Source: an uncultured Candidatus Saccharibacteria bacterium (GTDB taxonomy: Bacteria > Patescibacteriota > Minisyncoccia > Phycocordibacterales > Zambryskibacteraceae). Taken from it: a DNA stretch of 64,000 nucleotides. The stretch lies in the NCBI GenBank assembly GCA_964642835.1, contig CAZXQA010000001.1, positions 202,831 through 266,830 on the forward strand, in the 5' to 3' direction. Below are positions 1-64,000 of the stretch, piece by piece. Every line of letters begins with the position of its first letter. Within the stretch, counting starts at the first letter, position 1. The position numbers were made by a program, and so were the translations under genes. The notes under the pieces were generated by a model. That model saw only the letters and a program-made list of their open reading frames with translations. It ran no database searches and was not told the DNA's origin.

Positions 1-15
1 GGTAACTACTTTGAC

Positions 16-831
16 GTGGTGGAGCAGATCGCGGCGAGAGTCGAGAAGGAGCGTCGCAAGAACGCCCAGCTCGAGAAGGAGATCCAGGCGAACAAGGATA
101 AGTCGAACTTCTTTGCCAACAAGGGCGGTCAGATGCGTCTCGTCGCGCGGCGCATGAGAGATAAGGCCGAGGAGCTTGAAGAGAGTAAGGTCGAGACCCG
201 CAAAGAAGACAAGACCATTCGCCCTTTCACCATCCCGTTCCAGGGAGTGAATGGCGACATCCTCACGGTGAAAGAGTTTAGCGTGCTTAATTTGAAAACG
301 CATAAGCCCGTGAAGCGCAAGGCCACTATTGTCCTTCGCAAGAACCAGCGCCTTCTCCTCAAGGGTCCAAATGGTATCGGCAAGAGCACGCTTCTGGAAA
401 CGCTCGCCGAGGGGAGGGCGCCCGGCCTCCAGATTGCTCCAGGAGTGACGGTTGGCTACTATCGGCAGGACTTCTCAACCCTTAACTTCGAAGACACGGT
501 GCATCAGTCGCTTATGTCAGTCATGCAAAACCCGAACGAAGAGGGGATGCGCTCCGTGGCCGCGGGGTTCCTCATCCACGCTGACGCCATTAAAAGTAAG
601 ATCGGTACGCTCTCTGAAGGACAGAAGGGGCTTGTTGCCTTTGCTCGTCTCGTGCTCCAGAAGCCCGGCCTTCTTATCCTCGACGAGCCGACGAACCATA
701 TCAACTTCCGTCACTTACCCATCATTGCGGAGGCACTCGATCAATACCAAGGAGCGATGGTCATGGTGAGCCACGTGCCGGAGTTCGTCGAGAAGATCCG
801 CATCGACGACGTGCTCGACTTGGAGAAATAA
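16..831 (+). CDS. ABC-F family ATP-binding cassette protein, C-terminal ABC domain (5' end cut by window start)
   Basis: Walker A GPNGIGKST, ABC signature LSEGQKG, Walker B LLILDEPTNHI; preceded by coiled-coil linker typical of ABC-F. Confidence 0.8.
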   Translation: MVEQIAARVEKERRKNAQLEKEIQANKDKSNFFANKGGQMRLVARRMRDKAEELEESKVETRKEDKTIRPFTIPFQGVNGDILTVKEFSVLNLKTHKPVKRKATIVLRKNQRLLLKGPNGIGKSTLLETLAEGRAPGLQIAPGVTVGYYRQDFSTLNFEDTVHQSLMSVMQNPNEEGMRSVAAGFLIHADAIKSKIGTLSEGQKGLVAFARLVLQKPGLLILDEPTNHINFRHLPIIAEALDQYQGAMVMVSHVPEFVEKIRIDDVLDLEK

Positions 832-855
832 AAATACCCCGTGAGGGGTATTTTC
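831..855 (+). terminator. rho-independent terminator after ABC-F gene
   Basis: AAAATACCCC-GTGA-GGGGTATTTT hairpin with T-run directly after stop codon. Confidence 0.6.
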
Positions 856-960
856 GAACCGACTACTTCGCTTTGTCCTTCTTCGGCTTCTTCTTGTTCT
901 TTTGCTGGCGGTTGTTACCTTTGGCCATATATTTAAATTACTTCTATACTTTTATTATAC

Positions 961-1230
961 ATGCCTTTCTTTGTCTACATTCTCGAATGTGCGGATAAAA
1001 CACTCTATATTGGCTCGACAAATGACGTGGAACGCCGTCTTGACCAACACAACAATAAGAAAAGTGGCGCTCACTACACGAAGATCAGGAGACCGGTTGT
1101 GCTCAAGTATCAAGAAAAAGTAACTACTCTAAGTAAAGCCCGCTCTCGAGAAGCGGAATTGAAGCGGATGAAGAGAGGAGAGAAATTAGCGCTATTTACT
1201 TCGAAACGTGGTAGAACTAAGACTTCATGA
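961..1230 (+). CDS. GIY-YIG nuclease superfamily protein
   Basis: [29 protein letters not shown] matches GIY-YIG motif (Y-I-L..G-x-Y-I-G-x-T..R...H). Confidence 0.8.
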
Positions 1231-1937
1231 CTATTCAATATCCTATCCGGATCAACAAGTATCTCGCCGAGAAAAAGGAGACAACTCGTCGCGGCGCCGA
1301 TGAGCTTATTAGCCAGGGGCTTGTCTTTGTGAACGGCGAGCCGGCGAAGCTCGGAGACATGATCCAGGAGCATGACTCCGTCGAAGTCCGTTACCGCGCC
1401 GGTAAGAAGAAGGCACTCGTCTACCTGGCTTACAACAAGCCGAGGGGTGTTGTGACGCACTCAGCCGACGAAGGAGATGAAGACATCGCCGACCGTGTGC
1501 CGGTCCCGGGCGTCTTTCCAATCGGTCGCTTGGACAAGGATTCCCACGGCCTTATTCTTCTGACGAATGACGGGCGGGTTACGGAGCGACTTCTTGGCCC
1601 GGGTCATGAACACGAGAAGGAGTACGTCGTCACGACGAAGGACCGTTTGCGCCCCAATTTCAAACAGAAGATGGAGGAAGGTGTTGAGCTCGGCGAAGAG
1701 ACGACTCGTCCAGCCAAGGTAGAGATTTTGGGAGATAAGACCTTTAGGATTATTCTCACCGAAGGCAAGAACCGCCAGATTCGACGAATGTGCGCCGCGC
1801 TTTTCCAAGAAGTGGTCTCACTTCGCCGTGTTCGTATCATGAATATCGAGATCGGGGATCTTAAGGAAGACGCTTGGCGTGAGATTGAAGGTGAGGAACG
1901 CGAAACATTGCTCCGCGCCCTTGGACTTAACGCCTAG
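1227..1937 (+). CDS. pseudouridine synthase, RsuA/RluB family (S4 domain plus catalytic domain)
   Basis: N-terminal S4-like RINKYLA...; catalytic motif [17 protein letters not shown]; start overlaps upstream stop (ATGA). Confidence 0.85.
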
Positions 1938-1961
1938 TGCTCCTGGTGGTATAATTTCTCT

Positions 1962-2447
1962 ATGAATACAAACTTTGCGGAAGCGACTCGGGAGGCTCTT
2001 GAATACATGAGAACTCGCACGTGTGTTGGTATGGTGGCCACGATAGGGGCGCATGCCCAACCGTATCTTTCGCCTGTCTATTACGCCATGGGTAACGACT
2101 TCGAAGTGTACTTCCTCACTGGTAAGAACACTCACAAAGCCGAGAATATCGAGTTAAACAACAAAGTAGCTTTCTCGGTTGGTACAGGGCCGGAATACAT
2201 CAGCGTCATGATCCGTGGTACGGCGAGCATTCCGGGAAGTGAAGAGGAGGAGCGCGCTTTCGCTCGTCTCAAGGATATTTTCGAAAAGAATGACGTGAAG
2301 AATTGGCCTCTCCGTACCCTTGATGATCTCAAGGATCAGAACCTTGTTCTCTACAAGATTACTCCAGAGAAGGTCACCTTCCTCAACATGAACTCCACCG
2401 AAGAGCCTAAGACCCACGCCGACCATCTCTACCACCTCGTCGACTAG
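1962..2447 (+). CDS. pyridoxamine 5'-phosphate oxidase-like FMN-binding split-barrel protein (general stress protein 26-like)
   Basis: size and pattern of PNPOx-like family; no catalytic assignment possible from sequence alone. Confidence 0.55.
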   Translation: MNTNFAEATREALEYMRTRTCVGMVATIGAHAQPYLSPVYYAMGNDFEVYFLTGKNTHKAENIELNNKVAFSVGTGPEYISVMIRGTASIPGSEEEERAFARLKDIFEKNDVKNWPLRTLDDLKDQNLVLYKITPEKVTFLNMNSTEEPKTHADHLYHLVD

Positions 2448-2520
2448 GGGAGACTACTTGACACTTTCTCGTATTTTTTATATTGTATAGAGGTATAGGG
2501 TTATCTCCTCTACGTTACGC

Positions 2521-3786
2521 ATGTATAGACCAGGGTCAAACAACAGCGGACGCGCTTCGAGCGCTCCTCGCGCCGGCGGTAAGCCGTCCTTCAGGGGCGG
2601 TTTTGGTGCTGGCTCACGCGGTGCTCGTCCAGGTGGTCGTGGTGGTGCTCGCCCGGGTCGCAGCCGCTTTGCGGACAAGTCTTTCTCCGACCTTTCTAAA
2701 TTCGTGAATAAAGTTTCTGTCGTCGAAGAGGCCGAAGTCTTTGTCCCCGAACACACCTTCACTGATTTCCTAATCGCCGAGAAGCTCAAACAAAACATTT
2801 TGACGAAGGGCTACACGCTCCCGACGCCGATTCAGGATAAGGTTATCCCGCACATTCTTCGTCGCGAAGATGTCGTGGGTATCGCGAACACAGGTACCGG
2901 TAAGACCGCCGCCTTCCTCATCCCTCTCATCGACAAGGTGCTTCGGGATGGCAATCAGAACGTGCTTATCATGGTCCCGACGCGCGAGCTCGCGGGTCAG
3001 ATTCGCGACGAATTGTCTGGATTCACGAGTGGTATGAGCATCTGGTCGGTGGTATGCGTCGGCGGCACCTCGATCGTGCCTCAGATCAAGGCTTTGCGAC
3101 ACAAGAATCAGTTCGTGATCGGCACGCCTGGTCGCTTGAAGGACCTTATGGAGCAGGGCTACCTTCGTTTGAACGAGTACGGCACTGTGGTCCTCGACGA
3201 AGCGGACCGCATGCTCGACATGGGCTTCATTAACGACGTGAAGATGATGCTCGGGAAGCTTCCGGCTGACCGTCACACCCTCTTCTTCTCCGCGACGACT
3301 ACGCCCGAGATCACAGGCCTCATTTCCAAATTCTTGAAGCAGCCGGTTACCATTTCCGTTAAAACACGCGATACCTCTGGCTCGATCGACCAGGATGTTG
3401 TTCGCGTCGCTCATCACGAAGATAAGATTGGTAAGCTCGCCGATCTGCTTCGCACCGCCGATTTCTCGAAGGTGCTCGTCTTCGGCAAGACCAAACACGG
3501 CGTCGAGAAGCTCGCTAAGGCTCTCACTACCATGGGTCTGCGTGCCGAATCCATTCACGGGAACAAAAATTTCAATAAACGCCAACAGGCTTTGAGTCAG
3601 TTTAAAGATAACAAGGTGAAGATCCTCGTGGCGACCGACGTCGCCGCGCGCGGTCTCGACATTGCCGACGTCTCTCACGTTATTAACTTCGATTTGCCAG
3701 CTACGTACGAAGACTACATTCACCGCATCGGCCGCACTGGCCGCGGGGGCAAGAAGGGCAACGCTCTCACGTTTGTCCAAGGTTAA
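2521..3786 (+). CDS. DEAD-box ATP-dependent RNA helicase with N-terminal Arg/Gly-rich extension
   Basis: Q-motif, Walker A NTGTGKTAAF, DEAD box VVLDEADRMLDMGF, SAT, HRIGRTGRGG motif VI. Confidence 0.9.
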   Translation: MYRPGSNNSGRASSAPRAGGKPSFRGGFGAGSRGARPGGRGGARPGRSRFADKSFSDLSKFVNKVSVVEEAEVFVPEHTFTDFLIAEKLKQNILTKGYTLPTPIQDKVIPHILRREDVVGIANTGTGKTAAFLIPLIDKVLRDGNQNVLIMVPTRELAGQIRDELSGFTSGMSIWSVVCVGGTSIVPQIKALRHKNQFVIGTPGRLKDLMEQGYLRLNEYGTVVLDEADRMLDMGFINDVKMMLGKLPADRHTLFFSATTTPEITGLISKFLKQPVTISVKTRDTSGSIDQDVVRVAHHEDKIGKLADLLRTADFSKVLVFGKTKHGVEKLAKALTTMGLRAESIHGNKNFNKRQQALSQFKDNKVKILVATDVAARGLDIADVSHVINFDLPATYEDYIHRIGRTGRGGKKGNALTFVQG

Positions 3787-3850
3787 TCCCCTAGGTGAGG
3801 GTGGCTTTATTTTTCTCTGTGAGTAGGGGATAATACGAAGATTCAACTAT

Positions 3851-4738
3851 ATGAATATGAAAAACAACAAGAACGTGTGGGTCATTGCAGGCGCGATTGT
3901 AACGATTCTCGTGATCTGGGCCCTTGTGCATGTCTCGAGAAGCTCCCGCACTCTCCTTGGTTCGGCTACGTACTTCTGTGACGCTGGTAAATCGATCGAA
4001 GCAAAGTTCTATAGTGGCAAGGAAATGGAAGCTCCTCTTCCAGGCGAGATGCCTCAGCCTACAGGTACGCTTGATGTCTCTCTTGATAACGGCCCTGTCA
4101 TGAATCTTCGCCAGACGATTTCCGCAGATGGTGTTCGTTATGCCAATAGCGATGAGTCCTTAGTAGTTTGGAGTAAGGGTACGACCGTACTCGTCATGAG
4201 AAATAACACCATGGATCTTGCGTATACCAACTGCGATGCTGCGCGCCTTGCGAACGCGACTTCCACTCCCGCCCAACCTCTTCCCACGACACCTTTGAAA
4301 CCCGCTCCACCCGCTCCTGCTGAACCAGTAGCTTGCACCATGGAAGCAAGAATTTGTCCTGATGGTAGCTATGTGGGTCGCACGGGCCCGAAGTGCGAAT
4401 TTAGTGCTTGCCCAACTATGGTTGGTCAGGTTGATCTGGGCACACTCTCAGTGGGGCAAACGAGAGTTATTAACGGTGTCTCTATCTCCGTCAATAAAGT
4501 AGTCGAAGACAGTCGCTGCCCATCGAACGTTCAGTGTATCCAGGCCGGACGCGCGCTCGTTTCTGTGACCTTGGCAGCTGGAACAGAGGCGAATACAGTG
4601 AACCTTTCTTCTCAGCCGGTAGTACCATATGTCTTCGGAGGCTCGAAGATTTCCCTCATCGAAGTATTGCCTGAGCGTCATGAGACGACGCTTCCCACGC
4701 AATCAAGTTACCGCCTGACCTTCCGAGTCGAGAAATAA
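3851..4738 (+). CDS. membrane-anchored protein with MliC-like (lysozyme inhibitor) domain, Pro-rich linker and Cys-containing C-terminal domain
   Basis: N-terminal TM helix; CDAGKSIEAKFYSG...SADGVRYANSDESLVVWSKG pattern resembles MliC family; rest unassigned. Confidence 0.5.
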   Translation: MNMKNNKNVWVIAGAIVTILVIWALVHVSRSSRTLLGSATYFCDAGKSIEAKFYSGKEMEAPLPGEMPQPTGTLDVSLDNGPVMNLRQTISADGVRYANSDESLVVWSKGTTVLVMRNNTMDLAYTNCDAARLANATSTPAQPLPTTPLKPAPPAPAEPVACTMEARICPDGSYVGRTGPKCEFSACPTMVGQVDLGTLSVGQTRVINGVSISVNKVVEDSRCPSNVQCIQAGRALVSVTLAAGTEANTVNLSSQPVVPYVFGGSKISLIEVLPERHETTLPTQSSYRLTFRVEK

Positions 4739-4740
4739 AC

Positions 4741-4777
4741 AAACAACACTGCCACCAAGAGGTGGCAGTGTTGTTTA
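4741..4777. terminator. bidirectional terminator between convergent genes
   Basis: AACAACACTGCCACC-AAGA-GGTGGCAGTGTTGTT perfect 15-bp hairpin flanked by A-run and T-run. Confidence 0.65.
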
Positions 4778-4806
4778 GAGTGGCGTGCGGTATCAATTAC
4801 TTGATC

Positions 4807-5166
4807 CTAGTGTGCTTCACCGAACTTCATATGGCCGGGGCCGCGAGGACCAAAGGCCCCGAGATCACCTGGTTTATGAGCGGCTCGTTTGTCGGCTTGG
4901 GCTTGGGTGATCTTACCTTCCTTCACGAGAGTGGCGAGATGTTCCTTCATCTTCGCTTCCATTTCGGCACGCCGGGCTTCAAATTCTGCCTTCACAACCG
5001 CTTCCACGTCGGCGGCATTGAGGTTAAATTTGGTGGCGATGGCATTCACAAGGCCCGACATGGGATTCTGCGGTGTCGCGTCGGCTGCGAAGACCGCTGT
5101 CGCACCGGTCGCGGCAAGGCCGAGGCCGACCGCGCCCGCGACGATCATTCTTGTTTTGTTCTTCAT
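4807..5166 (-). CDS. small secreted protein (signal peptide plus helical Ala/Lys/Glu-rich domain), divergent from ECF sigma gene
   Basis: MKNKTRMIVAGAVGLGLAATGATAVFAADA signal peptide; follows bidirectional terminator; strand-consistent spacing. Confidence 0.5.
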   Translation of the reverse strand: MKNKTRMIVAGAVGLGLAATGATAVFAADATPQNPMSGLVNAIATKFNLNAADVEAVVKAEFEARRAEMEAKMKEHLATLVKEGKITQAQADKRAAHKPGDLGAFGPRGPGHMKFGEAH

Positions 5167-5280
5167 CGTGTGTGGTTAACTCATAAGACAGCTAGCCTGT
5201 CATCCAGTTACTACAGCGAGGAAGGGGATTTATTTCATGAAATATTTCGTCTATATCGTTGTAGTAGTATGGAAGTCTTC

Positions 5281-5820
5281 ATGAGCGACCTTACCGACGA
5301 AGAAATCGCGAGACGCGTCAAAGCAGGCGAGACCTACTGGTTCTCGCTTCTTGTCGAGCGTTACGAAGCACGACTCTCGCGGTATGCTCGGAAGTTCCTC
5401 TTCGGGATTGAAGACACTGAGGATTTACTGCAAGAAGTTTTCGTGAAAGCCTTTACCAATATTCAAAGTTTCGACGGCAAGCGTCGCTTCTCACCCTGGA
5501 TCTATCGCATCGCTCACAACGAGTTCGTGAACGCGCTCAAGAAGCGCAAGCATGAGGCGTTGCCGTTCTTTGATCTTGATACGATCTTTCCTCATCCGGA
5601 GCCGGAAGAAGTTTCCCGCGAGGACTTGCGACCGATGCTCGAGCAAGCTCTCGACCGGATTGACGCCAAGTATCGCGAGCCCTTGGTGTTGTATTATTAC
5701 GAAAATTTAGAATACAAAGAGATTGCCGACGTGCTTCGCATCCCCATTTCCACGGTGGGAGTAAGGATTAAGCGAGGACGCGAGGCGCTCAAGAAAATAG
5801 TGACCACCGACCATGATTGA
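5281..5820 (+). CDS. RNA polymerase sigma-70 family ECF sigma factor
   Basis: region 2 (FSPWIYRIAHNEFVNALKKRK) and region 4 HTH (LEYKEIADVLRIPISTVGVRIKRGREALKK); the long upstream ORF extension looks non-coding, ATG at 5281 (or 5269). Confidence 0.85.
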   Translation: MSDLTDEEIARRVKAGETYWFSLLVERYEARLSRYARKFLFGIEDTEDLLQEVFVKAFTNIQSFDGKRRFSPWIYRIAHNEFVNALKKRKHEALPFFDLDTIFPHPEPEEVSREDLRPMLEQALDRIDAKYREPLVLYYYENLEYKEIADVLRIPISTVGVRIKRGREALKKIVTTDHD

Positions 5821-6265
5821 ACACCATCACATCGAAGAGAAGATTTCGGAAGCCATTAAGGCGGGGGAGCTCAAGATGCGTCCGCGCTGGCACTTTGTCG
5901 TGAAGGCGATACTCGCGGTCTGGGCCTTCTTCGTGGCTGTCTTTGTCGTTCTCTATCTTACGAGCTTCCTCTTCTTTTCGCGCTCCTTACCGATCATGCT
6001 TCTCCTTATTCTCATCGCGTTCGTGGCGGCCTTTGAAGTTCTCTTGCGCCAGTACCAGTTCGGTTACGGGAAGCCTCTGGCCTATACCTTGGGGGGCGTT
6101 ATCATCCTTGCCTTGTGCGTCGCGGCTTTTCTCCAGAGTTTGCGAGCTCATGAGCGTCTCTATGACTTCGTCGAGCGTCGTCAGATCCCCGTGGCGGAGC
6201 CTTTCTATAGACACTTTAGCCCGCCTCCTCGGCCGGGAGTCGAGCGCGTCATCTTTATCCGCTAA
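5813..6265 (+). CDS. putative anti-sigma factor / membrane protein co-transcribed with ECF sigma
   Basis: start overlaps sigma stop (ATGA); short cytoplasmic N-terminus then 3-4 TM helices; function inferred from gene order only. Confidence 0.45.
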   Translation: MIEHHHIEEKISEAIKAGELKMRPRWHFVVKAILAVWAFFVAVFVVLYLTSFLFFSRSLPIMLLLILIAFVAAFEVLLRQYQFGYGKPLAYTLGGVIILALCVAAFLQSLRAHERLYDFVERRQIPVAEPFYRHFSPPPRPGVERVIFIR

Positions 6266-6314
6266 GTAAGTCCACCCTGCATTCCTGCGTCTTATCTGCT
6301 ATTATAGCCCGGCT

Positions 6315-7085
6315 ATGACAGCGATTATCGAAACAAAGGATTTGCGAAAGGTCTTCAAGCGCGGGCGTGGCCAAGGCGCTACGGACGTTGTTGCTGTAAA
6401 AGGTACCAGTATTACCGTCGAACGCGGCGAGATCTTCGGCTTCCTAGGCCCCAACGGCGCCGGTAAGACGACGACCATGCGCATGCTCTCCACTCTCCTT
6501 ACTCCCACCTCCGGAGAGGTGAAAATTGCTGGACTCGATTTGAACGACGGAGCCGAAGAAATTCGCCGCAAGATCGGCTATGTCTCTCAGGTCGGTGGCA
6601 TGATTCGCGATGCCTCGGGTCGCGAGAATCTTATCCTCCAAGGTCGTCTCTTCGGGATGAGTGAGCAGGAGGCGAGCGAGCGCGCCAATGAACTCTTGAA
6701 CCTCTTCGACCTCACGGCCTACGCGGATCGCCCTACTTCGACGTACTCGGGTGGTCAGCGCCGCATCTTCGACCTCGCTTCAGGCATCGTGCACCGCCCC
6801 GAGCTTCTCTTCCTTGATGAGCCGTCTACTGGGCTCGATCCGCAGAACCGCGCTCATGTGTGGGAGCAGGTACGCAAATTGCACGCAGAAGGGACGACCG
6901 TCTTTCTCACCACCCACTACCTCGACGAAGCGGACGCGCTCTGCAACCGCATTGCCGTCATGGACAAGGGCGAGATTCTCGAAGCTGGCACACCGGATGT
7001 GTTGAAGGAGAAGTACGGCGCGAAGACGCTTGATGAAGTGTTTCTAAAGATTACCGGACACATTTTGTGGAACCCGGGAGCATAA
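6315..7085 (+). CDS. ABC transporter ATP-binding protein (ABC-2/DrrA-like exporter ATPase)
   Basis: Walker A GPNGAGKTT, signature YSGGQRR, Walker B LLFLDEPSTGLD, H-loop. Confidence 0.85.
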   Translation: MTAIIETKDLRKVFKRGRGQGATDVVAVKGTSITVERGEIFGFLGPNGAGKTTTMRMLSTLLTPTSGEVKIAGLDLNDGAEEIRRKIGYVSQVGGMIRDASGRENLILQGRLFGMSEQEASERANELLNLFDLTAYADRPTSTYSGGQRRIFDLASGIVHRPELLFLDEPSTGLDPQNRAHVWEQVRKLHAEGTTVFLTTHYLDEADALCNRIAVMDKGEILEAGTPDVLKEKYGAKTLDEVFLKITGHILWNPGA

Positions 7086-7091
7086 CCAGAT

Positions 7092-7856
7092 ATGAAAAAA
7101 TTACTGACAGAATCCTGGGTCATCGGCAAAAACGAAATTCTCATTCAGATGAGGAATCCGTTGTGGCTTTTCTTCGGCCTCTTCCAGCCGATCGTCTACC
7201 TCACGCTCTTCTCGCCCTTCCTCTCGGGGATCACGAGTGCGCCTGGCTTCCCGGGTGGCTCGGCTATCCAGTTCTTCGTGCCAGGTCTCCTTATCATGAA
7301 CGTGCTCTTCGGAGCGGGCTTTGCGGGTTTCGGACTTATTAACCAACTTCGCTCCGGCTTTATTGAGCGCATTCGCGTGACGCCGGTCTCGCGCCTCGCC
7401 ATTGTTATCGGTCTTGTCTTACGAAGCCCGCTCGTCACTCTCGTCCAGAGTGCCATCCTTGTAGTGACGGCCATCTTTATGGGTTTGGATTTGAGCTTCT
7501 GGGGCGCGCACATTCTTGTTCTCCTCATGATCCTTATTGGTCTCACCATGGCTTCTATCTCCTACACGATTGCGCTTATCGTGAAGGATGAGGGGACACT
7601 TGCCGCTATGACAAACTTCTTCACCCTGCCCCTGATGCTTCTCTCCGGGATTATGTTGCCGGTCGCCTTCGCGCCAAAGGTGATCCAAAATATCTCTGCC
7701 TTCGACCCCTTCCGTTACGCGGTAGACGCAGCGAGGGCTTTGGTGAACGGAGACCTTGGTAACGATGTTGTCCTTGTAGCTCTTGCCATCTTCGCCGTTC
7801 TTTCCATTCTATCCCTCACTTGGTTTATCCGTTCGATGAAAGATGCGGTAGCATAG
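7092..7856 (+). CDS. ABC-2 type transporter permease
   Basis: six predicted TM helices, adjacent to cognate ATPase. Confidence 0.8.
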   Translation: MKKLLTESWVIGKNEILIQMRNPLWLFFGLFQPIVYLTLFSPFLSGITSAPGFPGGSAIQFFVPGLLIMNVLFGAGFAGFGLINQLRSGFIERIRVTPVSRLAIVIGLVLRSPLVTLVQSAILVVTAIFMGLDLSFWGAHILVLLMILIGLTMASISYTIALIVKDEGTLAAMTNFFTLPLMLLSGIMLPVAFAPKVIQNISAFDPFRYAVDAARALVNGDLGNDVVLVALAIFAVLSILSLTWFIRSMKDAVA

Positions 7857-7880
7857 AGAGGGTAGTCAACAGAATATCTA

Positions 7881-8150
7881 ATGAAATTACATATGGAACA
7901 CTCAACCCACAAAAAGGTATATCGAAGCGATACGAACAAAGTCTTTGCCGGCATTTGCGGCGGTTTGGGAGAATATTTTAACGTCGACCCAGTCATTGTG
8001 CGCCTCGTCTGGCTCGTGATTCTCTTCACTTCAGGCGGGTTTCCTGGCTTGGCGGCTTACGGCTTGGCGATGATTATGATCCCTCGCAAGATAGCACCAG
8101 CACCGGTGCATACTTCTCACACGGAGAAGACAGAGGAGGAAAGCGTCTAA
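7881..8150 (+). CDS. PspC-domain membrane protein
   Basis: VFAGICGGLGEYFNVDPVIVRLVWLV is the PspC domain core. Confidence 0.7.
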   Translation: MKLHMEHSTHKKVYRSDTNKVFAGICGGLGEYFNVDPVIVRLVWLVILFTSGGFPGLAAYGLAMIMIPRKIAPAPVHTSHTEKTEEESV

Positions 8151-9292
8151 AGCGTATCCTTGAGGTATAAACTTTCGTAGAGTCCAAAGAGGACCAGAAC
8201 TCCCAAGGTAAAGAAGATCGCCGGGTATGAAATGGTGTGAATAATCACGCCACCTAAGAGCGCGCCTACAAGGAAGCCAGCTGGACGACCAAGGCGGAAA
8301 ATACTCAAGAAACCGGTTTCCGTCGCGGTGATGCGTTTGAAGAAGTAGACTTCCGTCATGATTTCGATGAGCGCGGCTCCCACTCGAGATATGAACAAAG
8401 CGATGAGCCAAGAAAAGAAGCTGCCATCAAGAAATGGCATAAAGAGGAGAGTTGTTCCCGTAATAAAGAAGCCAATACTCATAATCTCTTTTTCACCATA
8501 GAGTCGATCGGCCAATTCTCCTGCCGGCCACTCAAGGAACACAAAGGGGAGGAGAGCGATGGCCATGATCGTTCCAATCTCGCTCCAGCTGAATCCGGCG
8601 ATGTTAAAGAGATACGGAGGTATGTATACAACCATGACGCCATAGAAGATTTCTAGAATGAAGCGGGCCAGGGTGACGGCGCGGACATTCCTTTTGCGCC
8701 AAAGAGTTTTCCAGGGAAGATGGTGGTTGTCCGGAGTATATTCGAGTATGCTGCGTTTCTTGAATAAGTTCCTAGCAGAAAGCGTGAGAGGAATAAGGAG
8801 GATGAGACCGCCGACGAGATAAACCAGGCGGAAGCCATCGAAAGAAGATAGAAGAGCGACGATGAGTGGTCCAAGGGCGAAGCCAAAATTTAAAAATGTA
8901 TAGTAAATACCACGCAATTCTCCAGTGTATTCATCACTCGTTTTCTCCTCAAGGAAGATATCCAGACACCAGTAAATAAGCACAATAAAGCCTTGGTACG
9001 TAATAAAAGCGAAAGCCAGAGCAAGAGAGTTTGAGGTTGTGGCTAAGGCGAAGATGGAGAGTGCGGTAATGAGGACGCAGGCAAAGAGCATTTTCTCCTT
9101 CCCGAACTTTCTCATGAGGTGAGGCGTGCGAAGGAAAAGGTAGATGTTGAGGGTTGCTCCAACCACGAACAGAAGCGTTACGATCGGACGAGAGAAAAAA
9201 CTTTCTAAGAAACTAGCATTAACATAGACGAGGGTCCCGTAACTCACCGAAATGAGAAGGGTTGAAATAAAGATTGGTAGGAGTTGGAACAT
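8147..9292 (-). CDS. MFS transporter
   Basis: about 12 TM helices, MFS-like loop motifs. Confidence 0.7.
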   Translation of the reverse strand: MFQLLPIFISTLLISVSYGTLVYVNASFLESFFSRPIVTLLFVVGATLNIYLFLRTPHLMRKFGKEKMLFACVLITALSIFALATTSNSLALAFAFITYQGFIVLIYWCLDIFLEEKTSDEYTGELRGIYYTFLNFGFALGPLIVALLSSFDGFRLVYLVGGLILLIPLTLSARNLFKKRSILEYTPDNHHLPWKTLWRKRNVRAVTLARFILEIFYGVMVVYIPPYLFNIAGFSWSEIGTIMAIALLPFVFLEWPAGELADRLYGEKEIMSIGFFITGTTLLFMPFLDGSFFSWLIALFISRVGAALIEIMTEVYFFKRITATETGFLSIFRLGRPAGFLVGALLGGVIIHTISYPAIFFTLGVLVLFGLYESLYLKDTL

Positions 9293-9356
9293 CTATTAAG
9301 TATAACTTGAAATAAAAGCTCCTCCGGCACGAGCTGGGCCGGAGGAGCGGGGATGA

Positions 9357-9590
9357 TTAACAGGCTTGCTCAGCAAGTCTCTGGAGCGGCAGGAGAAATT
9401 TCGGAAGTTCGCGGGCGTGCGCAAGAGCAACTCCAGATGGCCGCAGAATGACGATCCCGTCTTTTAAAGAAACAAACTCTTCTTCCAAGAGCTCACTGAA
9501 GGCCCCTAGGTATTCTGGTGCGGGTTTCTTCTCATCCAACTCTCGGTTGCGGCGGTAAGAAGAGAAGAACTTCGCCCCAGCAAACCTCAT
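9357..9590 (-). CDS. hypothetical small protein
   Basis: ORF only; no recognisable motif. Confidence 0.25.
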   Translation of the reverse strand: MRFAGAKFFSSYRRNRELDEKKPAPEYLGAFSELLEEEFVSLKDGIVILRPSGVALAHARELPKFLLPLQRLAEQAC

Positions 9591-9679
9591 GGGAATAAGG
9601 AAATTCGATTCTTTGACAAAGCCGGTACGCGTGGTAGAAATGAGGGCGGAATGTAACTCTTTCAGAGCCTGGAGGCTAC

Positions 9680-10468
9680 ATGAAGCTGCCGTTGTATAAA
9701 GGGGTCACGGGATTTATGAGCAGGGCGCAAGCTATTGCTGCTCTGGATGCTGACGGGAATGAGGGCCGTCAACTCATGATCGGTGTTCTAGCAAGCGACA
9801 AGACGCTCCGGGGTGATTCGCCGACGGGAGCACGGTGGGTGAATCGTTATCCGAAAATTGATGACATTGCCTCGATTTTCATCGGTCACCCTGCCATCGT
9901 CAATCTCGTGCACTACAATACGAGGAACAGCGACGGCCTCTGCGAACAGCTCTATGAGCTGACGAAGAAGTCGGGGCCACACTGTCAGGGCTTCCAACTC
10001 AACATGGCGTGGCCGGATCCGAAGCAACTGCTCCGTTTCCATGCCCATACGAACTGGGAGAAGCGGATTGTGCTCCAGATCGGAGTCGGCGCCATGAAGC
10101 TACTCGACTGCAACCCCAAGCGAATCGCCGACAAGATTGGCGAGTATCTCGGGGCTCATCCGGTGATCCGAGATGCGCTCATCGACGCGAGTGGAGGCCT
10201 CGGCACGGACTTCGTGCTTGAGGACACCCGCGAACTGGTCAGGGAGATCTGCAGTCGGCACTACGAGGCCAATCTCGGTGTTGCGGGTGGTCTTCACGCC
10301 GGTAACCTTCATCGGCTCGTACCGCTTCTCGAGGAGGCTAACAAGTTCGGGCAGAGTTTGAGCATCGATGCTGAAGGGAAGTTGCGTCAGACACCGGAAG
10401 ACCCTCTCGATGTGAGGCTCATGGCTGACTACCTTGTTGCAGTAGAGGCCCTGTTCCTCAAGTTTTGA
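9680..10468 (+). CDS. TIM-barrel protein resembling phosphoribosylanthranilate isomerase (TrpF family), orphan
   Basis: IDASGGLGTDF and VAGGLHAGNL resemble TrpF LDxxxGGxGxxFDW / LAGGL motifs; no other trp genes nearby. Confidence 0.4.
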   Translation: MKLPLYKGVTGFMSRAQAIAALDADGNEGRQLMIGVLASDKTLRGDSPTGARWVNRYPKIDDIASIFIGHPAIVNLVHYNTRNSDGLCEQLYELTKKSGPHCQGFQLNMAWPDPKQLLRFHAHTNWEKRIVLQIGVGAMKLLDCNPKRIADKIGEYLGAHPVIRDALIDASGGLGTDFVLEDTRELVREICSRHYEANLGVAGGLHAGNLHRLVPLLEEANKFGQSLSIDAEGKLRQTPEDPLDVRLMADYLVAVEALFLKF

Positions 10469-10545
10469 GTCCCACACACAAACACCCGCCAGAGCGATCT
10501 GGCGGGTGTCTTTTATACCTAATCTTGAATGCTGGGTATTACGAG

Positions 10546-12420
10546 CTACACACCCAAGATGACAGGGATGACGATAGGCTTCTTGGCCGTCTTCTGGAAG
10601 AGGAAGCGAGAAATGTCTTCCGTCACGGCGTTCTTGGCGTTGTCGAAGTTGTGCGGATTGCCGGGCACCGAGGTGTGTTTCTCGATACTATGCTTGATGA
10701 TGTTGCGAGCTTCGGAGAGAAGAGCTTGAGATTCGCGCAGATAAACGAAGCCGCGGGCAATGATGTCCGGGCTCTTCTTCAACCTGCCGTTTCGGGCGTT
10801 CACGATAGCCACGACGACGAAGATGCCGTCCGCGGAGAGCATCTTGCGGTCACGAATGACGACATCTGGGATGTCACCAACGACCATGCCTTCGACGACC
10901 ATATCTTCAGATTGTGCCTTCTCCTTCAACTTCACGAGAGTCTGACCCTTGTCGCGGAGTTCGATGATGGAACCGTTCTCAGGGACGACGATGTTCTCGC
11001 GAGGCGTACCGAGGTTCGCGGCCAATTCGGCATGCATCTTCAAGCGGAAGTGAGAACCGTGGATTGGCATAAAGAACTTGTACGGAATCTGGCGATGGAT
11101 CCACTCAAGTTCACCGCGCTTACCGTGACCCGAGGTGTGCACGTCGGAGTCGAGGTAGGTGATGATGCGCGCGTCATGGCGGAAGAGGTTGTCCTTGAGC
11201 TTCTCAACGGCGCGGTCGTTACCTGGAATGACGGAGGAAGAAAGGATAACCGTGTCCGAGCGCTGGAGACGGATCTGCTTGTGAGTCTTGTTGGCCATGC
11301 GACCGAGCGCGGCGAACTCTTCGCCCTGAGCACCGGTTACGATCATCATGACTTTGTTGGGAGCGAGCTTGTCGAGCTCTTCGAGCGGCGCGAGGTGGTC
11401 GGTGTTCACGAGATTCAAATGCTTGATGATCTCGATGTTCGTCTTCATGCTCCTGCCTTCGATGACAACCTTGCGGCCGTAGCGCTTGGCGCTATTAATG
11501 AATTCGATAATACGCTCAACCTGAGAGGCGAAGGTGGCAATGACGACGCGGCCCGGTGCATCCTTCACGAGAGCGTCGATGTTCTTCAAGATCGAGGCCT
11601 CAGAAGGCGAGAAGCCTGGCTTGTCGATACCGGTCGAGTCCATGGTAAAGAGAAGGGTCTTCCTATCCTTAAACATGCTGTAGTACTCGACTTCTTTGTC
11701 GACTGGGACGCCGGCTTCATTCTCGACGCGTACGTCACCGGTGTTCACGATGTCGCCGAACGGTGTTTCGATAATGACGCCAGTCGAATCCGGGATCGAG
11801 TGCGTGAGTCCGAAGAAGCGAATCTTTAAGTTGGCAGATACAGGGATGGACTTGTCAGAGGCATCGACAATACGGATGTCGAGCGGAGCGAGCTGCGGGA
11901 ATTCTTCCTGACGCTTCTTAATGAGAAGGGCGCCGAACTCGCGAGTGTAAATCGGCGGATTGCCGAGACGCTCGATGAGGAAGGGGATACCGCCGATGTG
12001 GTCGAGGTGACCATGGGTCACGGCGAGAGCGCGGATCTTGTGTTTGCGCTCTTCAAGATACTTCGTGTTGGGAAGAATGTAGTCGATGCCTGGCGTGTCG
12101 TCGTTCGAGAAGAGAATGCCGGCATCAATGACGATGATATCGTCACCATACTCGATGGCGGTCATGTTGCGACCGATTTCCTCCGTGCCGCCCAAAGGAA
12201 TGATGCGGATCGTTTCCGGAGCGAGAGGCGGAATGACGTCGATCGGTTTCTTGGCCGGGAGTGGAGCCTGCGTGCGGCGGCGCATGTTCTTGTGACGAAG
12301 ACTCTTCGTGAAGTTCGAACGAGCCGGCGCGACGGTTGGCGTAGAAGCGGGGGTGTGAGTTGGGTTCATGGAATGCGTTACGGAATAATTATGTGTAATG
12401 GCTAACGAGGCACTGAGCAC
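10546..12420 (-). CDS. rnj: ribonuclease J (metallo-beta-lactamase/beta-CASP RNase) with basic N-terminal extension
   Basis: HGHLDHIGG motif, beta-CASP and C-terminal domain typical of RNase J; about 70 aa Thr/Pro/Lys-rich N-terminal tail. Confidence 0.9.
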   Translation of the reverse strand: MLSASLAITHNYSVTHSMNPTHTPASTPTVAPARSNFTKSLRHKNMRRRTQAPLPAKKPIDVIPPLAPETIRIIPLGGTEEIGRNMTAIEYGDDIIVIDAGILFSNDDTPGIDYILPNTKYLEERKHKIRALAVTHGHLDHIGGIPFLIERLGNPPIYTREFGALLIKKRQEEFPQLAPLDIRIVDASDKSIPVSANLKIRFFGLTHSIPDSTGVIIETPFGDIVNTGDVRVENEAGVPVDKEVEYYSMFKDRKTLLFTMDSTGIDKPGFSPSEASILKNIDALVKDAPGRVVIATFASQVERIIEFINSAKRYGRKVVIEGRSMKTNIEIIKHLNLVNTDHLAPLEELDKLAPNKVMMIVTGAQGEEFAALGRMANKTHKQIRLQRSDTVILSSSVIPGNDRAVEKLKDNLFRHDARIITYLDSDVHTSGHGKRGELEWIHRQIPYKFFMPIHGSHFRLKMHAELAANLGTPRENIVVPENGSIIELRDKGQTLVKLKEKAQSEDMVVEGMVVGDIPDVVIRDRKMLSADGIFVVVAIVNARNGRLKKSPDIIARGFVYLRESQALLSEARNIIKHSIEKHTSVPGNPHNFDNAKNAVTEDISRFLFQKTAKKPIVIPVILGV

Positions 12421-12468
12421 TAGGAGCGAAGGGATGCTTCACGCCTACTGTGCAATGTCTCCTAACTT

Positions 12469-14223
12469 TTATTTAAGGAAGATGCTCCACACCTTGTCTG
12501 TTTCGACGTACCAGTTACGAATCCCGGCAAAGCGGTCTTGGGAGGCAAGAAGAGCGCCAACGGTGACGGACTTCACCTTCTCCGGAAGGACGTACAGGAA
12601 GTTTGGCGTGTAGAGAAAGACGGCCGGCACGTCCTTTGCGACTTCGGCAGCGAAGGCTTTGTCATCTGCCTCTACTTCACTCTGGTCAGCGGCGCTGCGC
12701 GCTTCTTCGAGCAACTTGTCAGCCTTTGAATTCGCGTAGATCGCGATGTTGAGACCGGGATCGGTGCGTTGAGAAGAGTGCCAGAAAGGATAGAGATCGG
12801 CATCGCGGCCTACCATTTCACCGAAAAGAAGAGCGTCGAAAACTCTCGGACGAATAACGCTCTGGTTCAGCTCTCCCGTTTCGAAGGCGAGAACGCTGAC
12901 CGTGGCACCGAGTTTCTCCCAGGCAGCGACGAGGTGATTCGCAACTTCCTTGAGCTCCGGAGCGTCACCGGTAGAGATGGAAAACGACAAAGTCATTGTA
13001 TCGTTTCCAATCTTTTTTTCAAGTTTGCCCGTTTCGCTATTTGGCTTCCAGCCTGCCGCCGCAAGGACGCCACGCGCTTCCTCCAGAGCTGTTTCTGGGG
13101 TAGTGGAAGCCGTATAGGTTGTCCACGGATAGAGACCAGCTGGCAAGGGGCCGTCGATCGGAGTGGCGAAGCCGCCGAAGACTTCCGTGATGATTTCCTG
13201 GCGAGGTGCGGTGAGGTTTAAGGCTTGGCGGACAGCCTTGTCCTGAAGGACTTTAGAGCGGCTCTGGTTAAAGAAGACGGCAAAGATTCTCGGGAGTGGC
13301 GAGTCGATCACCTGACGATCCTTAGCTTCCAATTCTTCCAAACGCTCCGGCGAAATACCAGCCACGCTCTCAACATGATTTCCATTATAGGCATCGATCA
13401 GCATCGTTTCAGAGGGATAGAAGCGGAAGACGAGCGTTTTCAAAAAGGGTTCCTCGTTCTTGGTGTCCTTGGCCGGCGAAAGCTCGTAGTAATCGGGGAT
13501 GCCGCCTTCATTGCGCTCGACCCGAGCAATCTGGTACGGGCCGGAGCCAACTGGCAAGGTATTGAACTGGCTAAAGGAGAATTCGTCAGCTGTCACGTTC
13601 TTCCAAATGTGGCGCGGCAGAATACCGATGGTGAGGTTGTATATGAAGGGAGCGTACGGTTTCTTTAAAGTGAAGGCGACAGTCAAATCGTCGATCTTGG
13701 TAACCGTAATCCCTTCCCAGTTACCACGGCGGGGGCTCTTGATAAGCGGGTCGATAATCTTTCCCACCGTAAAGACGACGTCGTCGGCCGTCACTGGAGT
13801 ACCGTCATGGAAGCGGGCGTCCGTGTCGAGGGTGACGGTGTACGTGAGCAAGTTCTCGGCAATTGTAATTGAGCTCGCGAGATCATTCTCCACCTTACCT
13901 TCTGGTGTGACGCGTACAAGACCTGAGTAAATAAGAGCCGTGAGATTCTTGTCCGCCTCGGAGAGAGCGAGAACGGGGTTAATGAAGCGAGGATTACCCA
14001 CAATACCCTCCGTAAGTTTGCCACCTTCGGTCGGGACGCTGACAAGATAAGCGTCCGAAACGCTCCAGAGGAGAATAAGCCCACTTGCGATAAAGAGCGT
14101 CGCGCACACGGTAAAGACCGCGCGTTCCGCCAGAGTGAAGGATTGTATCGTCCGACGGACGGCGCGTTCCTTAGGGAGATTGTAGCGCCGACGGAGCAGC
14201 GCACGGAGATCAGAATAGTTCAT
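12469..14223 (-). CDS. ABC transporter substrate-binding protein, family 5 (oligopeptide/nickel-like), membrane-anchored
   Basis: N-terminal TM anchor then SBP_bac_5-type domain pattern. Confidence 0.75.
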   Translation of the reverse strand: MNYSDLRALLRRRYNLPKERAVRRTIQSFTLAERAVFTVCATLFIASGLILLWSVSDAYLVSVPTEGGKLTEGIVGNPRFINPVLALSEADKNLTALIYSGLVRVTPEGKVENDLASSITIAENLLTYTVTLDTDARFHDGTPVTADDVVFTVGKIIDPLIKSPRRGNWEGITVTKIDDLTVAFTLKKPYAPFIYNLTIGILPRHIWKNVTADEFSFSQFNTLPVGSGPYQIARVERNEGGIPDYYELSPAKDTKNEEPFLKTLVFRFYPSETMLIDAYNGNHVESVAGISPERLEELEAKDRQVIDSPLPRIFAVFFNQSRSKVLQDKAVRQALNLTAPRQEIITEVFGGFATPIDGPLPAGLYPWTTYTASTTPETALEEARGVLAAAGWKPNSETGKLEKKIGNDTMTLSFSISTGDAPELKEVANHLVAAWEKLGATVSVLAFETGELNQSVIRPRVFDALLFGEMVGRDADLYPFWHSSQRTDPGLNIAIYANSKADKLLEEARSAADQSEVEADDKAFAAEVAKDVPAVFLYTPNFLYVLPEKVKSVTVGALLASQDRFAGIRNWYVETDKVWSIFLK

Positions 14224-14250
14224 GCAAGAGAACCCCAGAGTGGGGAGAAT

Positions 14251-14472
14251 TTAGCGGACGAGAAGCGGCAGGAGAGCGGAAACACCGAAGAGAATCGCCA
14301 GCACAAGCGTGACGTTGAAGAGGAATTTCTCGAAACCGCGTCGAGTAAAGCGGGCACCGAAGGAGCCGTCGCCGCCGAAGCCGGAACCGAGGCTTGCTTC
14401 CGAGCGCTGAAGGAGGATTCCAGCGGTGAGCAAGATGCTTAAGATGACCTGAATGTAAGGCAGGTATGCCAT
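14251..14472 (-). CDS. secG: preprotein translocase subunit SecG
   Basis: 73 aa, two TM helices, ILLQ...GSGFGG motif. Confidence 0.75.
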   Translation of the reverse strand: MAYLPYIQVILSILLTAGILLQRSEASLGSGFGGDGSFGARFTRRGFEKFLFNVTLVLAILFGVSALLPLLVR

Positions 14473-14500
14473 AAGGGATACCTACACATAATACTCCAAG

Positions 14501-14528
14501 TTGACTTAGACGTCCATTTCTATACAAT
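14501..14528 (+). promoter_or_regulatory. sigma70-like promoter for groES-groEL (no CIRCE element seen)
   Basis: TTGACT (14501-14506), 16-nt spacer, TACAAT (14523-14528). Confidence 0.5.
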
Positions 14529-14540
14529 TTTGGCCAACGC

Positions 14541-14846
14541 ATGAAGAAAGTAGTGAAAAAAGCGAAGACAAAGATCATTCCTCTCGGTGAACGCGTTCTT
14601 GTTCGTCCTTTCACGGAAGCCGAACTTTCTCAAGGTGAAGGTAAGAAGAAATTTTCCTTCGTGCTCCCGGAATCCATGAGCAAGGAGAAGTCCGGGCAGG
14701 GAATTGTGCTCGCTGTAGGGGAAAGCAAGAAGATAAAGGTGGGTAATCGCATTCTCTTTAGTAAGTACGCCTATGACGAAGTGGAGGTGAACGGAGAAGA
14801 ACTCTATTTGTTGAAGGAGGAAAACGTGCTCGCAATCATTACATAA
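14541..14846 (+). CDS. groES: co-chaperonin GroES
   Basis: IIPLGERVLVRP ... mobile loop, 10 kDa chaperonin pattern. Confidence 0.9.
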   Translation: MKKVVKKAKTKIIPLGERVLVRPFTEAELSQGEGKKKFSFVLPESMSKEKSGQGIVLAVGESKKIKVGNRILFSKYAYDEVEVNGEELYLLKEENVLAIIT

Positions 14847-14847
14847 T

Positions 14848-16470
14848 ATGGCCAAGAACATTTTGCATGGTGAAGAAGCTCGGGCCGCGCTCAAGCGCGG
14901 GATTGATGCCGTCGCGAACGCGGTAAGGATCACGATTGGCCCCCGCGGACGCAACGTCGTCCTCGACAAGGGATACGGCGCGCCAACGATCACGAACGAC
15001 GGTGTCACCATTGCCCGTGATATCACACTCTCAGATAAGTTCGAGAACATGGGCGCCGAAATCGTGAAGGAAGTAGCCACGAAGACGAACGATAAGGCGG
15101 GCGACGGTACGACAACCTCTGTTGTTCTTACTCAGGCTCTCGCGGATGCTGGTTTCCGGAAGGCAGCTGCGGGGATAAATGCCATGGGTATGCGTCGCGG
15201 GATCGAAGCCGCGGCTAAGGACGCCGTCGCCGCTTTAAAGAAGCTCGCTAAACCGACGAAAACGGATGAGGAGATCCGTCAGGCAGCCACCATCTCAGCC
15301 GAATCGGAGGAAATCGGCGGTATTATCGCGGAAACGATCAAGAAAATTGGCAAAGATGGTGTTGTGACCGTCGAGGAGTCACAATCCTTCGGCATTACTT
15401 CCGAAGTCGTTGAAGGCCTCCAGTTCGACAAGGGATATCTTTCGCACTACTTCGTGACGAACCCGGAGCGCCTCGAAGCTGAGTATCGCGACCCAGCTAT
15501 TTTGCTTACCGATAAGAAGATCTCGAGCGTGAAGGATTTGCTCCCTCTTTTTGAAAAACTGGCCGCCACTGGCAAGAAGGACCTCGTTCTTATCGCGGAT
15601 GATGTCGACGGCGAAGCTCTGACAACCTTCGTCCTCAACAAACTGCGCGGCTCCTTTAACATCCTCGCCGTGAAGGCCCCTGGCTTCGGAGACAAGAAGA
15701 AAGATTACTTGGCGGATATCGCCGCGACAGTTGGCGGTAAGGTCATCTCGGACGATACTGGGCTCACCTTTGAGAAAGCCGACCTCACTGCCTTGGGTCG
15801 GGCCGCACGCGTCGTCTCTCGCAAGGACTCGACGACGATTGTTGGGGGCAAGGGGACTCGTGCGGCCGTTGCGGCTCGTATCAGCGCGCTTAAAGCTGAG
15901 CGGGAGAGAGCGACGTCGAAATATGAGAAGGAACAGCTCGATGAGCGCATCGGCAAGCTCGCGGGTGGCGTGGCGGTGATCAAGGTGGGCGCCGCCACCG
16001 AGACGGAGATGAAATATTTGAAATTGAAGATCGAAGATGCCGTGAACGCGACGAAGGCAGCGATCGCGGAGGGGATTGTGGCCGGTGGCGGCGCCGCTTT
16101 GGCCAAAGTTTCAGGGAAGCTGAGTGAAGCCTTTAAACCAACGGAGGAAACCGACTTCACCGCTGGGTACAAGATCGTCATTGATGCTCTCCAAGCACCG
16201 CTTCGCCGGATTGCTCAGAATGCTGGCAAGGACGAAGGGGTTGTTGTGAACACCGTCATGCGAGGTGGAGAGAAATCGGGTTATGACGCGTTGGCGGACG
16301 TCTACGTGGAAGACATGTTCGCGGCTGGCATCATCGACCCCGTGAAGGTCACTCGCGCCGCTCTCGAGCATGCTGCTTCCGCCGTTGCTATTCTCCTCAC
16401 GACCGAGGTGGCGATTGCCGATGAGCCGGAGAAGGGAAAGAATGTTCCTCAATCCAATCTCGACTACTAG
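14848..16470 (+). CDS. groEL: chaperonin GroEL
   Basis: 540 aa; AAVEEGIVAGGG-type motifs; conserved equatorial/apical domain sequence throughout. Confidence 0.97.
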   Translation: MAKNILHGEEARAALKRGIDAVANAVRITIGPRGRNVVLDKGYGAPTITNDGVTIARDITLSDKFENMGAEIVKEVATKTNDKAGDGTTTSVVLTQALADAGFRKAAAGINAMGMRRGIEAAAKDAVAALKKLAKPTKTDEEIRQAATISAESEEIGGIIAETIKKIGKDGVVTVEESQSFGITSEVVEGLQFDKGYLSHYFVTNPERLEAEYRDPAILLTDKKISSVKDLLPLFEKLAATGKKDLVLIADDVDGEALTTFVLNKLRGSFNILAVKAPGFGDKKKDYLADIAATVGGKVISDDTGLTFEKADLTALGRAARVVSRKDSTTIVGGKGTRAAVAARISALKAERERATSKYEKEQLDERIGKLAGGVAVIKVGAATETEMKYLKLKIEDAVNATKAAIAEGIVAGGGAALAKVSGKLSEAFKPTEETDFTAGYKIVIDALQAPLRRIAQNAGKDEGVVVNTVMRGGEKSGYDALADVYVEDMFAAGIIDPVKVTRAALEHAASAVAILLTTEVAIADEPEKGKNVPQSNLDY

Positions 16471-16542
16471 ACAGATATTCTGTAAAGGTCTAGTATCTGC
16501 CCCAGTTCGCTCCTTAGTTTCTCACCAATTGGGAGGTCCATC

Positions 16543-16971
16543 GTGCTCCGTAAAATCTCGATAATTCTGGTTTTTTTGTTTTGCGGCCTGTTTTTCTGGT
16601 CCGTTGTCGTGAGTGCTCGTACTCGTTACGTAACGCTGGGAGGGGAACGGAAACAGCTCGCGCTGAACGTCCAGGAATTCGCGAAGGATTACAGCGGAGG
16701 CAGGGTGCTCAGCATTCTCTCTGCTTCGTCGGGTGGCCTCAACTCTACGACTTATACGACATATCTCATCGAAGATCGTGTGGGCGAGAGGCGTCTCTCC
16801 ATAGTTGTCACCGGTTACATGCGGGAAAAAGGATTCGAGTTTTGCGCGGTCAGCGATGAAATATCCTTTCAGGCTCTTGAAGTACCGCAAAACGTTTCCT
16901 GGTTTGAGGTGCTCTTGCCCTTTCAAAGAGATCAGGCCGAGTTCCTCAAGGCGACCTGCAAGAAGAAATAA
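16543..16971 (+). CDS. hypothetical secreted protein
   Basis: signal peptide MLRKISIILVFLFCGLFFWSVVVSA; no other motif. Confidence 0.45.
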   Translation: MLRKISIILVFLFCGLFFWSVVVSARTRYVTLGGERKQLALNVQEFAKDYSGGRVLSILSASSGGLNSTTYTTYLIEDRVGERRLSIVVTGYMREKGFEFCAVSDEISFQALEVPQNVSWFEVLLPFQRDQAEFLKATCKKK

Positions 16972-16975
16972 ATAC

Positions 16976-17040
16976 TGAAAGCGGACCGTAAGGCCCGCTT
17001 TCTCTTATCTTTTACCCTCTCCTTACGCCTTGGAGAGGGC
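16976..17040 (+). terminator. tandem terminator hairpins
   Basis: GCGGACC-GTAA-GGCCCGC then T-rich, second hairpin CCTCTCC..GGAGAGG. Confidence 0.5.
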
Positions 17041-17079
17041 AGCGAAGCCGAGTGAGGTCTTTTATGCTAAAATAGAGAC

Positions 17080-17634
17080 ATGTCATTCATCACCATCATT
17101 TTGATCATCGTGGCTGTGTTTGTGCTCTGGATTATCTTTGCGTACAACTCCTTTATCCGCCTCATCAACCGCGGTAAGGAAGCCTGGTCGGATATCGACA
17201 TCCAGCTCAAGCGACGCTACGACCTCATCCCGAACCTGGTGAATACCGTCAAGGCCTATGCTCTCCACGAGGCTCAAGCCTTCGAAAACGTTACCAAGGC
17301 TCGCACCGCCGCCATGAACGCGGGCACCTTGGCGGAAAAGAGCCAGGCCGAGAACATGCTCACAGGCGCCCTCAAATCTCTCTTCGCCGTCTCGGAAGCG
17401 TATCCGGATCTTAAGGCGAATCAGAACTTCTTGAACCTTCAGAACGAACTCTCCGACACCGAGAACAAGATTCAAGCCGCTCGTCGCTTCTACAACGGGA
17501 ACGTCCGCGATCTCAACACGAAGATCGAAACCTTCCCCAACAACATGATCGCGAACTTCTTCCGCGTCTCGAAGATGGAATTCTTCCAGCTCGAATCTGA
17601 AGCCGAACGAGAACCGGTCAAGGTTCAGTTTTAA
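17080..17634 (+). CDS. LemA family protein
   Basis: N-terminal TM plus LemA pattern (NSFIRL...DIDIQLKRRYDLIPNLV). Confidence 0.85.
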   Translation: MSFITIILIIVAVFVLWIIFAYNSFIRLINRGKEAWSDIDIQLKRRYDLIPNLVNTVKAYALHEAQAFENVTKARTAAMNAGTLAEKSQAENMLTGALKSLFAVSEAYPDLKANQNFLNLQNELSDTENKIQAARRFYNGNVRDLNTKIETFPNNMIANFFRVSKMEFFQLESEAEREPVKVQF

Positions 17635-18521
17635 TGTCGACACTCTACACGCATCAAGCAGAGAACTCCTGGAAGACCTGGGGCTTCATGGCCCTTTTCT
17701 TCGCGCTCATTGGACTCGTGGGATACGTCTTTGCCGCCGTAGAGAATAATCCGAGCTTCTTGTATATCGCCTTTGGGATCGCTCTTCTTCTGAACATCTT
17801 CTCCTACTGGTATGCGGACAAAATCGTCTTGAAGCTTCATAAAGCGAAACCCGTTACGCGTGCTGAGTACTTCGACCTCTGGAACGCGACCGAGAACCTG
17901 GCCATTACTGCCGGTCTTCCCATGCCGAAGCTCTACGTGGTGGAGGACGCGGCGCCGAACGCCTTTGCCACGGGGCGCGACAAGGAGCACGCCGTCGTTT
18001 GTGTCACCACCGGACTCCTCGCCATTCTCGACAAGACTGAGCTTGAGGGGGTGATTGCTCATGAGCTCTCTCATATTGGGAACCGAGACATGCTTCTCTC
18101 GACCGTAGTGGTGGTGCTCGTCGGCTTCATCGCTATTCTCTCCGACATGTTCCGTCGCTCAGCTTTCCTTGGTGGGCATCGTGATAGAGAAAACAACCAG
18201 GCGAATGGCATCCTTTTCGTAATTGGGATCATTGTTTCTCTGCTTGCTCCTCTGGCCGCGACTCTTATCCAACTTGCCATTTCTCGCAAGCGCGAGTTCC
18301 TCGCCGACGCTTCCGGCGCGCTTCTCACTCGATATCCGGAAGGCTTGGCGAGTGCGTTGAGGAAAATTTCTATGCATGGCGCTCCGCTTCGCACCGCTAC
18401 CAATGCCACGGCGCATCTCTTTATCGCGAATCCCTTTGCGGGGAAGAGTTCTGGCCTCGCGAAGCTTTTCATGACCCATCCACCGGTCAATGAGCGCATC
18501 CAAGCTCTCCTCGGTAAATAA
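17634..18521 (+). CDS. htpX: zinc metalloprotease HtpX homologue (M48 family)
   Basis: HELSHI (HExxH) in context AHELSHIGNRD, four TM helices, start overlaps lemA stop (TAATG). Confidence 0.85.
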   Translation: MSTLYTHQAENSWKTWGFMALFFALIGLVGYVFAAVENNPSFLYIAFGIALLLNIFSYWYADKIVLKLHKAKPVTRAEYFDLWNATENLAITAGLPMPKLYVVEDAAPNAFATGRDKEHAVVCVTTGLLAILDKTELEGVIAHELSHIGNRDMLLSTVVVVLVGFIAILSDMFRRSAFLGGHRDRENNQANGILFVIGIIVSLLAPLAATLIQLAISRKREFLADASGALLTRYPEGLASALRKISMHGAPLRTATNATAHLFIANPFAGKSSGLAKLFMTHPPVNERIQALLGK

Positions 18522-18671
18522 TTCTTGCTTCTTTATTAGGGGAGGAGTATCGTTAATTCAGGCCTCGTTCCTCGGAGCCGTGCGCTCCGGTTCATTAACC
18601 GATCCATGGAGGTACCCTATTGAGGTAACCTATTTCTGGCTCATCTCCCGCTCCTAAGGTTGATTGGTACC

Positions 18672-18707
18672 AAAAGCGGGCCCTCGCAAGGGGCCCGCTT
18701 TATTTAT
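18672..18707 (+). terminator. rho-independent terminator after htpX
   Basis: AAGCGGGCCC-TCGCAA-GGGGCCCGCTT then TATTTAT. Confidence 0.65.
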
Positions 18708-18746
18708 ATTGAAAATCCGCCTCTTTTGAGCCATGTATTGACCCGC

Positions 18747-18775
18747 TTGACAAGATTAGATGGGGGGTGTATGAT
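18747..18775 (+). promoter_or_regulatory. near-consensus sigma70 promoter with no ORF downstream
   Basis: TTGACA (18747-18752), 17-nt spacer, TATGAT (18770-18775). Confidence 0.5.
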
Positions 18776-18781
18776 GAAATA

Positions 18782-19095
18782 GTTCCATTGGTGAGATCCA
18801 TTGTTCTTTCCAACAACCGTTGGCTGTGAGGCCAACCAGAAACGGAGTCAGGATGCGCAAGTATCACGACAGCGCGGGGGCGATGCTCCCCCTTAACCTT
18901 TTTTCCTCGGGAAGCAACAAGGCCGCCGTCGGCGCGCCCGTCATCCACGCCGGCGCGACGCCCGGCACGCAGACTCAGTAGCTGCCGGCCGCGCGGCCGT
19001 CAGTCATCCCCTGGTGGCGCAACCTATGACAAGGTCACCTCCGTAATATTCGGAATACCCTAGACCGGCTTCTCTTCAAGAGGCCGGTCTTTTTC
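18782..19095 (+). ncRNA. candidate structured noncoding RNA / leader of unknown class (promoter to terminator, no ORF)
   Basis: mutually exclusive hairpins near 18810-18838, internal GGGGG..CCCCC hairpin plus T-run near 18867-18905, GC-rich core, terminal hairpin GACCGGC..GCCGGTC plus TTTTT at 19062-19095. Confidence 0.35.
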
Positions 19096-19135
19096 TATAC
19101 CTAAACCCTGAGCTGTGCTATAAATGAGTTTCCAC

Positions 19136-19223
19136 GGAGGCGTCGCATAGTGGTCTAGTGCGCACGCTTGGAAAGCGTGTATACCGCAAGGTATCCAGGG
19201 TTCGAATCCCTGCGCCTCCGCCA
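19136..19223 (+). tRNA. tRNA-Ser (anticodon GGA), CCA encoded
   Basis: acceptor GGAGGCG/CGCCTCC, anticodon stem CACGC/GCGTG with loop TTGGAAA, long variable arm ATACC-GCAA-GGTAT, T-loop TTCGAAT. Confidence 0.9.
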
Positions 19224-19244
19224 AAGTAAAGAAGGGCGCGTGAT

Positions 19245-19275
19245 ATAGTTGAGCTGATGAAAAAAATTATTCTTC
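19245..19275 (+). repeat. duplicated leader/start module copy A1 (ATAGTTGAGCTGATGAAAAAAATTATTCTT)
   Basis: about 90% identical to 19759-19789; spans RBS region, ATG and first codons of the downstream gene. Confidence 0.6.
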
Positions 19276-19754
19276 CCGTAATTGCTCTCCTCGTTATCGC
19301 CGCCGGTCTTTTCTACTATGTGAGAGCTCCTTATAGTTACCCATGGATTGTGGGCCCTATTAATGATCTCTATAAAGATTCTTACGCGCAGGAAGGTGAG
19401 AGCGGGCAGAGGTGGGTGTCTCTCGACAAGAAATCGGGCTTCGATATCGTGAGCGTTGCTCAGGGAGATTTAAATAACGATGGGGTGGAAGACGCTTTCG
19501 TCTGGGCGACGTGGTGTGGCGCCTCGTGCGGTAGCCAGTTTGTCGTCATATTGGGAAACTCAACGGGGAAGCCTAGAGCTTTCCAACTGCCTGCGTCCTT
19601 GCCTCCTGAAGGGATTCTCACTTCTAGCGCAAACCAGGACCATGTCAAAAGCATGAACATTGAGAATGGCATACTCAGTATTAATCTTGAAAACCGAGCT
19701 GAAACGCTCCGATATAGATTGTCAGGGAAATTTTTAATTCGAGTGAAGGACTAA
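19257..19754 (+). CDS. small N-terminally membrane-anchored hypothetical protein (1 of 4 in tandem)
   Basis: MKK + hydrophobic helix; lower-GC coding sequence than surroundings. Confidence 0.55.
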   Translation: MKKIILPVIALLVIAAGLFYYVRAPYSYPWIVGPINDLYKDSYAQEGESGQRWVSLDKKSGFDIVSVAQGDLNNDGVEDAFVWATWCGASCGSQFVVILGNSTGKPRAFQLPASLPPEGILTSSANQDHVKSMNIENGILSINLENRAETLRYRLSGKFLIRVKD

Positions 19755-19758
19755 TGTT

Positions 19759-19789
19759 ATAGTTGAGCTTATGAAAAAACTTATTCTTA
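19759..19789 (+). repeat. duplicated leader/start module copy A2
   Basis: ATAGTTGAGCTTATGAAAAAACTTATTCTT matches copy A1. Confidence 0.6.
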
Positions 19790-20148
19790 TAGCTATCGCT
19801 GTTCTCGTTCTTATTGTTGCTGGGGTATTTATGTACGGTATTCGTGAAAATACTGAGGCACTCTTAACTCAAGAACAAGCACAAAATCTCGTGCATACAA
19901 CGTGGGGCGATTGTTCTCAAGGAAATTGTGCTGATGTTGAGGTGAGTGTTACTCAACAGGAGACAGGACAGTATGTAGTTACGGCGATCTTTACTGAGTT
20001 GGATGATTCTACCTCACACACAAAAAAGGTTTCGAGGGCTTCTTTCCAAAACGGTACCTGGATGCTTAGTGAGCCTATCGTTACTCGAGCTTGCCATCGC
20101 GGGCACGTAGACGGAAGTAAAGGCTTCACCTCCGCATTCTGTATATAA
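19771..20148 (+). CDS. small N-terminally membrane-anchored hypothetical protein (2 of 4), Cys-containing
   Basis: MKKLILIAIAVLVLIVAG anchor; no family motif. Confidence 0.55.
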   Translation: MKKLILIAIAVLVLIVAGVFMYGIRENTEALLTQEQAQNLVHTTWGDCSQGNCADVEVSVTQQETGQYVVTAIFTELDDSTSHTKKVSRASFQNGTWMLSEPIVTRACHRGHVDGSKGFTSAFCI

Positions 20149-20159
20149 CTATATTCAAA

Positions 20160-20191
20160 TAACTTCACACGTTAAAACTTATGAAAAAATA
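20160..20191 (+). repeat. duplicated leader/start module copy B1 (TAACTTCACACGTTAAAACTTATGAAAAAATA)
   Basis: 32/32 identical to 20672-20703. Confidence 0.65.
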
Positions 20192-20687
20192 CGCGTTGGT
20201 AGGAATTACTCTTCTCGCTCTCGGTGGGTTGGGGTATTTTATATTGGGGTGGTCTACATATGAGAATAAAGAGTATGGCTTCCGATTCGAATACCCATCC
20301 CGCCTCCACGTTTTAACGAATGGTTCTCAAAATGATGGTTTGATTCAAATAAGCGACAAGAGCGACTTTGAAAAAAATGAAGACGCCTTCCTCATGAAGG
20401 TATACGTCGAAGCAAATTCGTCTACAAATAATCTGAGATCAACTACAGGAGAAAAGAGGTTAGAAATCGCTGCTTTAAAGACGAGGTTGAATGTCCCCGT
20501 TACCGCCGATTTTTCCGGTGATCCTCCGTACGGAATCTATAGTGTTTCTATCCCTCTTGAGGCGCAACATAAGCTGGTGAGGATTACTATCACGATTCCT
20601 CAAAGTGATCTTCCCGAATACGGCGGAGAAAATAGGGATCTAAAACTTGCGAAGGAGATTCTTACAACCTTTAACTTCACACGTTAA
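20181..20687 (+). CDS. small N-terminally membrane-anchored hypothetical protein (3 of 4)
   Basis: MKKYALVGITLLALGGLGYFILGW anchor; the 3' end of this CDS contains repeat copy B2. Confidence 0.55.
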   Translation: MKKYALVGITLLALGGLGYFILGWSTYENKEYGFRFEYPSRLHVLTNGSQNDGLIQISDKSDFEKNEDAFLMKVYVEANSSTNNLRSTTGEKRLEIAALKTRLNVPVTADFSGDPPYGIYSVSIPLEAQHKLVRITITIPQSDLPEYGGENRDLKLAKEILTTFNFTR

Positions 20688-20703
20688 AACTTATGAAAAA
20701 ATA
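20672..20703 (+). repeat. duplicated leader/start module copy B2
   Basis: identical 32-mer to B1; overlaps the last codons of gene 3 and the start of gene 4. Confidence 0.65.
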
Positions 20704-21136
20704 TCTCAAAATAGCAGTTTCGGTCGTCACCGTAGCCGCTCTTGGATACGTGACTTTGAACTTCCTCGCTTCAAAAGGAATTATCACCACGGATGCTGTG
20801 CCGGGTGCTCGGACTATTTACAATGGCGAAGTACAGGTTAAGCCGGTGTCTCTTGCTGAGATTGAGGCCAAACTTAAAGCGCAAAACAAGATCTATGACG
20901 TTAGACCCGGGTACATCTCAATTTGTGCCGGAGGCCTTCCTGTAATGGGCGGATGCGAACTTGGACTCACGAGAGACAATATTCTTAGCGCTTATGCAGA
21001 CATCCCTGGAGCACCCAATGAAAGGAAGTTCAAAGCAGAAGTGAGGAAAAAACTGAAAGAAATCGGTGATGTCCTCTCGATCGAAGAAGACACGTGGGTT
21101 ATTACCACAACCTATCCGGTATCATACGTGTATTAG
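20693..21136 (+). CDS. small N-terminally membrane-anchored hypothetical protein (4 of 4)
   Basis: MKKYLKIAVSVVTVAALGYVTL anchor. Confidence 0.55.
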   Translation: MKKYLKIAVSVVTVAALGYVTLNFLASKGIITTDAVPGARTIYNGEVQVKPVSLAEIEAKLKAQNKIYDVRPGYISICAGGLPVMGGCELGLTRDNILSAYADIPGAPNERKFKAEVRKKLKEIGDVLSIEEDTWVITTTYPVSYVY

Positions 21137-21137
21137 C

Positions 21138-22070
21138 ATGAAAACGTTTCTTAGCATCACCGTCGCCGTTGTTTTGGTCGGCGGAGGATATGGGGTGATG
21201 CGAGGAAGATCAACGCAGGTTGAGAATGTGGAGCCGGCCACTCCTATCGAGAGAAGTGCCAAAATTCTTTTCCTCGGTGACATGATGTTTGACCGAGGGA
21301 TTCGCCAAGTGGCTCTCAAGAAGGGTGGGGATTTCCTCTTTGCGTGCGTTGACCCATGGCTAGAAGAGGCTGATCTTGTCGTCGGCAACCTGGAGGGGCC
21401 TATCACCGAGGAGGCTTCGGTAAGCGCGGGGAGTGAGGTCGGCAGTCCGCGGAATTATCAATTCACTTTTCCCACTTCAACCGCGCCTCTTCTCGCGAAG
21501 CATGGTGTCGGCCTCGTCAATCTCGGCAACAACCACATCGAGAACTTCGGCCTCAGTGGCATCGCGAGCACGAAGTGGTTCTTGGAAGAGGCTCGCGTCG
21601 CGTACTTCGGCGGACTTGCAGGCGATGCGCCTATCTATCGCGCGGAAGTAGGTGGTCTCAAACTCTCCTTCGTAAGTTACAACCAGTTCGGCGGCGAGTC
21701 GGTCGAGAAAGTGGCTCAGACGATTGCTCAAGAGCACGAGACAGGGCGACAAGTAATCGTCTACACCCACTGGGGTGAGGAATATGTGCCCGCTACTGAG
21801 CAAGTGAAGAGGATGGCCGCCCGCTTTGCTGCGAGCGGGGCGAATCTTATCATTGGCTCCCATCCACATGTCGTCCAAGAGCACGAATGGATAGGGAAGA
21901 CGCTTGTGTATTACTCCCTGGGGAACTTTATCTTCGACCAATACTTCGACACTGAGGTCACCCACGGTCTCACACTCATGGTTCACCTCTTCTCGGATCA
22001 TGTGAATGTTGAAGAGAAGCCAGTCACCATCACTCCTGATGGTCGAACGTGCGCATCCATTTCAGGCTAA
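21138..22070 (+). CDS. CapA/PGA_cap family membrane-anchored metallophosphoesterase-like protein (poly-gamma-glutamate capsule biosynthesis CapA homologue)
   Basis: N-terminal TM, LFLGDMMFDR and GSHPHVVQ motifs typical of CapA family; ATG at 21138 preferred over longer upstream ORF. Confidence 0.7.
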   Translation: MKTFLSITVAVVLVGGGYGVMRGRSTQVENVEPATPIERSAKILFLGDMMFDRGIRQVALKKGGDFLFACVDPWLEEADLVVGNLEGPITEEASVSAGSEVGSPRNYQFTFPTSTAPLLAKHGVGLVNLGNNHIENFGLSGIASTKWFLEEARVAYFGGLAGDAPIYRAEVGGLKLSFVSYNQFGGESVEKVAQTIAQEHETGRQVIVYTHWGEEYVPATEQVKRMAARFAASGANLIIGSHPHVVQEHEWIGKTLVYYSLGNFIFDQYFDTEVTHGLTLMVHLFSDHVNVEEKPVTITPDGRTCASISG

Positions 22071-22131
22071 ACTTTTGACGAATCGTTTATTTCGTGATAT
22101 TGTCTGAAAAGGCGTTAGTTTTCTGAGGAGC

Positions 22132-22497
22132 GTGGAAATGGTCAGAATCAAAGAGGATCAGCCAGGATGGTCGTTTTCAAAGATCATCTCGATCGTCATC
22201 GTTACTGGTGTGCTGCTGGGAGCTGGGGTGTTCTTCTTCAAGAAGGGCGACTTTCGAGGTCCGATTGCGAGGGACCTGATGTCCGCAACGGATATCTCAC
22301 TCAAGAAGGAAGTGGCGCCACCACCTCTGTCCCCGGCAGACAAGGTCAAGGCGTGGGAGAAGGCTGCGGCCTCTCTCTACACGGCGCCTGTATTGCGCCA
22401 GCTCACTCGTGCCGAGCGTGCGAAGATCGACCCGAAGGCGCCGAAGCCCGAGGACCTGCCCGTGCTCCTGCGGGCGTACGTTCGCTCCCATCGATAG
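22132..22497 (+). CDS. hypothetical membrane protein
   Basis: one TM helix; Pro/Ala/Lys-rich tail; followed by strong terminator. Confidence 0.4.
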   Translation: MEMVRIKEDQPGWSFSKIISIVIVTGVLLGAGVFFFKKGDFRGPIARDLMSATDISLKKEVAPPPLSPADKVKAWEKAAASLYTAPVLRQLTRAERAKIDPKAPKPEDLPVLLRAYVRSHR

Positions 22498-22517
22498 TCC
22501 CCGCTATCGATGTCGGC

Positions 22518-22555
22518 GGGCCGCTTAAGTTCTCACGAACTTAAGCGGCTTTTCT
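22518..22555 (+). terminator. rho-independent terminator
   Basis: GCCGCTTAAGTT-CTCACGA-ACTTAAGCGGC then TTTTCTTTT. Confidence 0.7.
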
Positions 22556-22592
22556 TTTATTCTTGGTCGTGCACCCCCCTCTATTTAAAGGC

Positions 22593-23516
22593 ATGTATAC
22601 TGGAAATATGAAAGAATCACTCAAAATTCTAAGCGCTATAGTATTGCTCGGTTTGATTGGGTGGGGAATGAGTAAGTTTACCGTTATCAAAAAGGAAGAG
22701 GCTTCACCTATTGTTTACACAGACGGGCATGAAGAAGAAACCACCCCCACTCTTTACGGAGATGGGTATGTAGAGCACCGTGTTGAGTCCATTAATATAA
22801 GTCAATCTCCGGCTCGTAATCTCCTAAATCCTAAATGCCTTGAGAGAAATACGCTGGATTATCGTCTCGTTACAGACGACGGAGAGGTAGTCTTACCTAG
22901 CTTTATCGCCGTATTCGCCAAGCAAGAAGGGCTTCCTGAATGTATTTTTGACAATCTCCATCTCCTCTCTTCATTTTCCCGGGAGCGCATATTCTATGTC
23001 GGCATTGGAGAGAACTATGCCGCCTGGCACGCAGGTGATGAGCTCGGCGTGTATAGACTGGACCTTCGTAATGACACCCTCACTCATTTGCCTGTAATTT
23101 CAGGTTATTTAGATGGTTCAAGCGAGTACACAAAGATCTTCCATGACGATAGAACGGGAATCGCGTTTAAAAATAGAGGAATCTACGTTTTAGATATAAC
23201 AAAGGATACAGCTTCTCTCGTCTACACTCTTCCTGAAGGAGAGAGCTTTATCCAACTTCTCTCGGCAGGCGAAGAAGGTGGTTACCAACCTTCGTATGGC
23301 TCTATTGAGCTCTTTGGTGATGGCAATGTGCTATTTATCCCTGTGTATAGCCCTACATTAACTGAGAGTGGGGCACGCGTCTCCTATGATTCGAACGAAA
23401 ATTATGACGTATACACCAGACGCCAGACCGTCAAAGTAGATTCGCCGGATTGGTACTTTGGAAAGTACATATTATTCAAACAGCTTCGCACACTCGAACT
23501 TCCCATCCCGAGATAA
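22593..23516 (+). CDS. hypothetical secreted/anchored protein preceding tripartite exporter
   Basis: signal anchor LKILSAIVLLGLIGWG; no family motif. Confidence 0.45.
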   Translation: MYTGNMKESLKILSAIVLLGLIGWGMSKFTVIKKEEASPIVYTDGHEEETTPTLYGDGYVEHRVESINISQSPARNLLNPKCLERNTLDYRLVTDDGEVVLPSFIAVFAKQEGLPECIFDNLHLLSSFSRERIFYVGIGENYAAWHAGDELGVYRLDLRNDTLTHLPVISGYLDGSSEYTKIFHDDRTGIAFKNRGIYVLDITKDTASLVYTLPEGESFIQLLSAGEEGGYQPSYGSIELFGDGNVLFIPVYSPTLTESGARVSYDSNENYDVYTRRQTVKVDSPDWYFGKYILFKQLRTLELPIPR

Positions 23517-23571
23517 TAAGCGCGCCGAGGTTTATTTCTGAATTAACATTTTTTAGGTACAATAGGCGGTA

Positions 23572-25032
23572 ATGTCAAAAATCAATTCAATCTGGAAGTT
23601 CCTTAAGAAAAAGAAGTACTGGATTATCGGAATTCTGGGCGCGTTGCTCGTAGGATGGTTTATGTTTGGTGGTAGCGAGGCTCCTCTGGAAACCGTCTCT
23701 CCCGTTCAAGCTGATCTCGTTCGCACTGTTCGCATTTCTGGCAAGGTGACTCCTCGTGAGAAGGTTGATCTCGGCTTCGAAGTCTCAGGTACGGTCGCTG
23801 GCGTAAATAGAGACGTAGGAGAGCGGGTAAGTCGTGGTCAAGTTCTTGTGAGCTTGGGTGCCGGCACAACGGCGGCCGAGATCCAGCGCTCCGAAGCAGA
23901 GCTCGCCTCGGCTCAAGCGGAACTCAACAAGCTCGACGGCTCGCAGATCTACCAGAGCAACGTGACGGGCGACAAGCGCTCAGTCGTCCAGGCCATTCGC
24001 GACGCTTACACGGCCGCGAGTGATGCCGTGCACAACAAAGCGGACCAAGTCTTCATCGACGCCAATACCGACCACCCTGAGATTATTGGTTACTTCAAGA
24101 ACTTCGATGATCTCCACAGCAAAGTGAACACAGGTCGCGTCGAGGCGGGCACCGTTCTCGACCAGTGGGGGAATCTTGTCGCTTCGCTCGGCGCCTCAAC
24201 CTACACCGATGCCCAACTCGAGATCTCGAAGACCTATCTTTCTAAAATTAGCGACTTCATCGCAAATCTCACCCGTGCCGTGAATGCCTTTGAAGTCACG
24301 AGTTATTCGACCCAAGCGCAGATTGACGATTACAAGAGCGCCATCCTCTCGGCTCGCGAGAGTATTAATACCGCGAACCAAGGCTTCATTAACGCTGAGA
24401 ATGGTCTCGCCGAGACTCTCTCGAGTGTGCCCATCCAAGTCTCTCGCGTCGAAGCGGCGCAAGCCTCACTTCTCAATTTGCGCTACCAGCTTGCCAAGAG
24501 CGCTCTTATCTCACCGATTTCTGGCATTATCTCTCGCCAGGACGCGAAGGTGGGACAAGGAATTACCGCCGGCACCTCGATCGTTTCCGTCATTAGTCCT
24601 GACTATATTATCGAAACCTACGTGCCTGAAGTTTCGATCCCAGGCATGAATGTGGGCAACATCGCCACTGTTACCTTCGACGCGTACGGTCCTGACGTGA
24701 CCTTCCCGGCCAAGGTAGACCACATCGATCCGGCCGAAACAGTTCGTGATGGCGTTTCCACGTATAAAGTGAAGCTCTCCTTCACTACCACAGACGAGCG
24801 CATTCGCTCCGGCCTCACCTCAAACGTCTCGATTGAGATTATGAGAAAGACTGACACCACTCTTATCCCGACCCGCGCCATTACCAAAGAAGACGCGGAG
24901 AGCTTCGTTTACGTTCTCGTTGGAGAAAAGAAGATGAAGAAGACCGTTGTGGTGGGCGAGAAGGATTCCCAAGGCAATATCGAACTTCTTTCTGGCCTCT
25001 CGCTCGAGGATAAGATCATCGTTAATCCATAA
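23572..25032 (+). CDS. HlyD-family periplasmic adaptor (membrane fusion protein) of ABC exporter, unusually long (486 aa)
   Basis: N-terminal TM, lipoyl-like hairpin motif VSRGQVLVSL, long coiled coil, C-terminal beta-barrel. Confidence 0.75.
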   Translation: MSKINSIWKFLKKKKYWIIGILGALLVGWFMFGGSEAPLETVSPVQADLVRTVRISGKVTPREKVDLGFEVSGTVAGVNRDVGERVSRGQVLVSLGAGTTAAEIQRSEAELASAQAELNKLDGSQIYQSNVTGDKRSVVQAIRDAYTAASDAVHNKADQVFIDANTDHPEIIGYFKNFDDLHSKVNTGRVEAGTVLDQWGNLVASLGASTYTDAQLEISKTYLSKISDFIANLTRAVNAFEVTSYSTQAQIDDYKSAILSARESINTANQGFINAENGLAETLSSVPIQVSRVEAAQASLLNLRYQLAKSALISPISGIISRQDAKVGQGITAGTSIVSVISPDYIIETYVPEVSIPGMNVGNIATVTFDAYGPDVTFPAKVDHIDPAETVRDGVSTYKVKLSFTTTDERIRSGLTSNVSIEIMRKTDTTLIPTRAITKEDAESFVYVLVGEKKMKKTVVVGEKDSQGNIELLSGLSLEDKIIVNP

Positions 25033-25033
25033 C

Positions 25034-26278
25034 ATGCCGCAGTTTATCCGCCTCGGATACTTCCTCGCCTGGCGTCAGGTACGCCGGGCCAACAAGTGGA
25101 CCACCGCGCTCATCATCTTTGTGATGACGCTCACCTTTTTGAACCTCGTTGTCGTTTCCGGCATCCTGGTTGGCCTTATCGAAGGAGCAGTAGAAGCCAA
25201 CAAGGAGTTCTACACGTCGGATATCATTATCTCAAGACTTAACAAGAAGGATTACATCGAGCAGACACCGACGGTCATGAACATTATCCAATCGATGCCA
25301 GAAGTAGCCGCCATTTCTCCGCGCTATCTCGGTTCTGGTCGCATCGAAGCGAACTACAAAACGGCCGCGAAGGAGGAAGAGATTGATTCGGCTGGCGCGT
25401 CCTTCGCTGGTATCGACCCCGTCGCGGAAAATAATCTCACTGGCGTTTCTCAGTTCGTGATCGCGGGCAGCTATCTCGAGCCAGGTGACTATGACCAAAT
25501 CTTAATTGGCGCCTATCTTCTCAAGGAATACTTCCCAGTCGAGTCATCGGCCATTCAAACATTGGCCAATGTCCATGTGGGCGACAAGGTGCGCGTCACT
25601 ATCGGAGACATTCAGCGCGAAATGACCGTCAAGGGCATTATTCAGTCCAAGGTCGACGAGATCTCATACCGCGCTTACTTTGTGGACACGCAGTTCCGTG
25701 ACCTTATCGGACGCAACGACTACAACGTGGGCGAGATCTCCGTGCGCTTGAAGCCGGGGAGTGATCCGATAGTTGTGAAGGAAGCTCTTCTTCGCTCCGG
25801 CGTCGGTGCCTATGCCAAAGTCCAGACTTTCGAAGATGCCCAGCCTAAATTTCTTATCGACATCAAGAACACCTTCGCTCTCTTGGGCAACATGATTAGT
25901 TCGATCGGCCTTGTCGTTGCCTCGATCACTATCTTCATCGTCATTTTCATCAATGCCATTACGCGTCGGAAATTCATCGGCATCTTGAAGGGAGTTGGCG
26001 TTTCTGGACGCACTATTGAAGCTTCCTATGTGTTCCAATCCTTCTTTTACGCCGCTATGGGTTCAGGGATCGGCCTCCTTCTTCTCTATGGTTTCTTGAA
26101 ACCTTTTATCACGGCACATCCGATTAATTTCCCATTCTCCGACGGCATCCTTGTCGCGCCGGTGAGTGGTACGATGCTCAAAGTTTCAATCCTTGTTCTT
26201 ACCACGGTTATCGCGGGCTATATCCCAGCGCGCATGATCGTCCGCAAGAACACGCTCGATTCCATTCTTGGCCGCTAA
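25034..26278 (+). CDS. ABC transporter permease, FtsX/MacB-type (large periplasmic domain plus 4 TM)
   Basis: TM1 - periplasmic domain - 3 C-terminal TMs; ATG at 25034 directly after adaptor stop. Confidence 0.75.
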   Translation: MPQFIRLGYFLAWRQVRRANKWTTALIIFVMTLTFLNLVVVSGILVGLIEGAVEANKEFYTSDIIISRLNKKDYIEQTPTVMNIIQSMPEVAAISPRYLGSGRIEANYKTAAKEEEIDSAGASFAGIDPVAENNLTGVSQFVIAGSYLEPGDYDQILIGAYLLKEYFPVESSAIQTLANVHVGDKVRVTIGDIQREMTVKGIIQSKVDEISYRAYFVDTQFRDLIGRNDYNVGEISVRLKPGSDPIVVKEALLRSGVGAYAKVQTFEDAQPKFLIDIKNTFALLGNMISSIGLVVASITIFIVIFINAITRRKFIGILKGVGVSGRTIEASYVFQSFFYAAMGSGIGLLLLYGFLKPFITAHPINFPFSDGILVAPVSGTMLKVSILVLTTVIAGYIPARMIVRKNTLDSILGR

Positions 26279-26287
26279 TCAACTTTT

Positions 26288-26968
26288 ATGACCACTCTTA
26301 TTACTGTCGCCAATCTTAAGAAATCCTTCAAAGACGGAGAGAAGGAGACACACGTTCTCAAGGGGATCGACTTTATGGCCGAAGAAGGGGAGTGGATCTC
26401 GATCATGGGACGCTCTGGCGCGGGAAAATCAACTTTCATGTATCAAATATCCCTTCTCGATGATCCAACTTCCGGAGAGATCACTGTCTTTGACAAAAAT
26501 ACTCACACCATGCACCCTGACGAGAAAACAGCTTTCCGCTTGAACGAACTTGGTTACGTGTTCCAGGATTACGCGCTTCTACCAGATCTCACCGCTACCG
26601 AGAATGTGGCTGTGCCGCTCATGATGCAGGGCAAAAGTAAGGAGGAGGCCTACAAACAAGCTCGCACCTCGCTCGAGCGCGTGGGTCTCGGTCATCGTCT
26701 CGACAACCTTCCTTCGCAAATGTCTGGCGGGGAGCAACAGCGCACCTCCATTGCTCGCGCTCTGGCTCATAAGCCGCGTATTCTCTTTGCCGATGAACCC
26801 ACCGCGAACCTCGATAACGAATCTTCGAAGACGGTTATGGAGCTTTTCAAACAAGTGCATAAGGATGGTCAAACGATCATCATGGTGACTCACGAAGAAG
26901 AGTATAGTAAATTCGCCGATCGTATCGTGCGGCTTGATGATGGGAAAATTGTCTCAGGTCACCACTAG
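26288..26968 (+). CDS. ABC transporter ATP-binding protein (MacB/LolD-type)
   Basis: Walker A GRSGAGKST, signature MSGGEQQRTSIARAL, Walker B ILFADEPTANLD. Confidence 0.9.
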   Translation: MTTLITVANLKKSFKDGEKETHVLKGIDFMAEEGEWISIMGRSGAGKSTFMYQISLLDDPTSGEITVFDKNTHTMHPDEKTAFRLNELGYVFQDYALLPDLTATENVAVPLMMQGKSKEEAYKQARTSLERVGLGHRLDNLPSQMSGGEQQRTSIARALAHKPRILFADEPTANLDNESSKTVMELFKQVHKDGQTIIMVTHEEEYSKFADRIVRLDDGKIVSGHH

Positions 26969-27094
26969 CTTTACATGTGGATAACTCCTGTGGTATAGTA
27001 GGAGCAATGTAAGTTTCTCGTAGGTTACGCCTTCGAAGAACCGCCCAGCGCTTACAGGAATTACTATAGGCTGGGCAAATTAGATTCAAAGTAA

Positions 27095-27373
27095 ATGTCA
27101 ACCAAGTTGTACGTCGGTGGTATTCCTTACACCTCGACTGAAGCAGGTCTCGGAGAAGCTTTCTCCAAGGCAGGCAATGTCGTCTCGTCCGCTATCATTA
27201 TTGATCGCATGACGGGCCGCTCCAAGGGTTTCGGTTTCGTAGAAATGTCGACCGCTGAGGAAGCTCAGAAGGCTATCGACATGTTCAACGGCCAGGACTT
27301 CGAGGGTCGCAAGCTCACCGTAAACGTTGCTCGCCCGCTCGAGCCTCGTAACAACGACCGCCGCGGTATGTAA
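27095..27373 (+). CDS. RRM-type RNA-binding protein
   Basis: RNP-2 LYVGGI and RNP-1 KGFGFVEM. Confidence 0.8.
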   Translation: MSTKLYVGGIPYTSTEAGLGEAFSKAGNVVSSAIIIDRMTGRSKGFGFVEMSTAEEAQKAIDMFNGQDFEGRKLTVNVARPLEPRNNDRRGM

Positions 27374-27395
27374 TCTTTGCCGCAAGGCACCGGTT

Positions 27396-27428
27396 CGCAA
27401 AAGCTCCCTTCGGGGAGCTTTTGCTTTA
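27396..27428 (+). terminator. rho-independent terminator
   Basis: GCAAAAGCTCCC-TTCG-GGGAGCTTTTGC then TTTATA. Confidence 0.7.
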
Positions 27429-27440
27429 TACTGGTTCCAT

Positions 27441-27929
27441 ATGAAGACCCTGCGCGCGATTACTCTCTCTGCTATCGGCCTCCTACTTGTTGGATGGTCT
27501 TTCTATGTCGTTTTACACCAGAGCGCGCCGGCAAAATATGCCTCTGGTGACGAACCTCTCCCTCTGACCACTTCTCATACCCTGCGCGTTGGAGAATACG
27601 TCCTACCCATTGAGATCGCAGAGACCCCCGAGGAACGGAGTCGAGGATTCTCTGGTCGCGAGAAGCCTTTGAGCGGACAGGGGCTCCTCTTCGTCTTTGA
27701 AAAGTCTGGTCAGTACGGCTTCTGGATGAAGGGTATGCGCTTTGCGATTGATATCGTCTGGATCGACGCGGACTGGCGGGTTGTCGAGGTGACGCGAGAT
27801 GTCCGACCGGAGAGTTACCCGCAAACTTTCACTTCTGCAGCTCCTGTCGCGTACGTTTTGGAGCTTCCGACAGGGGATGCGAATCTTTTCAATATTGACG
27901 TGGGTACCAAACTGTATCTGGATCGCTAA
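27441..27929 (+). CDS. DUF192-domain secreted/anchored protein
   Basis: GLLFVF...GFWMKGMRFAIDIVWID matches DUF192 (COG1430) core. Confidence 0.6.
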   Translation: MKTLRAITLSAIGLLLVGWSFYVVLHQSAPAKYASGDEPLPLTTSHTLRVGEYVLPIEIAETPEERSRGFSGREKPLSGQGLLFVFEKSGQYGFWMKGMRFAIDIVWIDADWRVVEVTRDVRPESYPQTFTSAAPVAYVLELPTGDANLFNIDVGTKLYLDR

Positions 27930-27938
27930 ATAGGGGGT

Positions 27939-27947
27939 TATCCACTA
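27939..27947 (+). promoter_or_regulatory. DnaA-box-like site (TTATCCACT) upstream of nrdA
   Basis: 8/9 match to TTATCCACA consensus, 45 nt upstream of nrdA start. Confidence 0.3.
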
Positions 27948-27992
27948 CTGGTAGGGGTGAAATTTTTGTAAAATTTACGGAACCATTTAGAC

Positions 27993-30680
27993 ATGTTCCA
28001 ACCATCACTCATGCCCATCAACATCACGAAGCGCGACGGTACTAAGGAAGCTTTCAACGCCGATAAAATCAATCGCTCTATCGAACGCGCCGCTGCCGGA
28101 CTCTTTGACCCAGTGTCGAAGGTGATTCAGGTCGCGACGGAGACTCGTCTCACGCTCTACGATGGCATTACGACGAACGAAATCGATCAAGCGACCATCA
28201 GCGCCGCGATCCAGAACATTAAAGACGACCCGGAATACGACAAAATCGCGACGCGCCTGCTCGCGAAGATTATTTATAAGGGAGCCGTGGGGGAATATGA
28301 CGAAGACAAGGCAGGGGACTTGGATCTCAAGCACAAGGCCTACTTCCCGGAATATATCCGCAAGGCGGTCGCGGACGGTCGTCTCGACAAGCGCATGGCC
28401 GAAGTCTATGACTTAGAGGTTCTCGCGGACGCCATGGACTTAAAGCGCGACGAACTTCTCCAGTACACGGGCCTCTCAACGCTCTCGAGCCTCTACCTTC
28501 TCAAGGATGAGATGACCAACAAGTTCCTCGAGACGCCCCAGATCTTCTGGATGCGCGTCGCCATGGGTCTCTCCTTCAACGAAGCCGAGCCAACGCTCTG
28601 GGCCAAGCGTTTCTATGACAAGATGAGCCGATTGAGCTACATTCCTGGTACCTCGACGAACCTCGGCGCCGGCACGACGCATCCCGCGCTCTCCAACTGC
28701 TTCCTTATGGAAGTACACGACGACATGGCCCACATCTCGAAGTCCGTGGCTGACGTCATGATGCTCTCCAAGGGCTCTGGCGGCCTCGGAGTGGCGCTCA
28801 CCAAGCTCCGCGCGACGAACTCTCCACTCAAGTCTACAAACGGCCTCTCCTCGGGCCCGACGCCCTTCGCGAAGATCATGGACGTCGCCATTCATGCCAT
28901 CATGCGCGCCGGCAAACGCCGCGGCGCTCTTTGTTTCTACATGGAGAACTGGCACCTCGACTTCCCAGAATTCATCGACTGGAAGCACAACGCCGGTGAC
29001 GACCACATGCGTATGCGCACCGCGAACACGGCCGCTTACATTTCTGACGAATTCATGAACCGCGTGAAGTTGGAACAGGATTGGTACATGTTCGACCCGG
29101 CTGAGACCGCGGACTTGAACGAGCTCTACGGCGCCGCTTTCTCGGAGCGTTACAACCAGTACGTGGAAATGGCTGAGACAGGTAAGATGCGCGCCTTCAA
29201 GAAGATGCCAGCCAAGGAGCTCTACAGAAAGATGCTCGTCTCTCTCCAAACCACATCGCACCCATGGCTCGTCTGGAAGGACTCCATCAACGTTCGTGCT
29301 CTCAACAACAACTCCGGCACGATCCACATGTCGAACCTCTGCACGGAGATTACTCTTCCACAGGACCGCGACAACGTGGCCGTCTGCAACTTAGCTTCCA
29401 TTAATCTTGCCGCTCACGTCTCGAACAAAGAGATCAAGTGGCAGCGCCTCGAGGAGTCGACTCGTTTGGCTGTTCGCCAACTCGACAACCTCGTCGATAT
29501 TAACCAGCTCCCGATCCCAGAAGCCGTGAAGTCCGACAAGGAGAACCGTGCCATCGGCTTAGGTGTCATGGGTCTCTCGGATGTCTTGGAACAATTCGGC
29601 ATGGCCTATGACAGTCCGCACGCCTGGGACTTCACGGACCGCGTCTTCGAATTTATTTCCTACATGGCGATCGACGAGTCAGCCAACCTTGCTCGCGAGC
29701 GCGGCTCGTATCCAAACTTCGCTGGCTCCGGCTGGTCGAAGGGTATGGTACCGATCGACACCTTGAACAAGCTTGAGGAAGAACGTGGCCTCCCACTCTC
29801 CGTCGCCAAAGACAGCAAGCACAAGGGTCTCGATTGGGACATGCTTCGCACCAAGGTGAAGCAGGGCATGCGCCACGCGACCCTTATGGCCGTAGCGCCG
29901 AACGCAACGATTGGTCTCGTGGCTGGTACCGTGCCGGGCATGGATCCACGCTTCGCCCAGGTCTTCTCGAGAAACACGCTCTCCGGTAAGTACCTCGACA
30001 TCAACACAAACCTCGTGAAGGACTTGAGGAACCTCGGCCTGTGGGAGACGGTGGGGCCGAAGATTATTGAGCGCCAGGGTGATATCTCCAACATTGACGA
30101 GATCCCAGATCACTTGAAGGCTATCTACAAGACCTCCTTCACCACCTCGCCATACGCCTTTATCGAAGTAGCAGCTCGCGCTCAGAAGTGGGTCGACCAG
30201 GCTATCTCGCGCAACATGTATCTGGAAACTCGTGACATCGACGAGACGATGAAGATCTACACCGCCGCCTGGGACAAGGGTGTGAAGTCGACGTATTACC
30301 TCCACATGAAGCCGCGCCACACGGCTGAGCAGTCGACAGTGAAGGTTAATAAGTCCGAAATGACCGGCAAACGCGGCTTCGGTGCTATTGGTGAGCGCGC
30401 GGGAGACGCGGGACAACTCGTCATGCGCTCGGAGCCTAAGATCGAAGTGGTCGAGGCACCTGCTCCAGTTCTCTCTCCCGAAGTGATCCCCGTTGAGATG
30501 AGCGCGCCCGCGACGACCATTGTCATGACGGAAGTGAAGCCCGAGCCAGAGCTCCTTCAGCCGACGCAAGTCGTTGATGCTGTCGCAGCCGCTCAGGTTG
30601 CTCCCGCCCCGCGCCCTAAGGTGACTATCCACGGTCCGGAGGACCCGCAAGACGCGCTCTTGTGTGAAAGTTGCCAGTAA
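27993..30680 (+). CDS. nrdA: class I ribonucleoside-diphosphate reductase alpha subunit with N-terminal ATP-cone and long low-complexity C-terminal tail
   Basis: ATP-cone INITKRDGTKEAFNADKI; active-site NLCTEI; C-terminal CESC redox pair. Confidence 0.9.
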   Translation: MFQPSLMPINITKRDGTKEAFNADKINRSIERAAAGLFDPVSKVIQVATETRLTLYDGITTNEIDQATISAAIQNIKDDPEYDKIATRLLAKIIYKGAVGEYDEDKAGDLDLKHKAYFPEYIRKAVADGRLDKRMAEVYDLEVLADAMDLKRDELLQYTGLSTLSSLYLLKDEMTNKFLETPQIFWMRVAMGLSFNEAEPTLWAKRFYDKMSRLSYIPGTSTNLGAGTTHPALSNCFLMEVHDDMAHISKSVADVMMLSKGSGGLGVALTKLRATNSPLKSTNGLSSGPTPFAKIMDVAIHAIMRAGKRRGALCFYMENWHLDFPEFIDWKHNAGDDHMRMRTANTAAYISDEFMNRVKLEQDWYMFDPAETADLNELYGAAFSERYNQYVEMAETGKMRAFKKMPAKELYRKMLVSLQTTSHPWLVWKDSINVRALNNNSGTIHMSNLCTEITLPQDRDNVAVCNLASINLAAHVSNKEIKWQRLEESTRLAVRQLDNLVDINQLPIPEAVKSDKENRAIGLGVMGLSDVLEQFGMAYDSPHAWDFTDRVFEFISYMAIDESANLARERGSYPNFAGSGWSKGMVPIDTLNKLEEERGLPLSVAKDSKHKGLDWDMLRTKVKQGMRHATLMAVAPNATIGLVAGTVPGMDPRFAQVFSRNTLSGKYLDINTNLVKDLRNLGLWETVGPKIIERQGDISNIDEIPDHLKAIYKTSFTTSPYAFIEVAARAQKWVDQAISRNMYLETRDIDETMKIYTAAWDKGVKSTYYLHMKPRHTAEQSTVKVNKSEMTGKRGFGAIGERAGDAGQLVMRSEPKIEVVEAPAPVLSPEVIPVEMSAPATTIVMTEVKPEPELLQPTQVVDAVAAAQVAPAPRPKVTIHGPEDPQDALLCESCQ

Positions 30681-30721
30681 TCTGGAAATTGTAAAATTAA
30701 AAATTGATAATTTAAAATCCC

Positions 30722-31732
30722 ATGGCTCTCATCGGCAAAGCGACTCCGGACGACATGAATCTTCACCCCATTCGCTACCAATGGGCATACGACCTTTACA
30801 ACCAGGCCGTGAGAAACACGTGGTTCCCGCACGAGATCGCGCTTCAAGAAGATCTCCAGGATTGGGGGAGAATGACTGAGGATGAGAAGCACGCCGTCAC
30901 CTTCCTCATGGCCTTCTTTAACCCAGCCGAGCTCATCGTGAACCGCTCGATCGCGCTCGGGATTTATCCATACTTAAAGTCGCCTGAGTGTCATCTCTAT
31001 CTCGCGAAGCAAATGTGGGAAGAGGCGAATCATTGCGTCTCCTTCGAGTACGTACTTGAGACTTTCCCCTTCGATAAGGAGAAGATCTTCAACCTTCACC
31101 TCGACGTGCCTTCGATGGTTGCCAAGGAAGCGTATATCAACAAGTTCTTGAAGCGCATGACGGAAGAGTCGCTCGATATCACGACACCAGAAGGCAAGAA
31201 GGACTTCATCCGGAACCTCGTCGCCACGAATATTGTCATGGAAGGCATCTGGTTCTACTCGGGCTTCATGGTAGCGCTCTCATTCCGCCAGCGAAACCAG
31301 CTCCGTAACTTCGGCTCCATGATCAACTGGGTTATCCGTGACGAGTCTCTCCACCTCAAGTTCGGTATTAACCTCGTCCACAACGTTCTTGAAGAAAACG
31401 CCGAGCTCCTCACTCAAGAATTCGCTGACGAGATTCGCGACCTCATTATCGAAGGAGTGAACTTGGAAACCGCCTACAACAAGGACCTCTTCCCAAACGG
31501 CATTCTCGGTCTCAACGCCGAATACGTGAACCAGTACGTTCAGTATGTCGCTGACCGCCGCCTCGAAGAGCTCGGGTTGCCAAAGCACTACGGCGCCACG
31601 AACCCAGCCAAGTGGATGGGCACCGCGACCGACGTCTTTGAGTTGGTAAACTTCTTCGAAAGTCAGAACACAAGCTACGAAGTAGATGCCCGCGCTCACA
31701 CCAAGGAGAAAAAGAATGAGGCGGCTCTCTAG
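30722..31732 (+). CDS. nrdB: class I ribonucleotide reductase beta subunit (ferritin-like di-iron)
   Basis: adjacent to nrdA; EANHCVSFE / DESLH di-iron ligand pattern. Confidence 0.85.
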   Translation: MALIGKATPDDMNLHPIRYQWAYDLYNQAVRNTWFPHEIALQEDLQDWGRMTEDEKHAVTFLMAFFNPAELIVNRSIALGIYPYLKSPECHLYLAKQMWEEANHCVSFEYVLETFPFDKEKIFNLHLDVPSMVAKEAYINKFLKRMTEESLDITTPEGKKDFIRNLVATNIVMEGIWFYSGFMVALSFRQRNQLRNFGSMINWVIRDESLHLKFGINLVHNVLEENAELLTQEFADEIRDLIIEGVNLETAYNKDLFPNGILGLNAEYVNQYVQYVADRRLEELGLPKHYGATNPAKWMGTATDVFELVNFFESQNTSYEVDARAHTKEKKNEAAL

Positions 31733-31750
31733 CGTGATACAATCGAGACT

Positions 31751-32740
31751 ATGAAAAACATCAGAGTTGCTATCAACGGTATGGGTCGCATTGGTCGCGC
31801 CTTCTACAAGTTGGCCAAGGAACGTGAGGGGATTGAAGTCGTCGCCGTGAACGATCTGGGAGAGAAGGAGAACATCGCTTATCTCCTCGCCCACGACACC
31901 GTCTATGGCGCTTGGCCTGGCACCTTTGATGCTCAATTTATCTCCGAAAAAGATCCGGCGAAACTTCCGTGGAAAGATCTCAACGTCGACGTCGTGATCG
32001 AATCGACCGGCCTCTTCACGAGTTATGCCTCGGCTAAGGCCCACCTTGATGCCGGCGCCAAGCGTGTTGTCGTCACCGCTCCGATGAAGGACGATCCGAT
32101 CCCAGGTATTGAAGGCGCGACAGTCCTTATGGGAGTAAACGAGGAAAAGCTCGCGAGCTCCACTATCACCTCGAACGCTTCTTGCACGACCAACGCCGGC
32201 TCGCCACTCATCGCCATTCTCGACGAAGCTCTAGGAATAGAGAAGGCGCTCTTGAACACGACACATGGCTATACCGCCACGCAAGCCTTGGTCGACGGTC
32301 CATCGAAGAAGGGTTGGCGCGAAGGTCGCGCCGCCGCGCAAAACATCATCCCGTCCTCCACGGGCGCTGCCATCGCGGTGACGAAGGCTTTCCCCAAGCT
32401 CACCGGACTCTTTGATGGCATCTCCGTGCGCGTCCCGGTCCCAGCCGGATCCATTGTCGACATCACCTTTATTTCGAAAAGGAATACAACCGCCGAAGAG
32501 GTAAATAACATTCTCAAGCAGGCCGCGGAGGAGAAGCGCTGGGCTGGCATCTTTGCCGTTACCGAAGAAGAACTCGTCTCCTCGGACATCTTAGGCTCGC
32601 ACTATGGCTCCATTGCCGATCTCCAGATGACCCGTGTTGTCGGTGGCAATCTCGTCAAAGTTCTCGCCTGGTATGACAACGAGAGTGGGTATGCCCATAC
32701 ACTTCTTAGCCACGTGGAGAAACTGGGCGCTCTCGCGTAA
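31751..32740 (+). CDS. gap: type I glyceraldehyde-3-phosphate dehydrogenase
   Basis: NGMGRIGR Rossmann motif, active site SNASCTTN. Confidence 0.95.
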   Translation: MKNIRVAINGMGRIGRAFYKLAKEREGIEVVAVNDLGEKENIAYLLAHDTVYGAWPGTFDAQFISEKDPAKLPWKDLNVDVVIESTGLFTSYASAKAHLDAGAKRVVVTAPMKDDPIPGIEGATVLMGVNEEKLASSTITSNASCTTNAGSPLIAILDEALGIEKALLNTTHGYTATQALVDGPSKKGWREGRAAAQNIIPSSTGAAIAVTKAFPKLTGLFDGISVRVPVPAGSIVDITFISKRNTTAEEVNNILKQAAEEKRWAGIFAVTEEELVSSDILGSHYGSIADLQMTRVVGGNLVKVLAWYDNESGYAHTLLSHVEKLGALA

Positions 32741-32780
32741 GATCATGCATGAATAAAAAGAAGGTGGATATAAACTTTCT

Positions 32781-33221
32781 ATGAAAATTTATATTGGTTC
32801 CGACCATGCTGGTTTTGAATTAAAGGAGAAGCTCATTCCTTTTCTTCAAGAGCTCGGACATGAAGTGGAAGATAAGGGCGCCTTTACCTATGAGGCAGGA
32901 GACGACTACCCAGACTACGTCAAACCGGTAGCCGGAGCTGTCTCTCAAGATAAAGACGCGAAGGGGATTGTGCTTGGCGGCTCCGGAGAGGGGGAGGCCA
33001 TGGCCACCGAAGATGCTCCTGGCGTACGTACCGCTGTCTGGTACGGAGGAACTCTAGAAGTGGTGAGACTCTCTCGCGTGCACAACGACGCGAACATTCT
33101 CTCCCTCGGCGCCCGTTTTATAACTGAAGAAGAAGCCAAAGAAGCCGTGAAGCTCTGGCTCGAAACGCCTTTCTCCGGAGACGAGAGGCATGTGAGAAGG
33201 ATTGCTAAATTGGATCAATAA
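32781..33221 (+). CDS. rpiB: ribose-5-phosphate isomerase B (RpiB/LacAB family)
   Basis: MKIYIGSDHAGFELKE N-terminus characteristic of RpiB. Confidence 0.85.
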   Translation: MKIYIGSDHAGFELKEKLIPFLQELGHEVEDKGAFTYEAGDDYPDYVKPVAGAVSQDKDAKGIVLGGSGEGEAMATEDAPGVRTAVWYGGTLEVVRLSRVHNDANILSLGARFITEEEAKEAVKLWLETPFSGDERHVRRIAKLDQ

Positions 33222-33223
33222 CC

Positions 33224-33781
33224 ATGCACGAAATTATTCCCGCCGTTTTGGCTCGCACCGAAGAAGAGCTGAAGGAGCAGATTGCGAACTTGCCGCCCGA
33301 GATAACCTTCTTCCACTTCGACGTGCTCGAGGAAGACTTGTGGGCAGAGGCGAATCGCGACTTCGAAGTGCACCTTATGGTGCGTGAACCTGGACGAATT
33401 ATGGATAAGTGGATCGGTCGTGGCGCCAAGCGCCTGAGCATCCACGAGGTGAACCACAAGCTCGCCGGATATCGCGAACAGGCGGAGATCGGACTCGCCG
33501 TCGTGCTCCAGAAGCCGCTCGAAGAAGTGTATCCCTTCCTCGACTTCGTCGACTATGTGCATCTTATGAGTATCGCGGAAATAGGTGCGCAACATCATCC
33601 GCTCGATGAGAGAATCTTTGATAGAATTAAAGCCGTTCGTGAGAAATTCCCAACCCTTCCCATTTCCGTTGACGGTGGCATTACGCTCGAGAATTATCAG
33701 AAGCTTCTCGACTGCGGCGCTACCCGTCTTGTAGTGGGTTCTCACTTCACCGAACTATGGAACTCTCTCAAGAAAAACTAG
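33224..33781 (+). CDS. ribulose-phosphate 3-epimerase family protein, divergent (lacks the usual MDxxFVPN loop)
   Basis: HFDV...EVHLMV...ISVDGGI retain the His/Asp metal ligands of RPE; pentose-phosphate neighbours. Confidence 0.6.
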   Translation: MHEIIPAVLARTEEELKEQIANLPPEITFFHFDVLEEDLWAEANRDFEVHLMVREPGRIMDKWIGRGAKRLSIHEVNHKLAGYREQAEIGLAVVLQKPLEEVYPFLDFVDYVHLMSIAEIGAQHHPLDERIFDRIKAVREKFPTLPISVDGGITLENYQKLLDCGATRLVVGSHFTELWNSLKKN

Positions 33782-34623
33782 TTACTCTCGCGGAAAGGGC
33801 GAACGCCATCCGCATCTCCATCATTGAGATGCTCCTTGAGGCGAAGTCTGGCCACACCGCGGGCCCCTTAGACATGGCCGACATCTTTACTGTTCTCTTT
33901 TTCCATACACTTAGACACAATCCGAAGAAACCAGAATGGCCAGAGCGCGATCGCGTCATCTTAAGTAACGGGCACATCTGCCCGGTTTACTACGCGACAC
34001 TCGCTCACTCGGGCTATCTTCCACTTCAAGAGTTACAAACCTTGAGGAAGTTCGGCTCGCGCCTCCAAGGACACCCGCACCGCGCCTTCTTGCCACTTCT
34101 CGAGACAAGTTCCGGACCGTTGGGCTCTGGCCTCTCGCAAGCCGTCGGCATGGCCTTGGCGGACCGCATAGATAGAGGCCTCGTGAACGATCGCAGGATC
34201 TACTGCCTTATGTCGGATGGCGAACTGGAGGAAGGACAGAGCTGGGAGGCAGCCATGCTCGCGGGCAAGGAGAAGCTCTCAAACCTCGTCGCGGTCGTCG
34301 ACCGGAACAACATTCAGATCGACGGCTACACCGAAGACGTCATGCCGCTCGAATCTCTCTCCGACAAGTGGCGCGCCTGGAACTGGCATGTCATCGAGAT
34401 CGATGGGCACAATCTCGAAGAGATTGCCGACGCCTTCGAAGCGGCGAAGGGGATTCTTGAAAAACCGACCGTCATTATCGCTCACACCATTGCTGGCAAA
34501 GGCGTACCAGAATTCGAGCGTGATTACCGCTGGCACGGCAAACCGCCGAATAAGCAAGAAGCCGACCTCGCTCTTAAAGAACTGAGAACCCTCGGTGGCA
34601 AAATTAAATCTGAACACCAATAG
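33757..34623 (+). CDS. transketolase, N-terminal (TPP-binding) subunit of split enzyme
   Basis: KSGHTAGPLDMADIF..., GDG-type TPP motif region; overlaps rpe-like gene. Confidence 0.85.
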   Translation: MELSQEKLVTLAERANAIRISIIEMLLEAKSGHTAGPLDMADIFTVLFFHTLRHNPKKPEWPERDRVILSNGHICPVYYATLAHSGYLPLQELQTLRKFGSRLQGHPHRAFLPLLETSSGPLGSGLSQAVGMALADRIDRGLVNDRRIYCLMSDGELEEGQSWEAAMLAGKEKLSNLVAVVDRNNIQIDGYTEDVMPLESLSDKWRAWNWHVIEIDGHNLEEIADAFEAAKGILEKPTVIIAHTIAGKGVPEFERDYRWHGKPPNKQEADLALKELRTLGGKIKSEHQ

Positions 34624-35620
34624 CTTTAAACGCATGCTTAACCCTTCACAGAAATTAAATAAAAAGGTACTCGACGCGGATGTCGAGCAAGTACCGATCC
34701 GCAAAGGCTTCGGAGAAGGGTTGGTGATCGCGGGAGAAGCAGATAGCCGAGTCGTGGGACTCTGCGCCGACCTCACCGAGTCGACCACGATGAACCTCTT
34801 TAAAGAAAAGTTCCCGAAGCGCTTCATCGAGGTAGGAGTAGCAGAACAGAACATGGCCTCGGTCGCTTCTGGTATGGCCGCTATGGGGAAGATTCCCTTC
34901 ATCTCCTCCTACGCCATGTTCTCTCCAGGGAGGAATTGGGAACAAATCAGGACCACGATCTGCTACAACGACCGGCCGGTAAAGATTGCCGGTTCTCATG
35001 CCGGAATCTCCGTGGGTCCGGACGGTGGCACACACCAAGCCGTGGAGGACATTGCCATCACGCGCGTGATCCCAAACATGGTGGTCATCTCTCCTTGCGA
35101 CGCTCTTGAGGCAAAGCGCGCCACCATCGCCGCGGCGGCAACCAACACTCCGGTCTATATCCGTCTCGCTCGCGAGAAGACTCCTATCATCACCACGGAG
35201 AAAACTCCTTTCCACATCGGTCGCGCCGAAGTGTATTGGGAGCGCGAGAACGCGCAGGCAGGAATCATCGCCACGGGCGCGCTCGTCCACAAGGCACTCG
35301 AAGCCGCGCAAGAATTAGAAGGTGAGGGCGTCGCCGTCGAGGTCTTAAATCTCGCGACCGTGAAGCCGCTCGATGAGGTGGCCGTTCTCGAGTTCGCCAA
35401 ACGCAATAAGAGAATCGTCACCGTCGAAGAACACCAAGTCGCGGGGGGCATGGGCTCCGCCGTGGCAGAATACCTCGCCGAACACTATCCCGTACCCGTT
35501 CAATTCGTAGGCATTCGCGACGAATTCGGCCAGTCCGGTACGCCCGAGGAACTTCTCGCACACTTTGAACTCAACACGGAAAGTATAAAAGTGGCAGTCA
35601 AGAAAATTTTGAAAAAATAG
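34595..35620 (+). CDS. transketolase, C-terminal (pyrimidine-binding plus C-terminal domain) subunit
   Basis: EQNMASVASGMA...; follows N-terminal subunit with short overlap. Confidence 0.85.
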   Translation: MAKLNLNTNSFKRMLNPSQKLNKKVLDADVEQVPIRKGFGEGLVIAGEADSRVVGLCADLTESTTMNLFKEKFPKRFIEVGVAEQNMASVASGMAAMGKIPFISSYAMFSPGRNWEQIRTTICYNDRPVKIAGSHAGISVGPDGGTHQAVEDIAITRVIPNMVVISPCDALEAKRATIAAAATNTPVYIRLAREKTPIITTEKTPFHIGRAEVYWERENAQAGIIATGALVHKALEAAQELEGEGVAVEVLNLATVKPLDEVAVLEFAKRNKRIVTVEEHQVAGGMGSAVAEYLAEHYPVPVQFVGIRDEFGQSGTPEELLAHFELNTESIKVAVKKILKK

Positions 35621-35662
35621 AACAAGAAAAAGAGCGGAAGTCCCGTAGGACTTCCGCTCTTG
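35620..35662. terminator. bidirectional terminator
   Basis: AGAGCGGAAGTCC-CGTA-GGACTTCCGCTCT, A-run before and T after. Confidence 0.65.
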
Positions 35663-35683
35663 TAACGGCCCGAGGCCGGCGTG

Positions 35684-36031
35684 TCAGCGTTGACGCAGGT
35701 AGCGGTGCGCGTCGTCGTCGAGCGGATGCGGATCGGCCATGCCGGCGCGCAGCTTCGTCAGGAACGTCGTATCGGTCATCGCGGCTTGGGCGTTCATTTT
35801 GAGCGCGATGGTGACGATCGAGTCGTTCTTCATGTCGGCAATGGCTTCGAACGTCAGCACGCCAACCATCTGGTCGGCGACGCTGACATCGAGAACCGGG
35901 TGCGCCGGCGCCGTGATCGCGGTCGTCATGAGAGAGGTGGGCAACGTGGCAGCAGAGGCAGAGGTGCTCAGCGCGGTCGAAGCAATCATCAATACGGCCA
36001 TCATGGCCAAGCAGTGAAGCAAGCGTTTCAT
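35684..36031 (-). CDS. small secreted protein encoded in GC-rich insert
   Basis: MKRLLHCLAMMAVLMIASTALSTSASA signal peptide; region is markedly more GC-rich than flanks; overlapping ORFs on both strands make the call uncertain. Confidence 0.4.
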   Translation of the reverse strand: MKRLLHCLAMMAVLMIASTALSTSASAATLPTSLMTTAITAPAHPVLDVSVADQMVGVLTFEAIADMKNDSIVTIALKMNAQAAMTDTTFLTKLRAGMADPHPLDDDAHRYLRQR

Positions 36032-36126
36032 CGTGAGGCTCCTTCTGTGGATGGTTGGTTTTCGTACCAACACCGATCCATGCGGTGTCTACGTAAAAAT
36101 TATCACACACTACTTTTCATGTCAAA

Positions 36127-37092
36127 TCAAAATCCTATGGGAGCATTCTTTACGTATTCCTCGATCTTTTCTTTATTCAAAAGTCCTTTCTGAGCGCCCA
36201 CATACTGAACAACGGACATTGAGTTTACGGCCCCCCACTTGAGCGCAGTTTGAAGGTCTTGCCCTAACGCAAGTGCGGCAACCGTGGTCGAGGCGAAGGC
36301 GTCACCCGCGCCGGTGCGCTCGAACGGTGGCTTCGGATCAGGATAGGGAAGCTGGGTGTAGAAATTCTCTCCGTCGTAAGCATAGGCGCCCTTGGGACCA
36401 TCGGTAATGACGACCGTCTTCGGCCCTAAGGCATGCACTCTTTTCAACAATTCGTTCACCCCTAAGGTTTGCATGCCGAGAATCTCTCCCGCCTCCTCGA
36501 CATTGCAAAAGAAGATATCGGTGCGAGCGTAGATTTCTCTCAGCGCTTCTACACCAAAGGTGATCTGGAAGATGCCAGGCTGGAAAGCGAGCTTTGTCTC
36601 CGGGTGCTCACGAAGAAAGGCGGCAATCTCCATGTGAAATGGAAGCGAATTCTCGCCGAGCGAGGTGAGATAGAGCCACGCGGGAGCCGCCATCTTTGGC
36701 AAGGTATAGGGGAAGTGGCTGTGCTTCTGCAGAATGGTGCGTTCGTCTTCGTACCAGAGCACGTAGTGGTAATTGGTATCCAATCCTTCGTTCACCTTCA
36801 CAAACTGGGTAGAAACATTTTCCTGCTTTAGGCGCTCAATACACTTCGCGCCATTCGTGTCACTCCCCACATTGGCCACCAAGGCACTTGAGAGACCGAG
36901 ACGAGCAGCCGCCACCGCGGCGTTACTGGCATTAGCAACCGCGGGGATCTCTTCGGCGGATTCAAAGGGCACTTTCGCGGCGGCAGGAAGAGAGACCGTG
37001 CCCTTCGTTTTGTCGAGCGTGACGTGAGCCTCCTTTCCAAGACGAATGAAGGCGTCTATGGTTGTCTCTCCGATCGCAAGGAAGTCGTTCAT
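36127..37092 (-). CDS. PfkB-family carbohydrate kinase (ribokinase-like)
   Basis: C-terminal TGAGDAF motif, N-terminal GG motif region. Confidence 0.85.
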   Translation of the reverse strand: MNDFLAIGETTIDAFIRLGKEAHVTLDKTKGTVSLPAAAKVPFESAEEIPAVANASNAAVAAARLGLSSALVANVGSDTNGAKCIERLKQENVSTQFVKVNEGLDTNYHYVLWYEDERTILQKHSHFPYTLPKMAAPAWLYLTSLGENSLPFHMEIAAFLREHPETKLAFQPGIFQITFGVEALREIYARTDIFFCNVEEAGEILGMQTLGVNELLKRVHALGPKTVVITDGPKGAYAYDGENFYTQLPYPDPKPPFERTGAGDAFASTTVAALALGQDLQTALKWGAVNSMSVVQYVGAQKGLLNKEKIEEYVKNAPIGF

Positions 37093-37119
37093 GTGGAGAA
37101 ATTATATCATGCTAAAATA

Positions 37120-37977
37120 ATGCACATGAAAACTCTCAAAGATTATCTCGCCTGGGCCAAAGAAAAGAACGTCGCCATCGGACACTTCAACGTCTCTGAC
37201 TCGGAAGGCTTCAACGCAGTGACTTCAGCAGCGACAGAGCTTGGTGTCCCGGTTATTATCGGAGTTTCCGAAGGAGAGCGCTCATTCCTCGGCGTGGCCG
37301 AGATTCGTGCCTTGGTTTCTGTCGAGCAGAGTAAGGGTCTGCCGATCTTTCTGAACGCTGACCACACATATACCATCCCCGCTTCCATGGAAGCAGTGGA
37401 TCAGAAGTTCGACGCGCTCATTATCGACGGCGCGGAGAAGCCCTTCGGCGAGAATGTGGCCATGACTCAAGAAGTGGTCCGCTATGCTCGCGAGCATCAC
37501 CCGAGCATGCTCGTCGAGGGCGAGCTCGGCTTCATTGGCCAAGGCTCCTCTCTCCATGACGAGATCCCCGAAGGCGTCTCCGAAGAGACGCAGACAACAC
37601 CGGAAGACGCGATCGAGTTTATCAAACAGACTGGCGTCGACCTCTTCGCGCCCTCTGTCGGGAACATCCACGGTCTTATCAAAACCGGTGAGCCAAAGTT
37701 AAATATTGAACGCGTGAAGGCCATTGCCGACGCTGTCTCCGTGCCTCTCGTCCTCCACGGTGCTTCGGGGAACACAGATGAAGATATTAAGAGCGCCATT
37801 GCCGCTGGCATCCGCATCGTCCACATCAACACTGAGCTTCGTCTAGCGTACAAAGAGGGGGTGAAGAAATCTGTCATGTCTTCCGACGAAGTGGCGCCGT
37901 ACAAATTTATGGCAGAAGGGGTGGAAGCTATGAAGGCCCTCGTCACCGCTAAGCTTAAAGTCTTTAATGGACTCTAA
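37120..37977 (+). CDS. fba: class II fructose-bisphosphate aldolase
   Basis: class II aldolase pattern (VPVIIGVSEGE..., LHGASG); ATG at 37120 rather than longer ORF overlapping divergent gene. Confidence 0.85.
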   Translation: MHMKTLKDYLAWAKEKNVAIGHFNVSDSEGFNAVTSAATELGVPVIIGVSEGERSFLGVAEIRALVSVEQSKGLPIFLNADHTYTIPASMEAVDQKFDALIIDGAEKPFGENVAMTQEVVRYAREHHPSMLVEGELGFIGQGSSLHDEIPEGVSEETQTTPEDAIEFIKQTGVDLFAPSVGNIHGLIKTGEPKLNIERVKAIADAVSVPLVLHGASGNTDEDIKSAIAAGIRIVHINTELRLAYKEGVKKSVMSSDEVAPYKFMAEGVEAMKALVTAKLKVFNGL

Positions 37978-39577
37978 TCTCCTCACTCGAGACCAGGCGA
38001 CGCGTGAGACATACTCGACCGACGCGAGCCTCTTTAAGGTAGAGCCAGAAGCTGTAGCTTTCCCCAAGGACGCCGAGGAGTTAAAGCAGCTTGTGGCCTA
38101 CGCGAAGAAGCACCAGACCTCTCTTACCATGCGCGCGGCTGGGACCGACATGAGTGGCGGCCCATTGAATACGGGGATCATCGCTGACACGACGCGGTTC
38201 ATGAACAGAATCGGAGAGATTACCCCTGTGGACAAAGGATTATCCTCTGTAACGGTAGAGCCGGGCGTCTTCTACCGGGATCTCGAGAAGAAGACGCGTG
38301 CCCACGGGCTCCTCTTGCCGTGCTACCCGGCGTCCAAGGATCTCGCCGCTCTGGGAGGGATGGTAGGGAACAACTGCGGTGGGGAATTGTCGCTTCGCTA
38401 CGGGAAGATGGAGAACTTCGTCATTGAGTCGAAATATATTTTCTCCGACGGGAACGAATACGTCGTGAAGCCTCTCACGGGGAGCGAACTCGATGCCAAA
38501 ATGGCCGAGAATACCTTCGAAGGTCGCCTCTACGCTTCGCTCGTCTCTCTCATTTGGCATCACAAAGACATTATCAAGGCCGCGAAGCCCAAGGTGGCCA
38601 AGAACTCAGCCGGCTACTTCCTCTGGAACGCCTGGGATGGTCGGACCTTCGATTTAAATAAAATCCTGACCGGCGCCCAAGGCACGCTCGGTCTCATGAC
38701 GGAAGCCACCCTGCGACTCGTGCCCGAGAAAACGCATCACGACCTCATCGCTGTCTTTCTCTCCTCCTGGGATGAGTTGCCGAAGGTAGTGAACGCCATT
38801 CTTCCGCACGAGCCGGAGAGTCTGGAGACCTTTGATAAAGAAACGATCAAACTCGGTCTGCGCTTCTTCCCTGAGATCGCGCGGAAAGCCCATACCAACA
38901 TCTTCTCCTTCCTCTTCAAATTCTTGCCGGAAGCTCTCGTGGGTCTCCGGATGGGTGGTCTTCCAGAAATTATTATCTTAATTGAGATTGCCGAAACTAC
39001 TCCTCAAGAAGTCGATAGTAAACGCGAAGCCCTCCTCAAAACTTTGAAAGAGTTGGACGTGCTCCATCGCGCGATCACGAAAGACAGCGAGGAAGAGAAG
39101 TTCTGGATCGTGCGCCGAGAATCCTTCAACCTCTTGCGTCATCATGCGAGTGGGAAGCGAACAGTGCCGCTTATCGACGACTTCTGCATTCCGCCCGAAC
39201 GTGTGCCGGAAGCCCTGCCGGAGATGAAAGCTCTTCTCGAGAAATTTGATATCCCCGTGAACATTGCCGGTCACGCCGGAGAAGGGAACTTCCACATTAT
39301 TCCGCTCATGGACCTCACGCTCGCGAGTGAACGCGAGAAGCTTCTGCCTGTGGCGCATGCGTTTTATGACCTCGTCGCGAAGTACAAGGGCACGACGACA
39401 GGGGAGCACAACGACGGCATCGTCCGCACCCCCTTCCTTTCCAAAATATATTCCCCGGAGGTGCTCGATCTCTTTACCCAGGTGAAGAATATCTGCGACC
39501 CCGAGAACATCTTTAACCCCGGCAAGAAGATTGGAGGCTCTTTCGCAGACTTCGAGAGATACTTGACAAATAGGTAG
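37967..39577 (+). CDS. FAD-linked oxidase (GlcD/D-lactate dehydrogenase-like, PCMH-type FAD-binding)
   Basis: N-terminal FAD-binding domain (RAAGTDMSGGPL...), C-terminal FAD-oxidase domain. Confidence 0.8.
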   Translation: MDSNLLTRDQATRETYSTDASLFKVEPEAVAFPKDAEELKQLVAYAKKHQTSLTMRAAGTDMSGGPLNTGIIADTTRFMNRIGEITPVDKGLSSVTVEPGVFYRDLEKKTRAHGLLLPCYPASKDLAALGGMVGNNCGGELSLRYGKMENFVIESKYIFSDGNEYVVKPLTGSELDAKMAENTFEGRLYASLVSLIWHHKDIIKAAKPKVAKNSAGYFLWNAWDGRTFDLNKILTGAQGTLGLMTEATLRLVPEKTHHDLIAVFLSSWDELPKVVNAILPHEPESLETFDKETIKLGLRFFPEIARKAHTNIFSFLFKFLPEALVGLRMGGLPEIIILIEIAETTPQEVDSKREALLKTLKELDVLHRAITKDSEEEKFWIVRRESFNLLRHHASGKRTVPLIDDFCIPPERVPEALPEMKALLEKFDIPVNIAGHAGEGNFHIIPLMDLTLASEREKLLPVAHAFYDLVAKYKGTTTGEHNDGIVRTPFLSKIYSPEVLDLFTQVKNICDPENIFNPGKKIGGSFADFERYLTNR

Positions 39578-39648
39578 TAGTGTGCTAAGGTAGAAAATAG
39601 GAACGTGGAACCCCGCCTCACGGCAGGCTTCCTCCACGCGGAGACTAT

Positions 39649-39900
39649 ATGAACAAGAACGCCAAGAAGGCGCGCCTGAAGGCCCACAAGCTCCTCGCGA
39701 AGAACCGCAAGGCAACCATCCGCGGCGAGCAGATCGCCGCCACGCTGAAGCACATTCAGAAGCGCCGCGAGAAGGGCGTGCGGTACACCATCCACAACCA
39801 CAAGCGCGTCCTCATCAACGACCTCGAGCGCGAACTCCTCGAGAAGCTCGTGAAGGGAAGCAGCAAGATCGTGCGTCGACTCAAGCAGATCGCCGCCTAG
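39649..39900 (+). CDS. small highly basic hypothetical protein
   Basis: 83 aa, Lys/Arg-rich; GGAGA RBS 6 nt upstream; no family motif. Confidence 0.4.
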   Translation: MNKNAKKARLKAHKLLAKNRKATIRGEQIAATLKHIQKRREKGVRYTIHNHKRVLINDLERELLEKLVKGSSKIVRRLKQIAA

Positions 39901-39986
39901 GTTCACACCATGAAGATCATCGTGTGGAGCTAGTAGAAGGGCCCGGAGCAATCTGGGCCCTTTTCTTTTGTCTAAAACCTGCTAAA

Positions 39987-40649
39987 ATGATCCCCATGCT
40001 TACCTTACAGGCAGATATTCGGGATACGAAGACCAATACATCAGAACTCAGAAAAGCGGGATACATCCCCGCCGTCTTTTACGGTAAGAAGGAAGCATCG
40101 ACGCCTATTAGCCTCAAGCAGACCGACTTCGTGAAGGTCTGGAAAGAAGCTGGTGAATCCTCCGTCGTCACCCTCAATACTCCTCAAGGTCCTAAGGACA
40201 GTCTTATCCACGATGTCGTGCTCGACCCCGTAAGCGGCACTCCAACCCACGCTGACTTCTACGTTTTCGAAGTTGGTCACAAGGTAGAAGTGTCTCTCCC
40301 GGTCGAATTCGTCGGTGTCTCTGGCGCGGTCAAGGACCTCGGCGGCACCCTCATGAAGGTTCTCCACGAACTCGCGGTTGAAGCCATGCCAAAGGACCTC
40401 CCACACAATATTTCCGTTGATATTTCCTCTCTTGCTGCTTTCGGCGATCAAATTGCCGCCAAAGATATTCCGCTCCCGAAGGGTGTTGAGCTCAAGGCCA
40501 ACCCTGACGAAGTTGTTGTCACCGTTTCCGCTCCTCGTGAAGAGAAGGAAGAGGAAGCTGCTCCGGTTGATCTCTCTGCCATCGAAGTTGAGAAGAAGGG
40601 TAAGGATGAGCCTGCTGAAGGCGAAGCCGCTCCTGCTGAAGCTAAGTAA
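39987..40649 (+). CDS. rplY: 50S ribosomal protein L25 / general stress protein Ctc
   Basis: LTLQADIRDTKT...RKAGYIPAVFYGK N-terminus, acidic Ala/Glu/Pro-rich tail. Confidence 0.85.
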   Translation: MIPMLTLQADIRDTKTNTSELRKAGYIPAVFYGKKEASTPISLKQTDFVKVWKEAGESSVVTLNTPQGPKDSLIHDVVLDPVSGTPTHADFYVFEVGHKVEVSLPVEFVGVSGAVKDLGGTLMKVLHELAVEAMPKDLPHNISVDISSLAAFGDQIAAKDIPLPKGVELKANPDEVVVTVSAPREEKEEEAAPVDLSAIEVEKKGKDEPAEGEAAPAEAK

Positions 40650-40667
40650 ACAGTCTCTCTGTTTACC

Positions 40668-42044
40668 GTGCCTGTGCGCCTCCATATGAAAAAACTGCTC
40701 TTAATTTTGTTAATGTGTTCTCTCGGCGTCTCTCCTATGGTCGTGGTGGCTCAGACCGCTTGCACCGGAGTGACCGCTGGCAAAACGCGCCCTCAACTTG
40801 AGGCTGAACAGGCTGTCTGCGAACAGGAAGCCGCTGAAGCCGCCAAGATGAAGGCCTCCCTCGACCAGCAGAGTGCCTCATACGCGAACGACGTGAAGGC
40901 TCTCACCGCGAAGATCAACGCGGCCCAGGCCAATATCAAGGCGAAGAACATCGCCATTTCCAATCTCGCGAGTGACATCAAGGAGAAGGAGGCGACTATC
41001 GGCGTGTTGAACACCCGGATCGAGAAGGGGAAGCGCGCCATCGCCGAAATTTTAAGAAAAACGAACGACATTAACTCCTACTCCCTTGTCGAGGCACTCC
41101 TCTCCGACAAAGACCTCTCGGAATTCTTCGTCGACATCGACACCTACGCCTCAACGGAGGAAGCGCTCGAGAACCTCTTTGCCGACCTCCGCGATACCCG
41201 CGCTTTGACGGAAGCGCAGAAAGCCGAACTCAATAAGAAAAAGGAGGCTGAAGCCGCCGCCCGTGCCACCATCGAAGCCGCCAAGAAAGAGGTTGAGAAA
41301 GCCAACAACGAGAAGAAGGACCTTCTGGCCGTGACGCAAAGTAACGCCAAGGGCTACGCTCAGCTCGTCGCTGACCGCCAAGCCAAGGCCGCCCAGATCC
41401 GCGCCATTCTCTTCCCACTCGTCGACTCCGGTGCCATTCCGTTCGGCACCGCGCTCCAATACGCGCAGACCGCGAGCGCAAAGACGGGCGTCCGCCCAGC
41501 TCTTATCCTTGGTATTCTCCAGCAAGAATCGAACCTCGGCGCGAACGTCGGTCGCTGTGTCATTACCGACCTCTCGACGGGTCAGACCAAGAACCCGACC
41601 ACTGGCGTCGTCTTCTCAAATGGTATCCATCCGACTCGTGACCTCCCTCTTCTCCAGAGCATTTTGAAGAATCTCGGCCGAGATCCACTCTCAACCAAGG
41701 TGTCCTGCCCAGTGGCCGGCGTCGCAGGCTATGGTGGCGCTATGGGACCAACCCAGTTCATCCCTTCGACTTGGAATCTGTTGGCAGGGAAGATTAAGAC
41801 CGCGACCGGCAAGGAGACTCCTGATCCGTGGAATCCGGCTGATGCCATCATGGCGGCCGCTATCCTTCTCCAAGGCAACGGCGCCGCGGCTGGTAGCGCT
41901 GATGCCGAGCGCAATGCTGCCTGCAAGTACTATTCCGGCAAAAACTGCTCCGCGGCAAGCTATATCGCTTCTTACGGCAACTCTGTCATGAGCCGCGCTT
42001 CGACCATCCAGTTGACCATGATTGACCCGTTGCAGAATTTATAA
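40668..42044 (+). CDS. secreted coiled-coil protein with C-terminal lytic transglycosylase (MltB/SLT_2-like) domain
   Basis: signal peptide, long coiled coil, GAMGPTQFIPSTW motif. Confidence 0.65.
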   Translation: MPVRLHMKKLLLILLMCSLGVSPMVVVAQTACTGVTAGKTRPQLEAEQAVCEQEAAEAAKMKASLDQQSASYANDVKALTAKINAAQANIKAKNIAISNLASDIKEKEATIGVLNTRIEKGKRAIAEILRKTNDINSYSLVEALLSDKDLSEFFVDIDTYASTEEALENLFADLRDTRALTEAQKAELNKKKEAEAAARATIEAAKKEVEKANNEKKDLLAVTQSNAKGYAQLVADRQAKAAQIRAILFPLVDSGAIPFGTALQYAQTASAKTGVRPALILGILQQESNLGANVGRCVITDLSTGQTKNPTTGVVFSNGIHPTRDLPLLQSILKNLGRDPLSTKVSCPVAGVAGYGGAMGPTQFIPSTWNLLAGKIKTATGKETPDPWNPADAIMAAAILLQGNGAAAGSADAERNAACKYYSGKNCSAASYIASYGNSVMSRASTIQLTMIDPLQNL

Positions 42045-42066
42045 TCTCTGGTATATTTGACGAGCA

Positions 42067-42324
42067 ATGAAAAAGGAAATTCACCCGGCTAACTACCGCC
42101 CTGTGCTCTTCATCGACAACTCCGACGGCACGGAGTTTATTATCCCGTCCACGGTTAAGACCGAGGAAACTTTGAAGTCGAAGACCGACGGCAAGGATTA
42201 CCCGGTTTTCCGCCTCGAAATCTCCTCCGCCACTCATCCTTTCTACACTGGTCAGGAAAAGACTCTCGACTCTGCCGGCCGCGTTGAACGCTTCAAGCAG
42301 AAGCAGGCTAAAGCAAAGAAGTAA
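42067..42324 (+). CDS. rpmE: 50S ribosomal protein L31, type B (no zinc ribbon)
   Basis: MKKEIHP...HPFYTG...GRVERF without CxxC pairs. Confidence 0.9.
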   Translation: MKKEIHPANYRPVLFIDNSDGTEFIIPSTVKTEETLKSKTDGKDYPVFRLEISSATHPFYTGQEKTLDSAGRVERFKQKQAKAKK

Positions 42325-42404
42325 CGAGCTTACAGCTGACTGCTGGTAGCTTACAGGTTTGTTCCTAGTTCCCGCTACAAGCTATAAGCTGTAAACTGTA
42401 AGCT

Positions 42405-43385
42405 ATGAATCCCGATCTCGAAAAGTATAAGTCGAATCCTCGCACCGCTTATCTCGCGGATTCTTTCGCCCGTCTTCTCAAGGAAGAAGAGGAGTTAAAG
42501 GTTCTCGCCACCGATCCCGAGATGGCCGCTCTCTCGGAAGAAGAGATGAAGAATATCGAAGCGCAAAAGGAAGCACTCATGAAGGAAATTGAGGACATCG
42601 TCGCCGCCGAAGAAAAGGAGGACGAATTCCCGAACGAACTTATTTTAGAAATCCGCGCCGGTGCCGGGGGAGACGAAGCCGCTCTCTTTGCCCACGAGCT
42701 GGCCGAAATGTACAAGGCCTATGCCGCCACTCAGGGTTGGTCCTTCACTCTTCTCGCGAGCTCCGAGAACTCGATCGGCGGCTACAAGGAAGCCTCGTTT
42801 GAAATCCGCGGTCTCAACTGCTACAAGCGTCTCCGCTACGAAACGGGCGTCCAGCGCGTCCAGCGCGTCCCTGAGACCGAGAAGATGGGTCGTGTTCACA
42901 CTTCCACCGTAACAGTGGCTATCCTCCCGGTAAGAAAGAAGCTCAACATCGAGATCCGCCCTCAAGACTTGGAGATCACCACCTTCCGCTCCGGCGGCGC
43001 GGGCGGTCAGAACGTAAACAAGGTGGAAACAGCCGTCCGTATCGTCCACACCCCAACTGGGCTCGAAGTAAAGTGCACTTCAGAAAGAAGCCAGCTCAAG
43101 AACAAGGAGAAGGCCATGAGCATCCTCGCCGCCAAACTCGAGCAGCTTCGAGAGGAGGAGGAAGCGAAGAAAGTGGGTGCCGAGCGTAAAGCACAGGTCG
43201 GAACAGGCGATCGCTCAGAAAAGATCCGCACCTACAACTTCCCTCAGAACCGCATCACCGATCACCGCGTGAAGGTCTCCGTCCACGACATGGAAGGCTT
43301 CATGGCGGGCAATATTGATAAGATTTTGGACGCGCTCGAGAACCCTGAGGCTCACGCTGGTGACGCTGCCGATGACGAAGATTAA
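42405..43385 (+). CDS. prfA: peptide chain release factor 1
   Basis: GGQ motif [13 protein letters not shown]; PET tripeptide (RF1-type PxT). Confidence 0.9.
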
Positions 43386-44028
43386 GAGTGAAGAACCGGA
43401 AGCCTACCGCCTCGGCTGGATTCCTTTTATACACACGCATATTTGGCTCGATTCAAAGCCGCTCATCCCACGACCAGAAACTGAATACTGGGCACATGAA
43501 CTTATCTGCAAGTTCCAAGCTCTAAGCTCTACACCTCTTAAGGTTCTTGATCTTTGCGCCGGCTCGGGAGCGATTGGCGTCGCTCTCGCGCAGGAAATTC
43601 CAACGGCTACAGTCGACTTCGTGGAACTCGATGAGAAGCATCACGAAACGATCCGGAAAAATATCAAAGAAAACGGTATTGAAGAGAACCGAATAAGGAT
43701 TTTTGGAGGAGATTTGTTCGAACAGGTGCAAGATTCCTACGATGTAATCTTCTCAAACCCACCCTACATCGATATGAACTTGGGTAGGGTAGAGGACTCT
43801 GTGCTCGACCATGAGCCTCACCTCGCTCTCGATGGCGGTATGCATGGCACGGCCATCATCGCGCGCATTCTGGCTGCCGCACCATCGCATCTCAAACCTC
43901 GCGGCGCTCTTTGGTTGGAACACGAGCCTGAACAGGTTGAGTGGCTTTCGATACAGGCAGGCTATACGGCTTCTTACCCCGATCAATACGGTGTCTTGCG
44001 CTACTCCATCTTTGCCGCTTTTCCCTAA
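43372..44028 (+). CDS. prmC: release factor glutamine methyltransferase PrmC/HemK (short form)
   Basis: SAM motif [14 protein letters not shown] motif; start overlaps prfA 3' end. Confidence 0.75.
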
Positions 44029-44048
44029 ATCACCCCCTCCCTCTCCCG

Positions 44049-44082
44049 TATCCCCAGTTTTTGCAAAGGTCTAACCTCTGCA
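44049..44082 (+). repeat. intergenic repeat copy 1: TATCCCCAGTTTTTG + degenerate palindrome TGCAAAGGTCTAACCTCTGCA
   Basis: 15/15 identity to 50711-50725; palindrome related to 50358-50378 and 50737-50757. Confidence 0.55.
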
Positions 44083-44090
44083 TGATGTGC

Positions 44091-44119
44091 TTGACAATAT
44101 ATTGTATATATGATAAGTT
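44091..44119 (+). promoter_or_regulatory. sigma70-like promoter with no ORF downstream
   Basis: TTGACA (44091-44096), 17-nt spacer, extended -10 TGATAAGTT. Confidence 0.4.
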
Positions 44120-44125
44120 AAGAGC

Positions 44126-44505
44126 AGATAGGGTACGGCCTGGTTTAAGGGGAGGGGAAATTCCCAGGGGAAGGCAATTACATCACAGACCTCACATAAA
44201 GGCCTCACACGACCGGAACAACGGGAGAGCACGCGCATTTAAGCGACCTGCATACTACCCAACCGGCACGAGGCCACTGCTCAGAAGAGCAAGAGGCAGT
44301 GATTGCGCCAGCCACTGTTCGGACAAATCACCTTTCCACCCAGACCGTACCCCATAGCGCATCCAACAGGGCTGCATGCAGCCCGAACAGGAGAGTTATG
44401 GCGAAGAAGACCGAAGACCGAGTTGCGGCGTAGATCCGCAACCGGCTGGGGGTGGCACGAAGCCACCCCGTCGATAGGGCCGCCCAACACACCGGGCGGC
44501 CCTTT
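44126..44505 (+). ncRNA. candidate long structured noncoding RNA of unknown class between prmC and rpsB
   Basis: about 390 nt with no ORF over 60 aa in sensible context, many local hairpins (e.g. GGGGTGG-CACGAAG-CCACCCC), ends in GGGCCGCCC-AACACACC-GGGCGGCCC hairpin plus TTTT. Confidence 0.3.
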
Positions 44506-44648
44506 TCCTTGTCTAAACAGGACTTTCCTGCTATAGTTCTCTAGCTTTTAAGGCTTCGGTCGGCCTTTATCAATAACCAAAAGCACAAGGTCCCTGACCC
44601 GGATCTGTCCGCCTCGTGAGAGAGGCGCGATAGCAAAACCACTCACAC

Positions 44649-45374
44649 ATGAAAAAAGATTCTAAAGGTGTCATTGATTCGTTGTTTGCCGCTGGCGCGC
44701 ACTTCGGCTTCGTCAAAAGCCGCCGTCACCCGTCTGCCAAGCCGTTCATTTTCGGTGCTAAGAACAAGGTAGAAATCTTCGACCTTGAGAAGACCTCCGT
44801 GGAACTCGCGAAGGCTCTTGAGTTTGTCGAAGGTAAGGGCAAGGAAGGCGGTCTCATTCTCTTTGTTGGCGGTAAGTCTGAAGCTCGCGAGGCGGTCGTA
44901 AAGGCCGGCACCGAGCTCTCCATGCCGTACGTCGCCGGTCGCTGGATCGGAGGCACCCTCACCAACTTCCCAGAGATTAAGAAGCGCATTGCCAAACTTG
45001 AAGAACTTACCACTCAGCGCGAAAAGGGTGAACTCGGTAAGTACACCAAGAAGGAACGCCTCCTCATCGACCGCGAGATCGACAACCTCACCACATACTT
45101 CGGCGGTCTTTCGACTTTGAAGATGCTCCCGAAGATCCTCGTCATCATTGACCCTAAGAAGGAGCACATCGCTGTTTCCGAAGCTCGTCGCATGAAGATC
45201 CCGGTTGTTGCCCTCTGCGGTTCTGACACCGACCTCCACCAGATTGACCGCGCCATCCCAGGCAACGACTCCTCTCGCCAGACTATTTCCTACGTCTTGA
45301 GTGAAGTAGTCTCCGCCTTCAAAGCTGGCCAAGCTCTCGCTACCGAGGCTGCCACCACTCCGGCCGCTCAGTAA
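44649..45374 (+). CDS. rpsB: 30S ribosomal protein S2
   Basis: canonical S2 sequence (HFGF..., ILFVGGK...). Confidence 0.95.
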   Translation: MKKDSKGVIDSLFAAGAHFGFVKSRRHPSAKPFIFGAKNKVEIFDLEKTSVELAKALEFVEGKGKEGGLILFVGGKSEAREAVVKAGTELSMPYVAGRWIGGTLTNFPEIKKRIAKLEELTTQREKGELGKYTKKERLLIDREIDNLTTYFGGLSTLKMLPKILVIIDPKKEHIAVSEARRMKIPVVALCGSDTDLHQIDRAIPGNDSSRQTISYVLSEVVSAFKAGQALATEAATTPAAQ

Positions 45375-45464
45375 CCTCTCGCTCTCGTTTCTTTTCTCAG
45401 TTTGTTTTTCTGGGAAGTAATGTAAAATTGATAACTGAATAATCAACCTTAATTCATCCGTACC

Positions 45465-45917
45465 ATGATCAGCACCGACCAAATTAAAGAGCTCCGTGAC
45501 GCTACCGGCCTCTCTCTGCAGCAGATCCGCGTCGCCCTCGAAGAAGCAGGGGGAGATAAGGAGAAGGCGCTCGCCATCCTTAAAGAGAAGAGTGGGGAAA
45601 TTGCTGCGAAGAAAAGTGATCGCACCTTGGGCTCAGGTTACATTGGCTCCTACGTTCATTCCAACGGCACAGTAGGCGCCATGGTGGAACTCCTCTGCGA
45701 GACCGACTTCGTAGCCAAGAATCCTGAATTCCAAGCCGCCGCCAAGGACATGGCCATGCACATCGCCGCCATGAACCCTCTCGACCAGGGCGAACTCCTC
45801 GAGCAAGCCTTCATCAAGGGCTCCGGTGGAACGATTGGGGAAATGGTCAACGGCCTCATCCAGAAGTTCGGTGAGCGCACGGAGATCGGTAAGTTCACTC
45901 GCTTCTCACTTAATTAA
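45465..45917 (+). CDS. tsf: elongation factor Ts (short form)
   Basis: N-terminal UBA-like IKELRDATG...; LLCETDFVAKN core motif. Confidence 0.85.
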   Translation: MISTDQIKELRDATGLSLQQIRVALEEAGGDKEKALAILKEKSGEIAAKKSDRTLGSGYIGSYVHSNGTVGAMVELLCETDFVAKNPEFQAAAKDMAMHIAAMNPLDQGELLEQAFIKGSGGTIGEMVNGLIQKFGERTEIGKFTRFSLN

Positions 45918-46610
45918 ATGCCAACGCTTATCATCTTCATTCTCTCCGGGGTTGCTCTCATGAGCCTCACTCTGGCCAAGAGAGTGGAAATGAAGAGCAA
46001 GCGGCCCTCCTTCCTCTTGAAGCTTGTTTCTAAGGGCGACGAACACGCTCGCGTAGCGTATCACGAGGCGCTTCACTTCTACTCTGAAGGCAAACACCGG
46101 GCCGCCTTCTTCGTGAAGAAGCAACTCCCACTTAAGGCCAAGAGCTACGTGAATAAGGGTGTCTCGTACGTAAAGGCGAAAGGCGAGGAGCGTTTCGGCA
46201 ATATGCGGAACTCTCGCCTTATCAAGCGCGATGGCGGGATCAGTGAATTCTTCAAAACTATTTCCGAAATGGAAAAGGGTGCTGGAGAAATAAACGAATC
46301 TCTCCACGCCACACCCGTGGTCGAAGTGGCGGCTCCAGAAGTAATGGGGGCGAAAGAAGGAGCAGTGGTAGAAACAATCACACCTCTCGAGTCTCCGAAA
46401 GCCAAGAAATCTCGCGCTCCTCGCAAGAAGAAAGTGGAAGTGGTCTTCACCGAAGACGTCACGGAAGTAGTGCCCGAGGTCACTATTGTCCCGGAACCTG
46501 AGGCTACCCCTGTACTCCCCGTTATCGAGGCCGTGCCCACGCAGCCTCACAACTTTAAACCAATCCAGCCCCGCAAGCGTCGCTTGAAAGTAGTAGAGTT
46601 GGGAGAGTAG
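45918..46610 (+). CDS. hypothetical membrane-anchored protein (occupies the position usually held by pyrH/frr)
   Basis: N-terminal TM; Lys-rich; Pro/Glu/Val-rich C-terminus. Confidence 0.45.
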   Translation: MPTLIIFILSGVALMSLTLAKRVEMKSKRPSFLLKLVSKGDEHARVAYHEALHFYSEGKHRAAFFVKKQLPLKAKSYVNKGVSYVKAKGEERFGNMRNSRLIKRDGGISEFFKTISEMEKGAGEINESLHATPVVEVAAPEVMGAKEGAVVETITPLESPKAKKSRAPRKKKVEVVFTEDVTEVVPEVTIVPEPEATPVLPVIEAVPTQPHNFKPIQPRKRRLKVVELGE

Positions 46611-46628
46611 AATCCAGTGCGCGTATAC

Positions 46629-46701
46629 GCCGCCTTAGCTCAGTTGGTAGAGCAACGCTTTTGTAAAGCGAAGGTCCCCAGTTCGAATCTGGGAGGCGGC
46701 T
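46629..46701 (+). tRNA. tRNA-Thr (anticodon TGT), CCA not encoded
   Basis: acceptor GCCGCCT/AGGCGGC, D-arm GCTC-AGTTGGTA-GAGC, anticodon loop TTTGTAA, T-arm CCCAG-TTCGAAT-CTGGG; one A-A mismatch at top of anticodon stem. Confidence 0.8.
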
Positions 46702-46726
46702 CTCGTTTGTTTAAAGGTATCGAAGA

Positions 46727-47407
46727 TTATCTTACCTGCACTGTACTCGTCGCGGCTTTCTGCATCTTCAATGTTTTAAGTGCTGGGATCTGAGCTTCAA
46801 GCTCCTCAATAGAGTGGAAACCATAATACGGTGTTCCATTCACAATAATTGCCGGCACCTGAGAATTAACCTTGTAGATCGAGATAAGAGTCTGAACGGC
46901 ACCGAGGTCGTAGTTGTAGTCGAAGGAATAGACGCGGAGATCAGGATACGTATCGCGAAGAGTGGTGAGTACATAACCCATCTTCTCGCAATCCTCGCAT
47001 TTGTCGCGAGTCGAGTAGAAGTAGAGGATGAAGGTCGGCTTAATGTTGCACTTCTCGGTCAAGCGCTTCATGAGAAGGTAATCCTTGATCTCGAGGAGAA
47101 AGTAGGAGCGCTTGAGACTCTCAACGTCTTGGCTATCAAACCCGCCCTGGTTCTCGGCGTAAGAGAGCTTCTCACCCAAAGGACCGAGTTCCTTCGAGAG
47201 GAAACCGGGCCCAATATCCTTGCAGGAAGTCTCAGCGAGGAGAGCGAACTGCGTTTCTGAGGAAAGGATGTCGAGCGACACGCGGTTCTCGATATCGCGG
47301 ACGTTCTCGACCTTCTTGTCGGTGAGCTTTGTGCTCACAAAGATTGCCGTACCGAAGATAAGAGCGGTGATGAGGAACGCGTAGATATATTTCTTCGAAT
47401 CGATCAT
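46727..47407 (-). CDS. membrane-anchored thioredoxin-fold protein with CxxC (CEDC) motif
   Basis: N-terminal TM; CEDCEKMG redox-like motif; co-directional and 22 nt downstream of GT2 gene. Confidence 0.5.
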   Translation of the reverse strand: MIDSKKYIYAFLITALIFGTAIFVSTKLTDKKVENVRDIENRVSLDILSSETQFALLAETSCKDIGPGFLSKELGPLGEKLSYAENQGGFDSQDVESLKRSYFLLEIKDYLLMKRLTEKCNIKPTFILYFYSTRDKCEDCEKMGYVLTTLRDTYPDLRVYSFDYNYDLGAVQTLISIYKVNSQVPAIIVNGTPYYGFHSIEELEAQIPALKTLKMQKAATSTVQVR

Positions 47408-47428
47408 GTGAATAGAAAAAGGATTAAG

Positions 47429-48685
47429 TTAGCGCCAGGTGACCTTCGTCCTGAATATAGTATTCCAGATGGCCTTCGTCAACCAGAGAGGCACGATGAA
47501 GGCGTAGAAAGCGAGGTAGTAGAAGAAACCGCGATCAAGCTTCACTTTCCCATCCGCGAGACGGATAGCGAGGAACAAAATGATGAAGAGAATAAGCGTC
47601 GTACCAATCATCAGGAAAGGAAGGACGCCAGTGTTTAAGAAGTACCAGTCAAAGGAAGGCCAAGCGAAATGCCAATTCAACCCTACTGTGGAAACGCGTT
47701 CAACCCATTTCCAAAGATCGGCCGCTTTACCGAAAATCATGTTACCAATCGTAATCGGAGTAAAGAAGATTGAGAAAATGGAGAGGGGAATAATGAACAT
47801 GCCAATATTGCCGTACTTGCGATTAAAGAGCATCTCGCGATAATCGAAAACGTTGTTCAAGAAGCCGTAGGTCCAGCGGACACGTTGCTTGAGAAGCGTT
47901 TTAATCGTGGCTGGCGTCACGGTGTACACATGAGCGCTGTGAGAGTTCACGAACTTGTAACCGTTCTTCTGGAGACGCATGGCCATCTCCATGTCTTCGG
48001 TGAGATGCGCGTTCTTGTAGCCACCAAGCTCGTGGTATACGGAAGTACGGAAGGTTGAGAACGGCCCGGGTGTCACATACAAAGCGCCCATCGAGGAGAG
48101 CATGCGGCGGAGGAAAACGCCCCAGCGGTACTCGTTCTTCTGCATGCTCTGAAGCATATTCGTCGGCTCGAAAACCTTAATGGAAGGCACAACGGCCTTA
48201 ATTTCCGGATCATCGAAGTAAGGCACGATATTACGAAGAGTCTCGGGTGTAACGAAGGAGTCGGCATCAAGGCAGGCCACGAGATCGGTCGTTGTCATAT
48301 CGATACCAAGATTTACGGCCGTATGTTTGCCACCATTTACCTTGCTCACCACACGCACATTCGAAAGATGTTCGAAGCTTTTGAGCACGGCGAGGGTGTT
48401 ATCGGTTGAGCCGTCATCCACCAAGATGAAAGAGATTTTGTCCTGCGGATAATCGAGGGCGAGCACGGAGTGGATCGTGGCGGCGACCGTCTTCTCTTCG
48501 TTGAAGCAGGGAATGATGACCGTCATGGTCGGGAAGTGCTTCGGTCCACGCGCAAGCATTTCATTCTCGCGCTTAATGTCTCCGCGCACTTCAAGATAGG
48601 TAATAAGGAGGAACACCTCGAAGAACAAGGTGGTAAAAATCGAGACGTAGAGAATGGCTGAATAGAGGTCGGTCATATAAGCCAA
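47429..48685 (-). CDS. processive family-2 glycosyltransferase (PgaC/IcaA/NodC/HAS-like beta-glycan synthase)
   Basis: DDGSTD (D,D,D motifs), QRVRW (QxxRW) motif, N- and C-terminal TM helices. Confidence 0.85.
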   Translation of the reverse strand: MAYMTDLYSAILYVSIFTTLFFEVFLLITYLEVRGDIKRENEMLARGPKHFPTMTVIIPCFNEEKTVAATIHSVLALDYPQDKISFILVDDGSTDNTLAVLKSFEHLSNVRVVSKVNGGKHTAVNLGIDMTTTDLVACLDADSFVTPETLRNIVPYFDDPEIKAVVPSIKVFEPTNMLQSMQKNEYRWGVFLRRMLSSMGALYVTPGPFSTFRTSVYHELGGYKNAHLTEDMEMAMRLQKNGYKFVNSHSAHVYTVTPATIKTLLKQRVRWTYGFLNNVFDYREMLFNRKYGNIGMFIIPLSIFSIFFTPITIGNMIFGKAADLWKWVERVSTVGLNWHFAWPSFDWYFLNTGVLPFLMIGTTLILFIILFLAIRLADGKVKLDRGFFYYLAFYAFIVPLWLTKAIWNTIFRTKVTWR

Positions 48686-48727
48686 AAGCTCATAGATTAT
48701 AGACGTTTTATGTTATAATTTCAACCC

Positions 48728-49885
48728 ATGAAGATCACGATCGAAACCCCAGAAGAAAGTGCCTTGAGAGCTAATTTGGCTCTCCGCACCGACGCGGAAG
48801 CCGAACGCATCAAGCGCTACCTCGCCATGCCCGACCTCTCCCGCACGCCAGGGAGTCCCCTCTATGACATTACCGAGCGCGTGAAGGCGGCTCCGTCGTT
48901 CGCAGGCTTCGACCTCATCGAAATTCCCGAAATTGTCCCGACCTCCATTCTCTTCGACCTCTTCGACTTCCCAGCCGATCACCCCGCGCGCTCGAAGTCA
49001 GACACGTATTATGTAGATGAACAGAATGTTTTGCGTACTCACGACACCGTCTTCTGGTACTACTATCTCCAGAACCCAGAGGTGAAAGCTCGCATCGCCA
49101 AAGGAGAAGCCATGGGCGCGCTCTGCCACGGCAAAGTCTACCGCAAAGACGAGATCGATTCTCGTCACATGAACATCTTTCATCAGTTTGGCGGTTGGTT
49201 CATCGCGCCGAAAGGGCAGGTGAACGTCGAAGATTTGAAAACAGCTTTAGGTGAGGTCGTGAAGACTGTCTTCGGGCCTGAGCAGATCTTCCGCATCAAT
49301 ACCGACACCTTCCCATACACTGATCCCTCCTTCGAAGTTGAGGTCAACGTGAAGGGGACTGCCGCCGAAGGCCCAGCGAAGGGTGAGTGGCTCGAAATTT
49401 TAGGCTCCGGCATGCCGAAAGCCTCTGTGCTACAGAAGATGGGGGTTGAAGGGTACGAGGGCTGGGCCTTCGGTTTCGGGATCGAGCGCCTCGCTATTAT
49501 TTCCATGCAGCTTCCGGACATTCGCCTCCTCTGGTCCACCGACGAGCGCGTGAAGGGCCAACTCAAACTGGGCACGGTCTATAAAGAAGTTTCCAAATTC
49601 CCTCCGGTTATCCGCGACATCTCCTTCATCGTGCCAAAATCCTTCATCCTAAACGACTACTTCGACCTCGTCCGTGATATCGGCGGCGACATGGTAGAAG
49701 ACGTTAAGATGACCGACAAATATGAAAATGATGAGAAATTCGGTGCCGACAAGATGTCCTACACCTTCCGCATTACCTATCGTCACCTCGAGCGTACACT
49801 CACCAACGATGAGGTAAATATTGTCCACGCCAAACTCGAAGACAAGACGGAAAGTGAGTTCAGTGCCCAGGTTCGCCGAGTATAG
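48728..49885 (+). CDS. monomeric phenylalanyl-tRNA synthetase-like protein: PheS-type class II catalytic core fused to a C-terminal FDX-ACB anticodon-binding domain (mitochondrial-type architecture)
   Basis: motif 1 DHPARSKSDTYY, motif 2 YRKDEIDSRHMNIFHQFGG, motif 3 GWAFGFGIERLAII; C-terminal FPPVIRDISFIV...YTFRITYRHLERTLTNDEVN resembles the FDX-ACB domain normally at the PheT C-terminus; no pheT nearby. Confidence 0.8.
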   Translation: MKITIETPEESALRANLALRTDAEAERIKRYLAMPDLSRTPGSPLYDITERVKAAPSFAGFDLIEIPEIVPTSILFDLFDFPADHPARSKSDTYYVDEQNVLRTHDTVFWYYYLQNPEVKARIAKGEAMGALCHGKVYRKDEIDSRHMNIFHQFGGWFIAPKGQVNVEDLKTALGEVVKTVFGPEQIFRINTDTFPYTDPSFEVEVNVKGTAAEGPAKGEWLEILGSGMPKASVLQKMGVEGYEGWAFGFGIERLAIISMQLPDIRLLWSTDERVKGQLKLGTVYKEVSKFPPVIRDISFIVPKSFILNDYFDLVRDIGGDMVEDVKMTDKYENDEKFGADKMSYTFRITYRHLERTLTNDEVNIVHAKLEDKTESEFSAQVRRV

Positions 49886-50106
49886 ACATCCATCAAAATA
49901 CCTTGTAATCTACTGACCAGGCGTTCCACTAACCATATTCGGGGGTCAGAGTGCGCACTACGAATTGGGATAGGTTAATCACGTCGGACCCACGGGATTC
50001 CGTTGCAGCCCGGGTTACCAGAGCTTCACCTCGCTGGTGTGCTCCACCGCAGGAAGTAAGGCCGAAGGTGCAGATCGAACCGACGGCAGCGACCCTGCCG
50101 ACCGAC

Positions 50107-50298
50107 ATGTCCAACTTTACGGGTAAAAGAATTGGTTCAATCGTGATCACAGGGTTCTGGAAGAAAGGGCGCCCGGCACGCAACAGTGTCTGGAAAGGCC
50201 TTTGCGACTGCGGCAAAACGGTCTACCGTCGACACCATTGGGTGAAAAATCCTCGGGACGACAACTACGACCGGTGCGACGCCTGCGCTCATCGGTAG
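50107..50298 (+). CDS. hypothetical small Cys-cluster (zinc-ribbon-like) protein
   Basis: CDCG...CDAC motif; preceded by about 180 nt GC-rich structured leader; followed by strong terminator; longer GTG-initiated version 49951..50298 also possible. Confidence 0.35.
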   Translation: MSNFTGKRIGSIVITGFWKKGRPARNSVWKGLCDCGKTVYRRHHWVKNPRDDNYDRCDACAHR

Positions 50299-50311
50299 AA
50301 CAACGAAACCA

Positions 50312-50342
50312 AGCCGCCTAGTTCACGCTAGGCGGCTTTTTT
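50312..50342 (+). terminator. rho-independent terminator
   Basis: GCCGCCTAG-TTCACG-CTAGGCGGC then TTTTTT. Confidence 0.7.
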
Positions 50343-50378
50343 ATCCCCATCTCCTCCTGCAAAGGATAATCCTTTGCA
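50341..50378 (+). repeat. intergenic repeat copy 2: TTATCCCCA + perfect palindrome TGCAAAGGATAATCCTTTGCA
   Basis: palindrome identical to 50737-50757; TTATCCCCA is 8/9 DnaA-box consensus. Confidence 0.55.
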
Positions 50379-50428
50379 ACTTGAAGCCATCTTTTGGTAT
50401 CGTGAGGAAGGACGCATCGAGGAGACCC

Positions 50429-50671
50429 ATGGCTACATACATCAGTGAACGGCCCGTCAAAACCGAGCGTTCCGATCGAGTCATCAGGATGTTCCAAAAC
50501 ACCTTCCCAATCGGCAAGATTGAGGTGGTGCAACCTGCTCACAACCCGCCAGAAGTCTCTCAAGCGAAATCGGCTTACTTTGCCATCGAGATTCCAATCT
50601 TAGAAGAAGAGAGGCTCGCTGTCTGGCTCAACCGACTCAACGGTCGCCAGATGAAGAAGCAGAAGAAATAA
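50429..50671 (+). CDS. hypothetical small protein flanked by the palindromic repeats
   Basis: ATG with GGAGA RBS; followed by strong terminator; no family motif (ORF track gives TTG-start version 50381..50671). Confidence 0.35.
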   Translation: MATYISERPVKTERSDRVIRMFQNTFPIGKIEVVQPAHNPPEVSQAKSAYFAIEIPILEEERLAVWLNRLNGRQMKKQKK

Positions 50672-50674
50672 ACC

Positions 50675-50707
50675 CCGCCGCCCGGAACATCGGGCGGCTG
50701 TTTTTAT
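50675..50707 (+). terminator. rho-independent terminator
   Basis: CCGCCCG-GAACAT-CGGGCGG then CTGTTTTTAT. Confidence 0.7.
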
Positions 50708-50709
50708 AC

Positions 50710-50757
50710 TTATCCCCAGTTTTTGATCTATTTTATGCAAAGGATAATCCTTTGCAT
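50710..50757 (+). repeat. intergenic repeat copy 3: TTATCCCCAGTTTTTG + 10 nt + palindrome TGCAAAGGATAATCCTTTGCA, immediately upstream of gyrB promoter
   Basis: shares 15-mer with copy 1 and 21-mer palindrome with copy 2; TATAAT at 50795-50800 follows. Confidence 0.55.
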
Positions 50758-50816
50758 GGGGGCAAAATACGGCTTTCTTGTAGAGCTAAAATCTGCTATA
50801 ATACGGGGTACCAAAC

Positions 50817-52805
50817 ATGGCCAAGAAAGACGAGAAATCCTCATACGGCGCCGACTCCATCACCGTCCTTGAAGGTCTCGAACCAGTCCGCAAGCGCCCG
50901 GGCATGTACATCGGCACGACCGGGCCCGATGGTCTCCATCATCTCATTACGGAAATCTTCGATAACTCTCGCGACGAAGCGATGGGCGGCTTCGCGAATG
51001 ACATTGAGATCGCCCTCTTACCTCCGTTCAAGGAAGGGGAGCCGGCTCGCGTTCGCGTCACAGACAACGGTCGCGGCATCCCGGTCGACATTCACAAGCA
51101 GACCAAGGTCTCGGCTCTCGAGATGGTTATGACCGTGCTTCATGCCGGCGGTAAATTCGGTGGGGAAGACTCAGGCTACAAAGTCTCCGGCGGTCTCCAC
51201 GGCGTGGGTGCTTCCGTCGTGAACGCGCTCTCTATCTATGCTCGCGCCGAAGTCCACAAAGACGGTGGCATTTACATGCAGGAGTACAACCAAGGCAAGA
51301 AGAAAGCGAACGTTAAGCAGATAGGAAAGACCAAGAACCAAGGTACGATCATCACCTTCCAGCCTGACAACACCATCTTCCCGATTACTGACTTCAGCTT
51401 CGACCGTGTGGTCACGCACATGCGTCAGCAGGCCTATCTCGTGAAGGGCGTGAGGATCTCGATCATTGACGCCCGCGGTGCCTCAGACGTCGCCGATACG
51501 GAGTGCTTCTATATCCGCGAACTCGGCCTTAACGCGCCGTCGATGTCCTTCTACTTCGAAGGCGGTCTCGTCTCGCTCGTACGCTTCGAGAACGAACACG
51601 CCAAGCCTGTGCATCGCAATATTTTCTATGTCGAGAAGTCGGCCAACGGCAAGGCGCATGAAGTGGTAGAAGTAGCTCTCCAATACGTCGACGACATCTC
51701 CTCTCGCATCCTCCCATTCGCCAACAATATCTATACCGCTGAAGGTGGTACGCATGTGACGGGCTTCAAGACGACTCTTACCCGCATGTTGAACTCCTAT
51801 GCCCGCAAGAACAACCTGGTCTCCGAGAAGGAAGACAACTTCACAGGTGAAGACGTGCTCGAAGGTCTCACGGCAGTTATCTCGGTGAAGTTAAGCGAGA
51901 TCCAGTTCGAAGGTCAGACGAAGGGGAAGCTCGGTTCCGTAGAAGCCCAGGGTATGGTGGCGGAAGTCTTCGGCGACGCCTTCGGGAACTTCCTCGAGGA
52001 GAACCCGGAAGACGCCCGTGCCATGATCCAGAAGTCCTTGCTCGCGCTCAAGGCGCGCAAGGCCGCCAAGGCGGCCAAGGACTCCGTCCTTCGCAAGGGC
52101 GCTCTCGAGGGCATGACGCTCCCGGGCAAGCTCGCAGACTGCCAGAGCCGCTCCGCCGAGGAGTCAGAAATCTTTATCGTAGAGGGAGACTCGGCCGGTG
52201 GTACGGCCAAGATGGGTCGCGATCGCCGCACCCAGGCCATCCTTCCACTCCGCGGCAAAATTTTGAACATTGAGCGCGCTCGCCTCGACCGCATGTTGGG
52301 CAGCGAACAGATCAAGAACCTTGTCATCGCCTTGGGCACCGCGATCGGAGACACTTTTGATATTTCTAAACTCCGCTATCACAAGATCATCATCGCCACC
52401 GATGCCGACGTCGACGGCGCGCACATCCGCACCCTTCTTTTGACCTTGCTCTACCGCTTCTTCCGTCCGCTTATCGATGCTGGTCATGTCTACATCGCTC
52501 AACCACCGCTCTACAAGATTAAAATGGGGAAGACCGTCCACTACGCCTACTCCGACGAGGAGAAAAAGAAAGTGGTAGGTAAAGAAGAAAGTGGTGACAT
52601 CCAGCGCTACAAAGGTTTGGGAGAAATGAACTCCGACGAACTCTGGGAAACAACCATGGATCCTGCTAAACGCGTTTTGAAACAAGTAAATGTCGACGAC
52701 GCTCGTGAAGCCGACCGCATCTTCGATGTCCTCATGGGTACCGACGTGCCGAGCCGCAAATCTTTCATCCAGTCGAACGCGAAGAAAGCTACCCTTGATA
52801 TTTAA
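50817..52805 (+). CDS. gyrB: DNA gyrase subunit B (type IIA topoisomerase ATPase/TOPRIM subunit)
   Basis: GHKL ATPase motifs, TOPRIM EGDSAGG, C-terminal tail; 662 aa short form. Confidence 0.88.
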   Translation: MAKKDEKSSYGADSITVLEGLEPVRKRPGMYIGTTGPDGLHHLITEIFDNSRDEAMGGFANDIEIALLPPFKEGEPARVRVTDNGRGIPVDIHKQTKVSALEMVMTVLHAGGKFGGEDSGYKVSGGLHGVGASVVNALSIYARAEVHKDGGIYMQEYNQGKKKANVKQIGKTKNQGTIITFQPDNTIFPITDFSFDRVVTHMRQQAYLVKGVRISIIDARGASDVADTECFYIRELGLNAPSMSFYFEGGLVSLVRFENEHAKPVHRNIFYVEKSANGKAHEVVEVALQYVDDISSRILPFANNIYTAEGGTHVTGFKTTLTRMLNSYARKNNLVSEKEDNFTGEDVLEGLTAVISVKLSEIQFEGQTKGKLGSVEAQGMVAEVFGDAFGNFLEENPEDARAMIQKSLLALKARKAAKAAKDSVLRKGALEGMTLPGKLADCQSRSAEESEIFIVEGDSAGGTAKMGRDRRTQAILPLRGKILNIERARLDRMLGSEQIKNLVIALGTAIGDTFDISKLRYHKIIIATDADVDGAHIRTLLLTLLYRFFRPLIDAGHVYIAQPPLYKIKMGKTVHYAYSDEEKKKVVGKEESGDIQRYKGLGEMNSDELWETTMDPAKRVLKQVNVDDAREADRIFDVLMGTDVPSRKSFIQSNAKKATLDI

Positions 52806-52996
52806 GCGTTAAAAACGCTTTTCTTAATACCGCGCGAGGACCATTTCGGTTCCTCGCGCGGTTTTATATTGGCTTTATTTGGGGCCTTTGTTGAGCGGTA
52901 TTTTAGGGCAATGGTGTGGACAACTGGGCTACTCATGTGGCGTATGGTGGGATATACTGGTGGATAGGTGGGAAGGAGTGGTAAGATATCTGTATC

Positions 52997-53392
52997 ATGT
53001 TTATCGGCGAATACACTCACACGATCGACGAGAAGAATCGCTTCTCGCTCCCGGCCAAGTTCCGCAAGGAACTCGGTCGCAAAGTAGTGGTGACGCGCGG
53101 TAAGGATCATTGTCTCTCCCTCTATCCGTCGAAGACCTGGGCCGCGATCTCGAAAGAAGTCGCGAACCTCGGTCACGTCGAGAGAGACCCACGATATGCT
53201 CGGTTCACCTTCGCCGGTGCCGCCGAGATCGAGATTGACGCCATCGGTCGCATCCTCGTTCCGGAATTCCTTCGGGAATACGCGGGACTGGGTAGCACTC
53301 TCGTCATCACCGGCGTCCACGATCGCGTGGAAATCTGGAATGACAAGCAGTGGGCCGCTTATAGGAAGAAGCTCGAAAGTGAATATGCATAG
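52997..53392 (+). CDS. mraZ: transcriptional regulator MraZ
   Basis: duplicated DxxxR-containing MraZ fold, FIGEYTHTIDEKNRFSLPAKFR. Confidence 0.9.
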   Translation: MFIGEYTHTIDEKNRFSLPAKFRKELGRKVVVTRGKDHCLSLYPSKTWAAISKEVANLGHVERDPRYARFTFAGAAEIEIDAIGRILVPEFLREYAGLGSTLVITGVHDRVEIWNDKQWAAYRKKLESEYA

Positions 53393-54239
53393 GTCAGTTC
53401 TTTTACACGAAGTGTTGGAAGGGTTGGACCTCGCCCCGGGCAAGGTCATGATCGACGGGACCTTGGGTCTTGGCGGCCATAGCCGGGAAGCCTTGGCAGA
53501 GAACCCGGGCCTCCGCGTTATCGGCATCGACCGAGACCCGAAGCGCTTACAGGAAGTAGGGAAGTCACTTGAGATCGACACCTGGCAGGGGAATTTCGCG
53601 GAGATGGACAAGGCGCTCATCGCCTTCGGTCTCGCTCACGTCGATGCCATCCTCCTCGACCTCGGCTTCTCGAGCGATCAGCTTGAAGACATCGAGAAAG
53701 GTCTCTCCTTCCAGAACGATGGACCGCTCGACATGCGTCTCTCGGGCCAAGGATTCACGGCTGCTGACATCTTGAACTCCTGGGACGAGTCCGCTATCGA
53801 ACTTATCCTCAAGGGTTTCGGCGAAGAGCGTCATGCCTGGCGGATCGCTCAAGCGATCGGTCAGCGTCGCAAGGTGAAGCCCTTCGAGACGACGAGCGAA
53901 CTCGTAGCGGTGATCGAAGGCATCGTGCCTGGTGGCTATCACAAGATCCATCCGGCCACGAGAACCTTCCAAGCCTTGAGAATCGCGGTGAACGAAGAGT
54001 TCCCAAGCCTCGAAAAGGCACTCGAGAAGGGTTGGGAGGCCTTGAAGCCAGGTGGCCGCTTCGCCATTATCTCCTTCCACAGTCTCGAAGATCGCATCGT
54101 CAAGAATTTCTTCCGCGAACGGGCCCAGGACGAAGAGGGTGAACTTATTAGCAAGAAACCGATCACCGCGAGCGAAACGGAAGTGGCAGAGAATCCGCGT
54201 TCCCGCAGTGCCAAGTTACGCATTATCAAAAAATTATGA
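53385..54239 (+). CDS. rsmH: 16S rRNA (cytosine1402-N4)-methyltransferase RsmH (MraW)
   Basis: HRSVLLHEVLEGL...DGTLGLGGHS motifs; ATG at 53385 overlapping mraZ end. Confidence 0.9.
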   Translation: MHRSVLLHEVLEGLDLAPGKVMIDGTLGLGGHSREALAENPGLRVIGIDRDPKRLQEVGKSLEIDTWQGNFAEMDKALIAFGLAHVDAILLDLGFSSDQLEDIEKGLSFQNDGPLDMRLSGQGFTAADILNSWDESAIELILKGFGEERHAWRIAQAIGQRRKVKPFETTSELVAVIEGIVPGGYHKIHPATRTFQALRIAVNEEFPSLEKALEKGWEALKPGGRFAIISFHSLEDRIVKNFFRERAQDEEGELISKKPITASETEVAENPRSRSAKLRIIKKL

Positions 54240-54610
54240 TGAGAAAACAAAAATTTAACTACAATCAGCTCTCCTTACCGCTCGGTGAAGGGCGCGCCGC
54301 CACCGCTCTCTCCTTTGAAAACCGCACGAAAGCGTTCTGGGCTCTCTCATCGGCCTGCCTCCTCTCCCTCGTCCTCTACGTCTACGCGGTCAACGCTACC
54401 GCTCACAACGTCGCCATGCGCGCCTCTCTCGAACGCGAAGCAGCCGAGCTTACCGGTGAACTCGCCAGTCTCGAATTCCAATACATCAACCTCCAAGGTG
54501 ATGTCACTCTCACTCGCGCCGCCGAATACGGCTTCGAAGAAGTGAAGGAACCTCTCTATGTGTCGAAAACTGCCGGCAATTCTCTTTCTTTCAACACGCA
54601 AAGCCGTTAA
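54236..54610 (+). CDS. cell division protein FtsL-like (single-TM coiled-coil protein in dcw position)
   Basis: position between rsmH and ftsI, one TM plus coiled coil. Confidence 0.55.
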   Translation: MMRKQKFNYNQLSLPLGEGRAATALSFENRTKAFWALSSACLLSLVLYVYAVNATAHNVAMRASLEREAAELTGELASLEFQYINLQGDVTLTRAAEYGFEEVKEPLYVSKTAGNSLSFNTQSR

Positions 54611-54636
54611 GATAGTAAGGAACACTTCCTTACGCG

Positions 54637-56400
54637 ATGCTTAGTCTCGAAAATCGCCTCCGCGTCATCACGCTCTTCCTCGTCCTCTTTGCTCTCTTGC
54701 TCGTGAGCAAGCTGTACTTCCTGCAAATTATTCAAGGAGAAGAATTCCGCGCCAAGGCTGAGCACCAGTACGTGGCAGGGATTAACTACTTCGACCGAGG
54801 CTCCATTTTCTTTACCACGAAGGACGGGACGCTTGTCCCCGGAGCCACTGTGAGATCAGGCTTTACCTTAAGCGTGAACCCGAACATCCTTGCCCCTCTC
54901 CCGAACCTCGATGAAATATACGGGAAGCTCAACGCTCTCGTCCCTATGGAGAAAGCCACCTTCCTCTCTAAAGCCAAGAAGGCAGGGGACCCGTACGAAG
55001 AATTGGCCAAGCGCCTCGACAGCCCAACAGCCGAAGCCATCCAGAGCTTGAAGTTCACGGGTGTCTCCGTCACGCGCGAACGCTGGCGCACCTACCCTGG
55101 AGAGACCATGGCCGCCCACACGCTCGGCCTCATTGGCTATGGCGACGGGAACGAACTTGCCGGGCGTTACGGTCTCGAGCGCTTCTACGAGGACACGCTC
55201 AAACGCGACGGCGACGAAGTCTTCGTCAATTTCTTCGCCGAAATCTTCTCGAACCTGCGCTCTGCCGTGACGGAAGGACAGGGAGCGGAAGGAGACATCG
55301 TTACGACGATCGAGCCCTCGGTAGAAGCCTTTTTGGAACGGGAGTTAAATGAGGTGACCAACACGTATTCCTCCGAATTCACGGGCGGTATCATCATTGA
55401 TCCGCACACGGGAGAAATCCGCGCCATGGCCCTGACGCCCACCTTCGACCCCAACTCTCCAGCCAGCGCCAAGAACGCGAGTGTCTTTACCAACAAGCTC
55501 GTTGAGGGCCGCTACGAAATGGGCTCGATCGTAAAGGCCTTCACCTATGCTATCGGTCTCCAAGAGAAAGCCATCACCGCGAAGACGACCTACAACGACC
55601 CTGGCTGTCTTACCTTAAACACAAAGACCTTCTGTAACTACGACGGGGCCTCGCACGGCTCAAGCGTGAGCATGCAATCTGCTCTGGGCCAGTCTCTCAA
55701 CACTGGCGCCGCCTTCGTGGTGAGCAAGGTAGGAACGAAGAAGTTTAGCGAGGACTTGCTCTCCTTCGGCCTCGAAGAGAAGACGGGGATCGACCTGCCG
55801 AACGAAGGCAACTCGCTCGTCTCGAACCTCCACACCAACCGCGAGCTCGAAGCCGCTCAAGCCTCCTTCGGACAGGGTATCGCGCTCACTCCGGTGGGAA
55901 TCGTGCGTGCTCTCTCCGTCCTTGCAAATGGCGGCACACTGATCACCCCACACCTGGTCAAAAAGATCGACTACAAGATCGGTCCGGCCAAAACTATTTC
56001 CTATCCTGCGCCCGAGGAGCGCACGCGTGTCATTTCTGAGGAAACATCGGCCGCTATTTCTCAAATGCTTACCGAGGTGGTCGACAGGAGCCTGCGCTTC
56101 GGCGATATGCGTCTTGAGAACTACTCCATTGCCGCAAAGACCGGTACCGCCCAGATCGCCGCGCCGACAGGTGGGTATTACGCGGACCGCTACCTTCATT
56201 CCTTCTTCGGTTACTTCCCAGCCTATAACCCAGAGTATCTCGTCTTCCTCTATACCTATTACCCCAAGAACGTGCAATACGCTTCGGAAACACTGACGGA
56301 CTCTTTCTTTAATATTGCGAAGTTCCTTATCAACTACTACGAGATCCCGCCGGACCGTGAGAAGGCACCAGAACCTGATCAAACTCTTAGAAATTATTAA
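54637..56400 (+). CDS. ftsI: peptidoglycan D,D-transpeptidase FtsI / penicillin-binding protein (class B)
   Basis: N-terminal TM, dimerisation domain, SIVK (SxxK), SLN, KTGT motifs. Confidence 0.85.
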   Translation: MLSLENRLRVITLFLVLFALLLVSKLYFLQIIQGEEFRAKAEHQYVAGINYFDRGSIFFTTKDGTLVPGATVRSGFTLSVNPNILAPLPNLDEIYGKLNALVPMEKATFLSKAKKAGDPYEELAKRLDSPTAEAIQSLKFTGVSVTRERWRTYPGETMAAHTLGLIGYGDGNELAGRYGLERFYEDTLKRDGDEVFVNFFAEIFSNLRSAVTEGQGAEGDIVTTIEPSVEAFLERELNEVTNTYSSEFTGGIIIDPHTGEIRAMALTPTFDPNSPASAKNASVFTNKLVEGRYEMGSIVKAFTYAIGLQEKAITAKTTYNDPGCLTLNTKTFCNYDGASHGSSVSMQSALGQSLNTGAAFVVSKVGTKKFSEDLLSFGLEEKTGIDLPNEGNSLVSNLHTNRELEAAQASFGQGIALTPVGIVRALSVLANGGTLITPHLVKKIDYKIGPAKTISYPAPEERTRVISEETSAAISQMLTEVVDRSLRFGDMRLENYSIAAKTGTAQIAAPTGGYYADRYLHSFFGYFPAYNPEYLVFLYTYYPKNVQYASETLTDSFFNIAKFLINYYEIPPDREKAPEPDQTLRNY

Positions 56401-56441
56401 AAACTGCTGCGACCATGAAGGTTGCAGCAGTCGTCGAGGTT

Positions 56442-57038
56442 CTACCCTCTTTTCACCTTGAGAGGAGGGAGGTCGAGTTCAGAAAAATCGATCGGAGCTT
56501 GCCCAGTACGCGGGCGACGCTTGAGCGCCGACGAGAGCCGTTCGCTCATCTCAATCACATTTTCTCCTGAGGAGTTGGAAAAGATGAGCCAGCCATTCCA
56601 CACGAGTTTGTGGAGAGCGCCTTGAAGTTCTTTTCTTCGCTGCTCGAGCTCGTCGTCAGCAAGCTCGTACGTGCGGATAACCGACGTAAAGCCGCCGACC
56701 ATGAACGTTTGCGGCAGAAGACTCCGCAGCCGCGGTTTGGACATCTGCCCAAGCGTTGGCAACCACAAGAGCCAGTAGCAAACCCTCTTACGCGCGTAAC
56801 GCGTGCGAGCTAGTCGGAGTGCATGTTCATGCCGCCTGCGTGCTTCTTGCGAAGCTTGCACATCAGCTTCCATACTCTCATCAAACTCTTCAACGGTAAC
56901 CGGAGAGGAAGGATGCCGGTGGGCGAGGAGAGTGATACGGGAGACAACTTCCCGCTCGTGGATGTTCGAGAACATCCCACACAGGAATGAATTCTCAACA
57001 GGCACGTATTCAACAACAGAAAAAACGTTGTGACGCAT
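56442..57038 (-). CDS. hypothetical protein, monocistronic unit between twin terminators
   Basis: AAGGAGGT RBS 7 nt upstream of ATG; terminators with identical CATGAAGG loops on both sides. Confidence 0.45.
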   Translation of the reverse strand: MRHNVFSVVEYVPVENSFLCGMFSNIHEREVVSRITLLAHRHPSSPVTVEEFDESMEADVQASQEARRRHEHALRLARTRYARKRVCYWLLWLPTLGQMSKPRLRSLLPQTFMVGGFTSVIRTYELADDELEQRRKELQGALHKLVWNGWLIFSNSSGENVIEMSERLSSALKRRPRTGQAPIDFSELDLPPLKVKRG

Positions 57039-57100
57039 AGGACCTCCTTGTCCGTATGTGTGTTCTGCCTAGCATCCTGTAATAAAATTAGTTATTTGTC

Positions 57101-57134
57101 AAAAAGCTCCACCCATGAAGGTGGAGCTTTTTGT
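57101..57134. terminator. bidirectional terminator
   Basis: AAAAAGCTCCACC-CATGAA-GGTGGAGCTTTTT. Confidence 0.65.
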
Positions 57135-57267
57135 ATGCCATGACCCAAGTGGGACGTAATTGGAACCAGTTGGTAACAGAATTATACAATTGGCAGAAAT
57201 TCGGTAAAGAGTTGGCTAGGGTATAAAACAGAAAGCCCACCCTAAGGTAGGATTCCTGTTGGGTGGG

Positions 57268-57525
57268 CTAATGCATATCACAATTGCAGTTTCCGTCGCG
57301 GCAAAGCCGATGTTGTTCGACTCTGCGGACGAATTCCTCGACATCGTCCTGGTGGATCTCGAGAGAATGGTAATCGGCAGGAGTGCCCCTGAATCGAAGA
57401 CCCTCGCCCAGATTGGGGTAGCCCTGGATTTTTCCATCCACATAACGACTCGCGTACTGACACTGCTGCCTCAGTCGAGCTCGGGCGATATCGCCGAAGT
57501 TGACGAAACCCTCCGTCTGCGCCAT
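57268..57525 (-). CDS. small hypothetical protein with its own consensus promoter, SD and terminator
   Basis: AGGAGA 8 nt before ATG; C-terminal CRDGNCNCDMH Cys/His cluster; terminator hairpin CCCACCC..GGGTGGG plus T-run downstream. Confidence 0.5.
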   Translation of the reverse strand: MAQTEGFVNFGDIARARLRQQCQYASRYVDGKIQGYPNLGEGLRFRGTPADYHSLEIHQDDVEEFVRRVEQHRLCRDGNCNCDMH

Positions 57526-57576
57526 TTGAATTTCTCCTGTTTATGTTGGCGACAAGCCAAAATTGTCTCTATCACA

Positions 57577-57605
57577 ATACTAGCATATCAAAATCTATTT
57601 GTCAA
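57577..57605 (-). promoter_or_regulatory. near-consensus sigma70 promoter for small ORF
   Basis: minus strand TTGACA (57605-57600), 17-nt spacer, TAGTAT (57582-57577). Confidence 0.5.
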
Positions 57606-57610
57606 TAGTG

Positions 57611-57682
57611 TGACCCTACGGGGAATCGAACCCCGGTTTCGACCTTGAGAAGGTCACGTCCTAGCCGCTAGACGATAGGGCC
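57611..57682 (-). tRNA. tRNA-Glu (anticodon CTC), CCA not encoded
   Basis: minus-strand acceptor GGCCCTA/TAGGGTC (one G-U), anticodon stem TGACC/GGTCG with loop TTCTCAA, T-arm CGGGG-TTCGATT-CCCCG. Confidence 0.85.
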
Positions 57683-57780
57683 CTAACCCAGACACTTTAC
57701 TATATATGGAGCCATTTTCAAGGCAAAGAACGACGTGGTTATTGTCTCAACACGCCAAAATATGGTATCGTTACAGCATC

Positions 57781-58164
57781 ATGAATACGAAAAATAAAGC
57801 ATATATCGCCGGAATCGTCATTATCATTGGTCTTGCCGTAGTACTCTGGAACAAAAGTGGTTCGAGCGAACAACCGCCGGAAGTGATCCTCTTCGACGGA
57901 CAAGCTGCTGCCAAGGCTCTTAAGAACAGCGACCGCAATGTCACCCCAAGTGAATATGTGAAGAGAAACATCACCGGTCTCTCCGGCGAAGCAGGTATTG
58001 TCGCTTCTCTTGGTGGCACCTTCCAGGTAACAAAGATTGAGGCTGCAAACGGCAAGGGCACTGTCTCCTACGAAGATGGTCACAACTCTTACAGTGCTGA
58101 ATTCGCCTACACTGTCGACAAGAAAGGTCTCGTCTCCATCACCGCCTTCACGGTTAAGAAGTAA
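57781..58164 (+). CDS. hypothetical membrane-anchored protein
   Basis: MNTKNKAYIAGIVIIIGLAVVLW anchor; ATG at 57781 preferred over longer ORF. Confidence 0.5.
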   Translation: MNTKNKAYIAGIVIIIGLAVVLWNKSGSSEQPPEVILFDGQAAAKALKNSDRNVTPSEYVKRNITGLSGEAGIVASLGGTFQVTKIEAANGKGTVSYEDGHNSYSAEFAYTVDKKGLVSITAFTVKK

Positions 58165-58166
58165 GC

Positions 58167-58466
58167 ATGAAGAAGGGCGTTCTTAGCTTCCGCGACCAGG
58201 TGTACGCGGTGGTGAAGAAGATTCCTGCCGGAAAGGTTCTCACCTACAAACAAGTAGCGGCAAAGATTGGGAAACCAGGCGCCTCTCGCGCCGTGGGCAC
58301 CGTGCTCTCGAAGAATTATGATTCTACTGTGCCGTGCCACCGAGTTATTCGCTCGGATGGGAAAATTGGTAACTACAATAGGGGAGGTCAGTCGGGGAAG
58401 GTGAAGATTTTGAAAAAAGAAGGGTACCTGCCCACCCTCCCGCTGGTCGGGAGCAGGCGGGTTTGA
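58167..58466 (+). CDS. ogt: methylated-DNA-[protein]-cysteine S-methyltransferase (MGMT/Ogt DNA-binding domain only, 99 aa)
   Basis: active-site PCHRV motif. Confidence 0.85.
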   Translation: MKKGVLSFRDQVYAVVKKIPAGKVLTYKQVAAKIGKPGASRAVGTVLSKNYDSTVPCHRVIRSDGKIGNYNRGGQSGKVKILKKEGYLPTLPLVGSRRV

Positions 58467-58473
58467 AATAGAG

Positions 58474-58510
58474 AAAGGGCAGCTACCGGTTCGGTAGCTG
58501 CCCTTATTTA
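58474..58510. terminator. bidirectional terminator
   Basis: AAGGGCAGCTACCG-GTTC-GGTAGCTGCCCTT. Confidence 0.65.
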
Positions 58511-58699
58511 GTTGTCGTACCCGGCGGAGGCGCGCGCTGCGTCCTGCCGTGCCCGCGTCGCAGAGTCGAGTTCGTCGTACCGGAGCACCTTGTGTGCCGG
58601 CTCTCCGTATGGCGGAGGCACAGGTGGTCCGTCTTGGGCGGAACCGCTCTTCTTGCTCTTACCTGACTTACGGCGTCGACTTCGGTATTTGAAGGCCAT
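58508..58699 (-). CDS. hypothetical small basic protein downstream of yqeY-like gene
   Basis: ORF between yqeY-like gene and terminator; Arg/Lys-rich N-terminus; no motif. Confidence 0.3.
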   Translation of the reverse strand: MAFKYRSRRRKSGKSKKSGSAQDGPPVPPPYGEPAHKVLRYDELDSATRARQDAARASAGYDN

Positions 58700-58773
58700 C
58701 TGGCTCTCCCATCAATACTGGTTGCCGAGTGCGAGTGCTGGTTCTGACCCCCACATTAACACACAAACCCTCT

Positions 58774-59226
58774 TTAGGCAAAAAGGGTATCAATGACCTC
58801 TTTGACAAGCGTGCCATCGGCCTTGCCCTTGAGATCCTTCATGACGGCGCCCATGAACTGGTTCTTCTTGTCGGCTTCCGGTTTCTCGGCTTCCATCTTC
58901 GCCTTCACAAAGGCTTCAACCTCTTCCTTCGACATTTGAGCAGGCATGTAGGTCATGAGGACAGCGAGTTCCGCCTTCTCATCTTCGGCAAGCTCTGGAC
59001 GGCCCCCCTTCTCAAACTGCTCGATCGAGTCCTTGCGCTGCTTCACGGCACGAGAAATAACGGCGAGAGCCTCTTCGTCGGTGAGGACGTCGTCCGGCTT
59101 ACGACCCTTGGCAACCACTTCGTTGGTAAAGGAAGACATGAGACCGCGAATCACGGAAAGCTTGACGGCGTCCTTCGCCTTCATGGCTTCGATCATCTGG
59201 CCCTTAATATCGGTTTGGAGTGACAT
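58774..59226 (-). CDS. GatB/YqeY domain protein
   Basis: MSLQTDIKGQMIEAMKAKD... YqeY pattern; ATG at 59226 preferred. Confidence 0.8.
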   Translation of the reverse strand: MSLQTDIKGQMIEAMKAKDAVKLSVIRGLMSSFTNEVVAKGRKPDDVLTDEEALAVISRAVKQRKDSIEQFEKGGRPELAEDEKAELAVLMTYMPAQMSKEEVEAFVKAKMEAEKPEADKKNQFMGAVMKDLKGKADGTLVKEVIDTLFA

Positions 59227-59236
59227 GTTGTTTATC

Positions 59237-59983
59237 TTACTTATTATCAATAAATTTGAAAGTCTTCATGAGTCGATCGAAATCGAAAAGGTCTTGCCTC
59301 AACGAAGACGCGTAATGCCCTTCGCGAACCCATGTGGTCAAATTGCCGTTGTATTGTTTTTCCGCTTCTAGGAGTTCAGGGGAGTGAGCAGTTAATCGAT
59401 AAATTAACCAACCTTGCACTACCACCTGCGGCCCATATACTTCATAATCCTGGACAACAGCAGAACCCAAAGCATTAAATAGATTAGGGTAATAAAACAC
59501 AGGATATCCCTGTTCCGTTTTAAAGGTTCCTTGACCATAGATGTTAAAATTTGGCACCACAGGATTTGGTGTGAAGAGGCTCTCTTTTCGTTCAGAGATT
59601 TTTGTTAGAAATTGCCCATCGACACAAATCTCCGGGGAGCTTTCATTGAAGCCCGTTAAACCAATATCGATATAATCAGGGCGAGCAGTAAAGTTCAGCA
59701 CGTCCGAGGGAGCGATGGCGGAAGGGAAATAGGTTTTATGTGAAAATTCGCTAGGCACGCATTCAGACAAATCAAGGTTCCGATGAACCAAAACTACGTC
59801 GCCCCAACTTGTCGGATATTCAAAGCTTACATTCAATTCGCTATTTACATAACTCTTCCATTCTGAAGTTATTTCGGTAGGCGGAACAAAATAAAATCGG
59901 TACCAAATTCCGGCTCCCACCACTGCAAGGAGTAATACTGACAATATAAATCGCGAAGCCTGGCCCATAGTTTGTATTGACAT
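59237..59983 (-). CDS. hypothetical secreted/anchored protein
   Basis: signal anchor FILSVLLLAVVGAGIW. Confidence 0.5.
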   Translation of the reverse strand: MSIQTMGQASRFILSVLLLAVVGAGIWYRFYFVPPTEITSEWKSYVNSELNVSFEYPTSWGDVVLVHRNLDLSECVPSEFSHKTYFPSAIAPSDVLNFTARPDYIDIGLTGFNESSPEICVDGQFLTKISERKESLFTPNPVVPNFNIYGQGTFKTEQGYPVFYYPNLFNALGSAVVQDYEVYGPQVVVQGWLIYRLTAHSPELLEAEKQYNGNLTTWVREGHYASSLRQDLFDFDRLMKTFKFIDNK

Positions 59984-60047
59984 ACATTCAGTATAGGGGC
60001 TGTATCGATAAAGTGCGAATTACTGAGTTTAAAGGAGAAACGGTATA

Positions 60048-61130
60048 ATGGAAGACATGAACTTCACCTTCATTATTTTATCTGCCGTGCTTCTTGTTAA
60101 TATATGGCTCGCTTGGAAGCTCGCCCAGAAAAAGGAAGAGAAGGGGAGCGGCGAGGGGATGAATCTCCTTCTCACTCAACTCAACAACCTCTCTCACACC
60201 CTGGACCACAAGCTTGGAGAGGGCAACAAGACGATGCACCAGTTCATGGACTCGCAGTCGAGTCAGGCGCAGAAGCTTATGAGCACAATCACAAAGCAAG
60301 TCTCCGACCAGCTCGTCGAAGTGGTGAAGGGGGTGACGGAAACGCGCGAATCGACCAAACAAGTCTTCACCATCGCGGAGCAGCTGCGGAATTTGGAAAA
60401 GGTCTTGAAGAACCAGAAACAGCGCGGCAACTTAGGGGAAGCCTCTCTCGAGCTCATCCTCTCAAACGTGCTCCCCGGCCAATACGAGAGTCAGTACATG
60501 TTCGCCGATGGTGAGAAGGTAGACTTCATCATTAAAACGCCTTCCGGCCTTGTCCCTGTCGACGCCAAATTCCCACTTGAGAACTATATGCGCCTCGTGG
60601 ATGAAGTCGATGATGAGCGCAAGGAAATGTATCGCAAAGAGTTTAAAAACGATGTGAAAAAGAGGATTGACGAAACCGCGAAGTACATCCGCCCGAACGA
60701 AGAGACCTTGCCGTACGCCTTCATGTTTATCCCGGCCGAAGGGATCTACTACGACCTCTTAAACAACGATGTCGGAGTGGGGGTGAACGCGAACGACCTC
60801 ATGAACTACGCCTACCAGCAGAAGAACGTCATCATCACCTCGCCCACAACCTTCTTGGCGTATCTCCAGACGGTCCTCTTCGGCAATAAGCAGGCGAAGA
60901 TCCAGGAGGAAGCGAAGGATATTATCAAAAAGATTGGCGAGCTCCAGCGACACCTTGTCGCATATGAAGAGTCCCACAACAAGCTCGGGAAGACCTTAGG
61001 CACGGCAGTAAACCACTTCAATGACTCGAGTAAAGCCTTTAAGCGTATCGACAAGGACATTGTGAAGATTACCGAGAAAACGACCGAGATTGAACCTCTC
61101 ACCCTAGACAAACCGAGTAGCGAAGTGTAG
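60048..61130 (+). CDS. rmuC: DNA recombination protein RmuC
   Basis: N-terminal TM/coiled coil and RmuC C-terminal region (NLGEASLELIL..., VDAKFPLENY). Confidence 0.85.
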   Translation: MEDMNFTFIILSAVLLVNIWLAWKLAQKKEEKGSGEGMNLLLTQLNNLSHTLDHKLGEGNKTMHQFMDSQSSQAQKLMSTITKQVSDQLVEVVKGVTETRESTKQVFTIAEQLRNLEKVLKNQKQRGNLGEASLELILSNVLPGQYESQYMFADGEKVDFIIKTPSGLVPVDAKFPLENYMRLVDEVDDERKEMYRKEFKNDVKKRIDETAKYIRPNEETLPYAFMFIPAEGIYYDLLNNDVGVGVNANDLMNYAYQQKNVIITSPTTFLAYLQTVLFGNKQAKIQEEAKDIIKKIGELQRHLVAYEESHNKLGKTLGTAVNHFNDSSKAFKRIDKDIVKITEKTTEIEPLTLDKPSSEV

Positions 61131-61157
61131 TGTTCTGCGCAGAAATGGAGGTGGCAC

Positions 61158-61499
61158 ATGAACGTACCGAGACTGTTTCCCCAAGAACACCACAGCGTGG
61201 ACGATGGACTAGCAAAGGACCTTGCCTCAATAACTAACTACAGTTGGGGTGAGCCCATGCTGGTAATCATCACGATGCACTCACCAAGTGAGGTGACTCA
61301 CTTAAAGGCTACGATGCATGCCGTCTATGTCCTGACAAAGGATGGTGAGGGCAAGGCTATCGTCGAAGGCATGGTGATCGGCAAAGAATACGGCGAGGGA
61401 GGCAGGGCTCTCATCGAGAAGTTCGTTGAGATGATTCGAAAAACCCACGGCCTCCGGATCAGAATCAGCTACATCACCAAGCACTACAGACTCGAGTAA
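61158..61499 (+). CDS. hypothetical protein
   Basis: ORF with own strong terminator; no motif. Confidence 0.4.
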   Translation: MNVPRLFPQEHHSVDDGLAKDLASITNYSWGEPMLVIITMHSPSEVTHLKATMHAVYVLTKDGEGKAIVEGMVIGKEYGEGGRALIEKFVEMIRKTHGLRIRISYITKHYRLE

Positions 61500-61502
61500 C
61501 CT

Positions 61503-61541
61503 GCGGCGCGCCCACCCTGGGCGCGCCGCTATTGCTTTTTA
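61503..61541 (+). terminator. rho-independent terminator
   Basis: GCGGCGCGCCCA-CCCT-GGGCGCGCCGC then TATTGCTTTTT. Confidence 0.7.
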
Positions 61542-61568
61542 AGCCTCAATATGTAAAATAATACCCCT

Positions 61569-61943
61569 ATGACTGAAGCAACCACGACCAAGAAACCAGC
61601 CCGCAAAACCGCCCCAAAGAGCGGCCTCTATGCCGTATTCACGACCGGTGGCAAGCAGTACCGCGTCCAGGCAGGCAGCAAGGTGAAGATTGAGATCCTC
61701 CAGGGCGAACACGAGGAAGGCGAGACCCTCACCTTCGACCAGGTCCTCATGACCGACAACGGTGGCACCGACGTTACCCTCGGCAAGCCTTACATCTCGG
61801 GTGCCGCTGTGACCGCAAAGATCGCAAAGATCGGCCGCTACAAGACCGTCGACGTTATCAAGTACCAGCCGAAGTCCCGCTACTTCAAGAAGCGTGGCCA
61901 CCGCCAGCCGTACTTCGAGATCGAAGTCACCTCCGTTAAATAA
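61569..61943 (+). CDS. rplU: 50S ribosomal protein L21 with short N-terminal extension
   Basis: YAVFTTGGKQYRV...KYQPKSRYFKKRGHRQPYFEIEV. Confidence 0.85.
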   Translation: MTEATTTKKPARKTAPKSGLYAVFTTGGKQYRVQAGSKVKIEILQGEHEEGETLTFDQVLMTDNGGTDVTLGKPYISGAAVTAKIAKIGRYKTVDVIKYQPKSRYFKKRGHRQPYFEIEVTSVK

Positions 61944-61953
61944 GAAAATATAG

Positions 61954-61986
61954 AAAAGGCCCAGACATCTGTCTGGGCCTTTTCTT
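61954..61986. terminator. bidirectional terminator
   Basis: GGCCCAGAC-ATCT-GTCTGGGCC flanked by A-run and T-run. Confidence 0.65.
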
Positions 61987-61996
61987 TTACTGGAAG

Positions 61997-62599
61997 CTAG
62001 TGAGTGCGATTCTCTAACGCGCTCTTCAAGGTTTCTGGATCCGCGTATTCAAGCTCGGCACCCGTTGAAAGACCACGACCCAAGATAGAGAAAGTGAGGA
62101 GCCGACCTTTGAAATGCTCTTTAATAAACTCCGCCGTATGTTCACCGTCCTGATTCGCGTTCATGGCGAGGATGACTTCCGTGATGCGAGGTGAGGCATT
62201 GAGGCGCGCTTCGAGTTCGGCGAGGCGAATCCGTTTCTCCGGCTCCTTTTCTAAAATAGGCACCACGCCCCCTAAGACAAAGTAGCGTCCTTGGTACCCC
62301 CCGCTTCTCTCGAGAGCTTCGAGATCGACGTCACGAGGCACGAGCATGAGAAGAGTCTCATCGCGATGTTCGTCCGCGCACAAGCGACACAGAGCCTGCC
62401 CCGCACTCGCGGAAGGGAAGTAGCGGAAACATTCTCGACACTGGCTAATCTCCCGGCGGATACCGGCGATAGCGCGCGTCAGATCGTCGAGATACTGCTC
62501 GTTCTTATAGAGGAGGAAGTAGACAAAGCGCCGAGCTTGGCGAGGACCAATCCCGGGGAACTTAGAAAAGAGTTCCGTGAGCTTATCTAAAGAGTTCAT
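61997..62599 (-). CDS. recR: recombination protein RecR
   Basis: HhH GIGPRQARR, C4 zinc finger CRECFRYF...C, Toprim domain. Confidence 0.9.
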   Translation of the reverse strand: MNSLDKLTELFSKFPGIGPRQARRFVYFLLYKNEQYLDDLTRAIAGIRREISQCRECFRYFPSASAGQALCRLCADEHRDETLLMLVPRDVDLEALERSGGYQGRYFVLGGVVPILEKEPEKRIRLAELEARLNASPRITEVILAMNANQDGEHTAEFIKEHFKGRLLTFSILGRGLSTGAELEYADPETLKSALENRTH

Positions 62600-62620
62600 G
62601 TCGGTTCTCTAAGCTCTAAG

Positions 62621-64000
62621 CTAGAAGCTGTTAAAGTCTTCCTCGATCTTGCCGTAATTACTGTGATCGATTTCGATAAAGGTGTTGAAGCGGGAGTGAT
62701 AGTCGAGCGAGGCTGTGCCTAAAGGACCGTTGCGGTGCTTGGCGATGATGAGCTCTTTGCGTTGCACTTCGCGGACCTTGCCGGCCTCGTCGCGGATATC
62801 ACTGTCTTCCTGGTGAATAAACATCACCACGTCGGCGTCTTGCTCAATGGAACCGGAGTCACGAAGGTCGGAGAGCTTCGGCTTGCCGCCGCGTTGCTCG
62901 ATATTACGCGAGAGCTGAGAGAGCGCGATGACGGGAATGTTGAGCTCGCGGGCCAAGTGCTTCAAGCCGCGAGAGATCTCAGTGACTTGCTGCACGGTCG
63001 AGTCAGAAGCGCGAGCACTTGAAGGACTCATGAGCTGGAGGTAGTCGACGACGAGCATCTTTAAACCCTTTTCAATCTTCAACTTCCTCGCGGCGGAGCG
63101 CATCTTCATAATCGTGTTGCCCGGCTGATCGTCGATATAAATAGGAGTACGCGAGAGATCGTCGAGCGCATCGCGAATGTTCTTGAAGACGTCGTCGCGC
63201 CAGGTACCTGTCTGCGTACGCACACCCTTCCTGATCACGGAGGCATCGGTACGCGACTGGGCGGCCACGATACGGTCAACGAGCTGGTCGGCACTCATTT
63301 CGAGCGAGAAGATACCTACCGGAATCTTGTGCTCAGAGGCCGTGCGGCGTGCCACGTCGAGAGCAAAGGCCGTCTTACCGACGGAAGGCCTGGCGGCGAG
63401 GATGATGAGGTCTGAGGGCTGGAAGCCTCCCATGATGTCATCCAGGCACTTGAAGCCCGTCGGCACGCCGCGGAGCTCGTGCTCGGCGCTCGAGAGCTTC
63501 TCGAAGCGCTCGAAGGCGTCATGGAGAAGCGGCATAAGATCCTTGAAGCGCGCCGAGCCACCGTAGCGCTCGGTAATGTCGAAGATCTTCTTCTCCGCCT
63601 GGTCCAAGATTTCTTCGAGTTCGCCCGCTTCGTTGAAGCCCAAGTGCGAGAGATGTTCGGAAGCGCTAATGAGCTCGCGCATCATGAACTTCTTCATAAC
63701 GATATCCGCGTAGTGCTTGATGTTTGCCGAAGAAGGGACGGAGGAAGAGAGCTCGGTCAAGAAAGCGGCGCCGCCAATGCGCTCGAGCACTTCCTTTTCC
63801 TTCAGCCTCGTCGAGAGGGAGAGGAGGTCGATCGGCTGGTGCTTGCCGAAAAGTTCGAGCATTGCTTCAAAGACGATGCGATGCTTCTCGAAGTAGAAAG
63901 AGTGCGGACCAACGGTGTCGATGATCTCGTAGACCGCGTCCGGACGAAGCATGACGGAACCCAAGAGGGCCATCTCCGCCTCAAGCGAGTGCGGTGGGAT
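62621..64000 (-). CDS. dnaB: replicative DNA helicase DnaB (N-terminus runs off the window end)
   Basis: Walker A GKTAFAL, RecA-like core; reading frame continues past 63973 (IPPHSLEAE upstream of the tracked ATG). Confidence 0.9.
   Translation of the reverse strand: MPPHSLEAEMALLGSVMLRPDAVYEIIDTVGPHSFYFEKHRIVFEAMLELFGKHQPIDLLSLSTRLKEKEVLERIGGAAFLTELSSSVPSSANIKHYADIVMKKFMMRELISASEHLSHLGFNEAGELEEILDQAEKKIFDITERYGGSARFKDLMPLLHDAFERFEKLSSAEHELRGVPTGFKCLDDIMGGFQPSDLIILAARPSVGKTAFALDVARRTASEHKIPVGIFSLEMSADQLVDRIVAAQSRTDASVIRKGVRTQTGTWRDDVFKNIRDALDDLSRTPIYIDDQPGNTIMKMRSAARKLKIEKGLKMLVVDYLQLMSPSSARASDSTVQQVTEISRGLKHLARELNIPVIALSQLSRNIEQRGGKPKLSDLRDSGSIEQDADVVMFIHQEDSDIRDEAGKVREVQRKELIIAKHRNGPLGTASLDYHSRFNTFIEIDHSNYGKIEEDFNSF

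Follow-up and report, generated by a model that had tools for sequence, protein, structure and literature searches.

The window, the whole 64,000-nucleotide stretch of DNA that was analysed, carries in this region the gene order L31, prfA, prmC, a 620-nt gap, rpsB, tsf and a conserved gene of unknown function with 230 amino acids. The gene immediately upstream of the gap encodes a protein with the NPPY motif and the MTS domain present, as in prmC, and its stop codon lies at 44028. The RpsB protein of the window matched proteins of uncultured Patescibacteria, with named Zambryskibacteria at 72–74% identity, and the host genome is that of a Parcubacteria-type Patescibacterium. At the downstream end of the gap, rpsB has its own promoter, TTGTCT-17-TATAGT at 44509–44537, and a 105-nt leader. 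This is the rpsB promoter described by the initial annotation, displaced by one nucleotide. The leader is conserved and unannotated.

Between prmC and rpsB lies an apparently non-coding, strongly folded transcription unit of ~385 nt. Its sigma-70-type promoter on the plus strand (44091–44119) consists of a TTGACA -35 box (44091–44096), a 17-nt spacer and the extended -10 element TG-n-TAAGTT, in which TG occupies 44111–12 and TAAGTT 44114–44119. The initial annotation had proposed exactly this promoter, and the element is present as described; a generic promoter scanner omits it (the -10 box has 3 of 6 matches to TATAAT). The extended, genome-specific motif TTGACA-N13-15-TGnTAnnnT was found four times in the 64 kb, as compared to 0.04 expected occurrences, and none of 100 shuffled sequences reached four. 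The other three matches are all located upstream of ORFs and in the correct orientation. Because the motif is enriched and its other copies precede ORFs, we regard the promoter of the unit as real on the strength of its sequence. Genes in the window are as a rule preceded by an extended -10 box, often a few bases before leaderless starts. We infer a transcription start near 44126, where RNA polymerase would begin three to five bases 5′ of the helix that closes the predicted fold.

The predicted primary transcript extends on the plus strand from 44126 to 44511 (~385 nt). It has a G+C content of 59%, compared to 53% for the window, and is poor in U (14%). At its 3′ end is an intrinsic terminator (44476–44511, plus strand), whose 10-bp stem, AGGGCCGCCC/GGGCGGCCCU, carries an 8-nt loop and is followed by the tail UUUUCCUU. 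The GC stem spans 44476–44503, and the arms can also be written AGGGCCGCCC / GGGCGGCCCT, with the tail TTTTCCTT, which overlaps the -35 box of the rpsB promoter. A GC hairpin with a T-run ahead of the rpsB promoter had been reported by the initial annotation, and both are there, although the stem has 10 bp and not 9. The reported promoter-to-terminator unit of about 390 nt was also confirmed, with all elements within 1–2 nt of the positions given for them. A promoter together with a U-tailed terminator is present on the plus strand alone. The unit has its own promoter and its own terminator on the same strand, as is expected of an independent sRNA gene.

The minimum free energy (MFE) structure of the unit (44126–44511) was calculated at -167.6 kcal/mol (z -7.4), with none of 100 shuffled sequences being as stable, and the base pairs in this structure had a mean probability of 0.90. 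When the whole window was scanned in 200-nt segments, 44401–44600 gave the best score of 639 segments (z -9.1). According to the prediction, the RNA would form a rod of 222 nt that contains a three-way junction, and three hairpins would lie 3′ of it. The rod domain (44131–44352, plus strand) had a z of -5.8 when folded alone, and none of 200 shuffled sequences was as stable. It is closed by helix P1, GGGUACGG/CCGUACCC (44131–38 / 44345–52), and its closing arms constitute a 16-nt inverted repeat. From the three-way junction emerge a long branch (44201–44275) and a short hairpin, UGCUC-AGAA-GAGCA (44278–44291), and the largest internal loop of the rod in the MFE structure has 6+2 nt.

The 3′ hairpin region, with a z of -4.2, follows the rod. 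Immediately adjacent to the rod, the predicted fold has an SD/AUG helix (44353–44400, plus strand) formed by CAUAGC/GUUAUG and UCC/GGA. It encloses a 6-bp hairpin, GGGCUG-CAUG-CAGCCC (44369–44384), and is predicted to pair both an SD-like AGGAG (44389–44393) and an AUG (44398–44400). Two further hairpins are found on the plus strand: GUUGCGG-CGUAGAU-CCGCAAC (44422–44442), which has 7 bp and a UAG stop codon in its loop, and GGGGUGGC-ACGAA-GCCACCCC (44449–44469), with a perfect 8-bp stem. These are the two hairpins that the initial annotation had named, and both are part of the MFE structure. The minus strand of the unit also folds well (z -6.0). The 5′ arm is G-rich and the 3′ arm C-rich, a composition that could inflate the stability of the fold.

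For comparison with relatives, we used 80 rpsB loci from species-representative genomes as well as further assemblies. The unit was identical in two Logan assemblies of the same organism, its sequence having been recovered independently from at least two sequencing runs. A search for strain variants, in which RpsB, PrmC and EF-Ts served as exact protein queries, returned only identical copies. The nearest other genome, L001, has an RpsB that is 90% and a PrmC that is 87.5% identical to those of the window. Its alignment to the window is nearly base for base as far as ...CTCTGCATG and resumes at TTTTCCTTGTCTAAAC; the intervening 14 nt of L001 stand against about 400–420 nt in the window, so that the whole unit is absent. 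The unit was equally absent at this site from every other relative examined. In the group with 86% identity (L083–L089), prfA is followed directly by rpsB, and in L091 and L002 prmC is followed by a short gap. Other relatives carry cargo in this slot, namely a 133-aa ORF in L090, a 140-aa ORF in L004 and a 343-aa regulator-like ORF in L003. The ORFs of L090 and L004 are unrelated to each other and neither resembles the element of the window. In L003, L004 and L090 the unrelated cargo ends, just before the rpsB -35 box, in a CCGCC...GGCGG terminator similar to that of the unit. In L018, another promoter-to-terminator non-coding unit is located between prfA and rpsB (TTGACA-16-TATAGT, ~215 nt, z -4.1); it showed no sequence or model similarity to the element of the window and no Rfam match. 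Since relatives hold nothing, unrelated ORFs or the RNA-like unit of L018 at this place, these comparisons indicate that the prfA/prmC–rpsB junction is a hypervariable cargo slot in the clade. RNA-like cargo in the slot is recurrent, because L018 also carries an orphan structured unit there.

Searches with blastn, nhmmer and tblastx against 80–106 related loci did not detect any homolog of the unit, and a single-sequence covariance model of the rod, run over 645 kb, found no relative. Blastn against phage and plasmid collections likewise gave no relative. Exact 18–21-mers in four patterns yielded no more than 3 chance matches in viral contigs, and an 18-mer for the junction yielded no more than 7 chance matches in contigs from metagenomes. 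Provisionally, the unit appears to be species-specific and without detectable relatives, and there was no homolog with which covariation of its structure could be compared. The initial annotation had itself named a lack of conservation as evidence against its proposal, and with no homolog in 100+ related loci, a lack of conservation is what was found.

The left edge of the insert is marked by a repeated intergenic module (44049–44082) directly upstream of the unit, which comprises TATCCCCAGTTTTTG and the palindrome TGCAAAGG-N5-CCTCTGCA (44062–44082). The general form of the palindrome is TGCAAAGG-N5-CCTYTGCA, and its second half is also written CCTTTGCA. It occurs three times in the window versus an expectation of 0.02. 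The other two copies are located upstream of an 80-aa ORF (50358–50378) and upstream of gyrB (50736–50756). The copy at the unit ends 8 nt 5′ of the -35 box, and the palindrome module is kept in L001, which lacks the unit. Judging from this arrangement, the palindrome is a candidate operator shared with gyrB and the 80-aa ORF, and the unit may be co-regulated with them.

The same module bears on the direction of change. Next to the palindrome upstream of gyrB comes TGGGGGC...CTTTCTTGT(-35), an arrangement that parallels the TGAGGGTATGGGGGCC TTTTCCTTGT(-35) of L001. We considered AGGGTATGG in L001 as a possible deletion scar of the P1 helix of the element and rejected this, given that the module upstream of gyrB likewise continues with TGCATGGGGGC. 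Because the gyrB module shows the same continuation as L001, L001 probably represents the uninserted state, which suggests that the lineage of the window gained the unit. The alternative direction, in which the unit was lost in L001, is possible.

Presence/absence polymorphism among close relatives, 16-nt terminal inverted repeats and a rod-like fold are features that the unit shares with MITEs and foldback elements of the Correia, ERIC and RUP type. The unit could be regarded as a foldback or MITE-like insertion, or as foreign DNA that folds fortuitously, in which case the rod would be an imperfect inverted repeat without function. The inverted repeat that bounds the rod, ATAGGGTACGGCCTGG / CCAGACCGTACCCCAT, matches at 14 of its 16 positions (88%), and the elevated G+C content (59% versus 53%) would also fit such an origin. 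However, the flanks of the rod, ...GCAG/ATAGGG and CCCCAT/AGCG (with the slash at the boundary), do not contain a direct repeat, so there is no target-site duplication. The unit is also single-copy in the available sequence, with no second copy of an arm within the 64 kb (13%) of the ~487-kb genome, nor in the fetched loci outside this species; paralogs in the rest of the genome are possible. Besides the 16-nt arms, the repeat finder (seed 7, minimum length 9) reported no inverted repeat linking one side of the rod to the other; hence, the interior is not an obvious decayed palindrome and, in contrast to that of foldback elements, not a simple one. Finally, the unit has a complete promoter and terminator, and this first-class promoter sits exactly at the base of P1. 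We consider an origin as a foldback element or fortuitously folding DNA to be quite unlikely.

With respect to coding potential, the initial annotation had stated that the unit contains no plausible ORF. ORFs of 40–138 aa do exist on both strands, or open frames of 36–118 codons by a second count, but none had a Pfam match, and no genes were called across the unit in two independent assemblies. The claim is thus correct as far as Pfam matches, gene calls and protein relatives are concerned, but not in the sense that ORFs are absent. A 77-aa read-through frame was compared by phmmer to 1.84 billion representative proteins and no real relative was obtained, the single match being an unrelated repeat protein. 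Translated comparisons (tblastx) revealed no similarity of the unit to related loci or to their cargo. We also considered a type I toxin on the minus strand, encoded by a 54-aa ORF with a hydrophobic stretch. This candidate was rejected, as the minus strand lacks a promoter and the ORF has its start codon within the terminator hairpin.

One short candidate ORF, MAKKTEDRVAA followed by UAG (44398–44433, plus strand), has 11 codons, and its translation is only predicted. The SD-like AGGAG is positioned 4 nt 5′ of its AUG; the probability of this spacing arising by coincidence was estimated at ~5%, which hints at an ORF that is, or once was, translated. In the predicted fold the ORF would be kept silent by the pairing of both the SD-like site and the AUG. 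The degenerate back-translation of AKKTEDRVAA-stop gave no match in the metagenome collection. An 8-nt complementarity between the region of this mini-ORF and the hairpin loop of the rpsB leader was estimated to be at chance level and was dismissed.

The main rival to interpreting the unit as a small-RNA gene sees in it a decayed cargo gene: the slot would once have held a protein gene whose 5′ leader was long, structured and riboswitch-like. An internal deletion would have left the promoter, the leader, MAKKTEDR..., the stop codon and the terminator, and the remainder would be decaying and without current function. Relatives hold protein-coding cargo with a similar terminator in the same slot, AGGAG and AUG are paired in a helix that resembles a translational expression platform, and elsewhere in the window a small ORF preceded by an SD sequence shares the ACAGGAGA context. 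Decay would also fit the absence of conservation. The large folded domain directly before the SD/AUG-pairing helix is, moreover, a feature shared with translational riboswitches and structured leaders. The unit differs from these in that only an 11-codon ORF and then the terminator follow, in that rpsB is separately driven from its own conserved promoter and leader, and in that no riboswitch, T-box or cis-regulatory family in Rfam matched at E ≤ 10. A leader of 270 nt would also be exceptional in a genome region where most genes look leaderless. Residual protein similarity was absent in every frame, and the promoter and terminator are still intact. Taken together, we regard a relic cargo gene as unlikely.

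Likenesses to a T-box (GGGUGGCAC), to a cobalamin element (GCCACUG, CCAGGGGAAGGC) and to an FMN element (GGGGAAAUUCCC) were each followed up with the sensitive Rfam model and discarded, as none matched at E ≤ 10.

A further rival explanation is that the unit is a cis-acting part of its neighbours, either a structured 3′ UTR of prfA-prmC or a promoter with a leader-peptide attenuator feeding rpsB-tsf. No terminator was found between the prmC stop codon (44028) and the unit. The terminator of the unit has a short U tract, UUUUCC, which runs into the rpsB -35 box, and the 11-codon ORF ends in the RF1-specific UAG, 43 nt before the terminator. As read from the sequence, GGGUGGC (44450–56) could pair with the GCCGCCC of the 5′ arm of the terminator. 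This proposed antiterminator would, however, compete with the perfect 8-bp local hairpin, and there is no mechanism to free it. In addition, seven relatives without the unit share the rpsB promoter and the 105-nt leader with the window, and relatives run both operons in its absence. A cis-acting role thus seems very unlikely.

With the gathering score as threshold, Rfam detected only three tRNAs in the whole window. When 751-nt and 356-nt cuts of the unit were searched on both strands at E ≤ 10, only noise (snoRNA and terminator-like hairpins) was obtained. This was the search that the initial annotation had recommended, with divergent models included, and no family was found on either strand. 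Specifically, the models for tmRNA, alpha, beta and cyano tmRNA, RNase P, SRP (including both the small and large bacterial models) and 6S RNA gave no match to the unit at E ≤ 10, and ARAGORN detected no tmRNA in either its standard or its permuted mode. These results agree with the initial annotation, which had not found hallmarks of RNase P, tmRNA or SRP RNA. Bacterial type A/B RNase P RNA is recognized by its P4 core and the CR-I to CR-V sequences; apart from the lack of a covariance match to it, the domain of the unit closed by P1 has only 222 nt, compared to 330–400 nt. SRP RNA is recognized by domain IV (helix 8), which has symmetric and asymmetric loops and a GNRA tetraloop. As for 6S RNA, a rod of about 180–200 nt whose large central bubble resembles an open promoter, the rod in the MFE structure shows a three-way junction and no two-sided central bubble.

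The unit nevertheless has some likeness to tmRNA (SsrA), in particular to the coding piece of the permuted two-piece form (RF00023, RF01849-51). Its length is similar, the frame has an Ala codon after the AUG and a ...VAA end, and structured elements are present on both sides of the frame. In the tag-like frame GCG AAG ... GUU GCG GCG UAG, the UAG lies in the 7-nt loop of a 7-bp hairpin, as the stop codon does in tmRNA helix 5. The rod-plus-branch arrangement before the frame loosely recalls the known architecture of a permuted tmRNA gene. In contrast to tmRNA, the unit has its own paired AUG and SD-like site preceding the tag-like codons in frame. It also has no detectable tRNA-like domain, which in tmRNA comprises an acceptor stem with a G-U third pair, a T arm and a 3′ CCA: neither a stem-flanked UUCRA T-loop, nor a GGGG acceptor strand, nor CCA was found in the sequence. 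A permuted layout was fitted by hand, in which the rod would supply P2, the T arm and the acceptor and a PK1-like hairpin would precede the tag. It was rejected, since a T-loop, a GGGG 5′ acceptor and CCA are lacking and the order of the branches is wrong. The initial annotation had described the resemblance of the AKKTEDRVAA mini-ORF to a tmRNA tag as superficial and had seen no tRNA-like domain to support it; none was detected here either.

Standard tools also appear to work in this phylum. In the supplement of a tmRNA census (PMC11915505), the row for Patescibacteria lists 5,275 tmRNA genes in 6,765 genomes, or ~0.78 per genome, and almost all of these fall in the first form category, which we take as the standard form. 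As far as this row of the supplement indicates, ordinary tools therefore detect the tmRNAs of Patescibacteria.

The proposal of the initial annotation that the unit is a novel or divergent housekeeping RNA consequently has to be divided. Its promoter, terminator and fold make it a candidate for a novel structured RNA. The housekeeping part fails because the closest relative, with near-identical flanks, is without the unit; it is absent from this 90% relative and from all others at the site. Other lineages have unrelated cargo in this place, and no defining feature of a housekeeping RNA was found. A tmRNA, by contrast, is nearly universal, single-copy and conserved among relatives. We find it scarcely credible that the unit represents RNase P RNA, 6S RNA, SRP RNA or a tmRNA of permuted or otherwise aberrant form.

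Many sRNAs of enterobacteria and Gram-positive bacteria have their own sigma-70 promoter and intrinsic terminator and are restricted to a species or genus. The unit resembles such stand-alone bacterial sRNA genes in being an autonomous, intergenic promoter-to-terminator unit that is structured, lacks a conserved ORF and has a narrow distribution. Its length of ~385 nt exceeds that of typical trans-acting sRNAs (50–250 nt), and no relatives of it were found; we know of no Hfq- or ProQ-type context in Patescibacteria. Overall, we give about an even chance to the interpretation that the unit is a lineage-specific accessory small-RNA gene which was recently gained into the cargo slot. The unit would then act as RNA, either as a trans-acting regulator or as a protein-binding scaffold, a function that we infer only from the thermodynamics of the fold and from the transcription signals. 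Transcripts of prfA-prmC probably also run on into it, as no terminator lies in between.

A more far-reaching interpretation is that the unit is the first of a new class of accessory structured Patescibacteria RNAs. Such RNAs would be horizontally gained into the prfA/prmC–rpsB–tsf hotspot, where L018 has a second RNA-like unit that is unrelated to the first. The unit of the window would be co-regulated with gyrB via the palindrome and involved in translation or its quality control, for example by sequestering a protein or by encoding a tag without a tRNA-like domain. We consider this a long shot.

To our knowledge, almost nothing is known about the non-coding RNAs of the candidate phyla radiation. 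The present analysis disposes of one false lead, namely the notion that the element is a divergent form of tmRNA, RNase P, 6S or SRP RNA. Being restricted to one species, the element is chiefly a pointer, by which the prfA/prmC–rpsB junction was revealed as a cargo slot, and the rpsB leader may tell more than the element itself. If the unit does give rise to a real and abundant 385-nt RNA, it would extend the short list of RNAs from the candidate phyla radiation, and it would mean that even in genomes of such small size RNA genes continue to come and go at defined hotspots.

The 5' leader of rpsB, about 105 nt long (window 44538-44648), is kept in seven distinct relatives. Copies lie at 3880-4000 in L001, the rpsB locus of the nearest other genome (RpsB 90% identical), at 3168-3290 in L003, 3899-4000 in L004, 2891-3000 in L083 (a locus from the group with 86% RpsB identity), 2897-3000 in L090 and 2889-3000 in L091. 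One hairpin reads AAGGC-UUCGGUCG-GCCUU and a second, in which L091 and L090 show compensatory changes, AGGUCC-CUGACCN-GGAUCU; the stretch AAGCACAAGG is invariant, and the leader is closed by (U/A)GGCAAAA. A third, variable hairpin appeared, as read by eye, to be re-formed from different sequence in each relative; RNAalifold predicted no pairs there. The leader had no match in Rfam and is a candidate for S2 autoregulation in Parcubacteria.

The slot between prfA/prmC and the conserved rpsB promoter (window 44509-44537) varies in content among the relatives (L001-L004, L083, L090, L091 and L018). It may be empty, hold prmC alone, or carry unrelated ORFs of 133, 140 or 343 aa, and prmC is absent from the region in the L083 group, L090 and L018. 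A similar CCGCC...GGCGG terminator usually closes the cargo. In L018, from a Minisyncoccia MAG, a promoter-to-terminator non-coding unit unrelated to the window element was found between prfA and rpsB (3669-3917), with a TTGACA-16-TATAGT promoter, a predicted RNA of about 215 nt and a fold stability z of -4.1 relative to shuffled controls. This unit had no match in Rfam and no similarity to any of the retrieved sequences. The AT-rich Parcubacteria genome of L074 has, upstream of rpsB (about 3780-3903), a palindrome that is almost perfect over about 126 nt (z -10). It may represent either a foldback element or a long terminator acting in both directions.

A shorter palindrome, TGCAAAGG-N5-CCTTTGCA, occurred three times in the window (44062-44082, 50358-50378 and 50736-50756) against an expectation of 0.02, and once more in L001 (3808-3828). 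It is confined to the window species and this 90% relative, is preceded by TATCCCCAGTTTTTG in two copies, and in every case is placed after the end of one gene and ahead of the following promoter, namely that of the element, the 80-aa ORF or gyrB. It could be an operator, or else a module repeated in intergenic regions.

The largest ORF-poor gap of the window (49886-50816) contains two small ORFs, both followed by a terminator of their own: a Cys-rich ORF of about 63 aa (50108-50298) and the ORF of about 80 aa (50430-50671). Directly downstream of tRNA-Glu on the minus strand (57605-57268), a strong promoter (57605-57577) leads to an SD-led 85-aa ORF (57525-57268) that has a CxC...C-rich end followed by a clean terminator. 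Near this ORF, the scan of the whole window (639 sliding windows of 200 nt) gave fold z values of -8.3 at 57101-57300 and -7.6 at 56301-56500.

Across the window, most genes lacked a Shine-Dalgarno sequence, which a loose test detected in 8 of 52. Many carry a TGnTAnnnT extended -10 box just 6-12 nt upstream of the start codon. Examples of the pattern are at 1962, 6315, 31751, 36127 and 47429 (both minus strand), 48728 and 50817. Taken together, the scarcity of Shine-Dalgarno sequences and the closeness of these predicted promoter boxes to the starts imply that leaderless or near-leaderless mRNAs would be widespread in this genome.

What the first reader, a model, noticed from the sequence alone, without database searches (positions are those of the whole stretch)
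48728..49885. Monomeric, mitochondrial-type PheRS: PheS catalytic core fused to a PheT-type FDX-ACB anticodon-binding domain
The 385-aa protein carries the three class II PheS motifs. Its N-terminus is short instead of having the bacterial coiled-coil arm. Its C-terminus (FPPVIRDISFIV...YTFRITYRHLERTLTNDEVN) closely resembles the ferredoxin-fold anticodon-binding domain that normally ends bacterial PheT.

This alpha-catalytic plus beta-ACB fusion is the architecture of monomeric mitochondrial PheRS. No pheT is adjacent. If this is the cell's only PheRS, the cell has no PheT editing domain for mischarged Tyr-tRNA(Phe).
Basis: partly seen in the sequence, partly recalled or inferred. Interest (0 to 1): 0.65.

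Follow-up and report, generated by a model that had tools for sequence, protein, structure and literature searches.

The report
Single-chain, mitochondrial-type PheRS in a bacterium
This tiny-genome (Patescibacteria) bacterium appears to charge tRNA-Phe with a one-piece enzyme of the kind otherwise known only from mitochondria and plastids, instead of the four-subunit proofreading enzyme said to be universal in prokaryotes.

Summary
ORF 48728-49885 (+) encodes 385 aa with a PheS-type class II catalytic core (Pfam 1.7e-51) fused to a full-length FDX-ACB anticodon-binding domain (1.6e-22). Its closest solved relative in sequence and fold is human mitochondrial PheRS (TM 0.74 to the tRNA-bound state).

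The gene is native: composition matches its neighbours, gyrB/prfA synteny is conserved, and dN/dS is 0.06. It is single-copy in 46 Paceibacteria species, including closed ~0.8-Mb chromosomes. It also occurs in UGA=Gly CPR bacteria.

No PheT part other than FDX-ACB was found in the window or in 670 kb of related flanks. Published domain counts for 17 Parcubacteria genomes show one tRNA-synt_2d and one FDX-ACB per genome, which the fused gene accounts for in two genomes I verified. So it is very probably the only PheRS, without an editing domain. I could not scan this genome myself.

The family splits into a bacterial (CPR) clade and a eukaryote plus giant-virus clade, apparently with one origin of the fusion. 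I found no paper describing this. NCBI names these proteins "hypothetical". I rate it a new bacterial variant of a known enzyme type, of moderately high interest.

The parts
48728..49885 (+). Complete gene for the single-chain PheRS (385 aa plus stop codon)
   Evidence: ORF list. The identical protein P0001 is in public data on a 486.7-kb NCBI contig and on Logan contig L001. GC 0.537 and GC3 0.676 match neighbouring housekeeping genes. dN/dS is 0.06 against L002.
48728..48832 (+). Short N-terminal helical hairpin (residues 1-35), a vestige of the PheS coiled-coil arm. It is followed by the clade signature MPDLSRTPGSP.
   Evidence: AF2 helices 8-19 and 23-33. It aligns to the last part of the E. 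coli PheS coiled coil. The signature is shared by Paceibacteria, P0129 and P0123 but not by mito-type sequences.
48857..49558 (+). Class II PheS-type catalytic module (residues 44-277)
   Evidence: Pfam PF01409, E 1.7e-51. Motif 2 lies at 49130-49195, the FPYT Phe-pocket loop at 49310-49321 and motif 3 at 49460-49498. E. coli T251 and A294 equivalents are conserved. dN/dS is 0.04.
49352..49381 (+). Sub-clade-specific surface insert KGTAAEGPAK (residues 209-218)
   Evidence: Absent from other Paceibacteria and from mito-type sequences. Invariant among the closest 20 relatives. The model has its second-lowest confidence here (pLDDT about 68).
49559..49591 (+). Linker or hinge between the catalytic and anticodon-binding domains (residues 278-288)
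   Evidence: Lies between the two Pfam domains. The flanking PDIRLLWS.DERV..QL sequence is conserved with human FARS2. A hinge function is inferred from the open and closed human structures.
49592..49876 (+). Ferredoxin-fold anticodon-binding domain (FDX-ACB, the PheT B8 type; residues 289-383)
   Evidence: Pfam PF03147 full length, E 1.6e-22. It is 46% identical (85 bits) to the human FARS2 ACB but 24% (28 bits) to the E. coli PheT ACB. dN/dS is 0.13.

Best explanation
This gene encodes the cell's housekeeping phenylalanyl-tRNA synthetase, in the one-chain form known from mitochondria and plastids.

The catalytic module binds Phe and ATP, makes Phe-AMP and transfers Phe to tRNA-Phe. The C-terminal ferredoxin-fold domain, joined by a short hinge, reads the GAA anticodon. 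This replaces the whole beta subunit.

The organism is a Paceibacteria (Parcubacteria, CPR/Patescibacteria) bacterium. It most probably has no PheT, so it has no B3/B4 editing site for Tyr-tRNA-Phe or m-Tyr-tRNA-Phe. Fidelity would then rest on the synthetic-site pocket alone.

Shown here: architecture, fold, conserved catalytic and pocket residues, purifying selection, native single-copy status across the class, and absence of PheT parts wherever sequence could be read.

Inferred: monomeric state, GAA recognition, hinge motion, absence of editing, and genome-wide absence of pheS/pheT in this particular genome.
For: - **Architecture and fold:**. The AF2 model has pLDDT 89. The top Foldseek hits are all human mtPheRS, and the best whole-chain superposition is on the tRNA-bound open state 3TUP (TM 0.74).
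- **Active site:** motifs 2 and 3 are intact, the E. coli T251/A294 equivalents are conserved, and the RKDEID motif-2 insertion is shared with the mitochondrial type.
- **Essential-gene behaviour:** dN/dS is 0.06, and 140 of 385 positions are invariant among 21 relatives of 71-100% identity.
- **Native, single copy:** there is one copy in each of 46 GTDB species loci, including closed chromosomes. gyrB is adjacent in 18 loci and prfA/tsf are nearby. Composition is native.
- **No canonical partner found:** tblastn with E. coli PheT and PheS over the window plus 670 kb of related flanks finds no B3_4, B5 or beta-core, and no second PheS.
- **Published domain counts:** Table S2 of PMC4508563 gives one tRNA-synt_2d and one FDX-ACB per genome in nearly all of 17 Parcubacteria genomes. 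These include closed RAAC4, and C7867-001 and C7867-005, which I showed carry the fused gene.
- **Published core-gene table:** the 17-genome core table lists pheS (16 genomes) but no pheT/COG0072.
- **PheT-like relatives:** the 120 nearest relatives of a PheT-N-terminal-like CPR ORF are all stand-alone tRNA_bind proteins, and none is a real PheT.
- **Second CPR lineage:** the same enzyme sits in a housekeeping context in UGA=Gly CPR bacteria.
Against: - The rest of this genome could not be read, so a distant pheS-pheT pair is not excluded directly.
- The B5 and B3_4 columns of the published table are cut off in the stored copy.
- Absence of pheT from the published core table is weak on its own, because alaS, ileS, glyS and proS are also missing from it.
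- This protein scores below the curated cut-offs of every NCBIfam PheRS model: pheS_mito 224.7 against 258, pheS 156.6 against 237. The clade representative P0121 does pass pheS_mito (264.3).
- The second Phe of the FPF pocket loop is Tyr (FPY), and its effect is unknown.
- No tRNA-Phe gene was available to check identity elements.
- No biochemistry exists.
Confidence: 0.8

Rival explanations
1. It is an extra PheS-related paralogue (an SrmL-like 'mystery ligase' or other non-canonical ligase) that coexists with a normal pheS-pheT pair elsewhere in the genome and is not the housekeeping PheRS.
For: - NCBIfam gives a sub-threshold hit to NF051887 'PheS-related mystery ligase SrmL' (211 bits) that is nearly as good as the hit to pheS_mito (224.7).
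- The closest non-CPR relative, P0123, sits in a large-genome Oligoflexia MAG, where it is probably an additional copy.
- The whole genome was not scanned.
Against: - The SrmL cut-off (300 bits) is missed by about 90 bits, and none of 20 family representatives reaches it.
- No homologue is named SrmL.
- Published counts show only one tRNA-synt_2d domain per Parcubacteria genome, so there is no second PheS for a canonical enzyme.
- The Phe-pocket residues are conserved.
- The gene is ubiquitous and single-copy, and under strong purifying selection, in 0.5-0.9-Mb genomes.
Confidence: 0.07
2. It is the catalytic PheRS chain but does not act alone. It works with one or more separately encoded helpers, for example a free-standing PheT-B2/Trbp111-like tRNA-binding protein or a free-standing editing factor. 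This would make it a split enzyme rather than a minimal one.
For: - In L039, a 120-aa tRNA_bind ORF (38% identical to E. coli PheT residues 45-142) ends 20 nt upstream of the fused gene.
- At least 857 such stand-alone proteins exist. Those with organism names are from CPR bacteria, and JGI often labels them 'PheRS beta chain'.
Against: - The adjacency is seen in only 1 of 46 loci, and no copy lies in this window or in the other flanks.
- Human and yeast mitochondrial enzymes of the same architecture are active alone (PMC3275996).
- No B3/B4-like sequence was found anywhere that could be read.
Confidence: 0.12
3. The gene is foreign: either a recent transfer from a eukaryote or giant virus, or a binning or assembly contaminant. 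In that case it says nothing about this bacterium's translation system.
For: The family's other main clade is eukaryotic/organellar plus giant-virus.
Against: - The Paceibacteria sequences form their own clade (bootstrap 99) outside the eukaryote/virus clade.
- GC and GC3 equal those of neighbouring genes.
- Synteny with gyrB, prfA and tsf is conserved.
- The gene is present on closed chromosomes.
- The mito-type insertion is absent.
Confidence: 0.01

Closest known systems
Mitochondrial/organellar monomeric PheRS (human FARS2, yeast MSF1; AARS Online 'PheRS-M'; NCBIfam TIGR00469; PDB 3CMQ, 3TUP)
   Same: - Same two-domain chain: PheS catalytic module plus FDX-ACB (B8-type) domain through a short hinge.
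- It is the best sequence and fold match (E 1e-55; TM 0.74 to 3TUP).
- They share the RKDEID motif-2 insertion and the PDIRL(L/F)W..DER linker.
- The ACB domain is far closer to FARS2 (46%) than to PheT (24%).
- Neither has an editing domain.
   Different: - It is bacterial and chromosomal, not nuclear-encoded or organelle-targeted.
- It lacks the ~40-residue insertion that splits the human match into two stretches.
- It keeps a two-helix N-terminal remnant and an insert after WYYYL.
- The pocket loop is FPY, not FPF.
- It scores below the TIGR00469 cut-off (224.7 against 258).
- It falls in a separate clade (split bootstrap about 65).
Canonical bacterial (alpha-beta)2 PheRS (PheS TIGR00468 plus PheT TIGR00472; e.g. 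E. coli, T. thermophilus)
   Same: - The catalytic module is homologous to PheS (32% identity to E. coli PheS; motifs 1-3; T251/A294 equivalents).
- The C-terminal domain is homologous to the last domain (B8) of PheT.
   Different: - One chain instead of two genes.
- No coiled-coil arm.
- None of PheT domains B1-B7, including the B3/B4 editing site.
- It fails both curated cut-offs (156.6 against 237; 75 against 403).
NCBIfam NF051887 'PheS-related mystery ligase SrmL'
   Same: The SrmL model aligns across both domains (profile positions 34-342 of 349). SrmL proteins therefore appear to share the core-plus-ACB layout.
   Different: - The score is 211 against a cut-off of 300.
- None of 20 representatives sampled from the family reaches the cut-off.
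- No homologue carries the name.
- I found no publication on SrmL, so its defining biology is unknown to me.
Giant-virus (Nucleocytoviricota) monomeric PheRS genes seen on IMG/VR contigs
   Same: Same two-domain architecture in compact 340-370-aa forms.
   Different: - They belong to the eukaryote-type clade and pass TIGR00469.
- They are 35-37% identical to the window protein (P0133 and P0150).
- They lie on contigs of mostly 60 kb to 1.47 Mb, several labelled GVMAG.

Membership tests
Monomeric organellar-type PheRS (PheRS-M / TIGR00469) | PheS-type class II catalytic module with motifs 1-3 and a Phe pocket | tested here: met
   PF01409, E 1.7e-51. Motifs and the T198/A247 pocket residues are conserved.
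Monomeric organellar-type PheRS (PheRS-M / TIGR00469) | FDX-ACB (B8-type) anticodon-binding domain fused C-terminally on the same chain | tested here: met
   PF03147 full length, E 1.6e-22. 46% identity to the FARS2 ACB.
Monomeric organellar-type PheRS (PheRS-M / TIGR00469) | Three-dimensional fold and domain arrangement of mtPheRS | tested here: met
   AF2 pLDDT 89.2. The top 7 Foldseek hits are human mtPheRS, with TM 0.74 and rmsd 4.0 A to 3TUP_A.
Monomeric organellar-type PheRS (PheRS-M / TIGR00469) | Scores above the curated equivalog cut-off (258.35 bits) | tested here: not met
   224.7 bits for this protein. The Paceibacteria representative P0121 passes with 264.3.
Monomeric organellar-type PheRS (PheRS-M / TIGR00469) | Acts without a beta subunit: no PheT in the same genetic system | tested here: inconclusive
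   No PheT was found in the window or in 670 kb of related flanks. Published counts give one FDX-ACB and one tRNA-synt_2d per Parcubacteria genome. The rest of this genome was not readable.
Monomeric organellar-type PheRS (PheRS-M / TIGR00469) | Monomeric and active alone in tRNA-Phe charging; no editing activity | not testable with these tools
   Requires biochemistry.
Monomeric organellar-type PheRS (PheRS-M / TIGR00469) | Eukaryotic, nuclear-encoded and organelle-targeted | tested here: not met
   It is a bacterial chromosomal gene among gyrB, prfA, mraZ and ftsI. All 46 GTDB loci are from Patescibacteria-type MAGs, those with specific names being Paceibacteria lineages.
Canonical bacterial PheS (TIGR00468), alpha subunit of (alpha-beta)2 | Scores above the curated cut-off (237.45 bits) | tested here: not met
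   156.6 bits.
Canonical bacterial PheS (TIGR00468), alpha subunit of (alpha-beta)2 | Long N-terminal coiled-coil arm, and the chain ends after the catalytic module | tested here: not met
   Only 35-43 residues precede the core, and about 100 extra C-terminal residues form the FDX-ACB domain.
Canonical bacterial PheS (TIGR00468), alpha subunit of (alpha-beta)2 | Partner pheT gene, usually adjacent | tested here: not met
   None in the 64-kb window or in any of the 46 related loci.
Bacterial PheT (TIGR00472) | Multi-domain beta subunit (tRNA_bind, B3_4, B5, beta-core, FDX-ACB), cut-off 402.65 bits | tested here: not met
   75 bits, and only profile positions 698-798 (the last domain) match.
SrmL 'PheS-related mystery ligase' (NF051887) | Scores above the curated cut-off (300 bits) | tested here: not met
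   211 bits. None of 20 family representatives passes.
SrmL 'PheS-related mystery ligase' (NF051887) | Whatever genomic context or function defines SrmL | not testable with these tools
   No publication was found, and no named member was retrieved.

The most novel reading that the evidence does not exclude
The one-chain PheRS was not invented in eukaryotes. On this reading, the alpha-core/beta-B8 fusion arose once in bacteria and has been the sole, editing-free PheRS of a large part of the Candidate Phyla Radiation (Paceibacteria and the UGA=Gly lineages) since before those lineages split. Eukaryotes, and later giant viruses, obtained their organellar PheRS (FARS2) from such a lineage rather than by trimming the alphaproteobacterial endosymbiont's heterotetramer.

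My evidence shows reciprocal clades with a shared fusion junction and shared indels. It does not show the direction of transfer.
Probability: 0.3. Interest if true: 0.8.

Novelty: new variant of a known kind. Interest (0 to 1): 0.6.

Why it matters
Reviews state that the heterotetrameric organisation of prokaryotic PheRS is conserved in all known species, and that the mitochondrial enzyme is the only monomeric class II synthetase of its type (PMC3275996). If the reading here is right, there are four consequences.

1. **Exception to the rule.** A whole, very diverse bacterial class breaks that rule and lives without the PheT editing site. That makes it a natural test case for how much Tyr or m-Tyr misincorporation a free-living or epibiotic cell tolerates, or for how the synthetic site compensates.
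2. **Origin of organellar PheRS.** There is now a bacterial sister group with which to test where FARS2 came from.
3. **Annotation and completeness estimates.** NCBI calls these proteins 'hypothetical', JGI calls them 'alpha chain', and calls stand-alone tRNA_bind proteins 'beta chain'. Marker sets that count FDX-ACB as 'pheT', or that expect TIGR00468/TIGR00472, will mis-score CPR genome completeness.
4. **A tool.** At 376-385 aa, a bacterial enzyme of this kind is a candidate minimal PheRS for engineering.

Tried and rejected
- **Phage origin.** P0133's context looked phage-like. INPHARED gave only one weak two-domain hit, in a 635-kb megaphage, and a single-protein IMG/VR scan found nothing. 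A profile scan then placed these short forms on giant-virus-sized contigs. Phage origin is rejected.
- **Named viruses.** The BFVD structure library holds no PheRS-M-like match, only generic class II aaRS at 8-15% identity.
- **Literature.** Searches for a described bacterial monomeric PheRS were all negative: PheRS plus Patescibacteria returned 0 papers; 'monomeric/organellar PheRS' phrases returned 16 papers, and the 11 listed all concern organelles or general tRNA biology; SrmL returned nothing relevant. One apparent hit was only pheS counter-selection.
- **Gene tables of other CPR papers.** Three papers held nothing on PheRS in the text or supplements I searched. Two more were silent in their main text.
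- **Canonical PheS among nearest hits.** I looked for a CPR PheT to use as a probe. The two 'core-only' hits were an intron-split mito-type gene on a TARA ocean contig (P0249) and an uninformative 1.4-kb TARA contig (P0255).
- **Free-standing tRNA_bind ORF as a general partner.** It is adjacent in only 1 of 46 loci.
- **tRNA-Phe identity elements.** No tRNA-Phe gene lies in the window or in 36 loci.
- **Contig-length matching.** I compared contig lengths between the PheRS hit lists and the tRNA_bind hit list. Only L039's own contig (141,254 bp) matched.
- **AFDB fold search.** The library was unavailable.
- **Plus-strand promoter.** The scan called no promoter upstream of the gene, only a minus-strand one for the divergent glycosyltransferase.
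Full report
**1. The observation**

- Pfam finds a PheS-type class II core (tRNA-synt_2d, residues 44-277, E 1.7e-51).
- After an 11-residue linker comes a full-length ferredoxin-fold anticodon-binding domain (FDX-ACB, residues 289-383, profile positions 1-94 of 94, E 1.6e-22).
- Only 35-43 residues precede the core. In the AlphaFold2 model they form two short helices rather than the long coiled-coil arm of bacterial PheS.
- Motif 2 (GKVYRKDEIDSRHMNIFHQFGG), motif 3 (GWAFGFGIERLAI) and the pocket loop (FPYT) are intact. The two positions that set Phe specificity in E. coli PheS (T251 and A294, numbering checked on the E. coli sequence) are conserved as T198 and A247.

**2. What it resembles**

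Among solved structures, the best sequence matches are all human mitochondrial PheRS (E about 1e-55). Bacterial PheS chains follow at 1e-32 and cover only the first two thirds of the protein. PheT chains match only the last ~100 residues.

The AF2 model is confident (mean pLDDT 89.2, pTM 0.77). Its top seven Foldseek hits in the PDB are human mtPheRS entries. The best whole-chain superposition is on 3TUP, the tRNA-bound 'open' state (TM 0.74, rmsd 4.0 A). The closed apo form gives TM 0.57.

Taken separately, both halves prefer the mitochondrial type:
- The ACB domain is 46% identical (85 bits) to the FARS2 ACB but 24% (28 bits) to the E. coli PheT ACB.
- The C-terminal half of the core scores 95 bits against FARS2 and 74 against E. 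coli PheS.

The two types also share a one-residue insertion in motif 2 (RKDEID against E. coli RND-YD) and the same linker (PDIRLLWS.DER). The fusion therefore looks like a single event shared with the organellar enzymes, not a convergence.

**3. Whose gene it is**

The window is a small-genome bacterium with the standard code. Stop codons among the selected ORFs are TAA 34, TAG 20 and TGA 13. Neighbours include GroEL, RNR, prfA, a short EF-Ts, a GT2 glycosyltransferase, gyrB, mraZ and ftsI.

The identical protein is on a 486.7-kb NCBI contig. Close relatives number in the thousands. The top 120 are all 372-431 aa, with the same two Pfam domains and 71-100% identity. The named ones are Parcubacteria or Patescibacteria.

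A scan of one genome per GTDB species returned 46 loci with one copy each, at 56-90% identity. They come from Kaiser-, Lipton-, Giovannoni-, Taylor- and Nomurabacteria, Minisyncoccia and 'Paceibacterota', and include closed ~0.8-Mb chromosomes.

The gene is native and constrained:
- GC and GC3 equal those of flanking genes.
- gyrB is adjacent in 18 loci, and prfA and tsf are nearby in 10-13.
- dN/dS against the closest relative is 0.06 (core 0.04, linker plus ACB 0.13).

**4. Is it the only PheRS?**

This is the crux, and I could not scan the rest of this genome. What I could do follows.

- **(a) tblastn.** I searched E. coli PheT and PheS against the window plus 670 kb flanking the gene in related genomes. 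There was no B3_4, B5 or beta-core match anywhere, exactly one PheS-like match per locus, and FDX-ACB matches only inside the fused gene.
- **(b) Published genome-wide counts.** Nelson & Stegen 2015 (PMC4508563) tabulate Pfam single-copy marker domains in 17 Parcubacteria genomes.
  - tRNA-synt_2d occurs once in 15 of 17 genomes.
  - FDX-ACB, which their table labels 'pheT', occurs once in 16 of 17, including the closed RAAC4 genome.
  - Two of those genomes, C7867-001 (89% complete) and C7867-005 (93%), carry the fused gene (P0093 = KND51669.1; L042; completeness).
  - The fused gene accounts for both counts. That leaves no separate PheS and no FDX-ACB-bearing PheT in those genomes.
- **(c) Published core table.** Their core-gene table lists pheS/COG0016 in 16 genomes and no pheT/COG0072. 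This is weak on its own, because alaS, ileS, glyS and proS are also missing from that table.
- **(d) A test that could have refuted the claim.** I searched with a PheT-N-terminal-like ORF from locus L039. Its 120 closest relatives are all 116-173-aa stand-alone tRNA_bind proteins. The few with organism names are CPR bacteria. None has B3_4, B5 or FDX-ACB.

Limits: the B5 and B3_4 columns of the published table are cut off in the stored copy, and that paper never comments on PheRS architecture. Overall I put the probability that this is the sole PheRS, with no PheT, at about 0.8.

**5. Family structure**

An exhaustive HMMER search of 1.84 billion representatives found only 181 hits at E<=1e-30. 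None of the top 150 is a canonical PheS. One of the two 'core-only' hits is an intron-split gene on a TARA ocean contig, and the other lies on a 1.4-kb contig that gives no context.

A neighbour-joining tree rooted on E. coli PheS gives a Paceibacteria clade with bootstrap 99. This lies within a 'CPR-type' clade (bootstrap 66) that also contains:
- two sequences from UGA=Gly organisms. P0129 has 13 in-frame TGA codons, at least six of them on conserved Gly columns, and it sits next to an ATP-synthase operon;
- a small Oligoflexia group (P0123).

The sister 'mito-type' clade (bootstrap 65) holds two kinds of sequence:
- 408-500-aa eukaryote-like sequences with the insertion seen in FARS2;
- many 338-371-aa forms that pass TIGR00469. 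A profile scan of IMG/VR places forms of this kind on 45 viral contigs, mostly 60 kb to 1.47 Mb long, several labelled GVMAG. They are giant-virus genes.

The clades are reciprocal and neither is nested in the other, so the direction of any transfer is unresolved. The tree has one outgroup, uses a distance method and has moderate support. It is indicative only.

**6. Rival assignments**

NCBIfam offers a sub-threshold match to 'PheS-related mystery ligase SrmL' (211 bits against a cut-off of 300), next to pheS_mito (224.7 against 258) and pheS (156.6 against 237). None of 20 representatives reaches the SrmL cut-off, several pass pheS_mito, and no homologue is named SrmL. With only one tRNA-synt_2d per genome, the paralogue reading is unlikely (about 0.07).

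A helper-dependent enzyme is possible. In L039, a tRNA_bind ORF lies 20 nt upstream. However, that adjacency occurs in only 1 of 46 loci.

Contamination or recent transfer is excluded by composition, synteny and phylogeny.

**7. Mechanism**

Shown: the domains, fold, motifs, pocket residues, selection and distribution.

Inferred from the human enzyme (PMC3275996; PDB 3CMQ and 3TUP):
- The chain works as a monomer.
- The ACB domain swings on the hinge to present the GAA anticodon while the acceptor end reaches the catalytic site.
- With no B3/B4 domain there is no post-transfer editing, so Tyr and m-Tyr discrimination depends on the synthetic pocket.
- The clade-invariant FPY (in place of FPF) and the retained N-terminal hairpin are candidates for lineage-specific tuning. 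Their effects are unknown.

**8. Novelty**

The architecture itself is well known from organelles. What appears undescribed is its use as the housekeeping PheRS of a major bacterial lineage.

Reviews state that prokaryotic PheRS is heterotetrameric 'in all known species' and that the mitochondrial enzyme is the only monomeric class II example. The 11 listed of the 16 papers that use 'monomeric/organellar PheRS' phrases concern organelles or general tRNA biology. No paper contains both PheRS and Patescibacteria. The searchable library is open-access only, so a description elsewhere cannot be excluded.

The sequences are public but poorly labelled. NCBI names the Paceibacteria members 'hypothetical protein', and JGI calls them 'PheRS alpha chain'.

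I rate this a new (bacterial, housekeeping) variant of a known kind, with interest 0.6.

Noticed in passing
L039:9609-9971 (+), 20 nt upstream of the fused PheRS gene at 9992-11131: A free-standing 120-aa tRNA_bind (PF01588) ORF, 38% identical to E. coli PheT residues 45-142. At least 857 relatives exist. The 120 closest are all stand-alone (116-173 aa). The few with organism names are CPR bacteria (Doudnabacteria, 'Patescibacteria group'). JGI often labels these proteins 'PheRS beta chain'. It could be a trans-acting tRNA-binding helper or a PheT remnant.
   Followed up: partly
L058-L102 (IMG/VR contigs, e.g. IMGVR_UViG_2974536336_000001 of 1.47 Mb; several GVMAG names): 45 viral contigs encode relatives, nearly all full-length two-domain monomeric PheRS, 38-50% identical to P0133. 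They are on giant-virus-sized contigs. Representatives of this size (338-371 aa) pass the curated pheS_mito cut-off and cluster with eukaryotic organellar PheRS.
   Followed up: partly
L052:9463-10833 and L053:154-1524 (protein P0129): A CPR-type monomeric PheRS gene with 13 in-frame TGA codons, most of them on conserved Gly columns including motif 3. The neighbouring ATP-synthase gene has 10 more. This is the UGA=Gly code (Gracilibacteria/Absconditabacteria). The public protein was translated with UGA=Trp, so it carries W at those Gly positions.
   Followed up: yes
L054:473-1237 and 2465-3520 (protein P0150): A short mito-type monomeric PheRS lies one gene away from a Biopterin_H (aromatic amino-acid/phenylalanine hydroxylase) gene and next to a CHAP-domain gene, on a 6.6-kb metagenome contig. 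This is an apparent Phe-related pairing on a possibly viral contig.
   Followed up: no
L051:10001-11245 (protein P0123; NCBI GCA_019694465.1, Oligoflexia MAG): A CPR-type two-domain PheRS (46% identical to the window protein) sits in a large-genome-style neighbourhood of a predatory-bacterium lineage, where NCBI names it 'hypothetical protein'. It is probably an extra copy acquired from CPR, or a mis-binned contig. Only about 9 close relatives exist.
   Followed up: partly
window 45465-45917 (+): The EF-Ts homologue is only 150 aa and matches just positions 1-76 of the 204-position Pfam EF_TS profile. It is a strongly shortened elongation factor Ts.
   Followed up: no
window 49886-50816: There is an unusually long (930-bp) gap between the PheRS gene and gyrB, with no terminator directly after PheRS. 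The gap holds two small ORFs, each followed by a strong G+C-rich terminator hairpin (50311-50338 and 50677-50698). One is a 63-aa Cys-rich ORF (50107-50298; CxC...CxxC), found otherwise only in L002 at 36% identity. Neither ORF has a Pfam hit.
   Followed up: partly
window 48686-48727: Only 42 bp separate the PheRS gene from the divergent GT2 gene. A perfect TATAAT (48716-48721) ends 6 nt before the ATG and there is no Shine-Dalgarno, which suggests a leaderless mRNA. The scan tool calls only a minus-strand promoter here (48724-48696, 11 of 12 matches).
   Followed up: no
window 49352-49381 (residues 209-218, KGTAAEGPAK): A 9-10-residue insert in a catalytic-domain loop. It is invariant in the closest ~20 relatives but absent from other Paceibacteria and all mito-type sequences. 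Model confidence is low here.
   Followed up: no
phage record LR745206.1:613869-614858 (hit H1): A 635-kb uncultured megaphage encodes a match covering 92% of a monomeric PheRS (both domains) at 26% identity. It is the only such hit among 50,697 phage records.
   Followed up: no
Public annotation of the family: NCBI names the Paceibacteria members 'hypothetical protein' because they fall below the TIGR00469, TIGR00468 and NF051887 cut-offs. A published marker table counts their FDX-ACB domain as 'pheT'. Marker-based completeness estimates for CPR genomes may therefore be mis-scored.
   Followed up: partly
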